This document shows, piece by piece, positions 1 to 64,000 of a DNA stretch of 64,000 bases. How positions within the stretch are numbered: the stretch's first letter is position 1; every line of letters starts with the position of its first letter. The stretch covers positions 372,001 to 436,000 of the forward strand of contig BCIN01000007.1 in the NCBI GenBank assembly GCA_039545335.1. The letters run 5' to 3'. Made by a program: the position numbers and the translations under genes. The notes under the pieces were generated by a model. The model was not told the DNA's origin, did no database searches, and saw only the letters and a program-made list of their open reading frames with translations. The stretch comes from Kondoa subrosea. Taxonomy: Eukaryota.

Positions 1-2079
1 AGTATCACTCCTTTCAAGAATCTCATCTTGCAAATTAGGCTGATTGATACGGCTAGTGAGGATGACAGTCAAGATGCAAGATATGAGAATGTGCATTCCG
101 AACTTGTTCTTGCCTTGTTGCTCGAAAATACGTCTGTACAAAAAGGACGATGAGCGGTAGAAGTAGCGATGCTCCAGAGAACTTACTCAGGTGCGGTGAA
201 GAGATTTGCTGCTACCTCGTAGAGCGGCCGATTATCTGGCAAAGAGCTGGCTTGTCTGATTCTTTGCCACTGCGAAGCATTTTCAGCAGCGAAGAGGTTA
301 TCGTCTTCTGGAAGCGACCAAGAAGTCGATCCAGGTCTGTGACACGACATTATAATTAGTATTACAACCCAGATATATTGATGTCAATCACTAACGTGGA
401 GTAAGGCGGAACCAGAAAGAAAGTCGCGAAAGTGAGATCGTTCAAGCAGAAGCACAGAGCAGTCCTTTTCCTGGTCTCGAAGATGGTCCATCTTTTCCAT
501 GCTCGATCAACATCATCTCCTTCTTGATAAGGTTCGCATGGATCTGCATCGAAAAGTCCAGCTCGACGAGCGACATTGGCTACTGTCGAATGCAATAATT
601 GCGTAGCTTCAAGCATTTCTTGATTTCCGCTGACAAGCCAGTATAGTTGTCTAAGCATACTGTGATCTTCGCTTTAGCCGGTATGGGCGCTGGAAAGGCA
701 AGACTTACTAAGCTTGACAAATTGCTAACGCATCTTTATCTAATCGATCATACTTTGCGGGAACTTGTACTGGAACATAGAAAGACAGGCTAGACTTCTA
801 CTCTCAGTGATATGATCTCAACAGGCATACTAAGCTTACGTTTCATTCATCTTGGCCATAAGAGCGGAACCTAGAGTTCGGTGATTCTCGTCCTTGCTGT
901 ACAGCGAGCCAAGAGCGATCATACTGAGCAAAACAAGAGCACTAGTCTTCGCAACAGAGAAAGTCGGTGCATGTAATATCGGCCAATGCGGATGCCACTG
1001 TATAAGATTAATTATTTTTCGGACTGTTCTTCATCGATGACTAACATTGCGGAAGTAGAGCTCCAAGAAGCTACCCAGCTCATTCCGAGGCGGAAAGTCC
1101 ATAGGTATAGCACCGAGATGGTTGACAATACGCTCGTACGAGCTTTGATCGCTGGAGAGAAGATCATTAGTTAACACACAAAGAATAGCTTGATATATAG
1201 CGTACAAAGACATTCTGGCTTCAACGGATTCGACCTCGGAAGTACTAAGGTTCATTCCAGAGCAGCATTGCTGCTTCTTTCGACTTGCTTTAGTAGGCCA
1301 CATGTTGCTGACAGTGTCTTTAGTGTTGCAAGGTTCTTCCATTGAAACTGAAGTGTTCGACCAAGACTCCATTTCGGCATGAGAGAAAGGTCGTAAACCG
1401 GAAAAATCAAAGAGGGAATCATAAGGCAAAGCGGAAGATGGTTCCGACAGACTATCTTCATTGGATAAACTCATCCATTCAACCTCTTTGGCGGCGACCG
1501 CAGAGGGAATGTAAGGAGGAAGAGGTAGCGATTGATTGATGGAAGGCAATTGCGAAGGTCCAGCTTGTGGACCAGCGAAGGCAACAGTGTCTTGTGACAG
1601 CTGTAGCAGTAGAGCGGCGTGATCTTGAGTCGCATTGGTGGCAGGAAGTGCCTTGTTGAGCATGATAGGTTTCACAGGCTGACCAGGATGTGCCGTCTTG
1701 ACATGCCTAGAGTTGGAATTTCAGCCGCTTATCGAAAGACACTGCAATTCCAGGCTTACCTTGCAAGTACATCTTTCCGAACATAGCTGAGCGCATACTT
1801 CAACGCTGTAACACAATTAGACGCAACGGGAAGCTCACCTCTTTGTACATAGAGAGCATCCAAAAGGCTTCTCGCCTGTTGACAATGAGCTCTCGTCTTA
1901 ATCAGAGCAATCCACGTACCTGTGTGGGAGCGTTCATGCCTTTCCAGGTGTTCTGTCTTGTGAAAAGATTTGTCGCAATAATGACATACAAGCGTCAATC
2001 TATGCTTCTTCGCTGGTCTATCGGGCACATTGGCCATGGCAGTAGCTTGGCCATCCATGAAGTCGTCCATATGATTCAT
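1..2079 (-). CDS. C2H2 zinc-finger plus fungal-specific transcription factor domain protein (3' end runs off the window)
   Basis: The spliced N-terminus reads CHYCDKSFHKTEHLERHERSHTG|EKPFGCSLCTK|SYVRKDVLAR|HVKTAHPG, two C2H2 fingers with a TGEKPF linker and GT-AG introns. A fungal TF middle-homology region follows (LELYF...HWPILHAPTF...LLSMIALGSLY...WKRWTIFETRKRTALCFCLND). The first plausible ATG is at 2079. Confidence 0.9.
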
Positions 2080-2259
2080 TGCGATTCCCGCAACGAAAAC
2101 ATTCACCGGAACCTTCAATACACCAGACGAATGGCTGCTGTGCTCGATTTCAGTGAGCTCTCTATAATTCCATTGCTTCGCTTGAGTTGTCGATCTGATG
2201 GTGAAGGAACAACACAAGCATATGGGACTTGCGGCACCGTTCTTGCTCTCACTCGACGA

Positions 2260-3443
2260 ATGCTAGGATCTTGTAGTCGCCTGTCATCGACTCTCCCATC
2301 CGTACTCGCTATCCCACGGACATCTGCTGCTCTGCCTTCGCTGTCCTTGATTCGCAGCACCTGTCGTCAGATGTCTTCCACCGCAAACCCTTCAGAACCC
2401 TCTGCAGAGTTCCTTGATGAATCTTGGAGAGATGCATGCGAACTAGGATGGGTGGGAGATCTGGAATTAGATACTGCTCAAGCACTTCATGGCACGTTGG
2501 ACCGACCGCTCAAAATATTAGTATTATACGGAAGTCTCAGAGCCACTTCTTACTCCCGCTTTATGGCATTTGAAGCTTCGAGGATCCTCAGTAGATGCGG
2601 AGCAGATGTCAAGGTCTTTAATCCAGCATCGTTACCGCTTAGTAAGCATCTGTGTCCTGAATGCTTGGAAAGCCAAGCTGATGAGACTCCAAAAAGAGAA
2701 TGATAAGGACGAGAACTCACCAGCTGTGAAAAGTATAAGAGAGTTATCTTTGTGGAGTGATGCTCAGTTTTGGTGCAGTCCGGAGCAAGTGAGAATCCCT
2801 TTCATTTCTATGGGAATACGACTCATCACTGAATCATAGCATGGTGCTATCACTGCTGTGTTCAAGGTGCATCATCTCTTGCTTTCTCAACGAATTGGAC
2901 TGATGTTTTGGCAGAATCAAATCGATTGGATCCCTCTCAGCACTGGCTCAGTCAGGCCCACCCAAGGTAGAACGCTCGCTCTAGCTCAAGTGAATGGTGG
3001 ATCGCAATCTTTCAGTCTGTCTTTTTCACAGCTCTCTGGTAGAGCTGAAAACTAATTTACTTCATTCCTAGACACGGTCAACACTCTTCGACTACTAGGG
3101 AGATGGATGCGAATGTTCACTATTCCCAATCAATCATCTCTACCGCAAGCATATACTCAATTTGTCGATGGAAGGCTCAAGCAGTCAGGAAATAGAGACC
3201 GATTGGTGGATGTGTGCGAAGAGGTGAATGATCTGAAGGTTATCCAGTTGATGCGGCTAAGCAATTTTCCAGCTCATCAAAACGACTGTCATCTTGAAGC
3301 CGCATAAAGCTCTTTTTGACGATCGATATTCAGAACGGACCGAACAAGCCAAGCATGGTCGGTTACAAACAGCCGAAGAGAAGTTTGCTTTACTGGGCAT
3401 CAAAGCAGAGAATAACAAAGCCAAAGAAGATTACAGTAAATAG
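2260..3443 (+). CDS. arsH: ArsH, NADPH-dependent FMN reductase / organoarsenical oxidase (about 5 introns)
   Basis: Motifs [97 protein letters not shown] and DRYSER are all present. In-frame ATGs lie at 2260 and 2371, and the TAG is at 3441-3443. Confidence 0.95.
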
Positions 3444-3474
3444 AGCTTTCCACAGCAATATAGACATCTAGACT

Positions 3475-4021
3475 CTAGAGAGCATCTTTCCATTCTTTCC
3501 AACCCGAATAACCGCCTTTCAGAATCAAAGCTTTGTTCTTACTTATTCCTGCTTCTGTTAGAGCATCTTGATACCAACGAGCGCATCGAGGACCTCGACC
3601 ATTTGATCGACCACAGAAGAAAATGGCGTCCTTCCCTTGTGTCGATTTGACCAGCTCATGTCGAGCGAAGTAGAAATTTTGAGCTACTGAATTAAGAGCT
3701 CCATCTACTGTTCCATCCTATACACAAGCATGTGTCTAGAAAAGGCATATTTGCTATACATCAACGAGTACTGACGGAGAACTCGTCTGGCTTGCGGACA
3801 TCAATTATCACAGCTTTGCCTTGTTTGAAAAGCTTGGCGGCTTCAGATGGGGGAATGCTGGATACTGCTGTGTCTGATTCGGGAAAAGCATCCCACCAGC
3901 GCTTGAGCAAATCTTTGGAGGCTGACGAAGAGCGAGATTCAGCCTTTGGGGTTGAGAAGTCTTTGCTAGCGATCAAGACGTCGGGAGAAGTGGTATCGAC
4001 TGAAAACAATACTGAGTACAT
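3475..4021 (-). CDS. Rhodanese/Cdc25-fold phosphatase, Acr2/Ych1-like putative arsenate reductase
   Basis: Exon 1 contains IIDVRKPDEF. After an intron (~3718-3773), exon 2 reads DGTVDGALN...AIFFCGRSNGRGPRCARWYQD...LILKGGYSGW, which includes the CX5R active-site loop. The start codon is uncertain. Confidence 0.85.
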
Positions 4022-4975
4022 TGCTTCGCCTTGAATGCATGGATTAGATGGACCTACTGCTGAAACCTGCTTGTGAGAAAGCTGCTTGATGTTTACGGGC
4101 CTCTTCAAGCAGATACACCTGGCCTTCAGTTTCCAGAACACTAGACAGATTGGCGATGGTCTGATCAGACGCAGACTCAGAAGAAAGTAGGATGATCTGA
4201 TCAACGCTAGACTCGTTCAAAGGAAACTCGTTTTGGGAATGTCCGGCAGCACAGAAGCGAGGAGGTGGAAAGCCATAGGTGAAGAGAGTCTTCTGCAGTT
4301 CTTTGACCCTGCTCTGCTAGCAAGTCAGATTGTTTGAGAACCGCATGGGATGCAGGCAACTTACTTGTCTAGAGCTGAGTATAACGAGTCGACCAGAACC
4401 AACGGATCCGCATGCCCTCAAAGATTCTTCAGTTGTGAGGTCGCCTGCTGAAGCTGTCAGACTGCGCAATGTTCTTCCGAAACGTTCAAACCTAGTATAA
4501 CGACATCACCGTCCTGCGATAGCCATCATTTTTAATCGAAAAAACTGCTGCAGCACTCACTGCGTTGAGGCATTCAAAGATTGTCATTATTGTTTTGCAG
4601 GTCGCAATGCAGTAGTGTATTCAATGCCTGAAGCGGCAGATACAACCAATGTCAGCAGATTACACCGCGATGGAAGCAGCGGACTAACCAAAGAGCAGGC
4701 AAGCGAGCGAATGCTCAATCGAAGGATGTCAAACCTGAAAAGCTGAAAAGGTTCGATGTCCCAGGCCAAGAACCCGTTGCAATTCGATGCTTACAAGGCA
4801 GCAAGTAAAGTACTGTCTGTCAGGCCAAGTATCGCTGTCACATCGTAAGGTTGAGGAGGCAAAAGAGTACTGTGGGACATTTGATCATTTTCGGTGGTAC
4901 CTCTTTACCAACCATCATTTCCTCTCCCTCCTTCCTTTTTGCTTTCCCCATCTATCCTTTACACCTCAGCAAGCT

Positions 4976-6698
4976 ATGACCAAGAAGTCCTGCCTTCATG
5001 AAGCTCCAGAGAATGTGGAAAACCTTACACCAATCCAAACCAGTACAAAACTCTTCAACAGACTATCATGGCTTGATCGGTTGTTGGCTCCCTTAATTCT
5101 GGTGGATATGATTGTGGCAGTCGCTGTGGGTGCTACGACAGGCGATGCCATTCCAAAGTACGTCCGCTCTGTCGAATGCTGTTCATCTTACTGACTGTCT
5201 TGATAGCGCCTTCGATCAAGTCAAACTCAAAGGCGTCTCTTTTCGTGAGCTCATCTTGCAACTCGCACACTTCTTATCTGAGCTGGACTATTAGCTATCG
5301 TTATTGGTTTGCTAGTCATGATGCTTCCGCCCTTGACTCGCGTGCAATATGAGCAGCTCCCAGCGATCTTCCGGACGAGGAAGGTGTGGTATCAACTTGG
5401 AATATCGTAGGCTCCCTAATCTACTATGGCGATTGATCTCATAAGTCTCGTAGACTAATACTGAATTGGATTGTTGGCCCTTTTGGTGTGTTTACTTTAC
5501 AAAGATAGTAGAGCACACTCAATAACTGCGTAAAAGTCATGCTTGCTTTCGCTTGGGCTACTTTACCCGATTTACCAACTTATAGAACTGGAGTAATATT
5601 GGTTGGTATAGCGAGATGTATAGCTATGTGAGTGCAGTTCAGTTAGTCGACTGCTGTTGATTGACAGAGAAGGACACAGGGTTATGATTTGGAACAGCTT
5701 GGCTGCAGGCGATCATAATTATTGCGCGATTCTGGTGGCCTTCAACTCTATTCTTCGTGAGCTCTAAACTTCATCTAATGTCGAATCAACTCAAATGTTC
5801 TGCAGAGATCGTTCTCTATGCGCCCTATGCTTTACTACTCATTAACGTGATCGGCGGATCAAATGAACTTACACTAGACTACGGCAGTATGCGAGCTTTT
5901 CTTCAATGCTTACTTGATCTAATACATGTGCTAGCCGTCGCTTTGGCCGTTCTGATTTACCTTGGTATTCCAGTGGCAGCAGGAATTGTCATCCGATATT
6001 CCGTTTGGGCATTGAAAGGCAAAGCTTGGCTCGAAGAGGTCTTTTTACCTTATTTCGGACCACTGGCGCTTGTAGGACTGCTTTATACAATCTTTGTTAT
6101 ATTTGCATATCAAGGCAATCGGATAGTCGGGTAAGTTATGCCGCTTTGGAATTCAATCACATATTAATGTCTAGAACAGCAATGTCGGCAACGTCTTCAG
6201 AGTCTTCGTTCCTCTGCTACTCTACTTCATCGTTATGTAAGTCTTATTAGCGATGATTCATTCTCATGGCTTATTCTTCCGCTAGGTGGATCGCAACATT
6301 CGGCTTTATCTACTATCTATCCATCAAGCAAAAGAGATACTTTGGCTACGAGATGGCTGTCGTCCAGTCTTTCACGGCAGGGTCGAATAATTTCGAACTT
6401 GCAATCGCGATCGCCATCGGAACATATGGTGTGAACTCAGATCAAGCGTGCGTATTCGACTTGTTTCTCATTTAGAACAGGTGACTAATTCTTGATGTGT
6501 AGTCTGGCAGCCACAATAGGTCAATTGCTTCTCGAGGCGCGTCCGATCTTTCGCTTATTTATTTGGCGATTTACAGGTCCACTTGTAGAAGTCCCAGTGC
6601 TGCTAGCGTTGACTTATGTCTCGTTATTGGCAAAGAAGAAGCTCAGCTGGCCTGTGGTAGAAGAAGAACAGAAGACTAAAGAGATGGCGAATGTGTGA
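4976..6698 (+). CDS. ACR3: Acr3 arsenite/H+ antiporter (BART family), many introns
   Basis: Motifs LSWLDRLLAPLIL, MMLPPLTRVQYE, NWIVGP, GVILVGIARCIAMVMIWN (conserved Cys), YLGIP, AGSNNFELAIAIAI and GPLVEVPVLL (conserved Glu residues) are present. Confidence 0.95.
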
Positions 6699-7068
6699 AA
6701 GCAGCACAGTTCAGTCATCAATTGTAATCTTGCATGTTCTCTTAGTATTGTACATAGATGTCGAATTACACTAGATGCTCGTTCTGATTATTGCGCATGA
6801 TTGCCAAATGTCCTTTCTGTATGGAACTATAAGAACCAGTATAAGACGAGGCGAGGTTAAAGAACACGGAAGAGCAGGAATCGTCAAAAAGATCAGGAAG
6901 AGCAGGAAGAAGAGAACAGGGACAAGCAGGAGACGTGAACTTTAGTATTAATACAGCATCGTGCGACCAAATAACGACAAAGTACAACAGAAACATAAGA
7001 ATTATCGCACTGATGAATTCTCCACATGCGCCCAATCTCCATCCATTCCTCTCAAGCCGCAAAACATT

Positions 7069-7766
7069 TCAACTTAATCTTCTGACAGACATAGCTCTGA
7101 TGTGGAAGCATAAGCTTGATGTTTGGAGAGCAAGTGGAGTAAAAAGTTGACTGACCTGAACATGCTGCCCAGTTTCGAACTTCCCGAAGAAGAAGTTCTC
7201 CTTACTGAGACTGGTCTTTGCGCAGGTGGTGGAATATCAATGTAAGAAGGTGGATCTTTCTTTGGCGATAAAGCAGAAACGATTTGTTCTAGTTGATAAG
7301 CTTCTGCAGTGCTGTAAGCAGGAGAAGGTCGAGCGATGATTGGGTTTCCCTATTGAATTTGAATCAGTATATAATACAGAACAGAAGAGAGGGTGTGACA
7401 ACTCACTTCTTCCTCTTCTTCCACTTCAGATGATGACTCGGACATACACTCCAACATCAAATCCAACCATTCCACAACTTGCTCCATCTCATCTCTTTGA
7501 TCCGTTGAGGAAGACATGTTGAAAACCAAGACTGCTTTCAAGCGTTTGATGGGTAAAGTAGGTTGATCGGAAGGGCAAGATTGAGCAGACATTGCTTGAT
7601 GGAAAGATTTCTCAGATCGTTTGAAAGCTTTGACAAGGTAAGAGATTTGTAAACTGGTCTCTTGAGCTGAAAGAGGATTGATATGAGAGTTAGATAAGAT
7701 GTGGATTGATTCTTCTAGCAATGGCATAGTGTCTGGCGCAAAGCGTACTCTTCGTGTAGAAACCAT
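7069..7766 (-). CDS. Hypothetical protein (3 exons), with N-terminal RVRF and a PPSY motif
   Basis: The ORF MVSTRRVRFAP...EEEEE splices (GTGAGT...AATAG) to GNPIIARPSPAY...DPPSYIDIPPP...GSMF, then to RRLS*. No family recognised. Confidence 0.5.
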
Positions 7767-8922
7767 GGCGTAAGGAGTGTATCGTTTCAGGAAAGGACGA
7801 CGAGGACTGATGGGACGATATTTAGTGCAAAGAGGAGAAACCGTCATAGCGTGTTTTTGTATAATAGCTTGATGGAGTTAGTGGAGTGGCCGAATTTTGG
7901 ACTCAAAGTGGAGCGATAAGTGGGATCTGCCTTGATCGAGCGGATGTTTTTATCGTTGAGAATCGCGACTAGTGGATGATCTTGACGGATAAATAAACCA
8001 AAGCAGCTCCCCTGTATTCCTGGAATATTCTGAGGAGTTGAAAGATCGAGATTTGTTTGTTGTTTCCGTAAGGAGATATTTGATTGGAGTAGACGGTGTT
8101 TGACCACAAATTCCAGATCAAGAGTATGAAGTGTGCACTTTTCTGACTCGCAGGAAGATGACAGGAAAAGTTGTCCAATAATGTATTCGTCTATTGTTGC
8201 AGCTATCGTTAGCACGTTTCCGCTACAGAGGGAAAAGAAAGTCGCATACCTCTGAATTCTTAAGCTATGCAACAGTCTGATATAGTGACTGCAAAGATTT
8301 GGATTCTGCAAGTTGGTCTTGTATAGCTGATTACTACGTCGTTGCGGGCAGCGAGAGCGGACTGATAAGGCTATCAAGAACGTAGGCGGAGAAGGTGACG
8401 TAGCTCTTCCCGCTAAGCGTTATAATATCCTTTTCAAATCACAGCTAGACTTGAGTTCGACGGAAAAGGAAAGAGAGAGAAATAAAGCGCTAAGAATGCG
8501 CTGAGGTAGATGTTTAGGAGGTCCAAACGATGATACGTGTGTCAATGATGCTAGACTCTGAAAGATGGCCTGAGAGCGAGAAGAAAGAAGCAACGCGAGT
8601 ACCGGGCAAAGGAGAAGTTCATTGCGCGAAACAGAGCAACGAGAGTGAAGGACCAGCTGCACGAGACTGCGGCCAACATGGCAAGAGTACTGTAGCATAG
8701 AAACAAGAAAATGAATACAAGCAGGTTGGATGTTTCGCTAAAATTGGTGCGATTGGTCAATTGCCAGTGCTCAGGAATTGCGCGACAAATAACGCGTACT
8801 GCCTGCGATGCTCTTCAAGAAGCTATAGCACGCGAGATCACAGCTAGATGAGCTTACAATGGTCTCTGATGAACCAAAGGCTGATTTTTATGCGAATTCG
8901 TTGCTTGCACCTGTGATACCAA

Positions 8923-10002
8923 ATGCCTCGCTTACCCTCAGCTGCTATACCTTTGATTCGATCAGCCTGTACATGTCAACGCCGATCCTTGAACACTCTG
9001 GTTGCAGCTTTACCTGAAATTCCTTACAAACCTACTTCGAGCTCTACTGCCTCTGAACAACCCCCTGCAGATTATGATCCTCTAAAAGAAGGTCTTGCTA
9101 AATTTCATCCGAAATATGATGTACATCCAACCAAAACTTGGAGATCTCCTAATGGATTACATGAAATTTTCATTCTCAATGATCCTCCTTCTATTTCCCA
9201 ATCTCGTCAATCTAGATCAAGCGAAGAAGAAGATGAAGCTGTTCTTGAAGGACAACAAGGATCAGCAGGAGGAGGAAGTATCGCACCTGATCAAGCAATC
9301 TTACAATCTTTAGCAAGAACGACGGATTTCACTCTGAATGAATTGAGGGATCTACATAAATATCCGCTCGTTATTCATAGAGTGGCTTCAATGACTGATA
9401 AAGGGAAACAAGTGTCCATGTATGCTTTAGTTGTTGTTGGTAATGGAAATGGGTTGCTAGGCGTTGGTGAAGGAAAGCATGAGAATGTAGCTCAAGCGAT
9501 TGATAAAGCTTTTGCTCAAGCTGTAAAGAAGATTGGTGTCGTGGAACGCTTCGAGGACAGGACGGTTTGGGGTGATCGAAAAGACAAATACGTTGCTACT
9601 CAAATCGAAATGTGGTCAAGACCTCCAGGTTAGTACTTCTTCTTCTACATGAGCTTTGATCACATTGATCATGCTATTGTAGGCTTCGGAGTAAGAACAT
9701 CGCCTATGATACATCAAGTAGCCAAAGCAGCTGGTATTACCGACTTGGCAGCAAAGATTCGTGGGTCAAAGAATCAGATGAATACAGTTAAGCTAGCAGT
9801 AAGGATGTTACAGAGTCGATCGAATCCTTTAGGTTAGTCGAATCGAATCTATATAGCTGGAAATAAGCTGATCGCTAATATCCGATTGCTAGGCATGGGA
9901 AACATTCGAGGTGGAAGAGCGTCAAGAGATGCAAAAGGTATCGGCATGCGAACCGCTCAAGAAATAGCGTTCTCTTTGGGTCGAAGAGCAGTAGAGGTGT
10001 AA
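8923..10002 (+). CDS. MRPS5: Mitochondrial ribosomal protein S5 (uS5m)
   Basis: A presequence-like N-terminus is followed by RVASMTDKGK...ALVVVGNGNGLLGVGEGK, ERFEDRTVWG and SRPPG|FGVR...AAGITDLAAKIRGSKNQMNTVK. Two introns. Confidence 0.92.
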
Positions 10003-10074
10003 TGAGCAACACAGGGAACAAAAATGTACAATTCGCATCGCATGCTTCGACACTTTACTACTCCTGCCAAGTCA

Positions 10075-13000
10075 TTACCAGAACCTATGATCATTCATCA
10101 TTATGACCAGGAGATGTTACCGATGAAGAAAGGAGAAGCTTACGCGCACCAACCCAGGTAAAGCAAAGCCAAGTTCTCTGTACTGGTAGCAGCAGTAATC
10201 AACCGATCGACTTGCTGCTGTACATCCAAAGGTGTAGTGTTACCAAAATCTTTGCCTAATAATTTCGCTTGGACTCGATTGATGATCTTTAATGCTTGTG
10301 TATTCAGTTGAGGCTGGATATGATCAGACTCCGATCGGTTCCGACTGATTGACGATAGTGTGTCTGTGGCTAAAAGGCAGATGAGTTAGTTGAGCGCAAT
10401 AAGAAGCGAAAGGAGAAACTGACATTGCTGACTTCTCGATCGGTTGGTTGTTTGCAAACGCCAGGAAGTTACAGGCTGCAAGCACGAGTCAGCTTGAATC
10501 AAATTAGCAAGAAGATTATTGATTCACATCATGGACGAAAGCTTGGAGCAACGTCAACATCGAGTCCTGCAGCACAAGTCAGCAAGCATAATCTATATTA
10601 ATCGAAAGCAGCTGACCTTGTATTCACGCAAGATGCGCATAGTAATCTGACTAGCCATTCGATAGGTACCTTCCACATCTCCGCATTCCAGAGCTCGGAC
10701 CATCATGCGCGTGAGTCTAACTCAGCCGTGTCAAGTGAGCGATTATACAATGAATGTTGCAGCCGCTTACCTGAAGGGCACAGTCTCTGGAAATCGATCT
10801 CGATTGATAGCCACTTCAAAGCAATCCCCGAAATCACTGCTCTCACAGACATAAGCTGGGCTTCCACACGCATGTCAAAGAACGGACACATGAAGCACAC
10901 CGCCAGTCTTGCGATCGATTAGTAAATTCGATGGATGTCGATCTCCCAAGCCTAGACAATAGCCAACCATGGACATGACTGCTAGATCTCGAGAATAGCG
11001 AGTTCTTCGTTCGAGCCAAGTCTCAGAATTAGGACTGCCAAGCCACATCATCGCATATAGATCCTGTCCTGATGTCTGCTCTAATGCTTGCTCGAAGACT
11101 AATGAAAAGAAAGCGATTTTGAGTCCTTTCTGTAGCAGAGGACAAGTAAGACTCACTCTCAACTTTTTGCAATCTCGTCTATGCACGATAATTAGACACA
11201 ACCTTGTAGTCATAATTTCTACTTACATGCTTCTCATACTTTGGCGCAAAGTGATACATCGCTCGGAGCTCTTGACTGAGCGCAGAATAAGCAAAGTGCT
11301 CAGCACATACTTGGTGACTCACTCTAGAACGATCTTTTCCCTGGCTCGATAGTCTCGAATGAGGACATGTAGAGTCTAGTATCATATGTTACCACGAGTA
11401 AGGTGTCGAGGTGTACTTTGACCTACATCCTTGTTATCGATCCATCCGATCAAACCGCTGGAGGGAGAAAGTGGAATAACAGGATAAGCAGTAATGGACA
11501 ATCTTCGCTTGAACGATTCTCGATCCCTTGATAAGATTGTATTGACTAGTCCAACGAGCTGCATCACACGTTCATCCAAACGCAAATCTTCATGACCTTT
11601 GAGCAAAAAGGCATGCTCGCGTCCATCATTACCCTTAGGATTGATTAGTATAACCGAAGACCCAAATTTGAGCACGTACCAGCATCTTCAACCTGCGGGG
11701 TTTCTGCTTCGAGGCGAGAACATAAAATAAAGGGCGAAAGCCATCGATCTTGATGAGCGGGGAATTGGCTCTTTGACTGGTTCCTGCAGTACAACATGTT
11801 ACACTGAAGAACAGTCTGACAGGCACTGAGCATACCAGGCACAGCCAATTGCAAGTTCCGCAGATGAAAGAGCTTTGGTGACGCAGTGCGCAAATCAACG
11901 AGCTTGAGATTGCTGCAATACCCGTTAGCCTAAAGATTATGGAAGTTGAATGAGATCAGGTGCTCACGTCAGCTCGGTATTCAGACGTCGGAAAATGCTG
12001 TAATCTGTTGCAAACGATTTTAAAGATCCGAATTGGAGCAGGGCTCCCCAGCTCACAGTAGTCCCATGCGCGATTCAGATCGTCATTGTGCCGCAATCTC
12101 TTGAATCGGTTGGAAAGATCTCGAGCAAAGCGTAGATCTTCACCGTAGCGCTGAACGAATCTGTTCTCACAAATGTTCAGACAGTTGGAAAGTCTGCTAA
12201 ACCCGCACTTACTCTGCCTCCTTGACGGTTTCTGCTCCTTTGTCTACCATCTCATGCAATGGAGATAATTTGACAAGCATTGCATCGAGCATCCGATCAC
12301 CGTAGAACATCCGACTAGCTTCCTCCAAACCCTGTTTCCGAATGAGTACTGCCATCATGCGCTTTTGAAAGAAATTTGACCTCGTGCCATAGTTCTGCCC
12401 AACTAATAGCTGCTCGGACTAGCTCTCGCCCAACTGTCAGTGACTGATGATCAGTGACCTATCGTCAGATCCATCACAGAACACAAAGCTAGTACTCACT
12501 TGCTCTATCAACACATCATTATGTACTCTCAATCTGTCTAGAATACCCAGGGCTGCTCTACGTTTCGTCAGATTCGAATCTTTGGCCGATACGCTGGCAG
12601 GAGGAATCTCGGAAGAGTCTCGACAGTAAAGATCCGACTCACCTAAGAGACCACACTATAGCCTGAAGGTGTGCTGATCCGGTCTCCAAAAGAATGTGAA
12701 TCACCACTCTGCGAACTGAGGGAGAGGGAGAGTCCATCCTTTGACGAATTGTTAACAATGACTTGACACATGGATCTTACACTGACCTTGCCATGAGTTG
12801 AGGTGTCACTGGTAGCCAAGTGTCGCTTTTGATCTTGGTGAAGTCGATCATGAACCTGGGATATGTTTGTAGAGTCCTATTATTCGTTGATGTAGTAGAC
12901 CTACGCGTCAGCAACTTCATTTTCGTGTCCGTAGGTGAAAAGTAAGTCTAATAGCCGCAATGTGTCTTGAAGAATATAAGAGTCGCCTTCCCGAGCGTGG

Positions 13001-16000
13001 AACAATGCTTTGAAGAATCCCCGAATGGCAGGAATGACATGAGAGACGAGAGACTCCTTGTAAAGAGTCTGTGGTCTGGCGTACGAGCTGGCCAAACTTG
13101 TATGCGCTTGAGCTAATGTTGACCAGCTTCTGCTCCAGCTTGGATCCACCTGCGTAGCTAGTATGCAATGTTGAAGAGCTTCAGCGCCGATAGTCTACAG
13201 GCAATCAGAGTAAGACATTGCTCAAAAGCTCGACGCTTACACCTTGCCAATCCTCAATAGCGCTGGATTGCCACATCGACAATTTACGATGTGCTCGGGC
13301 TAACAGTTTGGCTTTGACACCAAAAGCCGGAGTCTCTTGTAGAGAAGGAGGGCAGACTTTGACAAAGGACTTCAATTGCTGTATAGCCTGTTTTGCAAGT
13401 CAGTAGGGGTACACTGCTTGATCGAGCAGCCTTACTTCCAGCGGTTGCCCAAAAGAGTACATAACTCGAATGCGAGCGTATACAGCAGCAGGAGGACCTT
13501 TAAGTATCAATGAGCCGTTCTCGTCCGTTTCGACCTGCATGATAGAGTGCAAGGCTGATTTAGCTAAACGCTGATCGCCTGATCTTCTCGCCATATTAGC
13601 ATAGGCAACGTACTGCTCGAAGATCATTAAACGCAAATTTTAAATACGATCATCAGCTCACACTACCAACGTCTTCTCGAGGATGCCTAGCTAATGTTCG
13701 CACTTGCAGAATCTGGGCCCCTGATTCGTATTTTAGCGGGTTCAGAATTCATTGGCGCTGACACTCACAGGTATCGATATGTGCAGAAGCCGCTGTCAGC
13801 CGCTCTGACCACACATTACTAATGGTCTGGCGCCTAATTTCACCGAAGTCTTCATTGTGGCTCATGCGATACTGCAGCGCTTCTTCTAATTCCACAAGCA
13901 GCTGTGCCTTCACAATTTGACTGTTGGGTGACATCAATTCAGCCCGAATCTAGGGCATCGAGACTTACGGATAAGCTCGACGGTAACTATCCCGTACCAA
14001 GGGGAAAGCTTTGTGGTCGAGGGATGTGCAAGCGACAGAAAGGTGAACTTGTGCATCAAGACGATCTTCATTGTGGACCGCTTTGACGATAGAGAAGAAC
14101 GCATGTTCAGATGAAGACGGCACAGCTGCATCTGTCTCCAGTTGTTCAGAATCGAAGACGATAGACATGAAGCTCAACGGACTCAAGTAATGATCAACAC
14201 CGGCAAAATCGCCTAAGTTGAAAGCTGCAGTAGCCTACGCGAGCAGTCAGTCAAGAATTTGCGCGCCAGAGGAGCACTTTACAGCTAAGGGCGCAATCTG
14301 AGATTGTGTCGCGTCTCCAAAAACAGACCAGTTTTGCTGAGCCAAGGCTGAGAGAGCGGTCCATTCCCCTAAGCTTCGGAAGCAACGCATTGTACCTAAG
14401 ACCGCTTGTTCATCAGCGGGGTTTACGGCTGCTTCATGTTCATAAGAAGCCAAGGCTAAAAAGTAAATGTCAGCTAAAAACACGACCTGCAAAGTCTCAC
14501 TTGCCATCTTCCCATTTGCCTAAAGCTTCGTACCACTTGCCTTGAGTCTCGACGCCATATATCCTGCTCGCAGTGACCAATATTCCTTCTGCAACGTCTG
14601 TCTATATCAAAGTCAGGCAAGATAAGATGGTTTGACTCTTGCTACGACACACTTGATCGAGTAGTTGACTGAGATTTATCAACTCTTCTATGATGTCCTC
14701 TGTCGGGCAAGATTGATACTCCAATTCTTTGTAATGGATCGCTTTGGCATGAGCCTGAGCTTTGCTCGCATAACCAGCCAATCGCGATTCCTCTATTGGC
14801 ATGATCTTCTTCCGTTCGAGGAATTCCATCAGCTCCAACAAATGAACCAAGACATCTCCGGGTATGGTCGGATGCTCGAAGACTTGTATAAGCCTCTGTA
14901 TCAGCAGTTCCTAAATGTTGTATGGATCAGTGCGCTCGAACAGAACGATGAAGATATCAGATACCTGGTCTTCTCCGTTCAAGGCCTTCCAGCATGACAG
15001 AAAGGCCTTTATAACATGGTCAGAATCAATTACTTCTTAAGTGAAAAATCACAAACCTGGTTGAAGATATTCATGCCATAGCAGTAGTGAGACTCAGCAA
15101 CCGCGGCAGTTGCTCGTACTGAAAAATACTTGTCAGATTGGTTTCGAAAACTTCAAAAACCACACACAAGCATAAGCTGGAGAGCTTCGCAGCAAACCTG
15201 CAGCAAAAGTCGACAGCCACTCGCGCCAAATCTCAGGTTTCCAATCTTCAAGTTCTAGGTACACCAGCAAGTCAGATAGTTTGACCGGAGCTTGCCTCAG
15301 ACCCGCATCAGCGGCTGGTGGATCTTGCAAAACATTGTACGGGCGGCTAATTTGAGGTATCTTTATATACGGGTGCCCTGATTTAGCGATGGCAATAGCT
15401 TGAGCGTAGCCATCGTGAGTAAGTTTCTTGCCTACAAGAGCCTACATCACAAAATCAGCTGCTACAGATGATAAATGCCAGAAGCGGCGTACCCGCTGTA
15501 CAGCTGGCTCGATCACAGGAAGATAAGGTTCTATAGCAGTTTGCAAAGCACACATGATATGGCAAATGGACTGAATGATATGTAGAGTGAGCGCGCCAGC
15601 GGATGTAGGCAAGATCCGAAGTAAAGGTAACAGAGATTTTGGCGTGTATGGACGGAAATCAGAAACGTCTAGGCTAAGCCAGCCAAGCGTTTGTACCGCA
15701 CATATTCTTAGCTCTACATCATTGGTTGGAGTCTCGAAGCATTGGCGAAGAAATGGGATTGCTAGGTGTAAGTAATCGTCCAGATTGCCACGCATAGTCG
15801 CGAGTGTTTTGGTAATCTTGGTTGAAAGAAGAGTCGCTTTGGATGATGTTTGGTCGACAAGGTCAGCGTTCATGAGCATCTTCAAGACTTGTGGTACCAG
15901 CGGCCGCATCGCGCCCTTGTGAACGACATCAGCAAGCCGATAAACGAACGCAAGGACAAACTCACGCCTATTGAGTTGGCTAGTGTCTCTATGGTTTCGG

Positions 16001-19000
16001 TCAGCACAACTTGCAAGACGTATCCGCCGGCCCAATGCTTTTCGGCTAATGCTACGACATTGGGTGCATGAGCTGCAATATGCTCTCGTTGACTGGAAAC
16101 GATGGCGAGCAGAGTTTGCAGATAGTATGATTGCATTGGCAACTCTGCAATTTTCAAAGCTTGCGAGATTGCTGATAGTACTGGTCCAACAAAGGTTCGA
16201 CACTTGAGGCGAAATGATCGATAGATTGTCTGTAAGGCGTCAACAGCACTTGCATGTATCGCAACGAGAGATTCATCGTTGATGACAGCCAATAAGTGAT
16301 CGAAGACCACCGTTAGATAATGCGCGTCAAGCTGAGCTGCAGCTTTCGCTTTCTGAACTCGATTGCCTTGATTGGCCAATTCGATCTCATCTTCGTCTTG
16401 AGTATTAGTACTCGTCGGTCCTCCATGGATCAGATTCTAGCAAGTATCAATTAGGTATATCACACAACGTCAATATAGCACGCGCTTCCTTATACGGATC
16501 TACTGCCCCTACAGCACCGAGAGCTTGCAGAGCCAAGTGACGGTACTGTGAGTCGCGCTGAAAGCGAGAAATATCCAGAAGTACGGGTAGTAGCCAAGGT
16601 TCTTGAGTGTACAGTCGATTTGCTAGACCAGAATGAGAAGCGAAGTGCTTCAAAGCTTGTAAAGCTTGGACTAGTGACTATCAGCAACAATAGTGAGAGT
16701 GTAATTTGGGGCCTACTGCGTCTTTTGCCAGCATTGACATCTTCCAATGCCAATCTGACACATTTCATAAAGCTCTCTTTCCATGCAGAAACAGCTGGCC
16801 CGAGAACGATGGCCATCTCTGATAAGCATGCCATTGTCGAGATTGCTCCGGACTTATCGCCAGGATGTAAATCCCGAAGTAACTGAACAAACCATTTAGA
16901 ACAAGGATAGGTACCAATGGTTGGACCTACCAATCCCATAATAGCTTCCTGATGAGTCCTGTGCCACCTATCCGTCAGAGCAGCAACATGCTAGTCATTG
17001 AGGAGACTGACCGAGCTGTCTGCGGTGCAACTTTGATGAAAGTATGAAGCAGATCAACTGGTGATTTTGATTCGGCAAGAACGCTAATATAAAGTCAGTG
17101 TAAAGGAGTAGGCGAGGGATGCGACCGCACATATGACTGCCGTGCTCTATCTGTACCAGGAGCTGTACAAATAGACTTCTCAACGCTGGATCAGCGACAG
17201 CTGGATTGAGTTCTTCCAATTTGCCCAGCAGTTCGATCGCTAAGCGCGAAATTTCAGGGTGATCGTCATTAACAACCAGAACCAGGTTGCGAGCAATGTG
17301 ATCTTGCGCTAAGTATTTCCCAAAAGCATCCCATATCTGGCATAAAATAGCCTGTTTGACGATAAAACCTGTATTCCAGCTGTTCAGGCGGGACCATAGA
17401 GCCAAAGCACAGGACTGACTTTCATCTGTGAGAGCTAGGGTGATGAGCTTGCTTAGAATCGCTTCATTCTGGCTAGTTGGATAGAGTGTTGAATAGGCTG
17501 AATTGCTAGTAGATCTCTTACAACAAGCGGTGCATGCAGCCAAACGGACTTTCTCGCTCGTGTGTGTCAAGAAAGCCGGTACTGCTTCTTGTAACAGGCT
17601 GTCAAGATCTACACCTTTGGCTGAACTGAGCTTACGCTGCTTCATTTCAAAGTTGACTCACTTTTGAAGGGAAAGTCCGCAAGTGTATAAATGGCAAGAC
17701 CTAGCTGTTCGGTACTTGGAACAAGAGACTGCTGCGCTGTTGCTATGACTTTAGTCGGCATGTTTGTCGCTGAGGCTGAGTTAGCAGTGAGGACCAAAGA
17801 GATTCGACGTAGAAGGTGTTCTGTGTTGACCGCATTGAGTTTCAGTGCACATCAGAGTACCTGTATTTACCTTGTGTTTGGCCACTAAGAGTTGGCGCAC
17901 AGCGAACGACCGTCTCCAGTGCAGTGACAAGATCTTGTGTCAGAAGAAAGTGGTCCAGCATGAGCAAAAAGCTGCCGACTTCCGCAGAGATTGCTTCTCC
18001 GAGCGCTTCGACAAGAGCAGTGAAGCATCTGATATAAGGCTTGAAATCCAACGGCATTTTTGGACTATAGCAATTTTCGACTCAGAACAGCAGCATACTG
18101 CATCGACCGGAACCTACCTGCGGAGGCCCATTCTAGAAACTACTGCTATAGCTAGATCTCGACCCGAAGACGCAAGTAGAGGCCCTAAAGTGGAAGCCAG
18201 ACCTTCGATAGCTCGCATTGCTAACAGCAAAATTCAATACAGCTGAGAAGTAAGCAATGAATACTTACCTGAAAGCCTCAGATTATCTTTCTCCAAGGCC
18301 ACCAATAAATATCGCGCGGTTGTACCAAGGTATAAAGATTGAAATGCTGATGAATCCCTCGAGGCTAATATAGGCAACAGTTCCATGGCTTCTATTTGAA
18401 CATATGTATCACGATGGTCGAGAAGGCTGATTGTAGCAGAAGAAATTTCGGCCAGCCAGGAGTCCAGGTACTTAAGGCAAAATCAGATCCTTCTGAATAT
18501 GGCGATAGCGTGATCTACCTTGTCAGCGTGCTTCAGAAGCATTTTGATGCCCAGAAGAGAGCCATGGACTTGTTCTGCCTTGTTCTGCTCGAGACTCGAC
18601 CATAACTGTTCATAGATGGGTTGCCAAACGTCTTCACGATTCACTCGAAACTGTGAGCGCTAGTGAGCATTCACGATAACCGAGTACCGCTTAAAACACT
18701 GACCTCTGGACTTTTGGCCAGCTCAATGCAATGCGCTAAAATATCCCCTGCGATACTACGAATCTTGCTGCAAGAATCGAAAAGCACAGAATATATGTTG
18801 TCGATGGTGATCAGGAGAAGAGGTAGAATTGCTCTTGGACATTTGCCAGTGAGCTGACGAAGCACCAAACAAGCAGCATGACGTTTGATTTCATTTCTTG
18901 GACCTTGCAAGTTCTCCAGAGATGTCTTGACTACTGTGTCTGCATGACCTTGCAAAGCCAGATCAAGATTTCTGATCATGAGTATACGAGCGTATGTTTG

Positions 19001-19390
19001 GGCAGCCAATTCGACGACATCGAAATGAAGCGTCTGGAAACAGCGAACCAAAAAAGAGACGAAGCGAATAGGAAGCTGAGAATCCAAAGGTAAGTCATCT
19101 TCAACGATGGTTTGTATTGCCATAATTGCTCCGATGGAAGATTCTGCTTTGCCAGAATTGATCATGCTCGACAGTGTGGAAGACAAAGCTGCAACTTCAC
19201 GCAAGTATTCTGCGTCAGGTACATCTTTATGAAGTTTGTGAAGTCTTTTGGAGAGATCTTGAGTGGCTTCAGACCTCTTTTCTTTGTTCTGCATTCTTGC
19301 CAACGCATCTTGAAGTGAGTTCAGCAGAGGTGCTTTGATGACTTCTACGGAAGACTTGACAGCTGGTGCTAGCAACGGCATATTTCTCAT
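10075..19390 (-). CDS. TOR: TOR-family PIKK kinase (HEAT repeats, FAT, FRB, kinase, FATC), diverged and intron-rich
   Basis: [19 protein letters not shown]...AWDYYYSIFRR. Kinase: [61 protein letters not shown]: ...[18 protein letters not shown]. Confidence 0.93.
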
Positions 19391-19498
19391 ATGTTATCGT
19401 TGCCCCTGAAGAGAGAGAAAAGGAGAAGACAAAATACAGTGGCATTCGACAGGACTAAGGGAAACATAAAGAGCAGAAGATGAAATTTCACAGCAGAA

Positions 19499-19641
19499 GC
19501 TGTGCACTGAAAGTCATTTCTGTGCTGAGCGGTACCAGCCATATATTATTCGGACAGCGCAATCATTGGTCTCCGTTGTATTGCCATAATATAAATATTG
19601 CGGATTTCGATTACTCGACAGATTGCGCTGTTCTAACATTC
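19499..19641 (+). ncRNA. Candidate box H/ACA snoRNA
   Basis: A first hairpin (GCTG/CAGC, GCAC/GTGC, GAAA/TTTC) is followed by an H-box-like ATATTA (19543-19548). A second hairpin is closed by a perfect 11-bp ACAGCGCAATC/GATTGCGCTGT stem, with ACA at 19636-19638. It lies in an intergenic region. Confidence 0.4.
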
Positions 19642-19971
19642 TGAGGCTTTGGATAGTCAGGGCACTCATGCAGCGAGCGCAGGTGTTTGCATGTCGCGTG
19701 CAATGGAGTACGAGCCTGCACAACTATCTAGACTTGGATATTCGCTTGACAAGTTGACTCTTGAGATCAGCATGCAGCTCTCAGCTTCCGGATCTGTGGT
19801 ATCGCGGCTAATACAGGCGTTTCATCAGACCAGGTATATGGCAGAGTTTATAGTCTTCCTTCGTGTAATCGAGACAAAAGTAAACATCATACGGAATCCC
19901 GACTACCCGTGTATCTGCACATTTCTAACACAGTCTATTACAAGTGATCAGCTCACATTGATCTTCACCTT

Positions 19972-21353
19972 TTATAATGTATCATCCAATAGCGCTTGCT
20001 TTGCCCGAATATTGACGAAACCATACTACACAACATCGGGTTAGGTGTGTTGACAGCCGATGTGAAAAGGCTCACCTCTATGACTTTCGGCGATTTGCCA
20101 TTATGCGCGTCCTAAAAAGAGATAGGTTCAGCTTGAAGAAGTGAATATTAGCATGAAAGACTGACTTGATAATTCAGCTCGCGAGTGAATGGTCGTCTGT
20201 TTGTGAACAAGAGATCAGCATCAGGCAGAAAGCATCTATTCTGATCAAGAACGGACAGCCCAGCCTTTTCTAAGTCTTCCCACCTGGTTGCAACGGATCA
20301 ATTGAGTCCGAAACAATTCAAAAAGGGCTCACCATTGATAATACTCCGCAAATGTATTCTTCCACGCGTGTATCTCCAGTTGAAGTTGACCAAAAGGTAA
20401 AACTCCACCTTTTGACCTTCTGATGATATCTTTCAACACATCGAATTCCGCTCCTTCCACATCGATCTTCAGCAGATCCACAAAAGTATGACCATTCTCT
20501 TTCATTATTGAATGTAGAGTCTTCGTTTCCGGATTAGCGGGAGAAGCAGCTAAATTGACGGCATCTAAGCGATAAGGTTTGAAAGTAGTTCTTGAGGAAA
20601 GTGAAGGGTTGTCATGAATCTCTGATCCGGCTTGAACTTTTCCACCGTCGAAAAGAAAGAGTTTGCATGAAGGTGAGTGATGAAGAAGATCAGCTTCATA
20701 GGCTGAATTCGCTTCCACGCCTATTCGAAATTCAGTCTGGGTCTCAGATAATCTCAGGTAGGCACACACCAAAGGAGTAAATTATACAGTCTGGTACTTG
20801 CGAGACACGATCGTAGCCGCAGACCCATCTACTAGGGGTATCAGCATGGATAGATGGCAACTTTGATGCATGACTTACTTGCCTCCATCTCCAGCTGGAC
20901 CGAGCCGCTGTATCTCATGAGGACAGCTCCAAGCTGGATTGAGGAAGTCCCAGAGTGTTACGAGTCGTCTTTCTGCTCAACTCATGAGCGAGACGTCTTA
21001 CAGCGATCCATGTGTAGTGTACCTTGCTTATCACCTGGAGCAGGGAAAGGATTCAGATCTTTAGGCGTCGGACCAAGTGCCTCAATTAAAGCTTGTCTCT
21101 TCGTTATGCTAGTCGCATACAGCTTATGCGACCGTTCTATCCGTTCTCTGGTTGATCTGTATCCTGAATGCAAATGCTTGACTTGGGCAGAAGCAGGTGT
21201 AGAAGAAAGATGCTCGTAGAATTGAGTCGACGAAGGGTGCTGAAGGAACAGTAGAAAACATAGGGCAACAGCTGCGCCGATACTGATGTTGCGATTTCGC
21301 TTGGAGTGCAGCCAATTCTGCAGATTGGTGATAGCAGAAATTGCTATAGACAT
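19972..21353 (-). CDS. Methyltransf_22 / METTL24-like SAM-dependent methyltransferase-domain protein with an N-terminal signal anchor
   Basis: The hydrophobic anchor ISIGAAVALCFLLFL is followed by CIIYSFGV, EANSAYEADLL, MKENGHTFVDLLKIDVEGAEF, LPFGQLQLEIHAW and WEDLEKAGL. The C-terminus is YGFVNIRA...DDTL*. Confidence 0.8.
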
Positions 21354-21606
21354 AATGGAATCAGAGCTGAGTGCTAGGGAGCCCCGAGAGAGTGGCCAGA
21401 TGGACGTTCTGCCTCAAGAAAAATGTTTACATTGTCTTTTGGATACGGTCAAAGGAAAGAGTAGAGGAACTCTCAAATCCCATCAAAGGGCTATACCTGA
21501 GCTGTCATACCACCGAGCCTGAGATAAATCGCGAACCAGAGCTTGCTTTACAAGATTCAGTTCGAAGTGTGGCTCGCACACTTTGGACAAGGTTTAGATT
21601 CTAGCA

Positions 21607-22976
21607 ATGGAGTCGAAGGCTGGTGACAGAAGAGACAGCACGAGGGAGGGGCTATGTCTGGAGAAGTTGCCAGCCGAAGTGATTGAAAGAATTCTGCTTG
21701 AAGTGCCCCGAGAAGACCGCTTCAAATGCCTGTTCCTCTGCAAAGGTATCACGAAGATCGCTGCGGGTCGGCCTCTTTACTGTCACCTCGAAATCAGAAG
21801 ATCAGCCCAATCATATGCAATACTAGCCAGAATCTTGGAGGCACCAGCTAAGGGACTATGGGTTAAGAGACTGCGTTGGTTTTTAGAGAGACGCAAAGTT
21901 GAAGCCAAATGATCTAGCAAGCGAAATGGCAGTAATATCGGCGAATTTGATAACACTTCTGCAGCTCGCCGGGTCTTCACAAGAGCTCGAGATAAGAGAG
22001 GTACCCCGCCAAAGTCGTGATGCCTTGACCTCAGTATTTCTCCGACGCAGGAATCTTTCCCTCATACACTTCCACCATTATGGCAATACATCTGATGATT
22101 TTGCCCCACCATCTTGGCTGCAAGTAATGTCTATCCTAAATTCGGGCAAAATCAGAGAGCTGCAATATGAAGCGGCCATACAGATATTATCGGTCACCGA
22201 TACTAGTGGCTGAAGAACCTTACCAGGCTTTGTTTCTATCTCACCGAAGTTGCAACACGAGATTTTAATTCAATTCTAGCAGCAACTTGCCTGGAGGAAC
22301 TCATCTGCGCAAATCTCTCCACGATATCCACTGCGTCAATAGTGGACGCAATTCGCCTCTACTGCGGTGACCTGAAATTTCTACAAATAACCGTCAAAGA
22401 AAACGATGCGATACGTGAAGATCAAATTGATTGGCTCCAGAAGTTACCAAAATTGGAAGAGCTCGTGTCAGAAGGGCCATGTCTTCGCTCCTTGTCGCTT
22501 CATTATATCCCACCGCAAATCAAAATTCTGGTACACAGTCTTGCGATCCTTCGTTTGGCTATTTGTATGGTGCCATTGGCAATCGGAAACATCTGCAAGC
22601 GATAAGTTTGAAGCAGACTATATACTCGCCCGCTGAATGCGCTATCTTTCAAGTAAGTCGGAAAAACCTTGGTCATATCGGACATCAGAGCTGATAGGCA
22701 ATTGTTCAGGACCTAGCCGATACACTCAAAGTAACTTTGCAATGGGAATAAGCTGGGAATACGCAATTCTTGTCTCTCCTGCTCCTGCAACCAAAAAAGT
22801 ACAATTAGGTAACGATCTTCGACTACCCGATTCATCTACTTTCCATAAATCCAATACAATCTTTGCAATTTTTCCTCTCTAGCTGTATCCCTCCTCGGCG
22901 TTATATGGGAGGATCCCCAGCAAAGCTGGATCCGGATAATCGAGTCCATAGAATTCGAAATCACACTGTCATGTAG
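21607..22976 (+). pseudogene. F-box/LRR-like gene, possibly disrupted
   Basis: An F-box-like LEKLPAEVIERILLEV...CLFLCK...LYCHL is followed by LRR-like segments (LKNLTRLCFYL, LPKLEEL). The frame changes near 21900 and 22200 have no normal-length GT-AG intron. The 3' end is approximate. Confidence 0.5.
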
Positions 22977-23012
22977 TTCTTATATCTTCTTAAATGATCT
23001 TTACGCTTGTTT

Positions 23013-26000
23013 CTATTCCTGCGATCTAAAGTCTGTTGAAGCAAGTTCCGCAAATTTACCGCCTCTTTGCATCAAATCGGCAGGAGACCCTTGTTCAACA
23101 ATTTGACCCTATCAAACAGTGAGCATACGCTCGAGAGCAGAAAGATGCAATGTCACCTCGTTCATGACAATGATCAAGTCCATCTGCATGATCGTCGAAA
23201 TACGATGAGCGATAACAAGCATAGTCGTGCCCGTTGTGTTTCGCAAAGCGTCTTGCATTGCTTTATCAGTTTCATTGTCTGTGCTCGAAGAAGCTTCATC
23301 AAGACACAGAATCTTGCATTTACGTAAATAAGCTCGAGTCAAGGCCAGTAGCTGCTTTTGTCCTTGAGATATAGAGCCACCCTAATACGGAGAGAATCAA
23401 AGCGAGCCTGCATGCGCCACAGAAGGGAACGTACATGGGTTACAACTTGATGATCAAGCTTACCAGGCAGCCCTTCGACCATTGTATGAGCTCCTGTGAC
23501 TTGAAGTGCATCCCAGATCTCTACATCAGTCTTGATCCCTTCAATATCGAGGTTTTCCCTTATTGTTGTTTCAAGCAATAGCGGTTCTGAGCGAGAGTCG
23601 ATTCAGTCAAATACAGGTGCGCAACATAGATTGCTTACCTTGTGGAATGATCGACATGCTCCTGCGCAAATCATACCGAGACATGGACGTAATATCTTTC
23701 CCGTCGACAAAAATACTCCCGCCTTGCTCGAGGTCAACCAATCGAAACAATGCTGCCAGAAGTGAGGACTTTCCTGAACCGGTTCTTCCACCTATCATCA
23801 TATAAACCTATGACCATATCTTGCGCAGAAAGTACATACAGATGCCTATTCTTTGGCCAGCCTCGATCTCTAGATTAATTTCGCGGACAGCAGGTTCAGC
23901 GCCGTATGAGTAGCGAATAGTAACGTTTTGCATGGATATTTTGCCCTCTTCAACTTCGAAAGTACTAGCTTCTTCTGTCAAAGCACTGATCCGGTGATCT
24001 TCCTTTGGAAGATCCGAAATCGAGCTAATGCGCCCAAGGTTGACGGAATGTGCTTCCAACGAGGTCAATTTGATGAAGAAGGTAGAGACAAGGTATGTGC
24101 TTGTACAGACTTGAATTAGGCCAATACCAAGGAGAGGATTCTTTGTTTGCCGAAAGATGACCGCTGACAAGATGAAGCTCATAGTGACAAGCGAAATCTA
24201 CAAATCCTGTGAGCTCATGCAAATGGCTTCACAATCAACTAACTTACAAAAAAGCTGAGTATCAAGTAGTAAAATTGAGATCCTATGCCAAGCAAGATCG
24301 TAGGTGTCTGTGCATCAGCGATTGCGTAGTCTGTCTTCTCGATGATTTGGTCTTGTCTTCCTAAACCTCGAAGGGTTCGCAAACCATCGATCTGGCGCGT
24401 GATCAACATTGAGATAGTCCCAACAACATGTGACTGACTTGGGATACTCCCGCGATGGCAGAATAGATTGGAGTCTTAGCAGCTGCTTGTAAAGAGCGTA
24501 ACTGCTTCGAGGTCACAGCATACAGGCGAGCAGAGAATAAGCCAACGACAATTATGCAGGCATAGATGAGGATCGACCAGCGTGTAATGAAGAATGCCAC
24601 ACTAAAATGCCAATAAGAGACGATGGCAGCATAGGATAGAGGTCTTACACGATGTGCGGAATGAATTCCACCATGTTTCCTATACCTGGACCAAATTCCT
24701 CATTGAAATGCCTTCGTAGACTAGCACGTCGCTGGAATGGATTTGAGCTGGATTCTAGGCAAAGAGGTAGAGGCATACGAAGAGAAGCGATTCACCAACA
24801 GCGCGGGTGTGAACTGCTGTATCTTCTGCATGCTAGTGTTGAGTAATCCAGCAATCTGCTTTTTGTGCACGACAGTGACTGCTTGAACGGGCTGCTGAAG
24901 CATTAGAAGTGACTCGATATCTTCGGCTGACTGACCAAAGCTACAACCCAGAAATACCACCAGCATATTTGAGATACCATGAAAGCCAATCCCAAAGCAA
25001 GCCATCCAAGAAGCCATCGTGAATTCAGGAAGTCGTCGGACAATGACCAATATCTCAAAAACGCCGCGAAACCGAAAGCCTCCACTCTTTTGAAATGAAA
25101 AAAGACAAGAGAAGTGTCTTAATTTCAGCTGTTGCACATACGTCCACAAGTGCTCACAAATTCGCAGGAAACTGAGCCGCTAGACTCAAAGAAGAAAGAG
25201 TTGCTCCAGCAGCTTTCAAATGCATTGCCACCCCCGTCCGTAAACTGCCTGTCGGTGCAGAAGCTTCTTGGTCGACCGATTTGACGTCTTCGGTAACAGG
25301 TTCTTCCTTCGTAGTCGGGCTAGAAAGAAGTTCCTTCTTCGCTTCACACTCTGGCGAAGGTAATATTCCAGCAAACGTTGCGGGCGCGCCTTCGCGAAGC
25401 ACTGTCTTGCCTTGCAGCTGGATTACATGATCGGCAAAAGCGAGTAGCTTGTGGTCATTTGTGACTAGAGCGACCGTCATTCCGTTGAAGACACCTTGCT
25501 GTCCAAATAGATTGCTGAAGATGTGCGATGCCGTTATATTGTCAAGAGCGGAAAATATGTCCTATTACGACAGGCCTTAGTCAAGCTCAAAGATTCAGCT
25601 CGCTGAGACAAACATCAAGAAGTACAAAGGATGATTTGGCGTAAATTGCCCGTGCAAGTGCCTATTTAGCATTCAGTTTTGATTCAAGCTCGCTGAAGGA
25701 TTACCTTACCACTCGAGCTCGTTGGCCTCCGCTAAGACAAGATGACGGTACTTCATTATCAGCCATAAGACCTATATCCGTATGCAGTTCACAGGTGTCC
25801 AAAACCTTCCTATACCAAGTATCATCGTAAGCCGATAGGAAAACTATGTTCTCGCGCATGGTCTCGAAAGGTAGATAGGTTGTTTGAGAAGCGTATGCTA
25901 TGGACATTCCTGTAGGAACTGTAGCTTTGCCGGCAAGGAGCTCGACTTCGTCCATCATGGCATGCAATAATGTTGATTTGCCAGATGCAACGGGACCGAT

Positions 26001-28179
26001 GATTATAGTCAGTTTATTTTGAGGTACATGAGCGTTGACATCTTTGAGAAAGGAACCTTCGTCCCGGAAGCCAAAACTGGCTTGGGAGAATATGATATCC
26101 TGATCCAGTTCGCGCTTAAGGCATGATATATCTTTGAGCGCTTTTTCTTCGGAGAGGATGAAAGTTTCAATACGTTGCAAGCTTGAGAGCGCTGTCATAG
26201 CCTTGCTGACCGTCCATGCGACATCCCAGAACGCATCCGTCGTAGCTTGCAAAACATTCAAAGCGGCAAAGACTGAAGCGTAGCTAAAGCTGGCCGGATG
26301 TTTTCTGGACGACAGAGCAAAGAGAACGAAAGTTCCACAGTAGAAAGAGATATATGCGAAGTTGTTGAAAATTCCGGTATGAAACCATCTAGTCTTGAAC
26401 TCGCGCTGCAGAGACAACGTCAGCTCTTGACTACAATTGATGAAGCCTAGATTCACCTGATATTGTAGCTCTTCATCGCGTATGTCCATATACTTGGAAA
26501 GGATCGGTATTTCATAAGCTTGGAACTTGATCGCTTTCACTGGCAGGAGAGCAGATTCCGTCAGCGCGCAAAGTAGCAGAAATCAACTCACATACTGCAG
26601 TGTATTATCTGTCACTCGGCATCAGTCCTTCATGTCAGCATGCAATAGAAAAGCCTCACCGAAGAAATCAGCTTAACGCGACGATCTGACGCTTCGCTCC
26701 ATTTCGTTTGATCCGGAATCAATCTCTTGCTGACTAGTGGGATGACTGTCAAGAGGACCAACCATCCGAAAAGAACACCTAATGCTGCGAGACCGAATAT
26801 CTGCGATAAGATCGGCAGACCCAGAAGAACGAGTAGCAAGAACAAAAGCGATAGATAAGGCAGAGCAACAATGGCAGCAATCCTTTCCACGTCGGCTGCG
26901 AAAAAATGAGAAATAGTTCAAGCCGACATAGTCTGTACTGACTTGACATGTAAGAGCTCAATGCGCCAGATCCGATTTTTCTCGCTGTATGCCCGCTGAT
27001 CCGCAAGCCTTTACGAAAGATGATTCCTTGTACTAATCGCAAGTCAGCAATATAGCAGTATAGTCAAGCACATACTCACGAAGTGTTTGCAACCGCGCTG
27101 TCAACTTGAGTCGCAAAACATTGTGCGCAGACATGAAAAGAGCATTCCCAAATAGAGCTATTCCGTAGCCTACAACGAGTGCATAGCCTATTTGGACAGG
27201 TTCTTCGACAGCTTCCGTCTGCCAGGAATTCAAGAATTGAAACAATCTTTGAAGAAGTAAAGGGGTTGACATCCTTAACAAGGCGACGATGCAGATAGGT
27301 AAAGCTGGAAGTAATAAATTGGTGCCCAGAACACGGATCAAAGATCGAGTGATAGGATGTTGCCTGTGCTGATACGATTCCCAAACCATATTGAAACGCT
27401 CCACATCTTTCTTGACCAAAGCTGGATCTTGGCTTCGACCCAAATCAGCTAGCTTGATTGCTCCTCTGTAGCCGAGAACAAGATAATGCGTGAACCAGAG
27501 GAGAATGATACGCGATATGAAAGGTGCTGTAGCTTCAACCAGACTAGCATTCTATAATCAGATGTCAGCATTTTTAGTCCCGGATACTGACAAGACTGAC
27601 CTTTGTGTCGATATAAGGCAAGAGTATATCCTTCTTACTGATGTTTTCGCAAATGAACAGGCCAAGCTTGCCCAAAATGATGATACAAATCCAAGGGCTG
27701 TCGAGATTGAGCCAAGATTTCGAGGCTACTTCAATCGCGCCATAGGTACGCAAACTTATCAAATCGGCAAATAAAGAGAAGAGTAAGTAGACTGAAGCAA
27801 TGCAACTACTGGAGAGCGTCTTGTAGTGCTCATACCATATCAGAACAGCCAAATGCAGCACCGCCAGCACATTGGCTAGTTGACCAATCTTAACCAAAGC
27901 ACTTAAATCCCAAGTCACTGTGCTGAATGCCAAGGTGACTGCACTGCCGACCGCTACCAATGTTGGAAATGCATAGATCTTGCAAGTAAGCAGGAATGAT
28001 CTGGCTCTGATTTTATCGTCTTGTTTGGCCAGAAATGGTACGCGTAGCCACGTAGCGAAGATGAAGAGGCTGGCTGGTAGGATAGACAGGAACACAGCTT
28101 CCTGGGCGAAAGTGAAGTCGAATACTCGACATTCGCTCGGCCTAAAAGGCAGATTAAGATCATCATGACAGAGGAGCAT
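23013..28179 (-). CDS. ABCC/MRP-type ABC transporter (TMD0-TMD1-NBD1-TMD2-NBD2)
   Basis: NBD1 has GPVASGKST and [12 protein letters not shown]2 has [27 protein letters not shown] and IAHRISTI. The N-terminus reads [19 protein letters not shown], followed by multiple TM exons. Confidence 0.92.
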
Positions 28180-29006
28180 GATGAGCGAGCTAAAGGGAGA
28201 AAGAGGGCAGCAAAAAGAGGGAGAAAGCAAACGTAAAAACAAAGGACCGTTCGAACACAGCTTCGAACAGTCATGGTGTTACATCGCTCACAAGGTCTAC
28301 AAAGACGGACAAAGAGTAGCGTGTACTGCAGCAGAATGCCCAGTGTGCTTTGCAAGGCAAAGTTCGATACGAGAGATGCTTGTTGCTGGCGAACGAGCCT
28401 CGAAAACAAAGATACAGCTGCTGTGCTGATGCGCTCTCTCAAGGCATTGGACAGTCACTGAACACCTCTAAGCGCGCTGAGACTCCTGTTGTTCAAGACT
28501 TTGCAATGGCTGCCCAACTATCGATCGAAGTCTGGCATGCTCGACGATTGATGTGCTCAAAGAGCCTGAACGGAGAGCAAGTCCCGAACCAGTCCTTAGG
28601 AGCAGCTTGTATCCCGGAGGCAGCCCTTCAGACGAATCTCTTTCAACGTTTCTCTGATCTAGTTCTGCAAGGGTAGCATCTTCGCAACCGGGTCTTATTG
28701 TGACTTGGTGCTTGCCTTGTCCTTGGTCGAATCGTCACTCAAGTATAATGGGTCTTTGGGTTAGTTTGGGAAATGCCTTAAACTAATAGGGAAGCTATCT
28801 ACACTTGAAGTCTATCCCCGCTGTCCTGTTCTATCTTCTTCTCTCTGGAAGAAGCGTAGTTTTGCTAGATGACCAGTTCTACCAACCATGTCCTACAGTT
28901 CAATCTGTTTTTCGTTCCCTTTCAGTTGCAGGAATCTGTTTTCATCTGATATCATTCTTCTTCTGTAAATTTCGAGGAGTCTTTACCTCTCAATTCGCTA
29001 TCAAAG

Positions 29007-30772
29007 ATGGCATCGATTGACCATGGAACGCGTGAGTCAGCATTTACGGCCCAGACAATCGAGTCTAACAATGTTATCAGAGATCTACGCAGAAGGTGAC
29101 ATAGCGCAATGTAATTGAGTCTCGAGATCTCGAGTCTGTTCGATTGACGCCATTACAGGGTTGTATAATGGGTATCGTTGGCTTGGATACAGACCTGCTG
29201 GATTCTCTGGCGTTATCAATCAGCAAGCTGTCCCGCAGGGATATAGGATCGAGAGTGAGCTGACCTTTGCCTGAAGAAAAGCGGGTATTGACGCTGGCAG
29301 GATAGAGAGAACTGATGAAATATCCCGGGAAGTACATTACTTCGCAAGTACAGGCCCTGGTAGTTACATCCCGGTGCCGCATGGTATGTCTTGCTTCAAT
29401 AATATGCCACAGAAAGCCTGACGAGTTCTCTCTCGTGTCCTGTAGCCGCTTTCGTTGCTTACGGCAAATACAGGCTAGAGAAGAACAAATACACTAACGA
29501 TGAAGCAGGTGAGCTTTACTCTACTGCTAAAATACTTCTTCTCATGCAGTTGCTGGCAGGATTGCTCTCTACGAACCAAAGCAGTCAAAGCAACGCGCTC
29601 AAAGCTGGCGCATTTACTCGAATTGTACCGTCTCGTAAGACCCGTTTTTGATGTCAATAGAATCCTGATTGGCTTCGCAGATGTAGCCTCGTTTGGGCCA
29701 GGAGTCTACAGTGAGCTAGTCTTGGAGCCTTTTCCCATTTACGTCGGCTGAATGTTAGAGCAGAGTACTATTATAACCATCCGAATGGTGCTCATTGGGG
29801 CTCCTACAACTCCATTGATAAGACACATTGGTTCGATGTTCTTGGACACGAGCATGCGATCGGAGGTAAGGCAAGCTGTGATTATGCGACCTGACTAATG
29901 TTAATCTTTAGTCTATGTGTACAACGGAATGCGTCGCGTAGGCTACATAGACGACAAGGGCGACTTCTGTGACGTCCCTGATCTGAAGACTTCCGGTTTG
30001 TCCAGCTACTTTTCGCTACAAGTCTGTCTGACCCCGTTCTTTGCAGATAACCCTGTCCAGCCTGGTACACAACAAGTAATGAGCAGATCTACCGTATCCA
30101 CTTCGAGTAATCGCACCCCTCATGTGAGTACCTGCAACCGTAACAGTGTCATAAGCTGAGAGAGTTCCTCTCTTGTCCAGCCTGGGGCTAATGCCAGCTC
30201 TGGTTCTACTAACAGTTTGTTACACGCTGTGCTATTTGTTCAGGCTAATAAGTGACTTATTCTTTCCAGATTCTCGTCAGCTTGCGAGCTAGTTTCATTG
30301 AACTCTGGTTGATTTTCTGTGCTCAACGACAGCACCTCAGAATGCTCTGGATCCGAACAATCCCGGACATCTTCAGCAGCTATACGGCATCTTCGAGCGT
30401 ATCGATAATCAGAACAACTTACAAGGAAATCATACGAGTATGTCCAGCTCTCGTCACCTGTGGCCTACAATGCTGACCTTAGGTCTGCAGCTGATCCTTG
30501 GGCGTATGCCAGGCAGTGTGAGCATACTTCGATCCAGATGCTTTGACGACTGCCTGACTTGTCGAGCCAATAGCACAGCACACGACAGCCGGTGCTCCAC
30601 CGGCTCCACCGATGTATCTGTCACTCTTACAGCATCAGCATCAGCAGCAGAATCCACAACCAAATCAGCTTCCTCATTCAGCTAATCACGCGATCCAGCG
30701 AATCCTCAGCAGCAGCAGCAACATCCACACGGTCATCAACATCCACCTCCTGGATGGCACAAGACTCATTGA
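29007..30772 (+). CDS. Orphan micro-exon-rich hypothetical protein with a Q/H/P-rich C-terminus
   Basis: A chain of canonical GT-AG introns links short exons, for example AFVAYGKYRLEKNKYTNDEA, GRIALYEPKQSKQRAQSWRIYSN, YYNHPNGAHWGSYNSIDKTHWFDVLGHEHAIG and VYNGMRRVGYIDDKGDFCDV. The protein ends NPQQQQQHPHGHQHPPPGWHKTH*. Confidence 0.6.
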
Positions 30773-31028
30773 GGTTATTACCCATGCTTGTATTTAGTCT
30801 TACAGTTTAGATCTTCTCAATACACGAACATTCAGTTTCAGACCTCTGTCACAGCGTAAAGTATAATATCGTTCGTCTCCACGGACATGAAGGTTGTCGC
30901 TTGGGCCTTATGCATGATGAGAGGGAAAGAAGGAAGGCTAGATGGAAAGCTCGAGACAGTTGACTAAACACGAAATTGCCAATGCATAAGAAGACTCCCA
31001 GTTCCACGAAACAGGTATGCATATGTGA

Positions 31029-31790
31029 TTACAGCCCTTCGAGTTGAGAAACAACCTGGTTATACAAGCGTCAGCGTTGTTCTGAGTTCCTCGTCCCGCA
31101 ACACAACACACCTCTTCCAATTCGCGTTTAGAAGCCAAGTAGCGCTGCACCCAACTTAAGACAAAACAATACAAAGAAGGAACGTGTACTGACCTCTTGA
31201 GACTCTTCATACTTCTTCTCCCACTGATCTCTCTCAGTTTCGACGCGTTGGACTTGTCGTTCAAAGTGTTCAGCCTTGACATCAACTTGACGCAATCTGG
31301 TTCCAAAACTTCAACATCCCAACACAGTTCTTGAGCACGAGAACACGCACTTATCCGTTGTCTCCCTCAAGTTCTTCTCAGCATTATCCAACTCAGATTC
31401 CAACAGTGAAATCTTTCGATTCAAGCTCTCATTGGTATCTCTGTGAGACGATTCTTCATCCTTGTACACTTTAGCTTCAGCTACTTTAGCTTCAAGTTTC
31501 TCTAAGTCTGATTCCAGAGTTGAAACTTTGTGTTGCAAGGAAGCGACTTCTTGTTCCCTTTGAACGGATTCCTGTTCAAGTGTCTTGTTCTTTGCTTCTG
31601 CCATTTCAGCTCGTTCGAGATTTGCATCTGCTTCTGTGCGTAATTTGGCTAAGGTCTGCAGCAAGGGGTCAGAAGGGTTGTGAAGTAGAGACGTGTAGAA
31701 TTGGACGAACAGCTTTGATCTTGTCCTATCGAGTAAGAGGGGTCAGAACTGATTGCAGAGCAGCGGAGTAGCCTTAGGTAGACATACCAT
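31029..31790 (-). CDS. TPM1: Tropomyosin (fungal Tpm/Cdc8 type)
   Basis: The first coding exon is only ATG. The protein then reads DKIKA|TLAKLRTEADANLERAE...LRETTDK|LRQVDVKAEHFERQV...WEKKYEE...VVSQLEGL*, a coiled coil. Confidence 0.92.
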
Positions 31791-31998
31791 GTTGTCTGAG
31801 AGTGTCTAGAGGTGTCGAGACGAAAGAGGACAGTCGCTGCTTCAAGTCAAGCTTATCAAGGAGCGCGTCAAGTGACTTGACATAATGCGTGGCAAGGCAG
31901 TCGCTACTTAGTACAGCTATGCACAGCTAGGTTACACACTTGGCCAGACTGCCTATAGTACATTCGCTAGTCCAATCCATAGTACGTCCCGATTTCAC

Positions 31999-34772
31999 TT
32001 AAACCCGGTCGACATAGCTTACATTGTAGCCTGACTTGCTATGGGTCGTATCCACAGAGGAGTTGCCAACGACTGCAGCACATAGAAGCATGAACATCGA
32101 GGAAAAGACAGCTGTTCAGGAGATGGAGACATACATTCGTCTATCCATCTAAAGACTTCTTTATGCCATTGCAACGAGTTCTATTCGCACATCGCATCAA
32201 TCATCTGAACCCGAAGATGTACAGGAGAACAACTCACAAGTGGATTCAATACCCAATGATTCTCGCTCTCAAAGTAAACAAACCTAGATTGAACACCAAG
32301 TTTCTGCAAAGTATTGAAAGCGCCTAAAGCTTGCGTTTCTGGTAATCTGTAATCCCGACCTCCTTGAATTAGTAAAGTAGGAGTTTTCCAATTCGCAATA
32401 TGATTCTTTGGGTTCCATTTATTGTAGACTGTAGGGTTATCGAAAGGCGCTCCGTTGAAATCATGCTCTGGACGTAGTAATTAGTCATAATGTACGCGAG
32501 TGGAAACAAGAAATAGATATACCTGGAAAGTAAAGCTCTTCGGCGCTGTACCAGACTTCGTTGGTATCGAAAACTCCGTCATGATTGACAAGAGCCTTGA
32601 AACCAAAAGCATCATTATGGCCTGTCAGGATGTTTCAGCGAATATTATAGTTGCGATTACTTAGAAACTGACCATTGATCCAGTTGATCATCTTCAACAG
32701 TCATCAGAACATGTTCCACCAAATGAGCCAGTAGGGAATACTCACATATCCACCATAAGAAGCACCAAGAGCAACAGTGCGATCTCGATCAATCTCCTCA
32801 AACTCTCCAAGCACATACTGATATCCAGCCAGGAGATCTTGATAAGGTAAACCACCCCATTGTTCTTTAATCCCATCAGTGAATTCCTGTCCATAGGAAG
32901 TACTTCCGGTTGGATCGATTAAAATAACAACATATCCTTGAGAAGCGAAAAGCAAAGGGTTCCATCGATTTGACCACGCATCATCCCAACTACCTTGAGG
33001 TCCACCATGAATCAAGAAAGCCATTGGCCATTTTCCTTTCTGTTTATCTTTACTAGCATTCTTCTCCTTCATGGCGCTGGCGAGAGCAGGTGGTCGAAGA
33101 ATCCAGCCATGCACTTTTTGATCAGGATAAGCACCATCGAACCAGAATTCTTCAGGTTTAGATGGTTCTGGATTCAGATGAGCAAAGTGTTGAGCTGCTA
33201 ATCTGGACAGCGGCTTAACATCATTCAAAGCGGTATCGAGGAGATGAATTTCAGTCGGATGAAGCATTGAAGAAATGGACAAAAGTAGTCGAGAAGATGG
33301 ACTTCCAGTCGAGGAAGATTGGGTCACAGGAGTAGAGATGACTTCCACCTTTGATACTGCTTCTTCATGCGTTAAAGCGATCGGATCTTGCTTTGACCCT
33401 AAATCCAACTTGAAGACTTTCACTCGAGCTGTATCTTCAGCCAAAAGATACAACGATTTCCCATCTTCAGACCATGTGAGACTCGTAGGTGAGCGATCCC
33501 AATTCTCAGCTAAGCAGGTTCGAGTACTACTAGCAAAATCGTAAATCATTATTCGATTTCGATCGGCTTCATAACCATCTTCTTTCATTTGCAACCAGGC
33601 TATACGTCCTTTGATCGTTGAATCATTTGAAGCTAGCTTGAATTCAGGTGAGAAAGCGGGCGAACTGGTTGCACCAAATGGTCGAACAGTCAAAGCTTTA
33701 GGTGTTTTCTCATCTCCGTTCTTTGGATGCAAAGGAACACAGTAAATCGATTGACTAGTATGTAAAGCAGGGTTCAGATTGGGCGTTTTGGCCGTAAAGA
33801 CTAAATGAGTGGAAGAGATATCGAAATCGCTTGATGAGCCAAACGCTCCCACAGGTGATACAAGAGTTGTGTCAGCCATTGGACTGTGGATCTTGCCTTT
33901 CATTATCCATTGTTTCGGTTCTTCCTCATCTGCTGAAGAAACGGATTGCAAGGAAGGGGAAGATGGAGCTGAAGCAGTGCTACATTTTGTAGCGCGCTTG
34001 GCGAGGTGAATAACTTGGATTTGTTTGATCGCTTCGTCGCACCATGTGTCCCTGTCAGAGACTTCAGTTTCTCGGAGCGCGTCACTGCTGTGCCCGTACC
34101 AGTGTCGCACAAATAGCTTGTCATAGACTATAGAGAAGTCTAAGCAGAAGTCCCCACGAAGAAGGAAAGAAACCCCACCTCTGACATCTGAGCCTGCTTT
34201 AGCTTCCTTCAACTTTTTTGCGGCCTCTGGCGCAGAATAGGGCGACCGTTCAGGCGAATAGACCATACACGAGAAAGCGAGCACAGCTTCAGAAGCAGAG
34301 GATACATGGATCTTCAGGTCGGCGATCCTATTAACCGATGAGTTGATACAACCGAGCAGTACTTGCGAACTCACTCGATCGGTAAGTCAGCAACTCGGTA
34401 TTCGGTTTCATCATTAATGTTTCTCGCCCAAAGTTCAACACCTTCGTCTTCTGCATCAGCCCAGACAGCTTTCTGAGCTTTATCGGACAATGAGACATTG
34501 ATTTGAGCTTCTTCCCCGGAATGCTTGATGTATAACAACGTCTCATCATCCAACCATTGCACTTCTGTGTTGCGCAGATTATCGAGCACCAAGCGAGGCT
34601 TTGCTTCTTCCTTTGCTGAAGGGATCTCCGTAACATAGACAGCTTTGGCTGTTCTTTTGGTTTTGAAATCGAATGTGCTCAAAGTCTGAGCGAAGCGCAG
34701 GCCGGAAGGACTCAGAACAGAGGCCGACGGTCTAGGAGCACTCAAGAGGGTTTCTGCATTCAGGCTAGTCAT
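31999..34772 (-). CDS. Dipeptidyl peptidase V-like S9 serine peptidase
   Basis: Motifs LIHGGPQGSW, DPTGSTSYGQEFTD, the nucleophile motif GASYGG, TPTLLIQGGRDYRLP and ENHWVL are present. No signal peptide is evident. Confidence 0.9.
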
Positions 34773-35083
34773 CGTTGATCGTGCAATAGAAGCCCTCCTC
34801 ACATCGCTTCACATGAAAGTCCAGTCTGTGCTATTCTCGTGTGTATGCTATGTTTCCTGTCTGAGAGCTCTAACAATGTCCTTTATTCGTTTGAGATGGA
34901 ATCGCTCAGCTTACGCGTTGTCTCTCGAAGATATCTTCGCGATGAGTGATTCGCGATACAAACTTCTTCTTTTCCCTTTGAATGGCCTGGAATGACTTGA
35001 GCTCGCTCTCATCTCTTTCTCTCTTTCTTCTTCATCGTCCTCTTTACACTCATTCTCCTAATCTTTCCACTTTAACCTCCAGC

Positions 35084-35568
35084 ATGTCATGTAAGTCTAT
35101 GCTATTGTTCATTCACCGTATCTGACAGTAGGTGCATAGCACAAGTATCTAAAGGCGACCGCGAAGCTGAACTCGAAACCCAAATCAAGGAAGAGAGAAT
35201 CGTCAATCGAGCCATTGGCAAGAAAGTTCATGAAGCTTTGACGGCCTGGTCCAAGGAGATGGATGATCATAAGGCTCACGCTATAGCCAAAGAGAACCGT
35301 GAGTCACCTCTACCTCTATGTACGGTGAAGGCAACTGATCAGAGGCAACAGTGGAATATCATCAACAGCTTCTTGATTCTGGTGCTAACATTTGCAAACT
35401 CCGCAATGAGCTACACAAGATCTCTAGTGGTGATAAAGAGCAGGAGTTTGACGATTTCAACAGTACTCAAGTTGAAAGAGAACGTGAGCCATTTTGTTTC
35501 GCTCTCATCAGTAAGAAGCTAATGCTCGTGAAACAGTCGAAACTGGTGTCGATGAGCCTGTGGCTTGA
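35084..35568 (+). CDS. Small hypothetical charged/coiled-coil protein (4 exons)
   Basis: ATG at 35084 is followed by a GTAAGT donor. Exons read SKGDREAELETQIKEERIVNRAIGKKVHEAL..., EYHQQLLDSGANICKLRNELHKI... and LETGVDEPVA*. Confidence 0.55.
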
Positions 35569-35730
35569 TTATTCTCTCCTTTAGGGTTCTGCATTGTATA
35601 GTAGCATTATACACCATCAGCCTGTGTCCCTTCAAAGCAACATCTCTCTTGCTAAATCACTGGCTGCCAAAGCTCTTCGTCTGATCATGCCTCTCTAATG
35701 GAATGCAGACATTGCAGATCATACGCTCTA

Positions 35731-38700
35731 TTACAGATCAAATACCTCTTCGACCAGCGCAGAGTGTTCAGTCTTGAATACAGATCCGATGCCCGTCGAG
35801 GGAGAAGCGATAGCCTTCCTTCCGATGTATTTCACATTTCGACCAGCGCATTGCATCAATCGCGGAAGTACAAACCTATGTCATGGATCAGCATCACTAC
35901 GCATGAGAAGGATCAACACTGACAGATAAGCGCCTGCATTCTCCGGCTCCTCTTGTGCGAACACCAGCTCGACTTTGGAATTGATCTTTGACAAGCACTC
36001 CTTGACATGTAACCATGGGAAGGGAGCCAATTCCTATCAAGACACTTAGCTGAGCATCGCCTTGTCTACCTTTTTGAACTCACTTCAACTCGAACGAAAG
36101 ATATCTGCTCAGTCAGTCCCCGTTTCTCTCTTTCTGCAGAAAGTTTGTAGTATAGCTGGCCGGACAGGAAGACTACACGCTTCAATGTCGAGCTTTGAAG
36201 ATTGGGTTCGAGCAGAAGAGGAGCAAAGGACCCGCTAGATAATTCTTGCAAAGATGAAGCAGCTGCAGGTAATCGAAGAGTTGACTTGGGTGTGAAGAGA
36301 ACAAGAGGTTTTCTGTAAGGACGAAGCATTTGTCGTCTGAGAATGTGGAAATATTGAGAAGCAGTAGTCGGCTGAGCGACGTGGAAATTCGGGTTGCGGT
36401 TCTCTTCGCTCAAGCTATCCGAAGTAAGTTGTAAAAACCGTTCTATACGAGCAGATGAATGTTCAGGTCCTGTCGATCGGAAATCAGAATTGAATTCATT
36501 TCCGATGAAAAGCTTCCTCACCTGCTCCATCATATCCATGAGGAAGCAATAATGTGATAGCACTTTGGAAAGCCCATTTGGTTTCACCGGAAGCCAGGAA
36601 GTTGTCAAGGATAATTTGCGCCCCGGTATTGAAGTCCTATATTTCGTTCAAAGTCATTCATATTCGTGCGCAATTTCAAACTGACCCCGAATTGAGCTTC
36701 CCATAGATTCAAAAGTTTAGGAGAAGTCCAGCTCATCCCAATTTCGAAACCCATTGGTGCAAATTCAGACAATCTATGACAGTCAACAAGCGTGAACATG
36801 ACTAATGTTATTACTACTGAAAAGGTTCTCAACCTACGGCGAGGCAGCTACTTCAAGACGACCTTCCGATGACATTGAGTTCAACGGTATCAGAGCTTCT
36901 TCAGTTGTCTGATCAGTCAGAACTGCATGTCTCTGCGAAAATGTTCCCTTGGATGTGACATTTCAGCAAGCGATCAAATAGTTGTGACGGAGAAGACTGA
37001 CCCTGCCCGAATCTTGTCCACAAAGCCTGATATTGTATCCATCTTGCATCAAGGTTCCGAATGCCAAAGCTTCGGCAGTTGACCAGTCTATGCCTTGACT
37101 AGATTTGAGTGAATCCAATCGTTTGGCAACATGCAATTTCGCTAATCGTGGATGAATACTCTGACCAGAGAATCAGTAAAACCCCGTATTCTTGGTTCTG
37201 TCGAAACTTACGAAGCCTTCTGGGATAGCTACGGATGCTTTTCCAGCTTGCTGAAGCGCTTCGACTTTAGCTCCTGTCTCGATTGAAGAAGTATCATCAG
37301 CAGAGAAGGTCATGCTACTCCAAGGGAAAGCCATCGGAGGGAGAGAAGGTTCAAAAGTTTCAGTTGCTGCTAACTTGTCTTCCAAAGATTTTAAAGTCGT
37401 TTCCCGATGCGATTTGATTTCCTCTGCGGTGATGATTCCTTGCTCAAGCAGCTGAGCCTCATACTTCTTCGGTACAGATCTATCCCGAGAGTCATGAATA
37501 TGCCATATAGATTGTGAGAACGCAAATGAACTGACTGAAGGTTCTTGACTTTCTGATACATCTTGGGATTTGTATACGTTGGTTCATCTAGCTCATTGCT
37601 ATTTCGTGATCAGTAAAATCCACCGTACAATTGTAATTTGCCTTACTGGCCCATCCTTCTGTAAGACACCAAATCGATGATGACATCTTTGCTGAAGAAG
37701 TTTCGGTAAGAGAAAGCTATTGAAGCTGCTGCTGCTACTGCTTCTGGGAAGTCTCCATTAATATGTAATACTGGTGCGGCGATCTACGTAATTGTCAGCA
37801 AGCGACTTTCCAGTACCAGACAGTCAACGAACAGCTTTGGCCAGATCGGTTGCATAGAAAGAACTTCGAGCATGAGCTGATTGTGTAGTATAGCCTAACT
37901 GATTGTTGACGACAATGTGTATGGATCCGCCATTGCTAAAGCTTGGTAGCTGACTGAGATTGAGGGATTCGGTTGTGACACCTTGACCGACAAAAGCAGA
38001 ATCGCCGTGTAGCTGGATATTGATTGCTTTACTTCCTAATTCTGCAACTTCTCCTTGTCTGGATTGGATCTGCAGTGCACGAGAAACACCTTGGCCAACT
38101 GGAGCGATAGCTTGTAGGAAAGAAGGATTAGGCAATAAGTAGGTCCGCAGCTTTCCAATTGGCTGATTCCAGAGATATAGATGGGACAAGACATCTCCGC
38201 CGAAACCTTGATCGAGAAGTTGTTGAGGGAACTCAGGTAAACCTTTCATCTTGCGGAATAGTAGACGATGATCAAAGTTGAGCAGTTGAGTGAGAAGATT
38301 AAGTCGCCCTCTATGCATCATTGAGATACTGCGTCCCCATTAGCCATCATTAGAACAAATCACTTCAAGTTGACTTACACCACGTCTTCGATACCAGCTT
38401 CCGCGGAATCCTTCATCAATCTCTCTACGCCGAGAAGCATCGATTCTGCTCCTTCCAGACCATAGCGCTTGACAGAAGGGAATCGTTTAGCTAGAAAATG
38501 ATCAAATGTTTCGCTGTCATGCAGGATCCCTTTGACTTCACATCAGCTTATTTCCCAATATTTGCCGTGTTACAGCTTACGCCAGTTACTCTTCTTCGTT
38601 TCAGCTGATACAGGCTTTCCATGAGCAGTCTCCAATTCTCTAGCTATCCATTCTCGTTCACTCTTGTCCGGCAAATGCATGAATTCGAACCCAATATTCT

Positions 38701-39136
38701 GACAATAGGTAGCTTGAAGTAATTCGACAATCTCCTTGAGCTCCATTTGCGCTTTACCGTCATGGTAGAGAATGCCATCAACATTGTAACCTTGTTTAGA
38801 ATCAAGTGAAGGTGTAGGAAGGGAAGCGCTTTGATATCCATTATCCAGCGTTACAGTGTAGTCCCATCCATAGCGTCTAGGATCTAATGCAGCAACAGGA
38901 GGCCGCTCGAGGATGTCAAGAGGGTCAAGTCGTGATGCACGATGTCCATGGCGTCTGTACGAGTCTACGAGTCGAACGAGAGGTGCTTGTACTGCTCTAT
39001 TATCTAGCTGAGCAGGCGTGAAGTCGGGCAGCGAAAAGGTTCGTGGTTTGGCGTATCCGTATGTACTTGCGCATTTCGCTGAAGTAGATAAGCGTTGATA
39101 AGAAAGCTTTTGCGCGCCAGAGCTCCTAGAGAGCAT
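35731..39136 (-). CDS. DHTKD1: 2-oxoacid dehydrogenase E1, DHTKD1/2-oxoadipate dehydrogenase-like, mitochondrial
   Basis: A presequence is followed by [38 protein letters not shown], the ThDP motif [10 protein letters not shown]...[40 protein letters not shown] and EEPENAGAY. The short N-terminus is more like DHTKD1 than Kgd1 (inference). Confidence 0.8.
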
Positions 39137-39285
39137 CCTGTCACAGGTTGGTAGCTAAAAAGAGGAAAGCAATACACTGCTTCGCGGGGTAAAGCGCGAA
39201 ACGGCATTCCGTGTAAAGCACCGTGTAAAGTACACATTGTCCTCTCTGCTCTTTCTCTGGATACGATCTTTACTTCTTTCCCTAC

Positions 39286-40956
39286 TCAAGCTGCACCAAT
39301 GACTCTTTGCTGATCAGCTTGTTCGTGTGTCGCATCTGTTTCTGCGATATTGAGGCTATCAAAGCTGCCGACTGTAATTCTTTCATCATATGGCCAATTG
39401 AAGCGTATAATAATTCGAGGTAGAGCAACATTGATAACCCATGCCCGGAGCAAGTCGATATTGATGTTGAAAGCTTTGAGATCGGCTCGGCGTTGCTTTT
39501 CTCCCAGATTATCATGCGTGAAGCCAGGAGGGTCGTAACCATGTTGACCGTTTTGATAATTGCCAACTTCAAATGTGATTGTCTTGAGGGTTGCGTGGTT
39601 TTCGACAAGCTTGAGCGCGGGCTGAAAATGCTCGAAGAGGAAAGAGTTGCTGTGTTTGAAGTATATTTTGGTCAGAGTTGACGGAAGATAAGGGCTGACC
39701 ATAATGTCGCCAAGCCGAGAAAGAGCTTCATATCTACAAAGACGTATCAGCTGTTCGTTCATGACCTGAAAATAAGTAGAGCTTCACCTTGGATCAAAAT
39801 GTGGGTACAGATCAAAGCGAAATTCCTCGAGAGCAGGAGCTACATGCAAGAGATGAATAGATACAACAAGGTATTGATTGAAGATGGGTGTGTCGAACAT
39901 GTTAGTCACAGAGCGGACTCTGAGTGTCTTCAGCGACAGCAAAGTGGCTGTGTTGTGCTCGTTGGCGCCAAATGAATGCCTAAAGGTTGCAATTGCTTGG
40001 GTAGTTGAAGCTATACTCCAGTGGAGATGTTGCAATCGGGGCGCCAAAGCTTTGATAACGGCCGCAGAACCACTGACAACAGCATCAGAATCTTGGGCTG
40101 AGTGAGAGCCAGAAAGCGAAAGATTTGTGAAGTTAGCAATCTGCAGATCCGCTTGAAGTTCCGTTGCAAAATCATGATTACTGCAATTGTTGAGCAAGAG
40201 TGTCGTCAGTTTGGGCTGACTGGAAGCAAAGACCCAGATAGTAGGGTAGCACTGAGCACTTCCAAGAAGGGTTACATGGTCTAGACCTTCTAATCTAAGT
40301 GACCGCAAGTTGGGTAGTTGAAATTGAAGGAATTCGCTGGCGGCAGGATGTGTTGCTTGGACAGGGTTGAGCTCCGGACTAAGGCGAGATCCTACAACAG
40401 TAGCTGTGAGATCGAAGCGATAGTGAAATTCGATGAGCTTACTCATGAAAGCCAGAGTCAATTCTTGTAAATTCATGCACTTCTTTACTAGGTGTTTCAT
40501 AGCATCAAACCTCTCTTGCAGCTTGAGCACATCTTGAGTAATTTGGTGTGCAGCCTGGGAAGCTCTCTCTCCATATCAGTAGCGGCCGTAGCACACGAGA
40601 TGGAACACACAGATTTCATTTCGTCAATGTAGCAAATACCCCAGTATATCACAGTCACGAAATTAGCTACGTTAGGATGAGATTCAATAGTAGCCAGCCT
40701 GGATTGGATGGTCGCTTCCAGTGGTTCGAGATCACCAGTAGGACACTTCGTTTCGATTGAACGGTACAGGCAAGTCATAGCAGCAGCATCTGCTCATTCT
40801 TTAGCCTGCGGTCCACGCCAGAAATAAGAGCAACGAACAGAAGCTCTTGTCGACTCGTGCGAGCCGGGACAGCAGGAGATTGGCGTCGCCGCTTGCAGTG
40901 TTCTCAACGCTAAGTGGAATTATCTTATCAAGTAGCTCCGGAGGGAGTACAGACAT
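39286..40956 (-). CDS. F-box-like/LRR-like lineage-specific family protein, copy A
   Basis: The N-terminus MSVLPPELLDKIIPL...LARVDKSF|...CLYRSIET is followed by LRR-like LPNLRSLRLE and LKTLRV. It is homologous to the genes at 57508 and 60875-62567. Confidence 0.7.
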
Positions 40957-41246
40957 GGTGCTGCAAAAGGACAGAAGCAGGCTGCGATTTCCTCGAGTAG
41001 GATGCGAAGAAACGAGAAGATCTTGAGTCAGGTCAATATATCAGCCAACACTGTTGTGTGCTATCAGAGTTCTCTGGGTATTGCTGTCCGACTTTGATCA
41101 GGTCACGGCGGTCGAAGATATCGATCAACCTTGCTTATTTCGTTTCAACGAGGTGCTGTCGGCTATCTGCTGTCTGCTGTCTGTCTTCTCTCTCGCTGTC
41201 CTCTTGTCTTCACCTCTGTCTGTTGGAGTCTTGATTGCAATTGGCA

Positions 41247-43288
41247 ATGCCTGTCCCTACTGAAGTCTCTCACCCTTTCTTTACGTTTCGCTGTATCTAT
41301 TTCTGAAACTCTGTCTATCATGCGCAGGAACTTCCTGTGCTCGAGCGTCTAGTCAATATCCGTGATCGATTGACAGCTCTGAAGAAGAGATCCGTGGACG
41401 ATTACGTGAAACAGCAAGATGTGCTCGACCTGTATCAAAGCATTCTGCAGCAAGTGACTAGCCTGGATGAAGTACGCGAGCAACATCCAAAAGGCGAAGA
41501 TGAAGATCCTGCTACGCCAAACAGAGTGGATGATCTGCTTAGCGATGTTTTCCAGCTTTTGTAAGCATTCTACTGTACTGCATAGATTCCGCTGACAGGT
41601 CCATGATAGATCTCTCTTCTTCCTGTATGTATCTCTGACTTCGGCTTAAGCTGTGTCTGACTGTGCAATAGCACAATTGGCAAATCTAAAGAAGCACCAG
41701 CAGCTTACTGCCAACTCGCAACCATGAATCGCTTGCTAGACCATCTAGTTGGTACGTAACTATCTTGTCATGTTCTTATTCTTTTTCTCAAGCTACGAAT
41801 CAAGAATCCGCCGTATACACTGCGACGGATCTCAGATCTTTCCAAAATAGATTGACGGAACTCAAACATATTATCCTTGGGTCCAGCAGTGCTGAAGCAG
41901 AAGCGAAACCTACTTCTGAGCCTGAACCAATGCAAAGACTCTTGCTGAAGAAATACTCAAAATGTCAATCCACTTTGGATCGTTTGTTAGCTGGTTTAGA
42001 ACATTTGGATCCTTCGCTAGTAGCAATTCATCAACGCTTAGTAACTATTCGAAGAACTTTAGCCGGGATAGCAGCAAGACCTAAACCTACATTAAACGAA
42101 GCGCAACATCTGAAAGAGGAATTAAGGAGTATAGATTCCAAAAGGATTGATGGGAAATTCATGGATCCGAATGAACCTGAAGGACCTGTTCCACCTGGTC
42201 AAGCACTACTCATTGGACTTCTAGAAGAGAATTTCGATCTCACGCAAGACATTATGGCTAGACAAGAAGATGTTGCTATCCCTTTGAAACCTATTGTGCG
42301 TACTTAGTAGAACTGACAATCCCTACTTTCGTCTAATGCTGTCTGTGCATCTAGTATGATCGACTATGCGAGATGAGGTCTCAGCTGGAACGATTAGCAT
42401 TAACGCACCGCTGGACGTTGCGTGAAACGGATCTATACAATTTCCAAATGAGTTTGGCAGAGATAGATAGTATGAGGGTGAATGGGCATTTCGTCGATAG
42501 TGAAGGGAAGAAGCCAGAAGGACAAATAGTAAGCGTCCTGCCAGTGGGCGGAAACCAGCTGACATTGGGCATAGGTGTTGCTGTATCTGCTTAGAAGATG
42601 CTTCGGTTTGGTATGTCAAAGCCTAGGTCCATAAATATATCTTGATTGCTCATGTTGCTTTCAGATCTATCGATTGATGGCAAGCAGTGAACCTATTTCT
42701 GAAGAACTTATGCCGATAGCGAATGTCAGTTCCCCTTCTCTCATAAATGCAATATGCTGATGTACCTGGACAGAAACTAAGTACTATTAAGCGTTGTTGT
42801 CAGTCTAACTTTCGATGATGCGAATTCTGCGCTAACATTGTTCGGACAGTGAGGGAGATCCAGAAATTTGACGATACCTATTCATCAAGAGAGTGAGCAA
42901 TCGTGTTTCCATTCTGGTCATTTTTTGACTTGCGGGTGATCGATTGTTACAGCTTATACCCATATGCTATGGCACTTTCGCAAATAGGTACGAGCAAAGG
43001 CAGTTCAGCATTATTATCTGCTAAACTGGATTGGCCACGTACAGATGCATTGCGCGTAGACGGAAAGTTCTTAGTAGGTGATACTCATCTTCGTGTGTTC
43101 CGCACATGCTAAAGTGGAGCAGGGACAAGATGGTTCTATACCAGAAGGTCAAGCCATTGTATGCGCTGAATTAGCTGAAGCATACGAAACCATTCAGGCA
43201 AGTGTGTCACCTCAAGTAGTAATCCTCGCTCATCGTTTTCCTATAGCTCCTGAGGGAAGAGATTGATCAACACGCGGAAGAATCATGA
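41247..43288 (+). CDS. CUB1: UPF0662 family protein (yeast YPL260W/Cub1-like)
   Basis: Motifs LSLFFLTIGK, IDSKRIDGKF, LERLALTHRWTLRETDLY, LLYLLRRCFGLIYRLMASSEPISEELMPI, RELYPY and RVDGKF...IPEGQ are present. Confidence 0.85.
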
Positions 43289-43387
43289 GTCATGTATGAG
43301 ATGGACATTGTTGTAGACTTAGAACACTATGCGCATACTTGCTTTGCATTTCCTATGCAATTCAATGTTGCACCAAATCCGCGACCA

Positions 43388-44848
43388 ATGCCTTCAGAAT
43401 CTTACCTTGTAACTGGAGGGGAAGGTTTCCTAGGGCAGCGTATGCTGTCTATGCTCAAAGAACGCTATCCCTCTGCTTCCATTACTTCCATGGACTTGGA
43501 ACAGCGACATGCAGCTCAAGGTCATCAATTCATTTCTGCCAATCTCACAAATGCAGCTCAATTATTGGCTGCTATTCAAGAATCAAAAGCGACTACTGTG
43601 TTTCATGTAGCTGCAGGACCTTTACAAGCATCGCGAAGTCTGTTAGCTCAAGTGAACATTGGTGGAACAGAGAATGTTATTCAGGCTTGCAAAGCAGCGG
43701 GAGTGAAGAAGTTGGTCTATACTAGTACTTCAGGTGTTGTTTTTGATGGAAGGCACATTACAAATGTGGATGAGAGGTTACCTGTTGTTGACGAGGAAGT
43801 TTTAGACGATCACTACATGATTACAAAGGTGCGCTCCTCCGATCCCGTAGTACGTTGCATGCTGATATCTCAATACGCTCATCAGGCAAAAGCAGAAAAG
43901 CTGGTACTTGATGCGAATGGTCAAGACGGATTATTGACTTGCGCGATAAGGCCTGCTGGAATATTCGGGTACGTACAAGTGTTTCATCAAGTGTCCCCTT
44001 GTCGAAAAGAATGTCCATCGTACAGCCCCGGAGACTGGTTCCAAGGTCCTCAGATGATTCAAGTCTACAAAGAAGGCAAAACGAAGTTCCAACTCGGAAG
44101 CAATACCAATCTCTTTGATTTCACCTATATCGACAATGTCGTACATGGTCATCTTTTAGCAGCAGAGAAGCTAGATCAAGTAGTGTCTATCGATTCCCTC
44201 ATCAACCCTCTACCAGATTTATCAGCTTCCTCTGTTTTCACTCGTCGACCTCCAACTTCCCATTATCGGGTTAACGATCAATGGGATGAAGGTGAAAAGC
44301 CATCACCTGCAACAGAAGAAGATCAGATCGATGTACCTTTAGTTCCAGCTCGAAATCGCTACGATCAATTTTTCCCTGCTTTCACTCATCCAGAAGATTT
44401 CCAACCTCTACCAATCGCTGGCCAATCTTTCTTCATCTCAAACAACGAACCAATTTATTTCTGGGATATGCCTAGATCTTTATGGTTTGAATACGCAAAA
44501 CATTCACCACCTTCTTACCTTGTTTTCCCAAGATGGTTGGCTTTATATTTAGGTGATATAGTTGGTTTCATCAACAAGTGGTTAGGGAAACCGGAAACTT
44601 TTACAAGAGCGAAAAGCGTAATTGTATGTGCGGATAAGTATTACAATTTGGAGAAGAGTAGAAGAATGTTGGGTTATGAACCTATTGTTGGTTTAGAGGA
44701 AGGGATCAAAAGATCTGTTGCGGTGCGTTGAATCTCTCGTCTGCTATATGCATTAGCTGACAAAAGAGCAACGAACGCACAGTGGTACAAAACGGTCGAG
44801 AATGACCCGAACAGAAGACAGCATGGAGTGAAACCGAAGAATCAGTAG
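43388..44848 (+). CDS. ERG26: C-3 sterol dehydrogenase (C-4 decarboxylating), 3-beta-HSD family
   Basis: Motifs YLVTGGEGFLG, VNIGGTENVIQAC, LVYTSTSGVVFDG, the YxxxK motif YMITK, TCAIRPAGIFG, NLFDFTYIDNVVHGHLLAAEKL and GQSFFISNNEPIYFWD are present. Confidence 0.88.
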
Positions 44849-44965
44849 AAGGGCAGTCTGGGAATTGGTGTGGTATATAGTATCAGATTCAAAGCATTAA
44901 TAATCCTCATACCCCATTTTGCTTTTTTCTTCAACTTCTTCTCAAGGTTCTCTTGACAGTATACC

Positions 44966-46979
44966 ATGACTTCAGATACCAATGACAAAGCTGATTTCAC
45001 CTCTTTAAGCTTGGACAGTCGTCTACTGCGATCTATAGCTGCTCTAGGCTTCACTCATCCAACACCAGTTCAAGCCAAAGTAATTCCTTTAGCATTAGCA
45101 GGCAAAGATGTGCTAGCTCGAGCTAGAACTGGTTCGGGGAAAACTCTAGCTTATGGTTTACCTGCTATTCAAGCTATCCTTAAACTCAAAGCAAGTTTGG
45201 ATCTCACTGATTTGAATTATCATGCAACTCGGTCTTTGATTTTGGTCCCAACAAGAGAATTGGCTGAACAAGTGTATGCGCATTTGAGGATACTGGCTGA
45301 AGCGTTAGGAGAAGATTTGATTCAAGTAGTCAACGTTGCAGGAGATTCAGGCGGGAATCAGCATAAACGGTCAAAAACTTCTTCTTCATCAGGGGGTACT
45401 ACAAGGGATAAAGTCCAAAGACTACAATTGGCTGATAAACCTGACATCGTTGTCGCTACACCTTCAAGAGCATTAGCGCATCTCAGAAGCAAAGCATTGG
45501 ACATCTCAAAATTGGAATGTCTCATTATAGATGAAGCTGATCTCATTCTCTCTTATGGTCATTCTTCTGATGATATTCGATCCATCTTATCTGGACCTTG
45601 GGATTTACCAACTACATATCAAAGTTTCTTGATGAGTGCTACAATGACTGGAGAAGTTGAAGAACTTCAAGGGATGGTTCTCAGAAATCCGGAAATCTTA
45701 CTGTTGAATGATGAAGAAGATCAATATGCAAATCTCACCCAGTATTCTGTTCGGTAAGCGTCAATGTCAAAAGACTTTTTATGTTTTACTCACATGCGAA
45801 ATAGGTGTAACGAAGAAGACAAGTTCCTTCTAATCTACGTTATACTCAAGCTTCGACTAGTCAAAGGCAAATGTCTCATCTTCGTCAACAATACCGATCG
45901 AGGCTATCAACTCAAACTGTTCCTTGAAAAATTCGGCATCAAATCTGGTGTCCTCAATGCTGAACTACCTTTCAATTCTCGGTATCACGCTGTACAAGAA
46001 TTCAACCGGGGAGTCTTTGATTATCTGATTGCAACGGACGATTCAGGTGTACAAGGTCAAGATCGGGATGAAAATCCAGTAGTAGAAGAATTAATACCTA
46101 CTGCACCACCTGTAGCATCTACTTCTTCTCTTCCAGAATCATCACAAATGGAAGAACAACAACCTTCTTCTCTCCTAAAATCAAATAAAAGGAAACGAAA
46201 ACCAACTTCAGCAGTTCAAACTGAATATGGTGTTTCAAGAGGAATTGATTTCATTGACGTTCCTTGCGTTCTAAACTTTGATTTACCTTCAACATCTCGT
46301 TCCTATATACATCGGATTGGAAGAACAGCTCGAGCAGGAAGACAAGGAATGGCTTTAAGTTTTATCGTACCTAAATCTCAATGGGGTAAAATGACAAAAG
46401 GAGATGTTTCTTTGTCGAGTGCTAAAAAAGATGAAAGTGTTTGGAAAAGAATTTATAAAGAACAAGGAGAAGGAAGAGTAAAGGATTATGTTTTTGATAT
46501 GAAACAGGTTGAAGCGTTTAGATATAGAATGGAAGATGGGTTGAGGAGTGTTACGAGAGCTAGTGTGAGAGAAGCTAGGATACAGGAGATCAAGCAGGAA
46601 GTACTAAATTCGGAAAAACTTCAGGTGAGTTGATTACATTTGCTTTGCATGCATTTATGCTGAGCACATGTGATCATGTACACAGGCCCATTTTGAAGAC
46701 AACCCGAAAGATTTGGCTTACTTACGACACGATAAACCTCTTCATCCAGCGCGTGTACAGCCGCACCTCAAACATGTTCCAACCTACCTGATGCCTAGAA
46801 TTGCTCCTGTCAATGCTTCAGCATCAACTGATGGATCCTCAGAACCAAAGATCAACGATCGCAAAGTGTCATTCCACAAGAATGGCCGTGGAAGAGGGAG
46901 AGGTGGTGGTCGAGGTGGAAGAGGTGGAAGAGGAGGAGCAAAACTAGATCCGCTCAAGAAGTTCTCGATGAAGCGATAG
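44966..46979 (+). CDS. DBP9: DEAD-box RNA helicase Dbp9/DDX56
   Basis: Motifs [74 protein letters not shown] and LRHDKPL are present. Confidence 0.95.
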
Positions 46980-47221
46980 TATCATTATGCATTACAATAC
47001 CATGTATTCACACTTGTCATTATCAAACGGCCTTACAAAGCAGCATATCCATAGCTGAAACCCTACTTCAAAGTTTATGAAATTACACAACACGTTGGAG
47101 CTTCTTCCTCTTCTATAGATGGAAAGGCTGCAAGTTGCATGTGTGCATTATGATAGGCTGTCCAATCGCTTTGCATAAGACATTTAAGTATTGAGCGAGA
47201 GACACGGGGAGTCAAGACTTA

Positions 47222-47665
47222 CTAAGCTATTTCTGTATCCGGTGCATCACGAGCTAGAAGAGCCCTTTGAGACCTTCCGCCGCTTTCACGTCTGTCATCA
47301 AGACGTTCTGTTAGATTCAACGTCAGTGGTCGTCCATTTGACGGTGATGGAAGTATATGTTAACATACCCTTTTCGCTCCGACATTCTAGACACCACTTG
47401 TACTGCAGCTAAGCATCAGCATGATTGAGTCGGCTGACAATCTGGCACGACGTACCTCCAATCCAGGTGGAAATTGACCATAAGCCGTATGAGGTGTGTG
47501 ATACGGCATATAAGGCGCCATTCCTGGACCCGGCGTCATAGGTGTTTGCATCATTGGCATTCCGTATCCTCCGTAGGCTTGTGGTGGCATTTGCATCATT
47601 GGTTGCTGATACATTGGCATCGGTTGCTGCATCATCATTGGTTGCTGGGGGTAGGCATATGCCAT
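47222..47665 (-). CDS. Small M/Q/P/Y-rich low-complexity protein (about 3 exons)
   Basis: MAYAYPQQPMMMQQPMPMYQQ...PPGLE is followed by GT-AG introns to two short exons. The C-terminal frame is uncertain. Confidence 0.55.
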
Positions 47666-48176
47666 GCTTTGAAGCGGGATGTAGGGATTTAAGTGGATAT
47701 ATACGGTCAGGCGAAATAAGATGTATTGAAGGGAGAGTCAGTCGAGTGAAGGTCGGAAATATCGTGAAATGAGTTTTGTGGAAAAGAAAGCTGGAGCTTG
47801 TGATGAAAGTTTACCAGAGGCGATAACGTCGTTTCTGACTGAACGAACGTAAGGCTGTATGTTCAAAGAAGGTTGAAAAATTCGGTCTTGCACTGCCCGA
47901 TACGCAAAAGTGGCGAAGCAGTGCTCTCCAAGGGCATTGCTCTGAAGACGCAGAGAGCCCGAGAGAAAGAAGAAAATCTGCTGGTCTTGCAATCAGTACG
48001 ACCAGTGACTGAAAAGAGCAAGCGAAGGCATGAAGTTAGCATATTCAAGCGGTCAAGCGATGCCAAAGCGAGAGAGCGAGACTCAGGAACACATGAAGAA
48101 GAAGATGAAAGAAACTACTGGTAGTCAAAGCTACTACAAAGTAAGGAAAGCGCGTTATAACTGCTTGTACCTGCAT

Positions 48177-48854
48177 TCAAGTATTAGTCTTGACAGAAGA
48201 ATTACGAGAAGCAGCCGACCCCGATTTAGGGTGTCCTCCTTGTTGTTGATTGTTTGATGTAGCAGACGCCAAAGGAACGTTTCCCTGAGCCTTAGTTGTC
48301 CCACTGGCAGACACAGATATACCTCGGTTGCTTATTGAAGACTTGATTGTCCCGAATCTGTTACTGACTTTCCCAACTTGGCTGAACAAACGACTCTTGA
48401 TCTTCGCCGCTCCGCCTGGTTGCTGAACAAGAGGCTAGACAAGACCTGAGACAGGGATCTCGCGTCGAACAAGACACTTACTCCGTTCTGCTGAGGGTAG
48501 TGATTATGCTTGTTTAGAAACAATTCAGATTGATCTACCAGCGAACTAAGTATGACTCACGATTGAAGTAGCATTCTCCGAGGGACGCACCGACTCATTA
48601 CTTAGCCGAGAATAAGGGCTAGACGATCTGGGTCCTTCTTGCAACATAGATTCAAGCGAGTGCTTCGACGGGAGTGGAGACTCCGGAGCCGATACCGTGA
48701 GACCAAACGCTGGTTGTCGCGCCGAAGCGCCATTCTGGTCAGCAGGCTTGCCTGAGGGTTGGTGAGATAGAGGAGACATTGACTGAGAAGCAGGCTTAGA
48801 GGCTTTTGTATGCAATTGGCAGCTGATGGAAGCTGACCCTGAGTCAAGAGGCAA
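48177..48854 (-). CDS. Ser-rich hypothetical protein (partial model, start not resolved)
   Basis: Two Ser/Pro-rich ORFs on the same strand are separated by GTGAGT/GTAAGT-type donors. No domain recognised. Confidence 0.3.
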
Positions 48855-49187
48855 TTGCAGACCTGAGCAAGATCATCCAATCTGAACAAAGGGATTTTCT
48901 CGCAATTCATTCTCCAATCATTCCACAAAGCAAGCCGAAGAGAGACGCTGAGTAGTCCGACGAGGATGTCTGAACCTCACAATGAAAGAACGCTGGTAAA
49001 TTGATCGAAGCTCAGCTGAGCCAGCAGATGAAGGGACAATAATGCAAGTCTACGTGCGCAGAGCATGATTGGACAGCACAAGGAGAGATAAGCTTGATAG
49101 ACCTGCACAGGTAGTATAGCGAATAAGCAACATCAACGTGGAATCCAAAGATCATTTCATTTCGTAGCAGCCAACGAAGCGGCTTGC

Positions 49188-50740
49188 ATGGAAGCGGCAG
49201 AGAGGGCCAATGGTATTCCACAGCTCCTCGTCGCTCTGATATATCGCTGATTCTGGTATTACATGGTAGCTCTGATCCAGGAGGCATATTCGAAGGAAAG
49301 GAAAGTAGGGTGAGCGCTTCGAACCAGCTCGCACGCCTTAGCTCAACTCGACATAGAGAAGGAACCTATGCTTCCGTCTATCTAGGTCAGTTCTCAGCCT
49401 TTGCAAGCGGCAGAAGCTGAAATAACAACAGGCAAGGAAATCGCTACTGGTCGTAAGATCGCTATAAAGAAGGTAGCTATGCTTTAAGTGATGTTGATAC
49501 GCTTGCTGATCTATCGTAGATCAAAGTTGGCGCTTTCAAAGTATGTTGAGGGTTCTCATAATTTCGAAGTATCTCATGTTTCGCTTTAGGATGGTCTGGA
49601 TATGAGCGCGATTCGAGAAGTCAAGTTCTTACAAGAGCTTCGACATCCTCATGTAATAGAGGTAAGCCAACTCTTCTTGCTTGAGCGTGATTAATCTCCT
49701 TCTTCAGCTAATAGACGTCTTCTCATCCAAGTCGAATCTCAATTTGGTACTTGAATTCCTTGATACAGATCTTGAAGCAGTCATCAAAGATCGGTCCCTC
49801 ATCTTTCAAGCAGCAGATATCAAGAGTTGGATGCTCATGACTATGAAAGGTCTTGACTTCTGTCATCAAAATTGGGTCTTACATCGTGTATTTTATCGCT
49901 TTATCCTTTCCTAAGTATGATTCTGACTCTTTCGATCAGGATATGAAGCCGAATAATTTGCTCATCGCGCCTGATGGCAAACTCAAGATTGCAGATTTTG
50001 GTCTAGCAAGAGAATTTGGCGATCCGAAAGCTAAAATGACGAATCAAGTAGTGACAAGGTAGCTCATTCTTCTCTTCTATAGACTGTACTGATCTTGTAT
50101 AGATGGTATCGACCGCCGGAATTACTCTTCTCGTCTACTTTTCATCATGTCGGAGTAGACAATTGGGCAGCAGGCTGTATCTTCGCCGAACTCATGTTGA
50201 GAGTACCATTTCTGGCTGGCGAAAACGATATGGATCAGCTACAAAAAATCTTTCAAGCTCTGGGAACGCCAACAGAGGAAGATTGGCCTGTAAGTTTCTG
50301 CTCAGATATATGACTAGCTTGCTGAGAAGATTACAGAATCATACAAAGCTACCTGGATATCTCAAATTCGATAAAATACCTAAACAACCTCTTCGACTCA
50401 TCTTCAGTGCAGCATCAGCAGAAGCGATAGATTGGTTGACGAAACTATTGATCTTTGATCCTAACAAGCGACTAACAGCAAGACAAGTGAGTTGCCGTAC
50501 CTCTGCTCGCAGAAACATCTTCTCATTCTGTTTGAATAGTCTTTAAGTCATCCTTATTTCACTTCTCAACCGCTTCCTACGCATTATTCGAAATTACCTA
50601 AACCAACAGCTGAACTCAAACCTAGAGCTCTACCTCCTGACGAGACCAATATTGCGTTGATGGCCGAAAGCAAGAAACGAGCTGCTGGTGATATGTTTGA
50701 TGAGCCTGCTAAGAAGGTAGCGAGGAAGTTACAGTTCTAA
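49188..50740 (+). CDS. KIN28: TFIIH kinase Kin28/CDK7
   Basis: Motifs [66 protein letters not shown] and [14 protein letters not shown] are present. Confidence 0.93.
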
Positions 50741-50894
50741 AAGAAGCTCAGTCTATAGTGAAAGTGAGTCTTGGGTGATCAAGGCTTATTGAGCTGATCG
50801 ATGAGATGCGTTACAAATAGATACCTTGTAATAAATAATGAATTCAACTTGTTTCATAGCACGATGCAATACCAGATGAAGTGCCATCCGCTGT

Positions 50895-51495
50895 AAAGCC
50901 AAACACCCAACTTTTGAAGAAACTTCTCTTGCAAGCTTCTTCAACAAGCTGAGGCGGCAAACGGGCTCTGACAGTCCAAACTTGCAACTGCACAGTCCTC
51001 TGAAGCCGGTCGGTGCTGCCGACTAGATACACCTTGACCAAAGCCAGCAATTTGCGCGAAAGCAAACTCTGTGTCACTATTGGATTCGGACCCTCGTATT
51101 GCAAAGAATAGTAATCGCAAGAAAAGCGTCAATCTTTGCAAGACGAGAGCAAGGTCATTCTAGCACAGGAACACGTATGTAAACCAGAGTCGAGTCGAAA
51201 GCGTGCCCAATTGAGCTGATGCCGAGCTTGGAAGGCAGGAATCGAAGACTTGCTGACCGGCGTGAGAAAGAAAGAAGAGAGAGAGAAAGGAAAGCTTTTA
51301 AGTAGTCTTTCTCCGTCAGGGCAACAAGGAGATGTTGTTAGTTCAAATCAGGATCATTGACGCTGTCTGGACAAGCCATTCTTACGAGGACCAGCTAGCG
51401 AAAGATGCGTGCTCGCGGAAGCAAGCCTCTCAAAGTAGTGTGTATATGCCAGGCATGATAGCATCAAGGAAATCGATCTATAGGTTTGCGTCGAG
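50895..51495 (+). repeat. ~600 bp direct repeat, copy 1
   Basis: Aligns by eye at high identity with 53489-54088, from AAAGCCAAACACCCAAC through GATCTATAG...GCGTCGA, with small indels. Confidence 0.9.
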
Positions 51496-51845
51496 AGTGA
51501 ATCGGAGCCAGGGATACCATCGATCCGAACAACAAACAAAATACAAATGAGTGCAACTGGTCCACGAGCTCACACTCACGGCAATGAGACGTCTACTTCC
51601 AATGCGTCATTATTCAATCTCTGTTTCGCTATCAGTCTTTTAGTCTTTTGCGCGTCGCGTACTTTGGCGGATAGATTGAAAGAGTATATTTGAATGGCTT
51701 TGGATCAGTCCTGTGCCTCTACTGCTGCTTGAACTTCATCATGTCATGGTGTGGGGTCAAAAGCGGTGGTCTCATAAAACGGTAGCAACTCAACCAGTAG
51801 CCACGAATCCGTCTGCTTCCACTTAATTGTTTCCTGTACTAGCCA

Positions 51846-53116
51846 ATGACCTCCTTCAAGCCAAACACTGCCGTATGTTTCGCGAATCTCAGGCTCGCTC
51901 CACAGCTCTTTTCCAATTCTGTCGTTTCTCTCTTGCATAGTCTTGCGGTCCAGATTGTCTCGCTGCGGTCCTTCAGGAAGGTCCCTCCAAAGTTAGGATC
52001 TTGAGCCTAATCAGAGCCTACTTTTACTCAAGTTTGATCTGAAGGGCTCATGGATTGAAGTTTGCGGAGTCCGCTCGTACATCGCTTTACCAGAATCTTT
52101 GGCCTCTGTTGAAGAAGCCGAATCTAACAAGTTCAGATCGACAATCCTTTGGTTTTGCGATGTGTGAGTCTTGAAAGCTGAAGTCAAATTGCAGAAGAAT
52201 TAAGTACCAGCGGAAACAAGTTACGGTCCCAATTTCATCAATAATCAACTCTTGATGGATTACTTTGCTTCTCGCGGTTTTCTAGTCGTATCACCAGATT
52301 ACTTTTGGGGCGACGAGATTGAGCACAAGCGAAATGAACCTGATTTTACTATCCAAGCTTGGGTTAATCAATACGTTAGACCATCAGATGGCAAAACCGA
52401 GGGTAATAGAACAGCAGATCTTCTAGCTGGTATGTAATCTTATGCATTTAATTCAAACTCTCATTTGATGTATTTATTCCAGATTGGGTACCTGCAATTA
52501 AACAGCGTTTCGGTTCATCGGACACTAAATATGGTTGCATCGGTTACTGCTTTGGTTGTCCTTATGTTCTTCAATACTGTTCCGGAGACGAAGTGGATTG
52601 TGGTCAGTCTATTTTAAGCTTGAGACTTTCCTTTCATTCGTAACAAAAAACGCGTTTTATTGCAGGCGTTATGGTACATCCTGCATTCTTGGACGACGAT
52701 AAGATGTTTGAAAATATCAAGCAACCTCTCTTCACTTCTGCAGCAGGTCAGTTTCAAGTCATTTCAAATATCAAGATAAAAAGCTTCTAATACTCTTGAT
52801 TTTCATCAGAGCAAGACGCTTATTTCTCTCCTGCTCGTCGACATGCTCTCGAGGCTCACCTCACTAGACTTTCAACTCCATCCTCTCCAGAAGGATTGAG
52901 TTCAGGTGATGCCGGAGGTGGTGTTGAATGGGCATTGCAGCTCTTTGGAGGAGTCAATCATGGGTACGCGCGATCAATGTTCCTATACTTGTGTCTTATG
53001 ATGAGTCTCGACATAGGTGGGCTATTCGAGGAGACTGCAGTAAACCGCGTGTCAAATGGGCTAGAGAAGAGTCTGCTAGATCATGTGCGGGTTGGTTTGA
53101 GAGGTTTCTTCATTGA
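51846..53116 (+). CDS. Dienelactone hydrolase family (alpha/beta hydrolase, Aim2-like)
   Basis: Motifs WFCDV|YGPNFINNQLLMDYFASRGFLVVSPDYFWGD, the nucleophile elbow GYCFG, HPAFL, AAEQD and FGGVNHG|WAIRGD are present. Confidence 0.9.
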
Positions 53117-53488
53117 CAATGGTTTCTTGAGAATGATGAGACCAGGTACGATAGTGTAGATCAGAGTGATATACATTGCCAATCAGCCAAGATGAGGCTG
53201 CTTGCGCTATGTAAGTTGAAGGTCTCCTAAGAGGAACGCGAGAATCCCAGCTTGCCTGAACACAATACAGGGATACCAGGCCATGAGGAGCAGGTATAGC
53301 GCGCGAGTATGTAGCAATTAGCCTAGACACACGGATCTGGACGACTCAAGAATGGATGAAAGGAAAGAAGAGATTCTCGGCAACAAGGTGACGCGCGAAA
53401 GATTCTCGGTCGGATGCATCGGAGGAGCTACAAAGCTACAACTTCACTTTGGGATGTATGCATTGCACGCACAAACTACTATGAACTC

Positions 53489-54088
53489 AAAGCCAAACAC
53501 CCAACCCTTGAAGAAACTTCTCTGGCAAGCTTCTTCCACAATCTGGGGAGGCAAATGGGCTCTGACAGTCCAAACTTGCAACTGAACAGTCCTCTGAAGC
53601 CGGTCGGTGCTGCTGACAGATACACCTCGACCAAAGCCAGCAATTTGCCCGAGAGCAAACTCTGTGTCACTATTGGATTTGGACCCTCGTATTGCAAAGA
53701 ATAGTAATCGCCCAAAAAGCGTCAAACTTTGCAAGACGAGAGCAAGGTCATTCTAGCACAGGAACACATATGTAAACCAGAGTGGAGTCGAAAGCGTGCC
53801 AATTGAGCTGATGCCGAGCTTGGAAGGCAGGAATCGAAGACTTGCTGACCGGCTTGAGAAAGAACGAAGAGAGAGAGAGAGAGGAAAGCTTTCAAGTAGT
53901 CTTTCTCCGTCAGGGCCATAAGGAGGTGTTGTTCAGTTCAGATCAGGATCATTGACGCTGTCTGGACAAGCCATTCTTACGAGGACCAGCTAGCGAAAGA
54001 TGCGTGCTCATGGAAGCAAGAAGCCTCTCGAAGTAGTGTGTATACGACAGGCACGATGTGTCCAATGAGATCTATAGAGTCGCGTCGA
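53489..54088 (+). repeat. ~600 bp direct repeat, copy 2
   Basis: Second copy of 50895-51495, in the same orientation and about 2.6 kb downstream. Confidence 0.9.
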
Positions 54089-54391
54089 AAACGAATTTGA
54101 TGATATACATCATTCGTTAGGTGAATCGGAAATGATGACAGTTGAAATGACCAGTAGACGAGTATCAGAAGCAACAGACGTGAAAGAATAAAGCAGAATT
54201 GCGGGCTAGTATTGATAGATCATAAGCAGGAAATGATAAGCTATTTGAAATATCGCTCGAAAGACTTGAAGCTTTGTCATATGTTGAATCTGATGAGCAA
54301 ATGATATGATTCAGTTCATCGGCTGTGAGATCACCGTCAGGTAATGATACCCAGACTGTTCAAGCTGAACGAACCTATGAAACGCAATTGC

Positions 54392-56482
54392 TCAAAACAC
54401 AAACAGTTCTGTAACTGCATCGCGCCACACGGAATCCTTCTTCTCGTCTTCGGTAGCCAAAGGAAAGAATGCAGCTTTCTTAGCGATCACAGGCGGTAAA
54501 TCCAAAGCTGGAGCATGGATGATTTTCCTCTTGAGTTCCGTTTCGAACAACTAAATATCCTCACTATCAGCCGGTTTCCTCTTCATGTATCATGATAGAC
54601 GCACAGAAGTATAAGAATGATCCAAGAAATCGTCCATGTTGTAATTTGGTTTCGTCAATTGTTCTTGGAAGATTTTCGCTAGAGTAGAAACGCTTGCTAA
54701 GTAGTGCGAACGCATAGAAGTCAATTCCCAGATGGATGATTCTATAGCTTGAGTTTTGAGTGGGTCTTCTTCTAGTTCATTGAAAGCGTCTGCATCAGAA
54801 TCGAGGCAATTAGCAAAACAATATGCTGATGATTTGGTCAAAAATACCTTCTCTCAACTTCTCACCCTCTTCTTCTATTGGTCTATGTATCAAAAAGGTA
54901 CATTGCGGATGGCGCTTGAAAAGGTTGTAGACAAAAGGTATGATGGAAACGATTGCCGCAGGTGGAGCAGTTAAGCTCAGTCGTGATAAGCGCTTGATGA
55001 AAGATGCGATAAGAGTGACTGGAAGATGGCTGTGCGAGAATTGCGAAGTCTTCAGCCTAGTAACAAAGCTAAGGCAACGACAATATCGCACCTTGATGAT
55101 AAGAAAAGCTCCATCATCCTGAAGAAGCGCGAACGATATCGGACGTGCAGCACATTGTGATCGAGTAGTTTGTATAGCTGTCTGTAGAAGCTTGGGTAGT
55201 CCCTGTGGATCGAAACATGCCTCAGCACAAAAGAAAATGCTAGGTAAAGTCAAACCCACAAGTTATGTTTCGTCATCAATGTGAACAACCCATTCAAAGC
55301 CAATAGAGCAACTGTTCCACCATGCGAGCAACAATCAACCAAGAAATCCAAAAGCATTTGAGGGTTATGTAAATGAGGCATAATGCTTTGATGAAGGATT
55401 GCTAAAACTCTTTTTAATTGTTGTTCCGTTCTCAATAGTGGTAGACAAGCCATCCAAGATGCTTCGTAAGCTTTTTTGTGAGAAGCGACATTCAATAAAT
55501 CAGGCAGTTTGCTTTTGCTACCATTTGCCGAAACATCTTCCATATCTTCCTCTTCGGATGAGGAATCGAAAATACCAGTACTTCCATCGTTGTTGATCTT
55601 CCTTTTCTTGTTAGGTCTAGAAGAAGAAGGTAAAGGTTTCTTGACTGATTCGATAGGTGCAGCCCAAAATCGATTGATATGATCCGGTTGACTAGGCATG
55701 GAATTGATTCCTTCCAGTATAGACAGCAGAGTTTCCGCTGTAATTGCTTTATCTGAAGAAGTAGAAGAAGCTGTTATGGATTCGCGCATGAAATGATATC
55801 GGAGATCATCGTAATGGTTGAGGTATTTCGAAAGCAGATCTTCTCGAAGCTCAGAGTCTAGAGAAGTACTAATGAGACCGGAGACGATCTTTGACCATAA
55901 AGCAGTAGCTAGTTGATATGTTGGAGGAGATTGCAGTGTTGTCATCCGTTCAGATTCCGTTCGCAGTAAATCCATGAGCAGATTCAGAGCAGAAGTCTGA
56001 GTATACACCTCAGTAAGGAACTAGCGTACGGTCAGGAGAGACCTCACCCGCAAAGCCTGATCTTGACTCGCCAGCAGCAGAACCAACTGATCCGTGTATG
56101 CATTATATCGCTCCTTCAACCATTCTCTGACCAGTTTAACAGCAGCTTCATTACCACTCTTGAGTTTCCCATGCAGTCTACCTTGTTTGACGAGACTTGA
56201 GAAAATTCGATGAAGAGCATGAGCCGCTGAATGAGCTTGTTTTGGCTTGGAAAGGGCAGAGTCTTTCAGTATACGTAGTAAATCTGCCAAAGGCTGTCCT
56301 CCAAGACCACATTCAGCTGATTACAGCTTGAAGAGCAACTTTCGACGAACATTCAAATCTTCTGGATTAGCTGCGATCCTCTGCTCTAGTTCCTTCACTT
56401 GATCTACTGCAGCCTTTTCTTTAGGTTTGCTAGACCCTGCTTTGGCGATCTTAGGCAGCGAGGATATCTTTGGTTTGGCCAT
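54392..56482 (-). CDS. NOC4: Nucleolar complex protein Noc4 (CBF/Mak21 family)
   Basis: Motifs YDDLRYHF, LLDFLVDCCSHGGTVALLALNGLFTLMTKHNL, HLPVTLIASFIKRLSRLSLTAPPAAI, YNLFKRHPQC and AIESSIWELTSMRSHY are present. Confidence 0.92.
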
Positions 56483-56573
56483 TCGTTCGGTATCACGGTC
56501 GCTCGTGTCAAGAAACAGTCTGAGAAATATTCCAGTCTGTAGCCCATTGCCCAGTCATTGCCCTAAATCCCGT

Positions 56574-57258
56574 CTATATCATTTTTCTTGTATCCACTGG
56601 CGCTTTAGCTGGAGCAGTAACAATTTTCGAATCCGCAACACCCAGTTCCTCGCTCATCACATCATTTGGCACTTCTGTTGCTCTCGTGATAGCTGATATA
56701 GAAGGAGCAACAGATGAAGTTGCTGGTGTAGTGGAAGATTGTAATTGAGAAGTAAGCCTTTGACCTAATTCTTTCGCTTCACCAAAAACATCTATTGCTA
56801 AACGCTTGAAATCCGTTCGGTATGCTCCAGAGACTGCTGTTTCTATTTGATGATTCCACTATGACCCGAAAATTAACACACATGTCCCAGAGGAATACGG
56901 ATGTGGAGAGCTCACCCTTGAGATCATTTGTTCTCGTAATGTAGCAGAACGGGAAGTAGGGAAAAGATAAGGAGATTGAAGAGTCTTGTCCGAATTGGGT
57001 TCAATAGCATTGGCTATACTTTGCAGATCCTGTAGATCCCAGTACCAAACGTTCGTACTTCATTTATTAATGTTGCGCATGGGATTATCGCTCACGCTCG
57101 ATATCAAAGCTGTACGATGTAGCATCCCTCAACGATGAGACAAGCACAGATGTAAGCTTCAATGCTACCATTCATTGAAGGTCCCAAAACTCGCCTGTCG
57201 ACAAAGCGTAAAACAGAGCAGCTGAAGTCGTAGCACCAGCCAGGAGTTGTATAAACAT
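56574..57258 (-). CDS. MICOS subunit Mic12/Aim5-like protein (tentative)
   Basis: An N-terminal TM segment MFIQLLAGATTSAALFYALST is followed later by LREQMISR|WNHQIETAVSGAYRTDF, which resembles the fungal Mic12 WN..(I/V)E.AV....TD motif. It is only partly covered by the ORF track. Confidence 0.55.
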
Positions 57259-57507
57259 CTTGATTGTATGGTCTACAGCGTCTGTGAGAGCTGAATAAGT
57301 AGAGTACTTCGTTGAGTCGGAACAAAGCAAGGTTGGTCTTCGACCGCCGTGACCTTATCAGCAGTAACCTTACGACGTGTGGTCGCAGCAGAATTGCGTC
57401 TGCTTGGTATCTATATCTAAATTTCTATCTGTCTCCTGCTGTCTGTGCTTTAGGTACCTCCAAACCTGCTTGTCTCTTGAATCTGCTATATTTCTTTCGC
57501 GAGCACG

Positions 57508-58620
57508 ATGGCTGTCTTATTACTGGACCTATTGGATAAGATCATTCCACTCAGCGTTGAGAGCAATGCGACTCTCAAAGAGGTCAATCGCCATCTCGCG
57601 AGATTGGCACTGATTGACAAGAGCTTCTGTTCGCTTGCTATTATTACTGTCGTAGACTCAAAGCTAAAGGATGAGCAGATACTGCTGCCATGCCTTACTT
57701 ATACCGCTCTATTGAAACAAACACGCCAACGGAAAAATTCGAACCGCTTGAAACAACAATTGACAATTAGCTACCATTGAATCGCATCCCAACGTGGCTA
57801 ACTTTGTATCTGTAATGTACTGGGGTATTTGCTACATTGATGGAGAGATATCTATGTGTTCCAATATCTATGTGTTCCATTTCGAGTACTATGGCCGGTA
57901 CTGATATGGAGAGAGACAGCTTCTCAGGCTGCGCGCCAGATCACTCAAGATCTGATTAAGCTGCAGGAGAAGATTGATGCTATGAAAGATTTGGTCAAAA
58001 CCTGCTGCGTCAACCTCCGATAATTGACTTTAGCTTTCCAAAGTAAGCGCTTTGCATACTCTTTGTTTTGTCTGACCCAATGTCTTTTGATCTGAGTATA
58101 ACAATGCCCGACACAAGACAGGCATCGTTAGTGAAGATATGGCTCTAATTCACTCAGAAATGACTAACATACTCAAGGTCAGTTCTCTAGTCTATAGTCA
58201 ACTCGAGAAAATGACGAGCTGATCTGGATTTCCAGGAAGTTTGACCACAATTTACCTCAAGCACAATTCATCCTTCGTTTTCGCTGGATTTAGCCTCGCC
58301 TGCAGGTTGTGAATGGCCTTCCAAAGCTTAGCATCTTCCTATTGGACGTTACCGGGTATATAGACGGTCAACATGGTTACAATCCGCCTCATGAATCTCG
58401 GATATTGGCCAATTTACAAGCAATGAGCACCACAAGTCAAAGTCAGGACATTACAACCGATTACATCGTGAGACATTCAAGATCAATACTGCTTTGCTGC
58501 GAGAAGCGATGATTGGTCTTGCTTCGCTCCAAATTAGTATTCGTCTGCTTTCACCTTACGGCAATTCAATAACGGTACAGGAGTTGAAACCTTAGCTAGC
58601 TTTGTCCACATCAGCTAATG
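57508..58620 (+). pseudogene. Degenerate copy of the F-box-like family gene at 39286-40956
   Basis: Homologous peptides are LLDKIIPLSVE, LARLALIDKSF, YLYRSIET, LATIESHPNVANFV..YWGICYID and GQHGYNPP. Lesions are a frameshift at ~57765, a 16-bp tandem duplication at 57848-57879, an in-frame TAA at 58021 and a large internal deletion. Confidence 0.85.
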
Positions 58621-58967
58621 AGAAGATACATTGGCTTCATCGTCAGGCATCTAGAAACGAGGCTTGAAACGTGGAGGGATAATAGAAAGGCTCAAACAAG
58701 AAGAGAAGATACCTGCTTTTATGCAGATAGCGTCGTTTGGCGAGCTTTATTTGGCGGCAGACAGCGCTGTTCTCATCCAGCTGCAAATATGAGAATTGTA
58801 CCTGTTGCTGTTTGAAGCTCAGCCTTGCGCGAGCCGCACGGACATCAAAGCATTTTTTGTTCTCATACAAGCCCAAAATAAGCCCATTGAATTGCACCCT
58901 ATTGAACGACAGTAACGACAAATGGCAAGCAGGTAATGTATTAAGTTATCCCCTCCCATACTTTCTT

Positions 58968-60324
58968 TTACAGCTTGTCACCCCATACTACATCCATTTC
59001 GCCTCTATTTCGACGGGCCACTTCTGCCGTATCGATTTGAGTCAGCACCGAAGTGACTGCCATTATTTCATCCGGCTGTCGACACTATGAGTTCACTGAA
59101 TCAGGGAACTAGCCAAAGGCTCACTTTGTTGCAGTTCCATGATTCTGCATATAAGTGGGGGCTTGGATTGAGCACCGTTGTCATTGCCGGTATATGAAGT
59201 TGTTTCACTTCTCCGCCCGTTGAAGGGATGCGTTCTTCATGATGATTCCAGTTGAACATCGCTGGGTATCCAGCGAGAGCCTGATAAGTAACGATTAGAT
59301 TCGTCATAGTACAGCAGATGGACTTCATACATAGAGAAACGAAACAGTCTCCAATCCTGCGATCGGAACAAAGAAAATATACGCCAGACTGAGCATTCCG
59401 TGAGCGCTAGCTTCGATGTTTGAGGAAAGAGGGCGCACCAGTACAACCAAGTATGACGGGAAATAACATAGATCAAAGCTCCTATTAGTGCACTGATAGC
59501 AGTCGGCATAGCGCTGCCCAAAACAGCTCGCACTATCCTGTTTACGCGCGAATCCTGTTACCATTATCGCAATTAGTGAGGAATAACTATGTTTGACTCA
59601 TGCACGTACCACTCGCTGTTCAATTTTGTTCTCTCCATGATCACCCGAGCCTTTATATGACCACAATCTCCAAGCCAAAGTACCAGCTATCCCAATCTCG
59701 CTTAACGAACTTGCTATGAACCAGATCATGTTGATTATTGTCGTATATCTTGCTTTGTCGCCGACATCATATATGCTGGTGAAGTTTGTCGTCGTAACCA
59801 TTATGACTCCTCCAAATGCCATATACACCAGAACATAGAGGATGCCAGTCAACCATTTGTACTTCTCCTCCAAGAAATATCGACATCTTCTCAGAAAGAA
59901 TAGCTGAGCTACAAGTAATACTCCACCTCCAGGCAGTGGTTGAAGTGCTTGAGCATAGGTGAAGCGACGTATAGCGTGATCACTTTTGTCTATGGTAGTT
60001 CTACCCTCAACCGATCAGCTGAAATATTCTCGGCGGACAAGTCCCGGGAATTTACGAATTGTACCAAATATCTTGCAGACATAAAGCTGTCATCATCAAA
60101 TTGCAGATGACGATGGCCAGCAAGGATTTTTTGTTATAGCTTGACATTCGAGGGAAGTTCTCCGAGGCAAACATAATCCAAGCTCCAGCAAAACATCCTC
60201 CAGCGAGTAAGATATAGAGTGCATCCGACAGAATGATAGGTCCCAATATCTTCGTAGCGTAGATCTGCTTTAGAGCTGGTCTCAAAACTTCCGTTGCTGG
60301 GTTGTACGAGGGTACCACCGGCAT
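58968..60324 (-). CDS. Multi-pass membrane protein (basidiomycete DUF6534-like)
   Basis: About 7 hydrophobic segments, with LGPIIL, QLFFLRRC, WFIASSLSEIGIAGTLAWRL and SAMPTAISAL patterns. The family call is from recall. Confidence 0.6.
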
Positions 60325-60874
60325 GGTTTTAACCCTGCATTCATTAACAAGCGACTGGGTATATAGGAGGCATGGTGCCAAATATGGTTTGAACGGTGGT
60401 AGTTTGCTGCAAGGAGAGAATCACAAGACGCCCGACCCACTTTTTGGAGTAGAAACAAATCGCAAGGACCGGCAACTATTTCGAGACAGTCTTAACGGCG
60501 GAAAGCAATCCAAACGTTGACAGGTAGATGAGAAGAGATCAGATCTGACAGAGGGGCGTTCAGTAAATAGTGTTTTCGCTTTGCAGATCTAGAATTTGTG
60601 GTCATTGACTTGGAAAGCAAGTCAAGCATTGGCCAGCCTGAGATATTTGCCTTGCACTGTGGCTACCTGTCTTCTGGCTGGCTGTGGTTTACATCGAACA
60701 GACGGATCTGGAGTGATGTAGTGCACATTGCGATTGTCGCACGTTGAGTCGAGCGGTACAGGAGAGACATCCTTTAATTAAACGGACGCGACTGTGTGGA
60801 AGGTGGGCAGAGCAGAGCAAGCATATAAGATGAGCTCTGATTACTGCAGGAATGACTAGCGAAGAAGCAGTTAT

Positions 60875-62567
60875 TCATATCTCCTCTACTTGAGCTGTTT
60901 CTGTAATCCATGGTACGTCCCAACTTGCGAATTCGCTTATTTGCTCAACCATTCGCAGCCTGTAAATCATAGTGATCAGAATCCTGAGACGATCGTTCTT
61001 GTCTTGCATCCATTCTCGTAGCAATTGAATGTTGAAATTGAAAGCACTTGCTTGACGTTGGATTTCTTCTTCTTCCTCCTCTTCAACGGTAGCTTTACTC
61101 CAGCTATCTAATTGTCTAGAATAGCCAGGTTGCCTGTGCCCGTACTCCTCAACATTGAGATGAAAGAACCTCATTGAACTTGACGAGACGGAATTCAATG
61201 CGAATTCCCAATTATCGAAGACAAAGGATTGCGGCACAGTGATCCGCAAGGTAGTGAACGAGCTGGGAAGGTCTGCAGATATCAGAATGCTGTTGACAGT
61301 GCCGATCAATTCCGTTTGACTGAAAACAAACTCAGTTCCGGTTCAGCTGGAAGAGGCCAAACTAACGTTAGTAACCGGTCTTGATCCATTGTCAATGTGA
61401 GAGCTTCTAAGTGAGCATTGGCGCGAAGTGCAAGCGAAATGGTCTTCTCCAAGGCTTGTTGAGGATCATAATCTTCTGATATTGTTTTATCGCCAGATAG
61501 AACCATGCCCAGGTTTTTCAGAGGCGCTGTCTCGTGTGCGAATATTTCTTTGAACAGAGAGCTTAATATAGATAGCTCCCAGTCCCCTTCAAAGGCCAGG
61601 CTCTCGATAGTAGGGAAAAAGCGGAAGAGGGGAGCAACTATGTCTGCAGTTGCATCGCAAGCGCTAGCAATATTTGGCAAGAGCGATATTCCGCGTAGTC
61701 GATGGAACTTCAAGCCAGGCAAAGAGGCAGCGAGATTGACATAGTCGCATTGTTTCAGAATCAATTCCAACAGCGCTGGTTGAGATGCCGCAAACGACCA
61801 AATAGTTGGATAGCAAGTGAGAGAGCCAAGAAAGACTTGCGGATCTACACTTTCCAATCGCAAAGTCTTCAAACTTGGAAGCTGGAAATTAGCCAATGCG
61901 TTCGCGGAAGGAAAGGTATCATTGGTCGGACTGCAATCAGGACTGAGTGGAGATCCTGGAATATCGTCAGACGCCGCAGACCAAACAAGCAGATGCCTAC
62001 TGACTATGAAAGCAGAGAGTCAAATCCCGCAGACAATCGCACTTCTTAAGCAATTGCGCCAAACGACTAAACCTCTCTTGCAGCGGAGTAATATCCTGAG
62101 TCGCTCTTCGGCTAGTCTGCGAGCTAATGAGCATGTTCCCTGCCAGACGCCTGTAAAGCTCAACTGACCCGCTTCTTTTCAGCATATCCAGCGATGTATT
62201 CAACATTGAAGTATATGTGTGTGATAAATCGTGTCAGATCGGGTCGAGACTCGATGTTTGCCAGCTTTGAGAGGACCGTATCATCGAGAATTTCCAGTCC
62301 GAGCGTACGCAGTCGAGGTCTCGTGTCGATTGAGCGATACAGGTAAGGCAGAGCAGCGGAATCTGAGCTGAACATACTTCAGTGGCTCTTCAGACTCAGC
62401 AAGCAGAAGAAGAAACAGAAACTCTTGTTGACTAAAGCCAATGCTGCAAGACATGCATCGAGCTCTCGATCAGTCTTGCTGTTCCAACTTTTCTGGCCAA
62501 TTGTAGCAAATGTGCTGACAAGCAGCAGAAATACCCTGTCTAGCAGCTCAAACGGTAGGACAGTCAT
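60875..62567 (-). CDS. F-box-like/LRR-like lineage-specific family protein, copy B
   Basis: MTVLPFELLDRVF...LALVNKSF|SAALPYLYRSIDT...TQDITPLQERF...FQLPSLKTLRLE...CYPTIWSFAASQP...AFNFNIQLLREW aligns with copy A and shares its intron positions. Confidence 0.75.
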
Positions 62568-62853
62568 GTTCGTAGTAGTAGAGAGAAGAGGTCAAGAAAC
62601 ACTGAAGAATGCTCAAAACGAAGGCGCTAGTGTCACGCGACAGCTGCGGCGCTGTTTCAAGGCTTCACAGTACCAAAGTCTGTGCCTCGCAACTGATAGA
62701 AGCATTGGACCTTCTGTAAGAGTACACTACTGCAAGCTCATTGGTCGAAACTATGAACCGCAAGGACGAAAACAGTTTGGTGCACATAAACTTGCGGTGA
62801 ACAGAATGCAGGTATAAGATGCTATACAAATATCTCACATGAAGAGGGAGGCC

Positions 62854-64000
62854 TCAGACTTTCAAGGCTTGGGCAATCGACGCGGCCAGCACGTCAAGTT
62901 GATCAAGTAACCTTCCGTCTGGCTTTGCTTCGTCTTCAACCACTACTAAACCCTCAGCATACATTCTCATCGATCAGGGAACACTTACTGGAGAAGAGGA
63001 ATGCAGCATCCGCTTGGAAAGGTAAAGCTAAATGACCTTCGCCTTTTCGTGCTTCGGCTTCTCTCTTTCGGCTTTGCTCTTCAAAGGCAACAGACATCTC
63101 AATTGCTCGTTGCACAATATCCTCGTTGACACCAGCCAATCTTGCAACATGGGAGCCATACGACTTCTCCGTTGCGCCGTCGACCAATTTGTAGAGAAAC
63201 TGCGCTAGTATCAGCCTCAATGATTACAGATAGATTTGCTTTGCTCTTACAGTGATTGTATCGTCCTGGGTCAGTGTCTGCATATGACATGGACGGATCT
63301 GCGAATGATAGTTGAAGTCTTCGACAAGAGAGTTGTAATGCGTTGAAAAGAACCCAATGCAGCCCAAATCTGCAGTCTATCAGCTTAGATTCGAAATACG
63401 ACGCAAGAGACTGACGTGTAGCGAGATGATGAAGGACCGAGAAGGCGATAGATAAGCCATCCTGTGAAAGTAACATGAGCGAAATGCAGAGCAGTGATAT
63501 GACAACATACAAAGGTAGCAGTACCTCTGCCAAGTTCGTCAAGAACGACTAGCGATTTTGGTGTCGCTTGATCCAGAATCTTCTTGCAACTGGCGAGCTA
63601 CTTTAGTCTTTCAAATCAAGATCGAGCGAAACTTTGGCTAACTCGTCCATTTCGACCTTGAATGTACTTGCGTTCTGAAATATAAAATCATTTGCCCCCA
63701 TTCTAGTGACCAGACGGTCAACAGGACAAATGACAGCCTTTTGAGCGGGTACATAGCAACCCTGTCGTACAGGCGTTCTGCTTAGCTCAATTGGTCAGAA
63801 CATATATACAGACTGACAACTTGAGCCATGATGACAGCAGCAGAAGTCATTCTAAGCATCGTACTTTTGCCAGCCATATTCGGTCCGGTCAAGAGTATTA
63901 GCGCTTCACTGTCCTGCCCAAGTGATACATCGTTCGGAATGAATTCAATGTCGCTAGCCAAAAGACAAGGATGTCGAAGCTCTTCAAATTTGACAAACGC
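62854..64000 (-). CDS. MSH6: MutS homolog Msh6, C-terminal ATPase region (5' part outside the window)
   Basis: Motifs FEELRHPC, FIPNDV, LTGPNMAGKSTMLR, TRMGAND, STFKVEMDE, ATPKSLVVLDELGRGT, FSTHY and FLYKLVDG...SYGSHVARLAG are present. Confidence 0.88.

Follow-up and report, generated by a model that had tools for sequence, protein, structure and literature searches.

In the Saccharomyces cerevisiae cluster ARR1(YAP8)-ARR2(ACR2)-ARR3(ACR3), an Acr2-type rhodanese gene and the Acr3 pump gene are on a common divergent promoter, and a transcription factor (TF) gene lies alongside. The locus described here, at one end of the 64,000-nucleotide stretch of DNA that was analysed (the window), is arranged similarly. 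The yeast cluster, however, has no ArsH gene and has a bZIP regulator, whereas an ArsH gene and a gene for a C2H2/Fungal_trans protein are present here, and the TF gene adjoins ArsH and not the reductase gene. Other features of the Yap8 type also differ: there is no bZIP match in the open-frame pieces scanned at positions 1-8848, a scan that short or intron-split exons could escape, and the Yap-like site TTAnTAA is absent from both divergent spacers.

Bacterial ars gene sets are operons under ArsR, mostly with ArsC-type reductases. The three functions of ArsH, reductase and pump are linked in bacterial and cyanobacterial arsBHC operons, and also in the ArsB-ArsH-ArsC neighbourhoods described in green algae (PMC7826186), as they are here. 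Unlike the bacterial operons, the locus has separate intron-bearing eukaryotic genes and a reductase of the rhodanese type.

In fungi, an arsH-arsC-arsB core is found in arsenic cargo clusters of Starship elements, and deletion of such a clustered region leads to arsenic sensitivity in Paecilomyces variotii (excerpts of PMC12256816 and bioRxiv 10.1101/2020.03.06.981548). The Starship Hephaestus and its relatives in Paecilomyces, Aspergillus and Penicillium carry an arsH-arsC-arsB/ARR3 core, and thus cluster the same three core functions. The ArsH, rhodanese reductase and Acr3 genes of the window are adjacent within 2371-6698, which matches the core definition in the excerpt of PMC12256816. Hephaestus-type clusters reside in giant transposons of Pezizomycotina, whereas the visible flank here consists of housekeeping genes. 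Their accessory genes include Pho80, arsM, bZIP, TRX1 and a P-type ATPase; at this locus the search found neither arsM nor bZIP, and it is the C2H2/Fungal_trans gene that lies next to the trio.

The Ars region of the Botrytis cinerea Starship Ariane has ArsH, Acr3 and a rhodanese Arr2-like gene as neighbours, so that the reductase type is also alike. Ariane differs in having an MFS transporter and ArsY, in being a strain-specific mobile element and in its reported gene order. Aspergillus fumigatus has ArsC/ArsB/ArsM/ArsH clusters, and in the duplicated copies AFUA_1G16090-16120 and AFUA_5G15000-15030, ArsC (minus strand) and ArsB (plus strand) lie side by side in divergent orientation, and ArsH is within a few kb (excerpt of PMC3289889). 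The likeness to the locus is one of layout. Unlike here, an arsenic methyltransferase gene lies between pump and ArsH, and no TF is annotated in that listing (excerpt of PMC3289889). ArsH is reported from 47.6% of 142 fungal genomes (excerpt of PMC11370035). The preliminary description of the locus contrasted it with a yeast cluster devoid of ArsH and took ArsH to be known mainly from bacterial ars operons; a premise that eukaryotic clusters lack ArsH is outdated by the published cases of A. fumigatus, Hephaestus, Ariane and the green algae.

The locus is probably a chromosomal fungal arsenic-detoxification cluster of this described core type, with ArsH, an arsenate reductase and Acr3. Such a trio has so far been described mainly on ascomycete Starship transposons. 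The locus adds a chromosomal, intron-rich example, apparently from outside Pezizomycotina.

Layout of the locus

Domain searches were run on unspliced exon pieces with Pfam and NCBIfam profiles, and gene models were built by coordinates. Both agree with the preliminary description in placing four genes at 1-6698 in the order and orientations <-TF ArsH-> <-Acr2-like Acr3-> (Table 1). Pfam matches to zf-C2H2 and Fungal_trans are on the minus strand (362-2262), and those to FMN_red (2404-2703) and SBF (5688-6134, 44 bits) are on the plus strand. All four genes are intron-rich and their spliced frames are open. The 25 introns, eight of them in the TF gene, are GT-AG without exception (25/25), with lengths of 44-59 nt overall and within the TF gene, and a median of 50 nt. 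The TF gene is truncated by the window edge, its C-terminus being beyond position 1. The convergent ArsH and Acr2-like genes have stop codons only 31 bp apart. The spacer between Acr2-like and Acr3 has an open frame of 120 codons that has no ATG (4505-4365 and 4316-4097). Because of this frame, the earlier statement that no gene intervenes is probable and not proven.

Table 1. Coordinates of genes, domains, spacers and conserved residues in the window
Feature	Position	Strand	Details
TF gene	1-2079	-	Start codon 2079; at least 557 aa; exons 2079-1920, 1875-1839, 1786-1760, 1706-1046, 997-840, 789-709, 659-396, 336-187, 133-1
Fungal_trans (PF04082) domain	187-997	-	TF exons 5-8
Two N-terminal C2H2 fingers	1688-1986	-	Finger 1 Cys32-His52 (1986-1924); finger 2 Cys60-His81 (1858-1688), two introns inside
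TF/ArsH divergent spacer	2080-2370	.	291 bp between start codons; 180 bp if ArsH start is 2260
ArsH gene	2371-3443	+	270 aa; exons 2371-2641, 2697-2788, 2840-2866, 2915-3014, 3072-3223, 3273-3443
Acr2-like gene	3475-4021	-	162 aa; exons 4021-3776, 3717-3475; Cdc25/Acr2-type rhodanese
Active-site loop Cys117-X5-Arg123, then Gly-Pro	3595-3615	-	From translation; aligns to 1T3K and YGR203W loop
Acr2-like/Acr3 divergent spacer	4022-4975	.	954 bp between start codons
Acr3 arsenite efflux permease gene	4976-6698	+	388 aa; 12 exons: 4976-5157, 5207-5244, 5295-5406, 5454-5485, 5537-5627, 5680-5756, 5806-5886, 5935-6130, 6180-6236, 6286-6447, 6503-6519, 6577-6698
Acr3 Cys149 codon	5617-5619	+	R-C-I-A-M motif; column invariant in window and 9 bacterial Acr3
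Acr3 Glu326 codon	6395-6397	+	N-F-E-L-A-I-A motif; column invariant in window and 9 bacterial Acr3

The ArsH, Acr2-like and Acr3 genes

The ArsH gene matches the NCBIfam profile TIGR02690 (NADPH-dependent FMN reductase ArsH) in four colinear plus-strand pieces that cover profile positions 21-202 of 219. The pieces, being unspliced, score 54.3, 27.7, 57.3 and 77.1 bits, to be read against an equivalog cut-off of 292.25 bits that applies to the whole protein. Near the N-terminus, the spliced protein has the ten-residue loop G-S-L-R-x-x-S-x-S-R, which we take to be the flavin/phosphate-binding loop of ArsH. The same loop is visible in a bacterial protein (P0061) and in two fungal ones (P0003 and P0005). 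At the sequence level, bacterial ArsH loci gave one colinear tblastn match in every case (80/80), with a median identity of 59.5% and a median length of 201 aa; in the best 15 of the 80, identity is 58-63% along the length of ArsH. Named fungal ArsH proteins show 57.7-68.5% identity over 216-248 aa. An Acr3 gene is present within 3 kb in 20 of the 80 bacterial ArsH loci fetched.

Phylogenetically, ArsH groups inside a fungal ArsH clade of 42 rows (SH-aLRT 100), the branching order of which roughly tracks the fungal phyla. Within it, ArsH falls in the Dikarya set and outside the ascomycete clade. It also lies outside the other clade, of 63 rows, which is the sole home of the two bacterial-named rows in the tree. 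The earlier designation of the source as a probable basidiomycete is compatible with this position and with the high intron density, both of which fall short of proof.

These data bear on whether the cluster is recent mobile cargo, either as part of a Starship-like element or as a bacterial ars operon acquired not long ago. In favour of this, Starships of Eurotiales and Botrytis carry arsenic clusters, the DNA to the left of the cluster is beyond the window, and ArsH is ~60% identical to bacterial ArsH. Nevertheless, a recent mobile origin appears extremely unlikely. All four genes have short, host-like introns, with 11 in Acr3 alone, and GC content is even (0.43-0.51) across 1-12000. The right flank is 57 kb of housekeeping genes; its 118 open frames of at least 90 aa (6769-63548) gave no match to a domain of a recombinase, including a Starship captain, of a transposase or of a reverse transcriptase, and none to typical Starship cargo. 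The placement of ArsH in the phylum-ordered fungal clade, apart from both the bacterial-named rows and the ascomycetes, also argues against recent import. The chromosomal, intron-rich trio and its fungal-type ArsH fit an old arsenic module that fungi have kept by vertical descent, rather than a series of recent imports.

The Acr2-like protein scores weakly against its family. Two colinear matches to Pfam Rhodanese were found, each below the cut-off of 22.2 bits: in exon 2 (minus strand, 3475-3717) at E 4.4e-4 and 21.1 bits, profile 52-101, and in exon 1 at E 0.012, profile 2-26. A word-based search with the reductase exon found no relatives. Among PDB entries, the protein matches the Arabidopsis dual-specificity phosphatase 1T3K (CDC25/ACR2) at E 1.6e-4 and yeast YGR203W (Ych1) at E 9e-4. 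The catalytic Cys117 is preceded by Phe116, and the His of the H-C-X5-R signature is absent; in the PDB alignment, YGR203W carries a His before its catalytic Cys. Ych1 is not known to be an arsenate reductase.

Properties of this protein raise the question of whether the three genes are adjacent without a common arsenic role. Only Acr3 would then be arsenic-specific, ArsH would be an NADPH:FMN or quinone reductase of general function, and the Acr2-like protein would be a phosphatase of the Ych1/Ibp1 type or a sulfurtransferase. The near-equal matches to Ych1 and Arabidopsis ACR2, the missing His and the family scores under cut-off are consistent with this alternative. In addition, the activities of ArsH are debated, and a title refers to the ArsH protein as an organoarsenic reductase, i.e. 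another activity has been reported (title of PMC9137774). On the other hand, the three families recur jointly in fungal regions experimentally linked to arsenic, as well as in the arsBHC sets of bacteria and algae. A chance run of three neighbouring arsenic-family genes in a genome with thousands of genes is also judged very unlikely. Adjacency of unrelated functions is thus a very unlikely explanation, and an arsenic-detoxification cluster is preferred.

The Acr3 gene matches NCBIfam TIGR00832 in two unspliced exon pieces (68.9 and 48.4 bits; the equivalog cut-off of 282.8 bits is for the whole protein). Acr3 was matched in all of the 12 metagenome loci (12/12). In nine of these the gene is uninterrupted and shows 41.3-46.4% identity over 330-369 aa, and two further loci are partial. 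Contig L002, the only intron-bearing comparator, shows 48-71% identity to Acr3 and has no ArsH, rhodanese or TF gene within 10 kb, a point against the cluster reading. The Cys of R-C-I-A-M and the Glu of N-F-E-L-A-I-A, both essential in bacterial and yeast Acr3, are conserved.

By homology, it is plausible that the locus provides As(V) reduction, As(III) efflux and processing of organoarsenicals, as the preliminary description proposed; its idea of an independently assembled analogue of the yeast cluster is conjectural, and its further proposal, that the module has its own regulator, fares less well (see below). With its Cys117-X5-Arg123 loop, the rhodanese would reduce As(V) that has entered as a phosphate mimic, and the As(III) formed would be exported by the Acr3 antiporter using Cys149 and Glu326. 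ArsH, as an NADPH-dependent FMN oxidoreductase, would oxidise methyl and aromatic arsenicals from the trivalent to the less toxic pentavalent state; alternatively, it may relieve arsenic-driven redox stress. The common 954-bp divergent spacer would permit co-induction of reductase and pump, as with yeast ARR2/ARR3.

The C2H2/Fungal_trans gene and the divergent spacers

The enzyme trio has already been described in other fungi, and therefore only the putative C2H2/Fungal_trans regulator could be new; it is this neighbouring factor that could change our understanding. To our knowledge, fungal arsenic regulators other than Yap8 are poorly known. The locus offers a simple test case for arsenic regulation by a factor of this class.

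The encoded protein has two N-terminal fingers. Finger 1 matches Pfam zf-C2H2 at E 7e-4 and 20.3 bits, under the cut-off of 25.2, and the C-x2-C-x12-H-x3-H spacing of finger 2 emerges only once the exons are spliced. Fungal_trans is matched at 836-1030 (40.4 bits, E 2.4e-10, over the cut-off of 23) and at 362-673 (20.8 bits, E 2.2e-4). Outside the fingers there are a vicinal Cys pair at 222-223 and a C-x-C at 444 and 446. Motifs of this sort serve in As(III) sensing, for example in ArsR and Yap8.

It is conceivable that the four genes form a self-contained module, in which this protein would be a dedicated arsenic-responsive regulator in place of the bZIP Yap8 and would drive both divergent promoters. 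The divergent start codons of TF and ArsH, just 291 bp apart, are in keeping with such a module, as are the cysteines outside the fingers and the lack of a bZIP match in the scanned pieces. An accessory TF is also frequent in published Starship arsenic clusters, but there it is a bZIP, and C2H2 has no occurrence in the cluster gene list excerpted from PMC12256816. Moreover, a short divergent spacer is nothing unusual where a fungal genome is compact. No motif beyond chance is common to the two spacers (one shared 9-mer observed vs 2.0 expected from shuffles), nor is any palindrome; a 12-bp palindrome is present at 4159-4170, inside the Acr2-like/Acr3 spacer. A search with the largest TF exon found no relatives. 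The link of the TF to arsenic is one of adjacency, and its control of the cluster is rather unlikely, as is the four-gene module.

An extended proposal, which we consider improbable, is that the C2H2/Fungal_trans protein is a eukaryotic sensor-regulator for metalloids of a kind not recognised before. Binding of As(III) would be via Cys222-Cys223 and/or Cys444-x-Cys446, and the protein would switch on the two divergent promoters and so take the place of the bZIP Yap8 in this lineage. As a lesser variant of this proposal, the ATG-less frame at 4505-4097, for which no relatives are detectable, may encode an N-terminal extension that the reductase has only in this lineage.

Gene layout and gene models

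The four-gene arrangement given in the preliminary description, in which a C2H2/Fungal_trans transcription factor (TF) gene is divergent from ArsH and an Acr2-like reductase gene is divergent from Acr3, stands exactly as claimed, on the basis of spliced frames together with Pfam and NCBIfam matches. Exon coordinates were set by reading three-frame displays, and the Pfam and NCBIfam scores are those of unspliced exon pieces. The spliced frames are open in all four genes, and the introns, 44–59 nt in length with a median of 50, are GT-AG in 25 of 25 cases. The window is eukaryotic, as seen from open frames split into short pieces and an even GC content (0.43–0.51 over 1–12000). Start codons are 291 bp apart in the TF/ArsH pair and 954 bp apart in the Acr2-like/Acr3 pair. 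The stop codons of the convergent ArsH and reductase genes are separated by 31 bp (3444–3474), and therefore the 3′ ends of these two genes must abut or overlap.

Features of the arsenic gene cluster (window positions)
Feature	Position	Strand	Properties
TF gene	start codon 2079, past position 1	minus	nine exons, at least 557 aa
zf-C2H2 (Pfam)	1756–2262	minus	E 7e-4, exon piece of TF
Fungal_trans (Pfam)	836–1030	minus	E 2.4e-10
Fungal_trans (Pfam)	362–673	minus	E 2.2e-4
ArsH gene	2371–3443	plus	six exons, 270 aa
FMN_red (Pfam)	2404–2703	plus	exon piece of ArsH
Acr2-like reductase gene	4021–3475	minus	two exons, 162 aa
Rhodanese (Pfam)	3475–3717	minus	E 4.4e-4, exon piece of reductase
Unexplained open frame	4505–4365 + 4316–4097	minus	120 open codons, canonical 48-nt intron, Acr2/Acr3 spacer
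Acr3 gene	4976–6698	plus	twelve exons, 388 aa
SBF (Pfam)	5688–6134	plus	E 2.5e-11, exon piece of Acr3

ArsH, reductase and Acr3

The enzymatic roles proposed earlier for ArsH, the reductase and Acr3 are well supported by homology. The ArsH model TIGR02690 (NCBIfam) matches four colinear plus-strand exon pieces with 54.3, 27.7, 57.3 and 77.1 bits, and these span profile positions 21–202 of 219. When spliced ArsH is compared by tblastn with 80 bacterial ArsH loci retrieved using ArsH exon 5, a single colinear match is found in 80/80, with a median identity of 59.5% and a median length of 201 aa. Named fungal ArsH proteins from Ascomycota, Basidiomycota, Mucoromycota and one chytrid show 57.7–68.5% identity over 216–248 aa. 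An Acr3 gene is present inside the 3-kb flanks of 20 of the 80 bacterial loci (L013–L092), which is the classic ars linkage.

A quick IQ-TREE phylogeny of ArsH has 105 rows, consisting of the window sequence and 104 of the 120 matches listed; omitted were 15 rows of fewer than 195 aa, as well as P0001, a 338-aa ArsH-like database protein with an internal duplication, whose C-terminal third is tandemly repeated. The window sequence is found in a 42-row clade (SH-aLRT 100) with every row labelled fungal, separate from a 63-row clade (SH-aLRT 100) that contains the only two bacterially named rows. Within the fungal clade it belongs to a 36-row set (SH-aLRT 95) that includes the basidiomycete and ascomycete rows, and it lies outside the 18-row ascomycete clade (SH-aLRT 99). 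A long branch (0.53) leads to it, and the tree does not separate its exact neighbours. Either a basidiomycete origin or that of an early-diverging ascomycete fits this position.

An upstream in-frame ATG at 2260 (2260–2370, plus strand) would lengthen ArsH by 37 residues and reduce the TF–ArsH spacer to 180 bp. The putative extension has four Arg, nine Ser, seven Leu and no acidic residues, and looks like an organelle-targeting peptide. Long N-termini are also seen in several fungal ArsH relatives.

The reductase is the weakest family assignment of the cluster as judged from sequence. Rhodanese scores are slightly below the Pfam cut-off on both exons, and the nearest solved relatives in the PDB are the Arabidopsis dual-specificity phosphatase 1T3K (E 1.6e-4), the CDC25/ACR2 protein, and yeast YGR203W (E 9e-4). 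The loop Cys-X5-Arg-Gly-Pro (Cys117 to Arg123) is present, with Phe in place of the usual His before the Cys. A word-based search with reductase exon 2 for longer relatives gave zero matches, which is weak evidence.

The spacer between the reductase and Acr3 genes contains an unexplained open frame that a 67-nt intron could connect to reductase exon 1. It has no ATG, and no upstream exon joining in frame was found. Relatives are absent from Pfam (E up to 1) and from the PDB (E up to 10), and a set of 1.84 billion representative proteins gives no match with an E of 0.001 or less. Its codon-usage score is not separable from those of antisense frames: one known antisense frame reaches an equally high value, which leaves the score without discriminating power. 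The short reductase model is therefore kept, as the frame lacks an ATG, relatives and a discriminating codon score. A reading of the open frame 4047–4316 (minus strand) as a SAM-methyltransferase-like domain, possibly arsM-related and fused to the reductase, was rejected: there is no Pfam, PDB or representative-protein match and no ATG.

Two Acr3 exon pieces match TIGR00832 (NCBIfam) with 68.9 and 48.4 bits. Acr3 is also matched in 12/12 metagenome loci found with Acr3 exon 8. Eleven of the 12 are uninterrupted bacterial-type genes, two of these partial, and the nine loci with uninterrupted genes show 41.3–46.4% identity over 330–369 aa. In an alignment of the window protein with these nine, Cys149 (R-C-I-A-M) and Glu326 (N-F-E-L-A-I-A), residues essential for transport in bacterial and yeast Acr3, are in invariant columns. 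The Acr3 gene of L002, a 32.7-kb metagenome contig, is intron-bearing (9319–10568) and displays 48–71% identity to the window Acr3. It stands alone, the other cluster genes not being found beside it, and thus L002 does not support synteny of the cluster. Neighbours of the L002 gene include an aminotransferase, an OTT_1508-like deaminase and a protein kinase.

Transcription factor and divergent spacers

The TF has two N-terminal C2H2 fingers, the second visible only once two introns are removed, followed by a long unconserved linker and then the Fungal_trans domain. An Atlas look-up with TF exon 7 shows Fungal_trans-like character and nothing further; a word-based search with the largest exon, exon 4, yielded zero relatives, a null result that carries little weight. 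The link of the TF to arsenic is adjacency, nothing more. A literature search for studies connecting acr3 with a C2H2 factor yielded reviews and no such study. ArsR and Yap8 sense As(III) by thiol-based mechanisms. The TF has Cys residues outside the fingers, a Cys-Cys pair at 222–223 and a C-x-C at 444 and 446, and by analogy these motifs are suggestive as candidate thiol-based As(III) sensor sites.

K-mers common to the two divergent spacers (2080–2370 and 4022–4975) are not above shuffled controls (9-mers: one observed versus 2.0 on average in the shuffles; no shared k-mer is 10 or longer). The spacers have no palindrome in common, and neither has a TTAnTAA (Yap-like) site. The Acr2/Acr3 spacer has a perfect 12-bp palindrome at 4159–4170, which alone is not significant, as chance would give ∼1.6 such palindromes with the settings of this search.

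Published clusters and genomic surroundings

The presence of ArsH in a fungal cluster had been considered novel from a comparison with yeast alone. This does not hold, as ArsH-containing eukaryotic arsenic clusters are established in the literature. In A. fumigatus, ArsC (minus) and ArsB (plus) lie divergently side by side, an arsenic methyltransferase gene and ArsH come next, and the whole set occurs twice (PMC3289889; PMC5552862). The Hephaestus cargo of Paecilomyces variotii includes arsH, arsC, arsB, a Pho80-like cyclin and arsM, and a 9,478-bp deletion in this element leads to arsenic sensitivity (bioRxiv 10.1101/2020.03.06.981548). A Starship survey gives arsH, arsC and arsB/ARR3 as the core with a bZIP among accessory genes, and its cluster table has zero C2H2 entries (PMC12256816). 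The Botrytis element Ariane has ArsH and Acr3 next to a rhodanese Arr2-like gene (bioRxiv 10.64898/2026.05.30.728154). Green algae have ArsB–ArsH–ArsC neighbourhoods (PMC7826186), and among 142 fungal genomes ArsH is reported in 47.6% and acr3 in 85.3% (PMC11370035). The window cluster differs from published clusters in being chromosomal with a housekeeping right flank, in its very intron-rich genes, in the placement of its ArsH outside the ascomycete clade, and in having a C2H2/Fungal_trans TF as neighbour rather than a bZIP.

The left flank of the cluster falls beyond the window, which has 131 open frames of at least 90 aa. The 118 from 6769 onward, which form the right flank of the cluster, show no transposase, reverse transcriptase or recombinase domains. 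Families found there are mitochondrial ribosomal protein S5, TOR kinase, an FkbM-type methyltransferase piece, an ABCC transporter with TMD0, tropomyosin, S9 peptidase, 2-oxoglutarate dehydrogenase, 3-beta-HSD, DEAD-box helicase and CBF/Mak21. No arsM is seen within the 64-kb window; the FkbM-type piece (PF05050, 20332–20781, minus strand) is not ArsM-type. The ABCC-type transporter (ABC_tran and TMD0; about 23800–28300, minus strand) is ∼17 kb from the cluster and is presumably of the Ycf1 type. In yeast, the Ycf1-type transporter sequesters arsenite–glutathione conjugates. The nearness of the window transporter to the cluster is probably coincidental.

Minus-strand open frames in the 2.2 kb between Acr3 and S5 (6769–8737) have no family match at E up to 1, and this region possibly represents an orphan gene. 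Two of its open frames have exon-like codon scores (0.19), and over 7501–8000 the GC skew reaches +0.38, an unusually high value.
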